From the NCBI GenBank assembly GCA_905480475.1, contig CAJQQO010000316.1:4374-28373 (forward strand): 24,000 bases of DNA, written 5' to 3'. The notes beneath the pieces were generated by a model. That model made no database searches. It was given only the letters and a program-made list of their open reading frames with translations, and had not been told where the DNA came from. Positions 1-24,000 of the stretch are shown piece by piece (within the stretch, counting starts at the first letter, position 1; each line of letters begins with the position of its first letter). Origin of the DNA: an uncultured Pseudomonadales bacterium. Its GTDB lineage: Bacteria > Pseudomonadota > Gammaproteobacteria > Pseudomonadales > UBA7434. The position numbers were made by a program, and so were the translations under genes.

Positions 1-123
1 GCTCAACTAGCAGCTAGCAACAGTATTAATCAAATCGACGCTAAGCGTTCATTAGAACGCAATTGGAGTGCGACCCACTGGATGGATACTCTGGCTTTAT
101 TAACCGATATAGATTCCGCATAA
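1..123 (+). CDS. 3' end of an unidentified CDS that starts upstream of the window; possibly leucyl/phenylalanyl-tRNA-protein transferase, by synteny only
   Basis: Frame 1 is open from nt 1 to TAA at 121-123 (…NWSATHWMDTLALLTDIDSA*). It ends 4 nt before bpt, and aat-bpt-infA is the usual order in Pseudomonas-like genomes. I cannot recognise the 40-aa tail itself. Confidence 0.35.
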   Translation, partial: AQLAASNSINQIDAKRSLERNWSATHWMDTLALLTDIDSA

Positions 124-127
124 ATTT

Positions 128-835
128 ATGAGCGTACTATCAAAAGTAAAAGTCTACGCCACACACCCGCATCCTTGTAGTTATCAGGATGACCGTGAAG
201 CGACGACTTTATTTATTGATCCGGCCGTTAAAATTGACGCTATCGCTTATAAAGATTTAACCGAGATTGGCTTTCGTCGTTCGGGTAATCATTTTTATCG
301 GCCCCATTGCCAAACCTGTAACGACTGTATACCGACAAGAATTCCAGTAGACAGTTTTACTCCTACTCGCCGACAAAAGCGCATTGAAAATAAAAACCAA
401 GATTTAACCATTACCACCGTGGATTCCATTGCCGGTGATGAGTATTACCAGCTCTATGCAAAGTATATTGAACAGCGCCATGAAAATGGTGATATGTATC
501 CGCCTACGCCTGAGCAATACCAACAGTTTTTAGTCCGTGAAACCCAGTTTTGTCAATTCACCGTTTTTCGCCTTAACGATATACCGATCTGCGTTAGCGT
601 TCGCGACGATGTCAGCGATAGCTATTCGGCAATTTATACCTTTTTTGACCCTGATTATTCGAACCGCAGCTTGGGTAATTTCGCAGTTTTATGGATGATT
701 AGTCTGGCAAAAAGCGAGAATCGCCAATATCTGTATCTTGGCTACTGGATTCGCTCCTGCCGGAAAATGTCCTATAAAATCGAGTATCGCCCTATAGAAC
801 TACTAATAAATGGCCGCTGGCAGACACTTACCTAG
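128..835 (+). CDS. bpt: Aspartate/glutamate leucyltransferase (bacterial ATE-family N-end-rule transferase Bpt)
   Basis: The 235-aa ORF aligns end to end with the remembered Pseudomonas Bpt (KFYATQPHPCSY…FRRSG…YRPHC..C..C…RIPV; YIEQRH..GDMYPP; LGYWI..CRKM.YK..YRPIE). Its position next to infA and clpA/clpS is typical. Confidence 0.9.
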   Translation: MSVLSKVKVYATHPHPCSYQDDREATTLFIDPAVKIDAIAYKDLTEIGFRRSGNHFYRPHCQTCNDCIPTRIPVDSFTPTRRQKRIENKNQDLTITTVDSIAGDEYYQLYAKYIEQRHENGDMYPPTPEQYQQFLVRETQFCQFTVFRLNDIPICVSVRDDVSDSYSAIYTFFDPDYSNRSLGNFAVLWMISLAKSENRQYLYLGYWIRSCRKMSYKIEYRPIELLINGRWQTLT

Positions 836-938
836 GTAGCCGCCTAAGCCTAAAAATACCATTGCTTTGATTATCTACCCCATTTAGTGCAAAATGCGCG
901 CCCTTAAAGCGAGATTAAACCCCGCATAGCGGTTTTTG

Positions 939-984
939 TAGTTACACAGACTTTTTGTAGTTACGCAAACATAGTTACGCAGAC
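939..984. repeat. Three copies of a 13-nt motif TAGTTAC[A/G]CA[G/A]AC in the infA upstream region
   Basis: Read directly: tagttacacagac (939-951), tagttacgcaaac (958-970), tagttacgcagac (972-984). The first two sit inside a 19-nt tandem unit that begins tttttg (933-951 and 952-970). Confidence 0.7.
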
Positions 985-1013
985 AATAGAGTAATTCCCG
1001 GAAATTAGCTTGT

Positions 1014-1232
1014 ATGGCAAAAGAAGAAAACATTGAATTTGATGGTGAAGTGATTGACACTCTGCCCAACACGACTTTCCGCGTAAAGCTGGAAAACGGG
1101 CATGTCATTACCGCGCATATCTCTGGAAAGATGCGTAAAAACTACATCAGAATTTTAACCGGTGATAAAGTTAAGGTCGAAATGACACCTTATGATTTAT
1201 CCAAAGGCCGAATTACATTTCGCGCGCGATAA
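1014..1232 (+). CDS. infA: Translation initiation factor IF-1
   Basis: The 72-aa product [72 protein letters not shown] is near-identical to canonical IF-1. Confidence 0.97.
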
Positions 1233-1324
1233 TCAGATCGGAATATTTGATTTAACCATTGAATCCACACCGCAGTTGTTGCTAATACTTAGATAATTGT
1301 GTTGCCTGGTTAAATTCCGTTGAT

Positions 1325-1355
1325 AAAAAAAGCCGCTAAATTAGCGGCTTTTTTT
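1325..1355. terminator. Bidirectional rho-independent terminator shared by convergent infA and clpA
   Basis: Stem agccgc (1331-1336) pairs with gcggct (1344-1349) around a 7-nt loop. It is flanked by an A-run (1325-1331) and a T-run (1349-1355), so it reads as hairpin plus U-tract on both strands. Confidence 0.8.
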
Positions 1356-1374
1356 ATTGCTAAGCTAAGTTCAC

Positions 1375-3639
1375 CTAGCGACTGACTGTAAGTACCAGAT
1401 CATCATCACGGACACTGATCTTAACAGTACCGCCAGATGCCGATAGCTCGCCAAACAATACCAACTCTGCCAATGGCTTTTTGATATGTTGCTGGATAAC
1501 GCGACTCATCGGTCTCGCCCCCATATTCACATCGTAACCTTTCTCGATCAACCAATGACGTGCATCGTCGTCGACTTCAAGCAGAACCGCTTTGTCGTCT
1601 AGCTGGGTTTGTAACTCAACCAAGAACTTATCAACCACAGTAAACACAACTTCAGGACTAAGTGGCGCAAACTGGATAATAGAATCCAAACGGTTGCGGA
1701 ATTCAGGCGTAAACATTTTAGTTACTGCCTCCATGCCATCAGTACTGTGATCTTGCTGGGTAAAGCCAATACTGCGTCGACTAATCGATTCAGCACCCGC
1801 ATTGGTAGTCATAATCAATACAACATTGCGGAAGTCAGCTTTACGACCATTGTTGTCGGTTAAAGTACCGTGATCCATTACCTGTAGTAATAGATTAAAT
1901 ACTTCAGGGTGCGCTTTTTCAATTTCATCTAACAGAACAACACAATGGGGATTTTTAGTCACTGCATCCGTTAGCAAGCCACCTTGATCGAAGCCAACAT
2001 AACCCGGAGGCGCACCAATCAATCTTGATACGGTATGTCGCTCCATATATTCAGACATATCAAAGCGTACAAGCTCCATGCCCATTACCGAAGCCAATTG
2101 ACGGCTAACCTCGGTTTTACCTACACCGGTCGGACCAGCAAATAGGAATGAACCAATAGGCTTATCAGGCGAAGTTAAACCGGCACGCGAGAGTTTAATA
2201 GCCGCAGATACTGCTTCAATAGCAGGATCCTGACCAAACACTACCTGCTTTAAGTTCTCATCTAATTTACCCAAGGAGGTTCTATCAGTCGAACTCACAT
2301 GCTTGGGCGGAATATGGGCAATCTTGGCAACCACCGATTCAATTTCGGTAACGCCGATTTTCTTTTTGCGTTTACTGACAGGCAGCAATCGCTGGTATGC
2401 ACCGGCTTCATCAATAACGTCGATCGCTTTATCAGGTAAAAAGCGCTCATTGATATAACGTGCAGCAAGATCCGCTGCCGCGCGCAAAGCTTTATCTGTG
2501 TACTGGATATCGTGATGCTCCTCAAAGCGGCTTTTAAGACCTTTAAGGATCTTATAAGTATCGTTCGGAGTTGGCTCGTTAACGTCAATTTTCTGGAAAC
2601 GACGCGAAAGCGCACGGTCTTTATCGAAAATAGAGCGATATTCCTGAAAAGTGGTAGAACCCAAGCAGCGCATATCACCCGAACTCAACAATGGCTTGAG
2701 CAAGTTCGAGGCATCCATTACACCACCCGATGCAGCACCGGCACCAATAATGGTATGGATCTCATCGATAAACAGAATTGAATCATCACGCTTTTTCAAT
2801 TCGCCCAATAGCGCTTTAAAGCGTTTCTCAAAATCACCACGGTATTTTGTCCCGGCCAATAAGGCACCAAGATCTAAGGAATACACAATGCTGTTTTCTA
2901 GAATCTCGGGAACTTCACTATCGACAATACGCTTAGCTAGGCCTTCAGCGATGGCGGTTTTACCCACGCCAGCTTCACCCACTAATAAAGGATTATTTTT
3001 ACGACGTCTCGCCAGTACCTGAACCACCCGCTCAACTTCGAGATCGCGACCAATAAGTGGATCGATTCGACCTGCTTCAGCCTCGGCGTTAAGGTTGAGT
3101 GCATAGGCTTCTAATGGATTCTTTGAAGTACCGCCCTCAGCTGCGCCACTATCCTCATCAGAGCCTTCACCGTGCTGCTCGGAGGGGTTTTCATTTTGGC
3201 CAGACACTTTGGAGATACCGTGACTGATGTAATTTACTACATCAATACGGGCAACGCTTTGTTGCTTCAGTAGGTAAACCGCCTGACTTTCTTGCTCGCT
3301 AAAGATCGCGACAAGTACGTTAGCACCGCTGACTTCTTTTTTACCGGAGGACTGTACGTGGAATACGGCACGCTGAAGTACACGCTGAAAACCCAGTGTT
3401 GGCTGAGTATCACGTTCTTCATCGCTTTCATCTAATAGGGGTGTTGTTGAGTTAATAAATTCAATCAACGAAACACTCAGCGTTTTCAGTTCTACACCAC
3501 AGGCCGTTAAAACGTCTGATGCTTCCTGATTGTCCAGCATAGCTAACAGCAAATGCTCCACGGTCATAAACTCGTGTCGCTTATTGCGTGCCACTTTAAA
3601 GGCGCTATTGAGTGTATTTTCCAGCTCTTTATTGAGCAT
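1375..3639 (-). CDS. clpA: ATP-dependent Clp protease ATP-binding subunit ClpA
   Basis: 754 aa with the ClpA N-domain ([14 protein letters not shown]…[13 protein letters not shown]) and two AAA+ modules with Walker A motifs (GEAGVGKT and GPTGVGKT). It lies directly downstream of clpS. Confidence 0.97.
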
Positions 3640-3684
3640 ACTTACATCCTCATACTTCTAGCAAACTCGTAACAATTACAGTCA

Positions 3685-4056
3685 TCACTCACTGAGTGAT
3701 TCTATTTCGCACAATAGAGGGTGTTGGGTTTCTCGGGCGTATTGGTTCACCTGAGACGCTTTAGTTTCTGCAATATCGCGCGTAAACGAGCCACACACCG
3801 CTTTGCCCATAGTATGGACTGTCAACATGACACGGGTGGCTGCTTCGCGATCGAGACTGAAAAAGGTTTCCAAAACTTCAACTACAAATTCCATCGGGGT
3901 GTAGTCGTCATTCAGCATAACCACGTTGTACATCGAAGGAACTTCTAGTTTGGGGTCGACCCCTTCTACTACAACGTCTTCTTCGTGATCAACATCTGCT
4001 GCGTCACCGCTCATAAATAAGGGTAGTAGAAGATCTTCAGTTTGAGAGTGTTTCAT
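3685..4056 (-). CDS. clpS: ATP-dependent Clp protease adaptor ClpS
   Basis: The C-terminal 100 aa match ClpS ([18 protein letters not shown]…F…A…[35 protein letters not shown]). The tracked 183-aa ORF is over-extended. ATG at 4056 gives 123 aa, against about 122 aa in Pseudomonas; ATG at 4074 is an alternative with AGGAG 14 nt upstream. Confidence 0.88.
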
Positions 4057-4282
4057 GATTTTTTTTTGCCGCATAAGCCGAAAATATTCTCCTATGATAC
4101 AGATTAGTGGAGCAACGCGCTTCACGCATTTTACTTGACTAATGCGAGCCAGCGAGTTAAAAAGGACATAATCAACTCTGTAGATTTTAGCTAAGATGTT
4201 GAAAGTGCTGAAAATAAAATAAAAATCAGTTAACAATTGTATACGCTATAGGCGGTATGATTCAATCGAAGGATTAACGACG

Positions 4283-4606
4283 ATGCAAACGGGTGTTGTA
4301 AAGTGGTTTAACAATGCAAAGGGATACGGTTTCGTTCTTGCAGACGAAGATGGAAAAGACGTATTCGCGCACTACTCCGCAGTAGATATGGACGGCTATA
4401 GAACACTAAGAGCCGGTCAATGTGTGGCATTCCAGGCTGTAGACGGCCCTAAGGGCTTACACGCGGTAAGTATAAAAATATTAGATGAAGCCCCAGACGT
4501 GAGCGGAGATGGCAGCGGCGGCTCGCAAAGCCTTGATCCTAACGCTTCTACTGAGGCGACAAGCTCGGAAATTGCGGCAGAGTCGACAACCGATATCACT
4601 GGCTAA
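4283..4606 (+). CDS. cspD: Cold-shock-domain protein, CspD-like, with a 40-aa acidic Ser/Thr-rich C-terminal tail
   Basis: The N-terminal 66 aa form a cold-shock domain (GVVKWFNNAKGYGFV…VFAHYSA). The position divergent from clpS matches cspD in E. coli and Pseudomonas. AAGGA lies upstream of the ATG. Confidence 0.85.
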   Translation: MQTGVVKWFNNAKGYGFVLADEDGKDVFAHYSAVDMDGYRTLRAGQCVAFQAVDGPKGLHAVSIKILDEAPDVSGDGSGGSQSLDPNASTEATSSEIAAESTTDITG

Positions 4607-4758
4607 TCACCAAAATTACGTTTTAGCGACTGACTTTCCTCTGAAGCCACTTTGCTGGCTGAATGGCGCGGGGCGTTTTTAAACTCGTCGTTAAATTTGT
4701 GATTAAGATCACGACGCAAAAACAAGAAAAGCATGCGAAACCATTAGTAATCGACAAT

Positions 4759-4788
4759 AAAAAAGCCGACATCACTGTCGGCTTTTTT
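4759..4788. terminator. Bidirectional rho-independent terminator between convergent cspD and icd
   Basis: Perfect 7-bp stem gccgaca (4765-4771) / tgtcggc (4776-4782) with loop tcac, an A-run at 4759-4764 and a T-run at 4783-4788. Confidence 0.8.
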
Positions 4789-4846
4789 GTTTCCTAGCAC
4801 TTTTGAGTGTTTTTTAAACTAACATTCAAAAGCCTTACTGGGCAAC

Positions 4847-6103
4847 TTAGCCCATATGCTTAATAACAGCCGCACCAAATTCCGATGATTTAAGTAAGGT
4901 TGCGCTATCCATTAGACGCTCAAAATCGTAAGTCACAGTTTTCGCATCAATTGCACCTTCAACGCCTTTGATGATCAAATCTGCCGCTTCATTCCAGCCT
5001 AAGTGTCTAAGCATCATTTCGGAAGACAAAATAACCGAACCGGGGTTAACTTTATCCTGACCCGCATACTTTGGCGCAGTACCGTGAGTCGCTTCAAACA
5101 AAGCGATATCGTCAGACATGTTAGCGCCTGGCGCAATACCGATACCACCAACCTGAGCTGCAAGTGCATCAGAAATATAGTCACCATTGAGGTTTAGCGT
5201 TGCAATAACACTATACTCATCAGGGCGAAGCAAGATCTGTTGTAACATCGCATCGGCGATAACGTCTTTAATAATGATTTCTTTTCCGGTTACTGGGTTT
5301 TTCATCGTCATCCATGGACCACCATCAAGCAGCTCGGCACCAAACTCTTCGGCAGCCAGCTCATAACCCCATTCTTTAAACGCACCTTCGGTAAACTTCA
5401 TAATGTTACCTTTATGAACCAAGGTAACCGATGGTAAGTCTTGATCAACAGCATACTGAATCGCTTTACGAACTAAACGCTTAGTCCCTTGCGAAGAAAC
5501 AGGTTTAACCCCTATTCCGCAATCAGTAGGGAAACGGATTTTAGATACACCCATTTCATCGCGTAAAAATGCGATAACTTTATCAGCTTCTTCAGTGCCC
5601 GCTTTCCATTCGATACCAGCAAAAATATCTTCAGAGTTTTCGCGGAAGATAATCATGTCTGTTTTATGCGGCTCTTTCACTGGCGAAGGAACACCAGAAA
5701 ACCAACGTACAGGACGCTGGCAAACGTATAAATCGAGCTCTTGACGCAACGCTACGTTCAAGGAGCGAAAACCACCACCAACTGGCGTTGTTAATGGTCC
5801 TTTAATCGCCACTCTATATTCACGAATTGCATCAAGTGTTTCAGCTGGGAACCAGTCGCCTTCATATTTCTCAGCGGCTTTCTCACCATTGTAGATTTCC
5901 ATCCATGCGATTGCGCGCTTTCCGCCATAAGCTTTGGCAACAGCAGCATCGGTAACCGCAATCATTGGCGGAGTAACATCGACACCAATACCATCACCTT
6001 CGATATACGGTATGATTGGCTTGTCTGGAACGTTAAGTGATCCGTCAGCATTGACTTCAATTTTTGAACCATCAGCAGGAACAACAATGTGTTGATATCC
6101 CAT
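4847..6103 (-). CDS. icd: NADP-dependent isocitrate dehydrogenase (homodimeric Icd type)
   Basis: 418 aa. The N-terminus (…[32 protein letters not shown]) and internal motifs ([30 protein letters not shown]) match E. coli-type Icd. AAGGAG lies upstream of the ATG. Confidence 0.97.
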
Positions 6104-6492
6104 AAAGGAGTACTCCGTAAAAATTACATCGGGTGTAATATGTGATTGAGAAAAAAATGTTTTGCGATTGCGTTGTTAATTAGCCAGTGGCGCATATCAT
6201 TGGTCGCAAATACCAATGGAGATAGCTAACACTTAAACTGTTTTAAGATAATTCGGCCACCAAATGCGGGCAAAATAACCGCTAATAAATCCGTGCAATT
6301 AGCGTAACAAATTTCTATTAAGACTTTTTTCGGCGCAGCATTGTATCATCGTAAGTCTATGAATGTCGTTACAAAATGTGGCCTTTTTGTCGTGTTTTCC
6401 GGTGCATAAGCCGCCTTTTGCACTGCTGGGCGCAGCCAATATAGGATTATCAGGAGTTATTCCAGCGTGTTCAAACTAACCGGCAAGCCACT

Positions 6493-7191
6493 GTGAAATT
6501 TTTGTTATTTAATAAACCCTACCAAGTGCTCTGTCAGTTTACCGACTCGCAACACGCCGAGAGCGCTCATAATAACAATGAAACGCCGCGCCAAAACCTA
6601 TCCGACTTTATCGATATGCCCGGCTACTATGCAGCCGGACGACTAGACTACCTTTCCGAAGGCTTACTGATATTGACCAACGATGGTGCATTTCAGCATC
6701 GTATTACCGACCCAGCCAACAAAATGCAAAAATCCTATTGGGTTCAAGTAGAGGGCACACCCTCAGTACAATCAATCAAAGAATTGGCCAATGGCGTCAC
6801 GCTGCGTGACGGAAAAACGCTTCCTGCAAAGCTTGAATTGATAGACGCACCCAAAATTTGGCAACGAAGCCCAGCTGTAACCCCGCACCGCGATGCCAAC
6901 AGCCAGTGGATTAATATGAGCATCCATGAAGGTAAAAACCGACAGATACGTCGAATGCTAGCTCATGTTGGGCACCCTGTACTGCGGCTAGTGCGTCACC
7001 AGATAGGTCCGTGGTCAATCGAAAATTTAACCCCGGGTCAACACAGCTTAAGCTCGGTTAACTTACCTAAGTCGCAAGCAACAGCACCATCCAAACGTTC
7101 AACAGCTGCAACGAAGCCAAGAGTAAAACAATGGCAAAAACAAAAGACAAAACCGACAAACACGTCAAAGCGGTCTAAACTGAAACCCTGA
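6493..7191 (+). CDS. rluE: 23S rRNA pseudouridine(2457) synthase RluE, with a Lys-rich C-terminal tail
   Basis: LFNKPY.VL.QFTD…YAAGRLD..SEGLL.LTN.G…YWVQVEG…NGV.L.DG.TLPA…EG.NRQ.RRM.AHVG.P.LRL.R aligns with E. coli RluE. The start is GTG with no SD. Synteny with nudJ-mnmA-hflD-purB fits. Confidence 0.85.
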   Translation: MKFLLFNKPYQVLCQFTDSQHAESAHNNNETPRQNLSDFIDMPGYYAAGRLDYLSEGLLILTNDGAFQHRITDPANKMQKSYWVQVEGTPSVQSIKELANGVTLRDGKTLPAKLELIDAPKIWQRSPAVTPHRDANSQWINMSIHEGKNRQIRRMLAHVGHPVLRLVRHQIGPWSIENLTPGQHSLSSVNLPKSQATAPSKRSTAATKPRVKQWQKQKTKPTNTSKRSKLKP

Positions 7192-7286
7192 GCCAAAATG
7201 AACTTAGTGGAAAAAATCATCATAAGATACCGGTTCAAAGCAATTGCCGCGCTAAATCAACTACCTGAACATTTAGGTAAAACCTT

Positions 7287-7778
7287 ATGAGTACAAGAAA
7301 CACACAGTTATCGTTAGATTCTGTTCACACGGATTTTGCGCCGCATGTAACGGTGGCGTCGATAGTCGAGAAAGATGGACGCTTCTTATTAGTAGAGGAA
7401 TATAGCTCGCAGGGTAAAGCAGTGATTAATCAACCAGCCGGCCACCTTGAGGCAAGCGAGTCATTGATTGATGCGGCGGTAAGAGAAACACTGGAAGAAA
7501 CTCGCTGGCATATAGAAATCACAGGCGTATTGAATATCAATCTATATCGCTCGCCACAAAATGACGTGACCTATCATCGAACCACTTTTATCGCATCAGC
7601 ACTGCACGAAGACCCTCAGCTCGCTCTGGATGACGGGATTATCCAGCCGCTTTGGTTAACCTTGGCCGAAGTAGAACAACGTCAAGAGCAATTGCGTAGC
7701 CCTCTGGTTCTGCAATCCATTCAGCAATACCTCAATGAACCACATTATCCTTTGGCGATGGTCGGCGATTGCCGTTAG
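7287..7778 (+). CDS. nudJ: Nudix hydrolase, NudJ-like
   Basis: Nudix box (GHLEASESLIDAAVRETLEET) plus N- and C-terminal similarity to E. coli NudJ (PHVTVA.…; LRSPLV..SI..Y……YPL.M.GD). Its position between rluE and mnmA matches E. coli. Confidence 0.75.
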   Translation: MSTRNTQLSLDSVHTDFAPHVTVASIVEKDGRFLLVEEYSSQGKAVINQPAGHLEASESLIDAAVRETLEETRWHIEITGVLNINLYRSPQNDVTYHRTTFIASALHEDPQLALDDGIIQPLWLTLAEVEQRQEQLRSPLVLQSIQQYLNEPHYPLAMVGDCR

Positions 7779-7957
7779 AATAGCGGCGATTAAAGCAGCT
7801 AAACCAGCAAGCGCTCTGATATTCCGTTCGCATACCCTATCTCACTAAGGTTACCGGCTAAAACGGTTTTCTGTCGGTACGCCCGATTAACTGCTTACTT
7901 GCTTGCTAGCGCTGCGGCGCTATCGGCTGTTAAAAAACGAAAATTGAAAAATCCATT

Positions 7958-9091
7958 ATGAGTAAAGTGATAGTCGGCCTTTCCGGCGGCGTTGACTCTT
8001 CAGTCACAGCATTAGAGTTACAACAACGCGGCTACGCGGTTGAAGCCCTGTTTATGAAAAACTGGGACGAAGACGATGGCACAGAATACTGCACTGCCCG
8101 CACTGATCTGGAAGACGCCATGCGCGTCTGTGACAAACTCAATATCGAATTACATACCGTCAATTTCGCCAAGCAATATTGGGATAATGTCTTTGAACAT
8201 TTTCTAGCGGAATACCATGCGGGTCGCACACCTAATCCCGATGTACTTTGCAATAGAGAAATCAAATTTAAAGTATTTGCAGACTATGCGGAAAAGCTCG
8301 GTGCCGATGCGATCGCTACCGGTCACTACGCAAGAGTTAAACACAGCGAAACCGGAACAATATTACTGAAAGGCCTTGATCATAATAAAGATCAAAGCTA
8401 CTTCCTCCATGCGGTCAGCCAACAGCAGTTATCAAAAACTCTATTCCCGATTGGCGAGATGGAAAAATCATCAGTGCGCAACATTGCCAAAACAGCGCAA
8501 CTAGTCACTCACGATAAAAAAGATAGCACCGGTATTTGCTTTATCGGCGAGCGCCGATTCAAAGACTTTCTGGAGCGCTACTTACCAGCCAACCCCGGCC
8601 CCATTGTTGATTCCGATGGTAACTTAATGGGCGAGCATCAAGGTTTGATGTATCACACCATAGGCCAACGTCAGGGCTTGGGTATTGGTGGTGTTGCAAA
8701 TGCCGCGCAAGCGCCTTGGTACGTAGCGGAAAAGCGCCTCGAAGATAACACTTTGCTAGTGGTGCAAGGCAATAATCACCCACTGCTATTTACACCGGCT
8801 CTAAACGCTATTGAACCGCATTGGATAGGCTCAGCTCCGACTTTACCGTTGCGCTGCTATGCGAAAACCCGCTACCGTCAAGCCGATCAAAGCTGTTGCA
8901 TCCATCAGGGCCAAGACAATAATTTATGCGTCACATTTGACCAACCGCAGCGAGCCATAACACCGGGGCAATATATTGTTTTTTATCAGCAAGACGAATG
9001 TCTAGGTGGCGCGGTAATCCAAGCGGCTATTGCGGATGATAATCATATCAAAGCTGGATCAGCCACATCATCCAAAGCCAGCGAAAATTAA
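7958..9091 (+). CDS. mnmA: tRNA 2-thiouridine(34) synthase MnmA
   Basis: PP-loop motif [40 protein letters not shown] and TGICFIGER are MnmA hallmarks. 377 aa. Confidence 0.95.
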
Positions 9092-9143
9092 GCTATTGGC
9101 TTTGCATTTTTTATAAGTAAGCCCATTTTTATAGGTAAGTAGA

Positions 9144-9836
9144 TTGTCAAAAAACAACTTCCACAGCCGAGCTTATCAAGCTCAGGCTTTAGCCGTCGCA
9201 CTCACCGCACTTGAGCAAGTTCACCTACTGGCAACCACCGGCAGATGTGACAATGAAATCAAAAGCCAGCTCTTTGACAGCATTTTAGTGACTGACTCAG
9301 ATCACCCGAACGAAATATACCCTGATAGCAAGCTGTTTAATTCCGGCGCTAAGCAAATCATTCAACTATTTACTGAAGTGTTTGATAATGACAACCGTCA
9401 GCGAATAGGCTATTTAGTGGCGGCAAACCGTATCGCAAAATATCTATTAAGCGATAAAACTATGCAAAATAAATTGCAGTCGGAAATTGCACGCTTTAAA
9501 CAAAAAGCGGCTATCGAATGGAACAATAACGACAGCAGCTCCAACCCTAACGATTCTATCGTGGAGCAGGATACAATAGCGGTGACAGAAAATCGGGATA
9601 AAGACTTATCCCTAATATACGAAAACACCTTAAGCACCCTGCCCTATAGAATTAATATTCACGGTTCACAAAGCCAACTTGAACGCGATAGCGTCCGCAA
9701 TAGCGTTCGTGCGCAGCTGCTCGCCGCTATCCGCGCGCTAGTGTTATGGCGACAATTAGGCGGCAATGCATTGCAATTGTTTTTAAAACGCGAATCCTAT
9801 GTTGGCATTTGTCGCCAGGCCGGTGCCAACTTTTAG
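9144..9836 (+). CDS. hflD: High-frequency-of-lysogenisation protein HflD homolog
   Basis: The N-terminus (…ALAVALTALEQVHLLATTGRCD) and C-terminus (VRAQLLAAIRALVLWRQLGGNALQL) align with E. coli HflD. The start is TTG. The gene sits between mnmA and purB. It carries an Asn/Ser-rich internal insertion (NNNDSSSNPNDS). Confidence 0.8.
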   Translation: MSKNNFHSRAYQAQALAVALTALEQVHLLATTGRCDNEIKSQLFDSILVTDSDHPNEIYPDSKLFNSGAKQIIQLFTEVFDNDNRQRIGYLVAANRIAKYLLSDKTMQNKLQSEIARFKQKAAIEWNNNDSSSNPNDSIVEQDTIAVTENRDKDLSLIYENTLSTLPYRINIHGSQSQLERDSVRNSVRAQLLAAIRALVLWRQLGGNALQLFLKRESYVGICRQAGANF

Positions 9837-9922
9837 CTAAAAGTCAGCACCTCCGGCCTAGCGCTGACCTAGAAAGACGATTAATAAAACTACCGCCGCT
9901 CGCATTGCAGCGGTCTCCGTAA

Positions 9923-11994
<2,072 letters not shown>

Positions 11995-12146
11995 GGTATG
12001 ACTCGCTAAATTGTATTTTTATATCAATAACAAATAGCGAGTATCGTACCGATCCAGTAAATATTGTTAATATTCAAGTAGATAGCGGATTAATTTGAGA
12101 CAGAATCGAAACGGAAGATTATATTTTAGTCAATTTATTCGACAGT

Positions 12147-12767
12147 TTAAGCAGAGGTGTGCATGCCACATTCGCGGCCATCCTGCACTTTGGTGGGATC
12201 AAAATAATGCCTGCAACTGATCAGCTCATTATCTTCCATATAACTTTCTAGCTGCTTATCGGACCAATAAAACAAAGGAGCAACTTTTAAAATACCGCGC
12301 GCATCCCAGCTAACAATATCCAGCGACTTACGGTGTTCGGTTTCTTCACGTCTAATACCGGTAATCCAAATCTCTGGCTGCCACTCATTAAGCGCGCGAT
12401 CAAAAGGCTCAAGCTTCACCTGACGAGTAAACTCTTTATGCATCTCCTCGTCATCCATAGTTGGAATACCCCCCATCACCGCATTGCGGCGCTCGGAAGT
12501 CATTAACGGCGAATAAACATGATAATCCAGTGGGATACTTTTAATAAGTTTGTCAGCCACAACATAGGTGTCACGAAGATTGTAACCAGTATCAACCCAA
12601 ACCGTTGGCACGGATTGATCAACCTTGCTAATAACATCCAACATCACCGCAGCGTTTTTACCGAAGCTGGTGGTAGCAATTGCTTTTTTATTTTGCGACA
12701 GCGCCCAACGTACAATCTCTGCCGCACTTTTATTGTGTAGCTGTTGGTTAATACTTTCTATATCCAC
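12147..12767 (-). CDS. Phosphoadenosine-phosphosulfate reductase family protein (short CysH type with no Fe-S cysteines)
   Basis: Collinear with E. coli CysH: TTSFG…, VDTGY, KLEP, GIRREE, KV.PL..W and the C-terminal catalytic ECGMH (ECGLH in E. coli). It has only two Cys, so the CC…CxxC cluster of APS reductases is absent. The start is GTG and the product is 206 aa. Confidence 0.8.
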   Translation of the reverse strand: MDIESINQQLHNKSAAEIVRWALSQNKKAIATTSFGKNAAVMLDVISKVDQSVPTVWVDTGYNLRDTYVVADKLIKSIPLDYHVYSPLMTSERRNAVMGGIPTMDDEEMHKEFTRQVKLEPFDRALNEWQPEIWITGIRREETEHRKSLDIVSWDARGILKVAPLFYWSDKQLESYMEDNELISCRHYFDPTKVQDGRECGMHTSA

Positions 12768-12775
12768 AATAAACC

Positions 12776-12810
12776 TATATCTACGATGCAGTCTTTATAT
12801 CTACGATGCA
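12776..12810. repeat. Tandem direct repeat, 2 x 15 nt (tatatctacgatgca) with 20-nt periodicity, just upstream of the PAPS-reductase-like gene
   Basis: Read directly: 12776-12790 and 12796-12810 are identical, separated by gtctt. The first copy starts 9 nt upstream of the GTG start (12767, minus strand). Confidence 0.8.
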
Positions 12811-13128
12811 CTAATGCCAGTCGTTTATACAATTAACGATCCCTTCTACCTTTGCTGCATCCTGCTTTTTAATCGCCTAAAAAAAATCACCCAAAAGCTT
12901 AACAATGCTTGTGAGTGATAATCCGAAGAACTAATGATATTGAATGACTAGTCCTATCAAAAAACTAGCAATATCTAGGCTGGCAATAATTCAGTTAAAA
13001 GATATCGCAAGCGGTCGCTATCAGCCAATACTTTAATGTCATAAAGTTATAACTAAAGCTCAACACGCTGATTAAAAAGTATTAGAACCGAGTAACAAAT
13101 TAAAGCTAAAGCTTTTAGCCCTGATCGA

Positions 13129-13914
13129 TTACGCCAGTCTTTTAAATTTTATGGCGTCTTCGGCCCGTTTAACACTGCTTGTGCCGAGCGCGCTTTGTAG
13201 ATGATTGCGCCAATCCTTTATAGTCAGCATCTGACGTGAAGCGACGCAAAAACTATTATCAAAATTAGGGCTACGCAATTGATAAGCAAATTCAAAACTG
13301 CCCGGTAACGACTGCTTATGACCACTCACCAGTGACTGCCCTTCAGCGCGAGAAACACAATTGGCAACTAAAATCCCTTTGGGTGCTAGTGCGCGCTTTA
13401 ACTCTTTCAACCAAGCTTGTTTATTCGATGCAAACGAGACCGCTCGCATGGGTTCGCCCTTTTGCTCATAAAACAAATCATCAATAATTAAATCAAAACC
13501 GGCTTTGTTACTTTGCTTTTTATTCGCTCGATTATCATCGGCAAGCCACTCAATCGCATCAGCATGATGCAAACTGACTTCGGGTGCTTGTTTAGCATTT
13601 AAGCCAACAAATTTTTTAGCCACGCCGATATGCACTTTATCAATATCAATACCGACAATTTTATCGGCATCAATATGTTCGCTCAGTTTTTTGATTGCAG
13701 CGCCCGCACCGACACCAAGCACTAAGACTTTTTTTATCGATTGCGGGGGGCGAAAAAACAAGGGCAACCAAAGCATATCCCAAACGCCGCCATTAAGAAG
13801 ACGAGCGCCATTGTATTGCGAATGAAAAACTTGATTGCGATAAAGACGTATAGACTGACCAGCCTTGCGAAGCTGATAATGATTACCCGCAGCAAATCGC
13901 TCCCAGACAATCAT
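13129..13914 (-). CDS. Spermidine-synthase-like class I SAM-dependent methyltransferase/aminopropyltransferase family protein
   Basis: Motif I VLVLGVGAGAAIKKL, then GIDID, HHADA and DLIIDDLF, in the order typical of spermine/spermidine-synthase-like proteins. The substrate is not inferable. Confidence 0.6.
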   Translation of the reverse strand: MIVWERFAAGNHYQLRKAGQSIRLYRNQVFHSQYNGARLLNGGVWDMLWLPLFFRPPQSIKKVLVLGVGAGAAIKKLSEHIDADKIVGIDIDKVHIGVAKKFVGLNAKQAPEVSLHHADAIEWLADDNRANKKQSNKAGFDLIIDDLFYEQKGEPMRAVSFASNKQAWLKELKRALAPKGILVANCVSRAEGQSLVSGHKQSLPGSFEFAYQLRSPNFDNSFCVASRQMLTIKDWRNHLQSALGTSSVKRAEDAIKFKRLA

Positions 13915-13957
13915 AGCTTGGCCTTGTAACGGCTAAATTTTTTGGTGTAATAGACGA

Positions 13958-14704
13958 TCACTCTAATTCAAAAGTCGCAGTCACCGAAGCCTCAACAGCG
14001 ATCGAACCTTTTGAGGTAGTCGCAGAGCTATCGGCAGCCATCTCCATTCTTGCCGCCATATATTTTGGCTGGGATGACACACCACCCTCAACCAAATGCA
14101 GCAAACCTTTTAATGTGCGACCACTCATTTTCGCTAAACGTTTGGCTTTTGTTTCCGCATCCAAATACGCGCGCTCAAGCGCTTCAACACTTAATGTTTT
14201 TTGTTTGCTAGAGGTCATTTGCACTTGCTGAAAGCGCATAATATCGAGCTCACCTAAGGACTGCATAACCCGACCATAGCTCTCGATATCAACCAGCTTT
14301 ACTGCGATATCACGGCGCACATCATGGCCAGTAATCCGCTGCTGATTTTTATAATCGATAACCGGCTGTAACGACAAGTTCATCGCTTGGATATCGCGCT
14401 CTGGAATCTCCAGACGCTTTAACACCGACATCACCTGCTTCATTTTGCTCTCAACTTCCTGATACGCTTTTGACGCCGTAGGCGCTCTAGCGTCGACACC
14501 AATAACAAAGCGAATTTCATCCGGCTCAACACTAACACTACCCTTGCCTTGCAAAACCAGCGTTTTAGGCACGGGTGGATGACTATCTGAAGCATTCACA
14601 ATTTGAGGAAACGCAGTTGAAAGCATTATCGCGGTGCTAAATAACACTGCAAAAACTGCATAAGATGGATGGCTATATTTTAGCGCGCGGAAATTTTCCG
14701 ACAT
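13958..14704 (-). CDS. SIMPL-domain (DUF541, YggE-like) periplasmic protein
   Basis: Signal or anchor segment (YAVFAVLFSTAIMLSTAF), then the pattern G.GSVSVEPD…V……A.A…………I…….L.P.…Y…..I.G…R…V.L.D, collinear with E. coli YggE. 248 aa. Confidence 0.78.
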   Translation of the reverse strand: MSENFRALKYSHPSYAVFAVLFSTAIMLSTAFPQIVNASDSHPPVPKTLVLQGKGSVSVEPDEIRFVIGVDARAPTASKAYQEVESKMKQVMSVLKRLEIPERDIQAMNLSLQPVIDYKNQQRITGHDVRRDIAVKLVDIESYGRVMQSLGELDIMRFQQVQMTSSKQKTLSVEALERAYLDAETKAKRLAKMSGRTLKGLLHLVEGGVSSQPKYMAARMEMAADSSATTSKGSIAVEASVTATFELE

Positions 14705-14793
14705 ATTTTTTTACCTTCAATTTAACGTACATTGGCTCTTATCGTTTCTTTATATGCAATTCTGTATCTGCAATTCTGCTTTTACAATCCTAC

Positions 14794-14824
14794 AGCTAGT
14801 AGCGCAACCCCTGCGCTACTAGCT
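14794..14824. terminator. Strong 13-bp perfect hairpin downstream of the protease gene, with no U-tract
   Basis: agctagtagcgca (14794-14806), loop acccc, tgcgctactagct (14812-14824). It lies 54 nt beyond the protease stop. Neither flank is T-rich, so a terminator function is uncertain. Confidence 0.4.
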
Positions 14825-14877
14825 ACGTGCAATTATCTAAACACCACTGCCTAAGTACAACTGTCCAAGTATCAGGA

Positions 14878-16251
14878 TTATCTAAGCACAACATACAAAG
14901 CTGTATTACCACGAATAATTCGTAACAGCATTTTATTACCGTTGCTTTGCTCAGCCACTTTCGCCAGTTGCTCAAGATTAGCTATGATAACGCGATTAAC
15001 CGAAACAATACGATCGCCCACACGTAGACCTGATCCAGCTGCTGGTGAGCCACGAGTAATACTCTTCACCCGAACGCCATCTTCGTCCTGCATATCTTCT
15101 ATCTCAGCACCTTTAAGCGCAGGATGAATTTCACCCGCACCGCTATATAAGTTGATTTTTTCACCAACGCGCACTTTAAACTTACGCTTCTTACCGTCAC
15201 GCAGCAATTCTACTTTTAAGGAATCACCAATTTGTTTGGCACCTACTGCATTTCTTAACTGCGCAGCCGTATCAACGGCTTTGCCATTGACTGAAACAAC
15301 AATATCCCCAGCCTCCAAACCGGCTTTTTCAGCGGCTGATTGATCTTGTACCTGCGTAATCAAAACGCCCTTTTGCTGAGCATCCAGATCAAAGGCCTCG
15401 GCTAACTCAGCGGTCATATCTTGAATCACCACACCGAGCTGCCCTCGTCGTACCTCACCATGCTCAAGAATTTGCTCGGAACTATTGCGCGCCATATTAA
15501 CGGGTATCGCTAAACCAATACCGACATTGCCACCGGTCGGCGCAATAATTGCTGTATTGATACCGACCAACTCGCCACGTAAATTCACCAGTGCACCGCC
15601 AGAGTTACCGGGATTAATCGACGCATCGGTTTGAATAAAGTTTTCATAACCTTCAATACCTAAACCCGTCCGTCCTAGAGCGCTAACCACACCGGTCGTA
15701 ACCGTATTTTCCAAACCAAAGGGATTACCAATTGCGATAACAAAATCGCCTTGCTGCAATTTATCCGAATCCGCCATTGCCAATTCATTTAAATCATCGG
15801 CATCGATTTTTAGAATCGCGATATCCACTTCAGGATCAGACCCAATTAACGTGGCTTCAAAGCTGCGATTATCTGCCAAGCCAACATGAATCTCGTCAGC
15901 GCCATCAATCACGTGGAAGTTGGTAATTACCGTGCCGTTTTTAGCATCGATAATAACGCCCGAACCGGCGCTTTGCGTGCGACGCTGTTGCGGTTGATAC
16001 TGTTGATTGCCCGGCGCACCAAAAAACTGGCGAAAGAATGGATCGTTTAATAGTGGATTGGCGACTTGCTTAGTGGTAAAGGTCGATATATTAACCACTG
16101 CAGGGTTTACGTTTTTAAGCAGTGGAGCCAAGCTCGGCAAGACCTGCCCTTCGGGATCAAATACGGGTAATACCGCCGATGCTTGTGAAACAAAACCAGT
16201 ATTCAAAATAACAACGGTTAAACAAGACCGCCATATAGCGCGAAAGCTCAT
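14878..16251 (-). CDS. Periplasmic serine endoprotease, DegP/DegQ/MucD (Do/HtrA) family, with two PDZ domains
   Basis: Signal peptide. Catalytic triad contexts TNFHVIDGAD, DIAILKI and GNSGGALVN. Two PDZ-like segments (GVLITQV…AEKAGLEAGDIVVSVNG and SPAAGSGLRVGDRIVSVN). GAGGAG lies upstream of the ATG. Confidence 0.92.
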   Translation of the reverse strand: MSFRAIWRSCLTVVILNTGFVSQASAVLPVFDPEGQVLPSLAPLLKNVNPAVVNISTFTTKQVANPLLNDPFFRQFFGAPGNQQYQPQQRRTQSAGSGVIIDAKNGTVITNFHVIDGADEIHVGLADNRSFEATLIGSDPEVDIAILKIDADDLNELAMADSDKLQQGDFVIAIGNPFGLENTVTTGVVSALGRTGLGIEGYENFIQTDASINPGNSGGALVNLRGELVGINTAIIAPTGGNVGIGLAIPVNMARNSSEQILEHGEVRRGQLGVVIQDMTAELAEAFDLDAQQKGVLITQVQDQSAAEKAGLEAGDIVVSVNGKAVDTAAQLRNAVGAKQIGDSLKVELLRDGKKRKFKVRVGEKINLYSGAGEIHPALKGAEIEDMQDEDGVRVKSITRGSPAAGSGLRVGDRIVSVNRVIIANLEQLAKVAEQSNGNKMLLRIIRGNTALYVVLR

Positions 16252-16871
16252 TCAATATACTCCTCAACAAGATTTGTAATTAGTGGTTAACACACATCGT
16301 GTAACGTTTTTAAAATAGTATAAATTCAGTTGCAAATGCGCAACACAGTAATCGAATTGTTAGGCGATATCTGCCCTGCCATTTACCTCACAGCTATTTG
16401 TTTCGCAATCAGCTATTCCATAGACATCCGGAACCGTTAATAGTGACAACAAGCCGGTTTCATTTGTTCCATTGCCAATTGTTCAAAAATAAGCCGCTTA
16501 ATGCTATGGTCTAGTGCAATGCAGCGCTTTACCATGTCATAAGCTCGATTAGGTGCAGGATCGCTTTTATCTGTCGGAATTTATATGGGGTCAATCGGTC
16601 CGAGTACAAGCTAGTACAATAGTAAAAAGTCGGTAAAATGGCCGATTGTCAGTCAGCAGAGGCTCGCTATAACAGCGTTAAGGGCGAATGCAGGCTAAAC
16701 TGTAACGAATAGTTTTCAATAGCCCTACAAGCGGCAACAGCGCCTCTTTAAACGGCTAGACAGCTAAACCCAGCACTTAGTCAGGTATTTAAAATCGCGC
16801 CATTAAGAAGGGTTATAAATTGATAAGCCTAAGAGACCCCTCGATCCAGATCCCGGCTCTAGAGTAAAAAT

Positions 16872-17900
<1,029 letters not shown>

Positions 17901-17939
17901 ACAGTACAACACTAAAATAACAATATAAGGATCTAAACA

Positions 17940-18653
17940 ATGTCTAGCGTTTTTTCTGACTACCGTGGCGGTAAATTCAAAAAGCTATCAGCGCCAGCAA
18001 TGCTGTTTTTTTTATTATCGCTTTCTATATTTAGTGTTAATCAAGCCATTGCCGAACAAACCGAATGGAAAAGCTCAAAAGAAAAAGACGGTATTAAAAC
18101 ATTCTCGAGAAAAATAGCCGGCTCAAAATACAAAGCCATTAGAGGCGAAACCACCTTAGCAATACCAGTAGCAAAACTGGTTGCAGTGATTAACGATGCA
18201 AAAGCCTGCGTGGAATGGGCGGATTTATGCAAAAAATCCGTAGTGAAAAAACAGGTATCCAATACAGAAGCCTATGTTTACACGCTTAACGATATGCCTT
18301 GGCCAGTTAAAGACCGTGAAGTGACAGCGCATTTAAATTGGAGCAAGAATGAACAAGGTAGTGTGACGATGATTAGTCAGGCTGTTATCGAAATACCCAG
18401 CGAAGACTCGAATAAGAATGTAGAAAAAACCAAAGGGGTTGTCAGAATAGAAACAGCTAATGCGCGCTGGGACTTTACGCCGCTTGGCGACAATAAAACA
18501 TTAACCCAATTTGAAATCCATATGGATCCCAATGGAAAAATACCGGGCTGGTTATTAAATCGCTTGGTATTGGATTCACCCTTTACAACCTTTAAGAGCT
18601 TAGCCACACAAGCGTCAAAAGAAAAATATAATAACGCGACGCTTCCGTTTTAA
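17940..18653 (+). CDS. Secreted START/SRPBCC-superfamily lipid-binding domain protein
   Basis: Signal peptide (…LLSLSIFSVNQAIA/EQ), then a START-like pattern (W…..KDGIK.F.RK..GS.YKA.RGE…………………W……………Y…..MPWPV.DRE………….). AAGGA lies 8 nt upstream of the ATG, and the gene starts 39 nt after hemB. Confidence 0.68.
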   Translation: MSSVFSDYRGGKFKKLSAPAMLFFLLSLSIFSVNQAIAEQTEWKSSKEKDGIKTFSRKIAGSKYKAIRGETTLAIPVAKLVAVINDAKACVEWADLCKKSVVKKQVSNTEAYVYTLNDMPWPVKDREVTAHLNWSKNEQGSVTMISQAVIEIPSEDSNKNVEKTKGVVRIETANARWDFTPLGDNKTLTQFEIHMDPNGKIPGWLLNRLVLDSPFTTFKSLATQASKEKYNNATLPF

Positions 18654-18663
18654 TAGCTAATCG

Positions 18664-20430
18664 TCAAGACTGCCATTTTTGTTTAAAAACCTCAGCGCCC
18701 TCTTTGCCTAGATAACGCTTAAGGTATTTATCAGGTGTTTGCCTGAGATCAACCAGAATCAATCCATCTAGCGAATCGTTAAATACTTTGTTAATTGAAA
18801 AGCAGACAAATTTGCCATTTAACGATAGGTAATGCCGCAACAATGTTGGTAAAGCTTTACCCGGATCGCAGCGCCCAACTAGCTTATTCACGACCGAAAC
18901 ATGATTCAGTGACGCCAGCATTTCATTGGTCCAGATTTTACCCGAGACCTTTAATGGCTCAACGGGTGTAACATCATCAAGAAAACGCTGCTCAGCGCAA
19001 AATGATTCAAGCATACATTCTGAAATTAAGGCGCGCGCCAAATCGGAATGCTCATTAGAAATACTGACCGCACCAAATAGCGTATTGTATTCGGGATTAC
19101 GGGCAATATAACTGCCTATACCACGCCATAATAAATCCAAAGTCTGTGGTAAACGCTGATAATCGGGATGAATAAACGAACGCCCCATTTCCAAAGCTTT
19201 ACCGACTTTTTGCAAGTAATCCTTATCAAAATCAAATAAGGTTTTAGAATACAAAGCGTCTAGACCATGATGCTCAACAATCTCGTCAACCCGGCCAATT
19301 CGATAGCCGCCCACCACTCGAGAAGCGCTTTTATCCCAAATAAATAAATGCAGATAATGTGGATCGAACCGATCTGAATCAACACTATTACCCGTGCCCT
19401 CGCCTGCAGCGCGAAAAGTTATTTCACGGGCGACGCCGATTGCCGCCATCAAACAACCTAGACGCTCAAACGGCGCACAATAAACATCGTATTGTTCAGA
19501 TTCGATATAACGGCAATCGACGATCTCATTTAATGCCAACTGAACATTATCGTTAGATATTTTATCCTCGACACTAATCGGCTCAAATACCAATGATGTT
19601 TGTGCTTTGGCTGGCTGTTGATGATTTTTTAAAAAATCGGTACTCATACGTAGATAATCAGTCACTGCACGATCATCTGACAATTTTAACACTTCACGCG
19701 GGCTAATCGTTTCACCAATAATCAGCTTTAACTCACGGCCCTTTTTATTCGCTAACTCGCGAGGTAATAACAAGGTACGCAATAGCGGATGAATCATTGC
19801 CATTAGGTAAAAAAAGCGACTGTTATAACCATCAACATGAATAGGCAAACAACTGGCATTAGAGCGCTTTAGCAAATTGCCAGCAAGCCGATTCCATGGG
19901 TGATCTTCTACCGACCGCGACTGCATATTGACTGAGGCTACTTTTCCGGCTGGAAATAACAGTAGCGCACCACCACCTTTTAGATGCTGAGAAGCTTCAC
20001 GTATGCCTTTTAAATTTTCACGCGCGGCATTTTTTGACAACACATCAACGCCGATAAAAGTCGATTGCAATTCAGGTATACGTCTGAGTAAATTATTGGT
20101 CAGCACTTTGATATCGGGCCGCAACTCCAATAACAGCTTGGTAATAGCCACACCTTCGAGACCACCCAGTGGATGATTAGCAACAATCAGTAAGGGGCCT
20201 TCTTTAGGCACATTCTCCAAGGCATTAAAACGATCAACGGGTTTAAGCTTCACTTCCAGATGATCTAACACCCCTAAAAGAAAGTCTTCGGTGCTACCAT
20301 TTTTAGGCGCGGACTCGTAACAACGCGATAAAGCGTTCAGCCCTAACACACGCTCGACCAAGCGCGCTAACCAACGTTGGCGTATAGGAAGCTGGAAAGG
20401 TTTTGCTAATTGGGAAACTGAAGCATCCAC
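18664..20430 (-). CDS. Bifunctional acyltransferase, OlsF-like: N-terminal lysophospholipid-acyltransferase (PlsC/LPLAT) domain plus C-terminal OlsB-type GNAT N-acyltransferase domain
   Basis: N-terminal half: IVANHPLGGLEG (H-box variant) and LLLFPAGKV (FP[AE]G motif). C-terminal half: REITFRAAGEGTGNSVDSDRFDPHYLHLFIWDK…VVGGYRIG, the D.D.FD..HL…GtYR pattern of the ornithine-lipid/hemolysin-like GNAT family. The 588-aa length and domain order match OlsF as described for Serratia and Vibrio. The start is GTG with AGGA upstream. Confidence 0.72.
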   Translation of the reverse strand: MDASVSQLAKPFQLPIRQRWLARLVERVLGLNALSRCYESAPKNGSTEDFLLGVLDHLEVKLKPVDRFNALENVPKEGPLLIVANHPLGGLEGVAITKLLLELRPDIKVLTNNLLRRIPELQSTFIGVDVLSKNAARENLKGIREASQHLKGGGALLLFPAGKVASVNMQSRSVEDHPWNRLAGNLLKRSNASCLPIHVDGYNSRFFYLMAMIHPLLRTLLLPRELANKKGRELKLIIGETISPREVLKLSDDRAVTDYLRMSTDFLKNHQQPAKAQTSLVFEPISVEDKISNDNVQLALNEIVDCRYIESEQYDVYCAPFERLGCLMAAIGVAREITFRAAGEGTGNSVDSDRFDPHYLHLFIWDKSASRVVGGYRIGRVDEIVEHHGLDALYSKTLFDFDKDYLQKVGKALEMGRSFIHPDYQRLPQTLDLLWRGIGSYIARNPEYNTLFGAVSISNEHSDLARALISECMLESFCAEQRFLDDVTPVEPLKVSGKIWTNEMLASLNHVSVVNKLVGRCDPGKALPTLLRHYLSLNGKFVCFSINKVFNDSLDGLILVDLRQTPDKYLKRYLGKEGAEVFKQKWQS

Positions 20431-20502
20431 TATGCAATTTCCTGATAAGCGTTGTAGAAAAACATTAATTAACTATCCAAAGTCTAAGAGTTAAACGCAA
20501 TA

Positions 20503-21246
20503 CTAAGCGGCAGCGCGGCGTTGTAACACCTGCAAAGGTCCAGCAACGGTTTCACATGGCGCGCCATCACTATAGGCAATCGATACCTGATCGAGGCTGA
20601 CCTGCACTAAACACTGACTCACCGTTTTGGCATATTCGCGATGCATACATACCGAATCGGCGTATTCTGGCTTACCATTCATCGGCGATAAATCATCATT
20701 AATATGACAGCTATGAAATTGCTGTAAAACATTAATATCGTCTTTATTTTCCAGCGATTCAAAATAATCTCTACGCGTATGGCATACCGACTCGGAATGG
20801 TACGACGAAGATGTGACTGGAATCTCTGGTATTAATCGGCTTAACACTTCGCTATCCCAGCTTAACTGAATAGCAATATGCTGAATAATCACAACATCAA
20901 AGCCGCGGTAATTAGATAAATCCATTGACGTTAATATCTGCTCAGCGGCAGCCGTGGTTTCACAGCCTGCTAAAGCCCTAACAATTTCGCCACGACTTTT
21001 TAAATTATCGGTCTTAGGCTCTTTGGCGACATAATTATTTAGCAAGCAAATAGTTAAGCCAAATTGATTGACCGCAAGCCATGTTCCGCCAGCATCGGTA
21101 TCGGTTGGCGCCAAATAATTAACACCACAATCCGTTTGCATCGGCTGCGGAGGCAAAGCGCGTTTGCGAGTTTTTAATTCATCGCGATTAAAAAATAAAG
21201 AATAACCTTCAGTCTCGGCATTAAATAACCAGGTTAAGGTGCACAT
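20503..21246 (-). CDS. NRDE / TANGO2-family protein (DUF833)
   Basis: It starts MCTLTW… with Cys directly after Met and carries the eponymous NRDE motif (FFNRDELKTRK) at residues 20-23. A strong SD (GGGAGG at 21254-21259) lies 7 nt upstream of the ATG, inside the preceding gene. Confidence 0.8.
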   Translation of the reverse strand: MCTLTWLFNAETEGYSLFFNRDELKTRKRALPPQPMQTDCGVNYLAPTDTDAGGTWLAVNQFGLTICLLNNYVAKEPKTDNLKSRGEIVRALAGCETTAAAEQILTSMDLSNYRGFDVVIIQHIAIQLSWDSEVLSRLIPEIPVTSSSYHSESVCHTRRDYFESLENKDDINVLQQFHSCHINDDLSPMNGKPEYADSVCMHREYAKTVSQCLVQVSLDQVSIAYSDGAPCETVAGPLQVLQRRAAA

Positions 21247-21797
21247 CGGCTAGCCTCCCGATGTCGAAGCGTTGCTGGCGCCACACCAAAATCGTCAGGT
21301 GGCGGCGCAACCTTTAAAGCGCGAAGAATAAAACCCACCAAGGCTTGATGATGAATCGAATGACTATGTAAAAAAGCTAGCTCGCGACCAACACTGGATA
21401 ACTGCGGGTTAGCTTCTGCTACTACTGGCGAATTCGATGCGGCAGAAGCCTCGGCTGCCGAAATAGGCCCGGCATCGAGTTTAGTATCCATTGTGACTGA
21501 AATACTTTGCTCAAAGTTATCGATTGGCAACAAGGCCTCAATCAAACTTTTGATCCGCGCCGAAGCCTCTGAGCGATTAACTTCCAAACGTTGTTCGCGT
21601 GCGCGCTGATCATAATTAATATGCCCCGCCGTATGGCCTAGGACAAATGCCTGATAATGGTCAAGTACATGACGAACATGCGCGCCAATGGAGGAATTGT
21701 ATAAAGCCGGATCGGTATGGGTATATTGGCTATCGTCCAGCGCTTCGATAATTTGCGTAAAGCGCTGTAACAAAAATATGTTTTCTTGGTTTAACAA
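21234..21797 (-). CDS. DinB-superfamily (DinB_2 / YfiT-like) metal-binding four-helix-bundle protein
   Basis: Histidine-triad contexts typical of DinB_2: IGAHVRHVLDHY near the N-terminus and FLHSHSIHHQAL near the C-terminus. The start is TTG, and the 3' end overlaps the NRDE gene by 13 nt. Confidence 0.65.
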   Translation of the reverse strand: MLNQENIFLLQRFTQIIEALDDSQYTHTDPALYNSSIGAHVRHVLDHYQAFVLGHTAGHINYDQRAREQRLEVNRSEASARIKSLIEALLPIDNFEQSISVTMDTKLDAGPISAAEASAASNSPVVAEANPQLSSVGRELAFLHSHSIHHQALVGFILRALKVAPPPDDFGVAPATLRHREASRCAP

Positions 21798-22161
21798 TTT
21801 TCTATCACACTTCTCGTTAGTTTTTTAGTGGAGACAATTGATCATATGAGATTCACCATAATAGCGACCAAATTGACCAGCTACGACCCATTACTTAATG
21901 ATTAATTCCCTAGATTTAAATTTGCTTATCTAAACCATGGGCTAAAACCGTCGTATACGGCTATATGCAGCTACAGGCACCTTGCAGCAGGCTTGCTGGA
22001 CAAATCTCGCAGGCAAGTGGATTTGAGCGTGGTATAGTAAGCCAATTCGCTTGTCACTGCGCCCTAGGCGCTCAATAAACAGGCAATATTACTTATAATA
22101 TGCGCATCAGCCCTCAAACGGCATGCGCAGCAGATTATCCACACAGAGAGAAGCTCAAACA

Positions 22162-22596
22162 ATGAAAAAATACGCCCAATGGTTACTTGTCGGTTTTGTC
22201 GCGTTCGTCTTTATCCAATCACTGTTTTTTAAATTCAGCGGCTCTGAAGAAACCGTTATTATATTTAATACCATTGGCGAATGGATGTTATCAATTGGCT
22301 TGCCAGCCGGCCTTGCCGAAGCCTTTGCCAAGCATGGCGGTAACGTTATAGGTTCAACCGAACTGTTTGCGGTTATTCTACTGCTCATTCCCGCCAGCCG
22401 ATTACTTGGCGCATTGCTGAGCTTAGGCGTGATTAGCGGCGCAATTTTCTTTCATCTATTTACCCCTCTGGGCGTTAACCGCGTTATTGATGCGGCGGGA
22501 AATACCGATGGCGGTGCACTTTTTTATATGGCCTGTGGCGTTTGGATTTGCTCGGCAATATTGATCTGGCTTAACCGCCCACAAAGCCTTCGTTAG
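22162..22596 (+). CDS. DoxX-family integral membrane protein
   Basis: About four hydrophobic segments (WLLVGFVAFVFIQSLFF; STELFAVILLLIP; LGALLSLGVISGAIFFH; ALFYMACGVWICSAILIWL), typical of DoxX in size and pattern. I prefer ATG 22162 (MKKYAQW) over the tracked ATG 22123, which adds a 13-aa polar extension. Confidence 0.65.
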   Translation: MKKYAQWLLVGFVAFVFIQSLFFKFSGSEETVIIFNTIGEWMLSIGLPAGLAEAFAKHGGNVIGSTELFAVILLLIPASRLLGALLSLGVISGAIFFHLFTPLGVNRVIDAAGNTDGGALFYMACGVWICSAILIWLNRPQSLR

Positions 22597-22725
22597 ATAC
22601 GGCGCGATTATATGCACAGCTACGGTATGTGCAATGAGCAGCCAATCATCTAAAGTCCGCCCCTAAAATTTATTTATCGATCTGTCACATTCGCTGTGGC
22701 AGATTGTTTTACTATTAAGGCATTT

Positions 22726-24000
22726 ATGAAAGTCGTTTTTGAAACCGCTTTAGGTTCCTACCAAGTCCAGCGCTTGCCGCTACGAACCAAGCAGCCTTTA
22801 CAAGCTTGGGATGCCGCCGACGAGCTGCTATTAAATACGCTGGCGCAACAGTATCCGGAAAAGCTAACTGACTTAACTGACAAGACTGATAAGCAAACAT
22901 CGGCTTTATTATTAATCAACGATCAATTTGGCGCACTCGCTACCGCTTTATATCAGCATACTCCGGACTGCTGGAGCGATTCATTCATTAGCCATCAAGC
23001 CAGTGAGTTTAATATACAGGACAATTTTGCCGAGAAACAAAACGGCGAAGATGGCGATACGATTCAGCGCACAGTTAACGATACACTTAACTACCCTCTT
23101 AACTCCTCTCGTAACTACAGGCCAATAAAAAGCACTGAGGCACTACAGGGAAATTATTCCGTAGTGCTAATTAAAATACCCAAAACACTGGCTTTATTAG
23201 AGCAGCAATTAAGTACCTTAAGCCAGCATATAAGCGCTGATACTTTAATTATCGCGGCGGGCATGACAAAACATATCCACAACTCCACCCTCGCCTTATT
23301 TGAAAAATATATTGGTACAACTAAAACCTCCCGCGCCACTAAAAAGGCTAGGCTTATTTTTTCACAATGCGATAAATCGCAAAATGATCCGGACCAACAA
23401 AGCGCATTAATTGAATCTCGATATTTTTGCGAACAGCTTAACGCCGAACTAATCAGTTATGCCAATGGCTTTTCGCGCGAACGCTTGGATATTGGCGCAA
23501 GAGCCATGCTGCAAGCCTTGGAAAAAAACGACGTACCCAATGCGCATAATATTGCCGACTTATGCGCAGGTAACGGTGTACTAGGTCTTTACGCTGTAAA
23601 GAAATTAATCGCCCAAAAAGCATTTGCTGGCGACACCGAAGGCAATCAGCCGAAAGATGACAAGCTAACGATATCGTTTATTGATGAATCGTATATGGCG
23701 ATAGCTGCCGCACAAAGTAATTTCGACTTGCTTACACAAAGCGAAATTGACTCCAATATTCAAGGCCACTTTATCGCCCAAGATGGTATTCGGGCGAAAA
23801 AGCAAAACCGTTATGACTGGATCATTTGCAATCCGCCGTTTCATATTGGTACCAGCACCGACACTTCAGTCGCCAAGCGTATGCTTCAACAAAGCTACCA
23901 AGCCCTGCAAGTGAATGGCCAGCTTTGGGTGGTCGCGAATAGGCATTTAGATTATGCCGACACAATTCAAGATCTATTTAAAAACCATCAAATCATACTA
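22726..24000 (+). CDS. rlmG: 23S rRNA (guanine1835-N2)-methyltransferase RlmG, 5'-partial (runs off the window end)
   Basis: Absent from the ORF track. My translation from ATG 22726 is open to nt 24000 (425 codons): MKVVFETALGSYQVQRLPL..KQPLQAWDAADELLL…LINDQFGAL…VVLIKIPKTLALLEQQL…IIAAGMTKHIH.STL.LFEKY…DLCAGNGVLG…IICNPPFH…LWVVANRHLDY. It is collinear with E. coli RlmG (PLQAWEAADEYLL, VLIKVPKTLALLEQQL, NPPFH, VANRHLDY). Confidence 0.85.
   Translation, partial: MKVVFETALGSYQVQRLPLRTKQPLQAWDAADELLLNTLAQQYPEKLTDLTDKTDKQTSALLLINDQFGALATALYQHTPDCWSDSFISHQASEFNIQDNFAEKQNGEDGDTIQRTVNDTLNYPLNSSRNYRPIKSTEALQGNYSVVLIKIPKTLALLEQQLSTLSQHISADTLIIAAGMTKHIHNSTLALFEKYIGTTKTSRATKKARLIFSQCDKSQNDPDQQSALIESRYFCEQLNAELISYANGFSRERLDIGARAMLQALEKNDVPNAHNIADLCAGNGVLGLYAVKKLIAQKAFAGDTEGNQPKDDKLTISFIDESYMAIAAAQSNFDLLTQSEIDSNIQGHFIAQDGIRAKKQNRYDWIICNPPFHIGTSTDTSVAKRMLQQSYQALQVNGQLWVVANRHLDYADTIQDLFKNHQIIL

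Follow-up and report, generated by a model that had tools for sequence, protein, structure and literature searches.

A conserved DinB–NRDE gene pair adjoining genes for ornithine-lipid-type aminolipid synthases in bacteria

The window, by which we mean the whole stretch of 24,000 nucleotides that was analysed, contains three consecutive open reading frames on the minus strand, at 21797..21234, 21246..20503 and 20430..18664. The first gene of this core (21234..21797) encodes a DinB_2-family protein of 187 aa (PF12867) from a TTG start, upstream of which no in-frame start was found for this ORF. It is followed by a gene for an NRDE/TANGO2-family protein of 247 aa that begins Met-Cys (PF05742; 20503..21246) and by a gene for a fused OlsF-type aminolipid synthase of 588 aa with a GVG-class GTG start (PF19576 and PF13444; 18664..20430). 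An earlier reading of the sequence without database searches (hereafter the sequence-only reading) had placed three same-strand genes of these families here; all three ORFs were read at those positions, and the Pfam family assignments hold for all three proteins. The 13-nt overlap of the first two genes that it described (21234..21246, minus strand; CGATGTGCACCTTAA) is seen in both reading frames: one reads ATG TGC ACC TTA (M C T L), the other ...TGT GCA CCT TAA (C A P stop), with the DinB stop TAA lying over the NRDE start. A Shine-Dalgarno motif, GGGAGG, is located within the DinB gene at 21254-21259, 7 nt ahead of the NRDE ATG, and from its sequence the junction looks like a translational-coupling site. 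NRDE and OlsF are separated on the minus strand by a gap of 72 nt (20431..20502), as previously reported, in which no terminator-like site or hairpin was found, and AGGAAA precedes the OlsF GTG start by 9 nt. A single transcript, as had been proposed, is plausible in view of the conservation of the overlap and of short gaps in relatives.

On the plus strand, a divergent gene (22123..22596) encodes a DoxX/MauE-like membrane protein of 157 aa, a putative accessory of the cluster. The 325-nt divergent intergenic region (21798..22122) is presumed, by position alone, to be the promoter region for both the DinB-NRDE-OlsF unit and the membrane-protein gene; it contained no Pho box and no notable repeats when searched for these, and its promoter-like matches are at background level. 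In this respect the locus differs from PhoB-controlled olsF genes, which have a Pho box. The gene hemB is located two genes off, both in the window and in its clade.

The 588-aa protein matches PF19576 (Acyltransf_2) at residues 69-270 and PF13444 (Acetyltransf_5) at residues 335-435 and shares with bifunctional OlsF enzymes (OlsF of Serratia proteamaculans; VC0489 and VCA0646 of V. cholerae) both this combination of an LPLAT-type acyltransferase with a GNAT domain and the NHPLGxxEG acyltransferase motif. It is thus predicted to carry an N-terminal lyso-lipid O-acyltransferase and a C-terminal OlsB-like GNAT on one polypeptide. Its best NCBIfam match is OlsF (384 bits, residues 15-574), with partial matches to GlsB/GlsA and OlsB. 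The score of 384 falls below the OlsF equivalog cutoff of 620 bits; however, the experimentally verified VCA0646 itself scores 432 and an Agarivorans homolog 397, so genuine synthases of this branch fall below it. The split OlsB-like and OlsA-like proteins of related loci score 185 and 180 against equivalog cutoffs of 350 and 300, respectively. The window's protein is 40% identical to VCA0646 over its full length, and the prediction that it makes an acyloxyacyl aminolipid of the ornithine-lipid type is well supported.

The gene neighbourhoods of PF05742 homologs, which the sequence-only reading had put forward as a test, gave a strongly positive answer across phyla and rearranged gene orders. 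Our sample comprised 80 genomic loci bearing this NRDE subfamily. DinB is found directly upstream of NRDE in 72/77 loci, and the identical -13 overlap recurs in several phyla (32/59 called DinB-NRDE pairs). Synthase genes were counted in the 56 loci whose flanks extend for at least 3 kb on both sides: 46 have an OlsB/OlsF-type N-acyltransferase gene on the same strand within 3.5 kb, and 54 have either an OlsB or an ATP-grasp gene near DinB-NRDE. The linkage of the three families proposed in the earlier reading is therefore borne out by these counts, and since it is conserved in other genomes the adjacency of the three genes goes far beyond chance. The gene set is kept in at least five phyla and at least five gene orders, with the synthase either fused or split. 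The order is DinB-NRDE-OlsF in the window's clade, DinB-NRDE-OlsB-OlsA-YHS-c10-LpxO-like in Arenicella-type loci, ATPgrasp-OlsF-DinB-NRDE-YHS-c10 in Agarivorans and Psychromonas, ATPgrasp-DinB-NRDE-YHS-membrane ORF-OlsF in Vibrio, and OlsB-OlsA-DinB-NRDE-ATPgrasp in Acidobacteriota, Gemmatimonadota, Planctomycetota and Calditrichia. The window thus represents the fused form, while in most related loci the split genes of the two-gene OlsB/OlsA pathway adjoin DinB-NRDE. The gap between NRDE and the synthase ranges from -11 to 41 nt in relatives with a fused OlsF and has a median of 80 nt for split OlsB. In verrucomicrobial loci, DinB-NRDE stays together with a hydrolase-DedA-ATP-grasp protein and no OlsB lies within 8 kb, and a more distant NRDE protein (L089) has neither a DinB nor an aminolipid-synthase partner. 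Judged by its gene content, the locus forms the core of an aminolipid cluster that has been widely conserved.

This cluster is larger than the three-gene module originally envisaged: an ATP-grasp ligase, a secreted YHS protein, small membrane proteins and an LpxO-like hydroxylase are recurrent extra members. The profile of the ATP-grasp family (c9) matches RimK-domain, glutathione-synthase-like and cyanophycin-synthetase structures with E-values of 1e-8 to 5e-7, which identifies its members as true ATP-grasp ligases. The corresponding gene adjoins DinB-NRDE in 19/56 loci and in every example from Alteromonadales and Vibrio; none was found near the core in the window or in its whole clade, and the window contains no member of the YHS family anywhere. 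Homologs of the divergent membrane protein, whose Pfam signal is weak, recur in 11 loci; they diverge from DinB in the clade of the window, lie between YHS and OlsF in the Vibrio operon and occur within 5 kb of DinB-NRDE in Gemmatimonadota and Acidobacteriota, so that this ORF is a probable accessory member.

The NRDE protein matches PF05742 with 49.3 bits (cutoff 22.6). Its structural model (pLDDT 84), in which strand 1 begins at residue 2, retrieved human TANGO2 as the best Foldseek match (E 6e-9, identity about 14%; PDB 8sv7 and 9bwa), a member of the same Pfam family, followed by isopenicillin-N acyltransferase (E 3e-6) and also by penicillin V acylase, bile-salt hydrolases and NAAA. The protein is accordingly modelled with a Cys-Ntn fold, an alpha-beta-beta-alpha sandwich, in which Cys2 stands at the start of strand 1, as does the nucleophile cysteine of NAAA, acid ceramidase, bile-salt hydrolase/penicillin V acylase and acyl-CoA:isopenicillin-N acyltransferase, despite sequence identities of 8-12%. 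A search for the subfamily gave 1,138 cluster representatives at E<=1e-30, and nearly all of the best 150 of these align from residue 1. Within the subfamily, the motif N20-R21-D22-E23 is invariant, as are C2 and N70. Catalysis by Cys-Ntn enzymes is assisted by an Asp to position the alpha-amine, an Arg and Asn residues for the oxyanion hole. R21 and D22 align with R26 and D27 of human TANGO2; for human N157 and K166, the candidate equivalents S146-148 and R158 are guessed from spacing and no alignment reached them. Further invariants are particular to the bacterial subfamily (W6, D49, D51, S146-148, R158, H178, H181 and R203), and the bacterial proteins have a DinB partner of which the TANGO2 papers mention no eukaryotic counterpart. 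Unlike the Cys-Ntn acyl-amide enzymes, NRDE would require neither a propeptide nor autoproteolysis, because removal of Met exposes Cys2. The substrates of those enzymes consist of a fatty or bulky acyl group amide-linked to a small polar amine and are analogous to N-acyl-ornithine (PMC13044924). The resemblance to Cys-Ntn enzymes of N-acyl amides, noted earlier from the Met-Cys start, is hence supported by model and matches; it is not a new idea, as crystal structures have led others to propose that human TANGO2, which binds acyl-CoA, is a Cys-Ntn hydrolase of fatty-acid derivatives (PMC13044924, PMC12359130). Enzymatic activity has been reported for no NRDE protein in that literature (PMC13044924, PMC12359130).

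Its partner matches PF12867 with 29.5 bits (cutoff 24.8), and the AlphaFold model (pLDDT 91) consists of long helices. Foldseek retrieved YizA, BH3987, YfiT, DR0053 and mycothiol S-transferase, the TM-scores to DinB/YfiT structures being 0.5-0.6 at 10-16% identity. The invariant residues of the subfamily are H40, R42, H43, Y62, R65, R67, E72, R138, E139, H146, H149 and H150. The 187-aa protein is therefore predicted to be a four-helix-bundle DinB/YfiT protein with a conserved His set for metal. It has this bundle and conserved His residues of helices 2 and 4 in common with DinB/YfiT metalloenzymes (YfiT, YizA, mycothiol/bacillithiol S-transferases, the EgtB N-domain) but shows additional invariant Arg, Glu and Tyr residues and has no FGE-like domain. 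The DinB-NRDE pair recalls that of EgtB and EgtC, in which the gene of a DinB-fold protein adjoins that of an amidase with an N-terminal cysteine nucleophile.

A further instance of the cluster is very probably the vca0646-0649 operon of Vibrio cholerae, where an OlsF-type gene ends a same-strand cluster, as in the window. VCA0646, encoded by the last gene of the operon, is a proven low-salinity ornithine-lipid synthase that makes ornithine lipid in Escherichia coli on its own (PMC12186959). We identified VCA0647 as a YHS protein, and spacing and synteny lead us to infer NRDE for VCA0648 and DinB for VCA0649. Like many loci, V. cholerae has the YHS gene immediately upstream of OlsF, whereas the window has neither a YHS nor an ATP-grasp gene. 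The four genes are co-regulated by HapR, and the operon was described as a HapR-activated cell-death operon of 'unknown function' (PMC11573629); vca0646 has in addition its own internal promoter (PMC12186959, PMC11573629). Deletion of the operon produced no phenotype, and vca0648 and vca0649 were dispensable for its overexpression phenotype (PMC11573629). The statement in the sequence-only reading that no described system links the three families thus needs qualification: with this operon an instance has very probably been investigated, although neither paper recognized its protein families (PMC11573629, PMC12186959).

We tentatively favour, at somewhat less than even probability, a conserved aminolipid cluster in which DinB-NRDE acts as an accessory N-acyl deacylase or transacylase pair. 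The GNAT half of OlsF would N-acylate an amino acid with a 3-hydroxyacyl chain, which the LPLAT half would then O-acylate. The DinB_2-NRDE pair, probably translationally coupled and kept in evolution beside fused OlsF or split OlsB and OlsA, would be accessory and dispensable for basic lipid synthesis, since VCA0646 alone makes ornithine lipid. Once Met is removed, Cys2 of NRDE could act as the nucleophile on an acyl-amide or acyl-thioester of the pathway, most likely the N-acyl bond of a lyso-aminolipid or aminolipid; as a deacylase or transacylase, NRDE may serve turnover, remodelling of acyl chains or the clearing of dead-end N-acyl products. In favour of such a role are the modelled Ntn fold and the substrates of the structures closest to it, every one of which belongs to a protein acting on N-acyl amides or acyl-CoA, and an N-acyl amidase or transacylase acting on the aminolipid is our best guess from fold resemblance and gene context. 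The His/Arg-rich DinB metalloprotein would be the obligate partner of NRDE; it might bind the anionic head group or carrier, or else cleave or transfer a second bond. In a 2026 review of ornithine lipids the words 'degradation' and 'turnover' do not occur and no enzyme that degrades the lipid is named, which leaves the proposed degrading or remodelling role unfilled. Co-regulation of all four V. cholerae genes by HapR also speaks for the proposal; against it speak the dispensability of vca0648 and vca0649 and the lack of a deletion phenotype, as well as the verrucomicrobial loci and the distant L089 protein described above. Why a degradative enzyme should be co-expressed with its synthase needs a rationale; remodelling or proofreading may be suggested, speculatively.

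Several alternatives have to be weighed against this proposal. It seems unlikely that DinB, NRDE and the ATP-grasp ligase together tailor the head group to yield a so far undescribed modified ornithine lipid, with the ligase activating the free alpha-carboxylate and adding an amine or amino acid, NRDE either trimming the product as an amidase or working as a glutaminase of the class-II-amidotransferase type, and DinB transferring a group with the help of a metal. An N-terminal cysteine nucleophile is likewise found in EgtC and in class-II glutamine amidotransferases, the ligase recurrently adjoins the pair and an LpxO/OlsC-like hydroxylase occurs in the same operons. Moreover, ATP-dependent transfer of taurine to the ornithine-lipid carboxyl is known biochemically without a known gene (2026 review). 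However, the window's whole clade keeps DinB-NRDE-OlsF without a nearby ATP-grasp gene, the closest structures to NRDE are lipid or acyl amidases with no glutaminase domain among the top Foldseek matches, and no modified ornithine lipid was reported for the VCA0646-dependent lipid of V. cholerae (PMC12186959). Less probable still would be a role of DinB as a metal-dependent thiol S-transferase, like the mycothiol/bacillithiol transferases or the EgtB N-domain, whose conjugate is trimmed by NRDE, like EgtC, Mca or gamma-glutamyl-transpeptidase, before an OlsB-type enzyme N-acylates the product, in a pathway that resembles mercapturate formation or yields a sulfur-containing aminolipid. The succession of S-transferase, Ntn/amidase step and N-acyltransferase mirrors known pathways, and the ATP-grasp profile also matches glutathione-synthetase-type enzymes. 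The fold matches of DinB do include mycothiol and bacillithiol S-transferases and EgtB, but they are weak (E 0.1 to 1.4), the better ones being uncharacterized 'putative hydrolases'; the clusters contain no recurrent sulfur-metabolism genes, and VCA0646 makes ordinary ornithine lipid (PMC12186959).

Haem or metal handling appears improbable as well. NRDE would then take part in HtpA/HRG-9-type haem trafficking, with DinB and YHS as metal-binding helpers, and the association with aminolipid genes would reflect co-regulation under envelope or metal stress instead of shared chemistry. YHS is a metal-binding domain, a membrane protein of Rieske plus ferric-reductase-like type is present in some loci, and hemB is close by in the window and its clade; this adjacency is, however, limited to the closest clade, whereas that of Ols genes spans phyla and rearrangements. 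The invariance of the catalytic-type residues C2, R21, D22 and N70 suggests an enzyme and not a carrier. The TANGO2 homolog HtpA of Shewanella oneidensis (SO0126), compared here by its description, belongs to the same Pfam family as NRDE, is a proposed haem trafficker and promotes cytochrome c maturation, but it adjoins a metal transporter and is described without a DinB or lipid-synthase context, unlike the window's NRDE (PMC10470608). No transporter or ccm gene was found in the window, where NRDE is flanked by DinB and OlsF. In addition, crystallography of TANGO2 found only nonspecific haem binding (PMC13044924). That inherited synteny alone holds together three functionally unconnected genes is extremely improbable. 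The nearest relatives of the window do share long-range gene order, including hemB and helicase genes, and OlsF may be transcribed from a promoter of its own, like its V. cholerae counterpart; nevertheless, the association persists through at least five gene orders and five or more phyla, whether the synthase is fused or split. Genes with PF13444 are rare in genomes, so that an adjacency of 82% is not due to chance. The 72/77 and 46/56 counts and the rearranged gene orders effectively refute this explanation.

TANGO2 deficiency causes a severe human metabolic disease, and the function of TANGO2 is disputed between haem trafficking, acyl-CoA binding and hydrolase activity. The location of an NRDE subfamily beside synthases of N-acyl-amino-acid lipids across phyla defines a candidate substrate class and thereby a testable clue to the function of the family. 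Going beyond the accessory deacylase or transacylase pair favoured above, one may speculate that NRDE/TANGO2 proteins are Cys-nucleophile enzymes whose ancestral substrates were N-acyl amino-acid lipids or acyl donors, and that DinB-NRDE is the first enzyme that deacylates or remodels ornithine lipids. We consider this bolder proposal doubtful; if true, it would supply the catabolic half that aminolipid metabolism has lacked and would single out N-acyl amino acids or acyl-amide lipids as the substrates long sought for human TANGO2. More generally, NRDE, DinB and the ATP-grasp ligase can now be named as candidates for the genes of ornithine-lipid degradation, remodelling or head-group modification that are still missing (2026 review). 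Genetically tractable hosts are at hand as well, among them V. cholerae with its existing operon phenotypes and constructs, whose quorum-sensing cell-death operon of 'unknown function' would, as our analysis suggests, be an aminolipid operon.

The three minus-strand ORFs were read in the window exactly where the sequence-only reading had placed them. The first, at 21797..21234 (-), encodes a 187-aa protein with a Pfam DinB_2 domain (29.5 bits), the second, at 21246..20503 (-), a 247-aa protein of the Pfam TANGO2/NRDE family (49.3 bits), and the third, at 20430..18664 (-), a 588-aa OlsF-type protein combining the Pfam domains Acyltransf_2 and Acetyltransf_5. Direct reading of the sequence also bore out the 13-nt overlap proposed between the DinB and NRDE genes, CGATGTGCACCTTAA, which reads ATG TGC ACC TTA (M-C-T-L) in the NRDE frame and TGT GCA CCT TAA (C-A-P-stop) in the DinB frame. 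A ribosome-binding site, GGGAGG, is located within the DinB gene 7 nt 5' of the NRDE ATG, and the two genes are probably translationally coupled. The 72-nt gap 5' of the OlsF-type gene, already thought to be free of terminators, remained so in a terminator scan of 18300-22300. A promoter scan of the same region gave promoter-like matches at background level only, and a repeat search of the cluster's two intergenic regions returned nothing notable. Searching the whole window for Pho boxes yielded three matches with three mismatches each, none of them near the cluster and their number not above chance expectation. The best NCBIfam model of the 588-aa protein is OlsF, the bifunctional ornithine-lipid synthase (384 bits, residues 15-574 aligned). 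The remaining window genes are ordinary chromosomal housekeeping genes (ClpA, Icd, MnmA, PurB, a DegP-like protease and HemB), and relatives are uncultured marine Pseudomonadales/Cellvibrionales.

Comparison with other genomes demonstrates that DinB and NRDE form a conserved pair tied to OlsF-type synthases. One genome per species was scanned for NRDE relatives and 80 loci were kept together with flanks of up to 8 kb per side; all ORFs were clustered, profile HMMs were built for the recurrent families and every locus was rescored. The families brought together by the sequence-only reading are indeed adjacent elsewhere: a same-strand DinB gene lies directly upstream of NRDE in 72 of the 77 loci that extend far enough to include one, and 32 of 59 called DinB-NRDE pairs share the identical 13-nt overlap. 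Among loci flanked by 3 kb or more in both directions, a same-strand OlsB/OlsF-type N-acyltransferase gene is found within 3.5 kb in 46/56 (82%), and 54/56 contain either an OlsB/OlsF-type gene or a member of c9, a recurrent ATP-grasp family. Gammaproteobacterial loci include Pseudomonadales/Cellvibrionales, Porticoccus and Arenicella; others come from Acidobacteriota, Gemmatimonadota, Planctomycetota, Calditrichia, Latescibacterota and Verrucomicrobiota. The reverse search, starting from OlsF homologs (52-58% identity), recovered the pair in Agarivorans, Psychromonas and another gammaproteobacterium, with OlsF upstream of DinB-NRDE in all three, and two further loci agree on the basis of independent database gene calls and precomputed Pfam annotation. 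The same gene set is kept across at least five gene orders, with fused as well as split synthases, which argues for a functional link and effectively excludes mere inherited synteny. Exceptions are a more distant NRDE (locus L089), which has neither partner, and the OlsF of Photobacterium, which is solitary. No DinB-NRDE or NRDE-Ols fusion protein was found in the 80 loci or among the best 150 of 1,138 NRDE representatives.

Two local arrangements were also observed. A Sessilibacter corallicola-type contig (L083, 5001-8717) has the order ATP-grasp, OlsF, DinB and then a class-V aminotransferase, which occupies the position expected for NRDE; this natural variant retains DinB but has no NRDE beside it. 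In L037 (2540-7268) and about 28 other Arenicella-type loci, a conserved same-strand run upstream of DinB encodes a PpiD/SurA-like chaperone, the enoyl reductase FabV, an RsmJ-like methyltransferase and RsmE. The presence of FabV next to an aminolipid operon could be significant or could reflect synteny alone.

The literature reports no enzymatic activity for any TANGO2/NRDE member, and structural papers on TANGO2 dock only fatty acids, palmitoyl-CoA and palmitoylethanolamide. In the model of the window NRDE protein (pLDDT 84), strand 1 begins at residue 2. Its best structural match is human TANGO2 (E 6e-9), and the other top matches are acyl-CoA:isopenicillin-N acyltransferase, penicillin V acylase, the uncharacterised bacterial protein CV2077, bile-salt hydrolases and NAAA, in line with the Cys-Ntn-type fold anticipated from the Met-Cys start. 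Invariant residues are C2, N20, R21, D22, E23 and N70, of which R21/D22 align with R26/D27 of human TANGO2, proposed to be catalytic (PMC13044924). At E<=1e-30 the subfamily comprises 1,138 cluster representatives; nearly all top matches are about 245 aa long and align from residue 1, so that methionine removal alone would expose the cysteine. A conserved SVCMHR loop was considered as a Cys/His metal site and rejected, since Cys200 and His202 are replaced in Alteromonadales and Vibrio members. The DinB protein is modelled (pLDDT 91) as a four-helix bundle of the DinB/YfiT type; its invariant residues (H40, H43, H146, H149 and H150, together with R42, R65, R67, R138, E72, E139 and Y62) would fit a metal site beside a pocket for an anionic ligand.

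The module consists of more than three genes, as five further families recur. OlsA-like LPLAT genes occur where the synthase is split. The c9 family, a domain of about 350 aa, is predicted to be an ATP-grasp amino-acid ligase family from profile matches to RimK-domain, glutathione-synthase-like and cyanophycin-synthetase structures (E 1e-8 to 5e-7); the verrucomicrobial and acidobacterial members are fusions that also contain an alpha/beta-hydrolase and a DedA/VTT membrane domain. Other recurrent members are a YHS-domain protein of about 145 aa with a signal peptide, small membrane proteins of either the c10 or a DoxX/MauE-like family, and an LpxO/OlsC-family hydroxylase. When the window was searched for the recurrent families, c9, YHS, c10 and the hydroxylase were all absent. 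The divergent window ORF at 22123-22596 belongs to the DoxX/MauE-like family, present in 11 loci including the Vibrio operon, where it lies between YHS and OlsF. The c10 protein (about 135 aa) was tried as a distant homolog of this ORF and rejected (hhalign probability 0.2%).

OlsF-type synthases make acyloxyacyl aminolipids, and the present branch makes ornithine lipid in V. cholerae. There, VCA0646 is a verified OlsF, which by itself enables E. coli to make ornithine lipid. Low salinity induces the gene from a promoter of its own, and it was described as closing a putative four-gene operon, VCA0649-VCA0646 (PMC12186959). VCA0646 shares 40% identity with the window protein along the full length, and it too scores below the NCBIfam OlsF cutoff (432 versus 620), so that the sub-cutoff score of the window protein is no argument against ornithine-lipid synthesis. 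In independent work, Mashruwala and Bassler identified this operon, 'of unknown function', as being activated by HapR and found VCA0647 and OlsF to be the two genes sufficient for a quorum-sensing cell-death phenotype (PMC11573629). Neither study names the protein families of the operon (PMC12186959; PMC11573629). A V. cholerae-type contig, OARB01000004.1 (L088), has exact matches to three published primers; it begins 13 nt before a primer and covers VCA0647 and VCA0646. The gene directly upstream of VCA0646, i.e. VCA0647, is located at 71-517 and encodes a secreted YHS-domain protein, and its 3' end overlaps the start annotated for OlsF (gene at 442-2259) by 76 nt. Two other Vibrio replicons from PLSDB, annotated with our own HMMs, have the order ATPgrasp-DinB-NRDE-YHS-membrane ORF-OlsF. 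Judging from the published primer positions, VCA0648 and VCA0649 together have a space of about 1.3 kb, which fits NRDE plus DinB; from this spacing and the other Vibrio replicons we infer that VCA0648 and VCA0649 are NRDE and DinB. As the operon contains both the YHS protein VCA0647 and OlsF, the quorum-sensing cell-death operon of V. cholerae is likely an aminolipid operon of this gene set.

Every functional statement on DinB and NRDE is one that we infer from gene context and fold. We tentatively favour a role for NRDE as a Cys2 acyl-bond enzyme of the aminolipid pathway, with DinB as its metal-dependent partner. Cys2 would attack an acyl-amide or acyl-thioester of the pathway, most likely the N-acyl bond in ornithine lipid or its lyso form, and the attack could serve to turn the lipid over, to remodel its acyl chains or to clear dead-end N-acyl products. 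The main alternative is that DinB-NRDE and the ATP-grasp ligase jointly tailor the head group. Its appeal is that no gene is known for the ATP-dependent transfer of taurine to ornithine lipid. Nevertheless, this alternative is weakened by the window's own clade, in which no such ligase lies near the cluster, and we regard it as unlikely. Haem or metal handling is more doubtful still; the adjacency of hemB and NRDE was considered as a haem link and rejected, since this synteny is limited to the closest clade. Thiol-conjugate chemistry also ranks below tailoring and appears slightly less probable than haem or metal handling.

The window OlsF gene is new, but its family is already known, and the Cys-Ntn reading of TANGO2 has been published before. 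In contrast, the literature searched, including a 2026 ornithine-lipid review, was not found to describe a conserved DinB-NRDE pair that serves aminolipid synthesis as an accessory, although papers on DNA polymerase IV swamp the name DinB; the wider gene set and its likely match to the V. cholerae cell-death operon were likewise unreported there. Together they turn the open question of the TANGO2 substrate into specific experiments in tractable bacteria.

Several neighbouring genes deserve mention. The uncharacterised c9 family (L013 8771-9892; L081 3863-4990; L085 2643-3782; L076 8763-11351; about 20 further loci) has no Pfam model and travels with Ols genes, and its DedA/VTT partner domain is scramblase-like; it is a candidate for the ATP-dependent enzyme that modifies the carboxyl group of ornithine lipid with taurine or some other amine. 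In Acidobacteriota, Gemmatimonadota and 'Multivoradales', two genes precede the OlsB-(OlsA)-DinB-NRDE cluster (L062 4795-6607; L063 3451-5814; also upstream of OlsB in L066, L067 and L069). One encodes a membrane protein with a ferric-reductase-like haem-binding domain and a Rieske [2Fe-2S] domain, the other a protein of about 260 aa with no Pfam match, fused to the Rieske membrane protein in L063; their presence hints at an oxidative step. In the window, hemB (porphobilinogen synthase, 16872-17900 (+)) carries a single in-frame TAA at 17115-17117 (codon 82), beyond which the frame is unchanged, and the gene is intact in relatives (about 336 aa); the TAA may reflect an error of sequencing or assembly, or it may be a genuine nonsense mutation, which would then hit an essential gene of haem synthesis. 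Finally, the convergent gene at 17940-18653 (+), 10 nt beyond the OlsF stop, encodes a START-domain (PF01852) protein that has an N-terminal signal peptide; only the five closest loci (L001-L005) keep the gene at this position. As a secreted lipid-binding protein beside an aminolipid synthase, it could be a periplasmic lipid carrier.

Follow-up and report, generated by a model that had tools for sequence, protein, structure and literature searches.

Two overlapping open reading frames (ORFs) in the genome of an uncultured Pseudomonadales bacterium, one for a DinB/YfiT-fold protein and the other for an NRDE/TANGO2-family protein, raise the question of whether their products act together and, if so, in which pathway. 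Loss of TANGO2 leads to a severe metabolic disease in humans, and the molecular function of the protein is itself contested, the proposals being haem transfer, acyl-CoA binding and an unknown hydrolase activity. We analyzed the pair within a stretch of 24,000 nt (GCA_905480475.1, contig CAJQQO010000316.1), hereafter called the window; all coordinates are positions in this whole stretch.

Two translationally coupled genes

Both ORFs are located on the minus strand. The DinB/YfiT-fold ORF (21234..21797) encodes 187 aa and starts with the TTG at 21797, which is the sole possible start upstream of the conserved DinB N-terminus; the preliminary description of this DNA was silent on the strand and on the TTG start. 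The NRDE/TANGO2-family ORF (20503..21246) encodes a divergent Cys-Ntn protein of 247 aa. Its start codon lies inside the DinB tail, and the 13-nt overlap ATGTGCACCTTAA described previously was confirmed at 21246..21234. The DinB ORF ends with GAG GCT AGC CGA TGT GCA CCT TAA (stop at 21236..21234), while the NRDE ORF begins with ATG TGC ACC TTA ACC (MCTLT; protein start MCTLTW), the DinB stop TAA thereby being built from the NRDE codons Leu4 (TTA) and Thr5 (Acc). The Shine-Dalgarno-like GGGAGG that had also been claimed was found at 21259..21254 on the same strand, inside the DinB coding sequence and 7 nt upstream of the NRDE ATG (spacer ctagccg). Most genus relatives carry a purine-rich counterpart of this motif.

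The junction was then compared among 80 loci carrying the NRDE subfamily of the window, which span at least nine phyla by record labels. In 75 of these loci, counted over related genomes that are not independent samples, the DinB gene ended at −18 to +22 nt from the NRDE start: 46 had a 13-nt overlap, nine a 1-nt overlap and two a 22-nt overlap, and the remaining 18 had a gap of 0–18 nt. All 13 genus relatives possessing the gene have this tight junction as well, as do members of two further families of the order. Because it is kept at each of these levels, the junction exceeds chance. The DinB and NRDE ORFs are thus real, translationally coupled genes, as had been proposed. Neither of the two outcomes that would have weakened this proposal was observed; the partners are conserved beyond their own lineage, and homologues do not lose the tight junction through a different DinB start or stop.

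Families and predicted folds of the two proteins

The family assignments of the preliminary description were upheld by Pfam and by fold searches. The NRDE ORF matched Pfam TANGO2 (PF05742) with 49.3 bits (cut-off 22.6), the match being limited to residues 1–168, or profile positions 1–179 of 257; the C-terminal third of the protein has conserved motifs of its own (SVCMHR and TVS). Cys2, N20-R21-D22-E23, R27, D49, N60, N70, R85 and R203 were invariant or nearly so among 80 sequences. Within the NRDE motif, which reads FFNRDE in the window, R21, D22 and E23 were invariant, as was Cys2, and N20 nearly so. In a Foldseek search with the AF2 model (pLDDT 94.5), the top match was human TANGO2 (PDB 8SV7 and 9BWA; E 1e-10), with a predicted Ntn alpha-beta-beta-alpha fold. 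Acyl-CoA:isopenicillin N acyltransferase followed with the highest TM-scores (TMq 0.68–0.71), and further matches were bile salt hydrolases and penicillin V acylase, which are fatty- or steroid-amide hydrolases.

The protein thus shares its Pfam family, NRDE motif, Cys2 and predicted fold with human TANGO2, although the identity is only 14% in the structural alignment. Human TANGO2, so far the one family member described in this respect, has been reported to bind acyl-CoA via its NRDE motif (PMC11867700) and to have a Cys2 Ntn active site (PMC12359130). Acyl-CoA:isopenicillin N acyltransferase, the bile salt hydrolase/penicillin V acylase group and NAAA resemble the window protein in fold and in the N-terminal Cys, and such Cys-Ntn acyl enzymes act through acyl-Cys intermediates, their substrates being hydrophobic acyl amides or acyl-CoA (PMC12359130). 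However, they belong to other Pfam families, and the nucleophile of the window protein would be exposed by loss of Met1 and not by internal autoproteolysis.

A role in haem trafficking was also considered, as Shewanella oneidensis HtpA (SO0126), which has a reported haem trafficking role, belongs to the same Pfam family (PMC10470608). The hemB gene, located about 2.6 kb from the pair and nearby throughout the genus, would then be a meaningful neighbour. However, hemB was not a conserved neighbour across the 80 wider NRDE loci, and the haem link via hemB was rejected because the adjacency stops at the genus. Furthermore, most TANGO2 genes in 300 sampled Gammaproteobacteria scored 170–270 bits, against 49 for the window protein, and no DinB-subfamily gene adjoined the higher-scoring ones. 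We take HtpA, whose neighbour is a metal transporter, to belong with these higher-scoring genes, a group to which the window protein does not belong. Judged by its sequence, the window protein is a member of a divergent TANGO2 subfamily, and haem trafficking is an extremely improbable role for it.

Next, we analyzed the DinB-like protein, which matched Pfam DinB_2 (PF12867) with 29.5 bits (cut-off 24.8; 25.7 bits in a six-frame genome search). It is a stand-alone protein with no second Pfam domain. Foldseek with its AF2 model (pLDDT 92.4) retrieved YizA, BH3987, YfiT, DR0053 and mycothiol S-transferase as top matches (TMq 0.50–0.59); all of the best matches were DinB/YfiT structures with probability 1.00, which supports a predicted four-helix-bundle fold. 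A search of the DinB profile against PDB sequences gave chance kinase matches only. R42, H43, R65, E72, R138, E139, H146, H149 and H150 were invariant among 78 sequences, and H43 together with H146-x3-H150 reproduces the canonical DinB metal-triad pattern, so a metal site is predicted. YfiT, the mycothiol S-transferase Rv0443, BstA and the EgtB N-domain share the four-helix bundle and the His...His-x3-His pattern. In contrast to these, the window protein carries extra invariant Arg, Glu and His residues and an insertion at about residues 100–130, and it belongs to a distinct DinB subfamily. This subfamily comprises approximately 2020 clusters at 50% identity (matches at E<=1e-30). Among 300 sampled Gammaproteobacteria, 10 carried it, five of them with no NRDE gene beside DinB; four of these five DinB genes adjoined ATP-grasp-like genes, and two of the four also YHS and MFS-like genes. 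The idea that this subfamily occurs exclusively with NRDE was dropped because of these five genomes.

The two families had led to the suggestion of a two-step "conjugate-and-cleave" module, in which DinB would act as a thiol S-transferase and NRDE as an amidase trimming the conjugate; LmbV/LmbE and EgtB/EgtC would be analogous pairs. The DinB fold is indeed common to the mycothiol and bacillithiol S-transferases, and the NRDE fold is Ntn amidase-like. However, the likeness to thiol transferases is confined to the general fold (mycothiol S-transferase, TMq 0.50 and 13% identity; BstA, E 2.6), and the EgtB/EgtC analogy fails on architecture, as the DinB protein lacks an FGE-sulfatase domain and is paired with a TANGO2-family protein instead of a class-II amidotransferase. 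Moreover, no thiol-pathway or electrophile-detoxification gene was found among the conserved neighbours in the 80 loci; the partners of the window DinB subfamily are instead NRDE, ATP-grasp-like proteins and acyltransferases. As context, co-inheritance and the fusions described below all indicate acyltransferases, we consider a thiol module very unlikely.

Linkage to ornithine-lipid-type synthases

The gene located 72 nt 3′ of NRDE (18664..20430, minus strand; 588 aa) encodes an OlsF-like bifunctional aminolipid synthase. Its product has an N-terminal O-acyltransferase domain (Acyltransf_2, PF19576) at residues 69–270 and a C-terminal OlsB-type GNAT domain (PF13444) at residues 335–435, and the gene was the only PF13444 gene found in its own genome (88%-complete). 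Against the NCBIfam OlsF model (NF052615) the protein scored 384.5 bits, under the equivalog cut-off of 620, and a Vibrio cholerae-labelled homologue from a similar cluster also scored below this cut-off (427 bits). Full-length alignment over 581 positions gave 40% identity to the VCA0646-type protein. By sequence, the downstream gene has the OlsF architecture and a likeness to a proven enzyme. We know of no report of DinB/NRDE partners in the described OlsF and OlsBA ornithine-lipid synthase systems (Serratia, Sinorhizobium, VC0489). A promoter and terminator scan of positions 18400–22700 found sites no more frequently than in shuffled sequence, and it found no terminator between the three genes. 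The DinB-like, TANGO2/NRDE-like and OlsF-like genes probably form, in this order, a three-gene unit with the pair at its front.

DinB-NRDE-OlsF synteny was observed in all 11 genus loci examined. All three genes were found in 13 genomes of the genus and none of them in seven, with no mixed genome. By this all-or-none pattern, the three genes come and go as a set within the genus. In eight genomes of the same order that bear OlsF, no NRDE gene of the window subfamily adjoined DinB. Over the wider set, 63 of the 80 loci contained OlsB-, OlsA- or OlsF-like genes, which for the most part lay on the same strand. OlsB-like and OlsA-like genes, as well as those for LpxO/OlsC-like hydroxylases, adjoin the pair in other phyla. 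A further ten loci carry an ATP-grasp-like and/or a VTT (DedA-type) gene, some of these being fused to an alpha/beta-hydrolase domain.

The latter genes raise an alternative, in which the pair, together with an ATP-grasp-like ligase and a VTT protein, would attach a second amino compound to the head group, or exchange or trim it there, with NRDE as the head-group transamidase or amidase. The ATP-grasp-like protein has homologues in 24 of the 80 loci and the VTT protein in 20, and the DinB homologues lacking NRDE directly adjoin ATP-grasp-like genes, as noted above. In addition, no gene has yet been assigned to the ATP-dependent transfer of taurine onto ornithine lipid (PMC12971839). Nevertheless, the window cluster contains neither an ATP-grasp nor a VTT gene, the sole ATP-grasp homologue found in the genome being on another contig, and the natural fusions join an O-acyltransferase and not a ligase. 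Head-group chemistry is therefore a decidedly doubtful explanation for the pair.

Two kinds of fusion were observed. NRDE was fused to Acyltransf_2 in 18 protein clusters, always at the N-terminus and with the start (M/V)CTL, although the start called for one of these clusters is 11 residues upstream of this point. An OlsA-like acyltransferase was fused to DinB in two clusters, with DinB at the C-terminus. Each partner is thus found in natural fusion with a lyso-aminolipid O-acyltransferase domain. No fusion in the order DinB::NRDE was seen among the best 150 DinB relatives listed, which would fit a requirement for a free Cys at the NRDE N-terminus. Adjacency and fusion demonstrate a functional link, not a reaction.

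A counterpart of the cluster was located in V. cholerae. When mapped on a V. cholerae genome, the published primers for vca0649 and vca0646 fell on the DinB gene and the OlsF gene, respectively, and the two genes between them were taken as vca0648 (NRDE) and vca0647 (YHS); one V. cholerae-labelled assembly with an NRDE gene gave no match to the published VCA0646 primers, the sites having been located in another genome. The order is the same as in the window (DinB subfamily, NRDE with a 1-nt overlap, OlsF), with protein identities of 31% for DinB, 32% for NRDE and 40% for OlsF, and the window pair is orthologous to vca0649/vca0648. The V. cholerae cluster differs in that a gene for a secreted YHS protein separates NRDE from OlsF and that VTT and ATP-grasp-like genes lie upstream, all of which are locally absent in the window.

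VCA0646 is a proven ornithine-lipid synthase, which alone makes ornithine lipid in Escherichia coli (PMC12186959). It is the second OlsF of V. cholerae and is induced at low salinity, and HapR co-regulates the vca0649–vca0646 operon. Colony cell death, the sole phenotype for which vca0648 and vca0649 were tested, required neither of them (PMC12186959; bioRxiv 10.1101/2024.09.23.614608). These Vibrio papers assign VCA0647–VCA0649 neither a function nor a family, and one of the papers terms all four genes "of unknown function" (PMC12186959; bioRxiv 10.1101/2024.09.23.614608). Since VCA0646 is sufficient in E. coli, the pair is not needed for basal ornithine-lipid synthesis, and this sufficiency together with the dispensability of vca0648 and vca0649 means that the contribution of the pair could be subtle.

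A proposed accessory role in acyl handling

We propose, with moderate confidence, that the two proteins form an accessory module that handles acyl groups in acyloxyacyl-aminolipid (ornithine-lipid-type) metabolism and does not serve thiol detoxification. The following chemistry is what we infer for it. Methionine aminopeptidase would remove Met1 and expose NRDE Cys2 as the N-terminal nucleophile, which would then be acylated with a fatty chain to give a thioester acyl-enzyme. An acyl-CoA or acyl-ACP thioester may be the donor, or else a chain that is ester- or amide-bound in lyso-ornithine lipid or ornithine lipid. The three-His metal site of DinB and its conserved Arg and Glu residues may bind or activate the co-substrate, which would be the thiol of CoA or ACP or an amino-acid head group. 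DinB and NRDE could jointly remodel or edit the acyl chains that the lyso-lipid O-acyltransferase domain handles.

The regulation in V. cholerae bears on an opposite direction of this chemistry. The olsF gene has its own salt-responsive promoter, and the vca0649 promoter is not salt-induced (PMC12186959; bioRxiv 10.1101/2024.09.23.614608), separate regulation that would be compatible as well with an antagonistic, degradative pair. DinB would then be a metal-dependent esterase removing the ester-linked ("piggy-back") acyl chain, and NRDE a Cys-Ntn amidase cleaving the N-acyl bond of lyso-ornithine lipid and freeing ornithine, which would permit lipid turnover as conditions change. In such a pair, each of the two synthetic domains of OlsF would have a degradative counterpart. 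In fold, NRDE comes closest to amide hydrolases that act on lipids and steroids (BSH, PVA) and to an amidohydrolase/acyltransferase, and several DinB/YfiT structures have been labelled "putative metal-dependent hydrolase" by their PDB depositors. However, stable fusions of NRDE and DinB to a synthetic O-acyltransferase and tight linkage to the synthase are less expected for antagonists, and to our knowledge no DinB-fold esterase has been characterized. We consider this catabolic deacylation unlikely.

The acyl-handling module, by comparison, can be formulated more specifically: the bacterial TANGO2 subfamily may act as a Cys2 acyl-enzyme that shuttles fatty acyl groups between acyl-CoA or ACP and amino-acid lipids, together with the DinB metalloprotein and the O-acyltransferase. 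This is possible, and we put it forward tentatively. If true, a TANGO2-family protein would for the first time have a defined biochemical reaction, the view of human TANGO2 as a protein of acyl-CoA and lipid metabolism would be favoured over that of a haem chaperone, and ornithine-lipid metabolism would gain an undescribed remodelling step. The locus itself ties a bacterial TANGO2 paralogue to a defined lipid pathway through operon structure, all-or-none co-inheritance and natural fusions, and it points to an undescribed accessory step in that metabolism. It also places a large orphan DinB subfamily (approximately 2000 clusters at 50% identity) in the context of a pathway for the first time. 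The link to a DinB partner and an aminolipid synthase sets the bacterial NRDE protein apart from human TANGO2, and we know of no eukaryotic equivalent. In a literature search, no paper was found that links TANGO2, NRDE or DUF833 with aminolipids or OlsF. The pathway lends itself to genetics, and laboratories already work with the V. cholerae operon; the substrate question for TANGO2-type proteins thereby becomes a direct experiment in lipidomics and enzymology.

An ORF divergent from the DinB gene (22123..22596, plus strand) encodes a small, hydrophobic 157-aa protein for which Pfam gave no match and which is possibly a further member of the cluster. It is unrelated to the secreted YHS protein, and the two were counted separately. 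Its gene adjoins DinB in four loci within the genus, and homologues were found in 16 of the 80 NRDE loci, including records labelled Opitutaceae, Gemmatimonadales and Vibrionaceae.

The overlapping DinB and NRDE genes

On the minus strand of the window, a DinB-like ORF (21797..21234, 187 aa, TTG start) overlaps an NRDE ORF (21246..20503, 247 aa, N-terminus MCTLTW) by 13 nt (ATGTGCACCTTAA), and a GGGAGG motif (21259..21254) is located 7 nt ahead of the NRDE ATG. The ORF pair and motif of the preliminary description were confirmed, with the minus strand and the TTG start as further details. Ahead of the conserved N-terminal block of DinB, TTG at 21797 is the sole possible start codon. Pfam assigned the ORFs to DinB_2 (29.5 bits, cut-off 24.8) and TANGO2/NRDE (49.3 bits, cut-off 22.6; match confined to residues 1-168), and NCBIfam gave no model for either.

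The NRDE gene was found in 13 of 20 genus relatives, with a DinB gene directly upstream in all 13; at these junctions the genes overlap by 13, 1 or 0 nt or are 1-2 nt apart. The same arrangement recurs in two further families of the order. A pattern scan of all representative genomes with the NRDE alignment gave 80 loci, whose record labels cover Pseudomonadales/Porticoccus, Arenicella, Vibrionaceae, Desulfobacterales, Spirochaetes, Latescibacterota, Acidobacteriota, Calditrichia, Gemmatimonadota, Chloroflexota, Opitutaceae/Verrucomicrobia and Planctomycetota. In local HMM searches of these loci, a DinB-subfamily gene was observed immediately upstream of NRDE in 75 and 1 kb downstream in one, and was not found in four. 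The 75 junctions overlapped by 13 nt (46 loci), 1 nt (9) or 22 nt (2), and the remaining 18 had gaps of 0-18 nt. The pairing therefore extends to many taxa beyond this lineage, and tight junctions persist among the homologues. The 13-nt overlap is made up of the conserved NRDE codons Met-Cys-Thr-Leu-Thr, indicating that the DinB 'CA(P/R/H/Q)' tail is a by-product of the overlap.

TTG or GTG is also the first possible DinB start in most genus relatives (window 21797, L002-L016), and NRDE starts with ATG in 62 of the 75 loci; this difference may set a low DinB:NRDE ratio or make translation of NRDE coupling-dependent. Two loci, L054 and L068, are labelled Polaribacter sp. and Cryomorphaceae, yet the cluster adjoins Arenicella-type flanks (RsmE in L054; PPIase-FabV-RsmJ-RsmE in L068). 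Because they are probably mis-binned gammaproteobacterial contigs, Bacteroidota were excluded from the phylum count.

Aminolipid-synthesis genes beside the pair

A 588-aa protein (18664..20430, minus strand), starting 72 nt downstream of NRDE, combines Acyltransf_2 at its N-terminus with an OlsB-type GNAT at its C-terminus. OlsF was its best NCBIfam match (384.5 bits, under the 620 cut-off), and its gene is the sole PF13444 gene found in the window's 88%-complete genome. DinB-NRDE-OlsF synteny was kept in 11/11 genus loci compared. Within the genus, DinB-NRDE and the OlsF-like gene occurred in the same 13 genomes without exception, and searches of the remaining seven, including four that are 91-97% complete, did not recover any of these three genes. 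Across the 80 loci, OlsB-, OlsA- or OlsF-like genes were present in 63, almost always on the same strand. Of the 17 loci lacking them, six break off within 900 nt downstream; ten contain an ATP-grasp-like and/or VTT (DedA-type) gene, fused in some to an alpha/beta-hydrolase domain. The typical Arenicella order is DinB, NRDE, OlsB-like, OlsA-like, YHS protein, 146-aa protein and LpxO/OlsC-like hydroxylase. The window cluster is a minimal form, consisting of DinB, NRDE, OlsF and, on the divergent strand, a small hydrophobic protein (22123-22596, plus strand, 157 aa, no Pfam match) encoded divergently from DinB. Homologues of the latter occurred in 16 of the 80 loci, including Opitutaceae-, Gemmatimonadales- and Vibrionaceae-labelled ones.

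One family of the window's order has NRDE joined at its C-terminus to the O-acyltransferase domain, with the GNAT encoded separately, so that only the domain boundary has moved. NRDE::Acyltransf_2 proteins formed 18 clusters in the protein database, with identity to the query down to 33% (Salinispirillum, Natronospirillum, Alkalimonas and Spirochaetaceae among those named). NRDE was N-terminal in all 18, starting with (M/V)CTL in 17; the called start of the other lies 11 residues upstream. Two DinB relatives carry an N-terminal OlsA-like lyso-ornithine-lipid O-acyltransferase and a C-terminal DinB. Thus, each partner independently has a Rosetta-stone link to an O-acylation enzyme. NRDE Cys2 has a free N-terminus in every arrangement, which would be a possible reason why DinB and NRDE overlap and are not fused as DinB::NRDE.

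A counterpart was located in Vibrio cholerae, where VCA0646, the second OlsF, closes a putative operon of four genes, vca0649-0646 (Vences-Guzman et al., PMC12186959). The primers of that study matched one genome exactly, except for a single start-codon mismatch in one primer, and their positions identified vca0649 as a DinB-subfamily gene (E 9e-38), followed by NRDE (E 9e-56, junction TAATG), a secreted YHS protein and OlsF. The NRDE and YHS genes between the primer-mapped ends were taken to be vca0648 and vca0647. Identity between window and V. cholerae proteins was 31% (DinB), 32% (NRDE) and 40% (OlsF). VCA0646 is sufficient for ornithine-lipid formation in E. coli, is required for low-salinity ornithine lipid and has its own salt-responsive promoter, and the vca0649 promoter is weak without salt induction (PMC12186959). 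These published results indicated that basal synthesis does not require the DinB-NRDE pair. All four genes, described as being of unknown function, are activated together by HapR, and vca0648 and vca0649 are dispensable for a colony cell-death phenotype (preprint 10.1101/2024.09.23.614608). Neither Vibrio paper identified the families of VCA0648 and VCA0649, and our literature search found no paper tying TANGO2/NRDE/DUF833 to aminolipids or OlsF.

In one genus relative (L024/L035, G008:C1:548765-550565), the OlsF-like gene appears as two ORFs, an O-acyltransferase of 297 aa and a GNAT of 318 aa, reflecting a genuine gene split or else a frameshift. A START-domain gene of the window (17940-18653, plus strand) is convergent with the OlsF-like gene, 10 nt away, and probably lies outside the conserved unit, since it was kept in only 4/11 genus loci compared. 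A hemB-like frame (16872-17900, plus strand) appears as a pair of ORFs (81 aa and 247 aa), pointing either to an in-frame stop or to trouble with the start codon of this essential haem-synthesis gene.

Protein models and a proposed acyl-chain role

PF05742 genes were present in 76 of 300 sampled Gammaproteobacteria, most scoring 170-270 bits, whereas those adjoining a DinB-subfamily gene scored 43-56 bits, indicating that the DinB-adjacent NRDE is a divergent subfamily. The AF2 model of NRDE (pLDDT 94.5) matched human TANGO2 best (E 1e-10); acyl-CoA:isopenicillin N acyltransferase gave the top TM-scores (TMq 0.68-0.71), with bile salt hydrolases and penicillin V acylase next. Cys2, R21-D22-E23, R27, D49, N60, N70, R85 and R203 were invariant in 80 NRDE sequences. 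The Met preceding such a Cys is removed by methionine aminopeptidase, and Cys-Ntn enzymes form acyl-Cys intermediates from hydrophobic acyl amides or acyl-CoA. In human TANGO2, acyl-CoA is bound through the NRDE motif (PMC11867700) and Cys2 forms part of an Ntn-like site (PMC12359130).

The DinB model (pLDDT 92.4) matched only DinB/YfiT four-helix bundles, namely YizA, BH3987, YfiT, DR0053 and mycothiol S-transferase (TMq 0.50-0.59, 11-16% identity), and no sequence-level match was obtained in the PDB. R42, H43, R65, E72, R138, E139, H146, H149 and H150 were invariant in 78 DinB sequences, where H43 and H146-x3-H150 would form the canonical DinB metal triad, judging from the sequence pattern. 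The subfamily is large: 2020 clusters (50% identity) were matched at E<=1e-30, and the 150 top-ranked of them were almost all stand-alone, with lengths of 165-260 aa.

We propose that Cys2 of NRDE would accept a fatty acyl group, from a thioester or from a lipid, that a co-substrate would be bound at the DinB metal site, and that the pair may remodel or edit acyl chains at the O-acyltransferase step. Which acyl donors serve OlsF has yet to be determined (PMC12971839). Alternatively, the pair could act as a purely degradative two-step deacylase, which we consider rather unlikely. The thiol conjugate-and-cleave module speculated in the preliminary description received no support from the gene context and is very improbable; haem trafficking, equally unsupported by the gene context, is the least probable.

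DinB loci lacking NRDE

The DinB subfamily occurred in 10 of the 300 class-sample genomes. It lay beside NRDE in five, four of which had OlsF- or GNAT-type genes too; the fifth locus ends at a contig end. The other five had DinB without NRDE: in four of these loci there were ATP-grasp-like genes belonging to the family that precedes DinB in Vibrio, with YHS and MFS-like genes in addition in two. In L129-L132 (genomes G262, G229, G169 and G301), NRDE-less DinB is tightly clustered with ATP-grasp-like genes, one or two per locus, and the stretches examined contained neither OlsF nor NRDE. Such clusters may represent a separate, undescribed module. Of the 80 NRDE loci, 24 held homologues of this ATP-grasp-like protein, 20 of the VTT protein and 40 of the YHS protein. 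The sample and locus counts indicated that the NRDE subfamily is nearly always accompanied by DinB, whereas the DinB subfamily has a wider partner set, all tied to amide or acyl chemistry. Head-group chemistry with an ATP-grasp ligase is an improbable alternative to the acyl-chain editing proposed here. The window's genome encodes one ATP-grasp-like homologue of the Vibrio-cluster type (30% identity, G000:C111:19024-19740) and three YHS-domain genes, all on other contigs.
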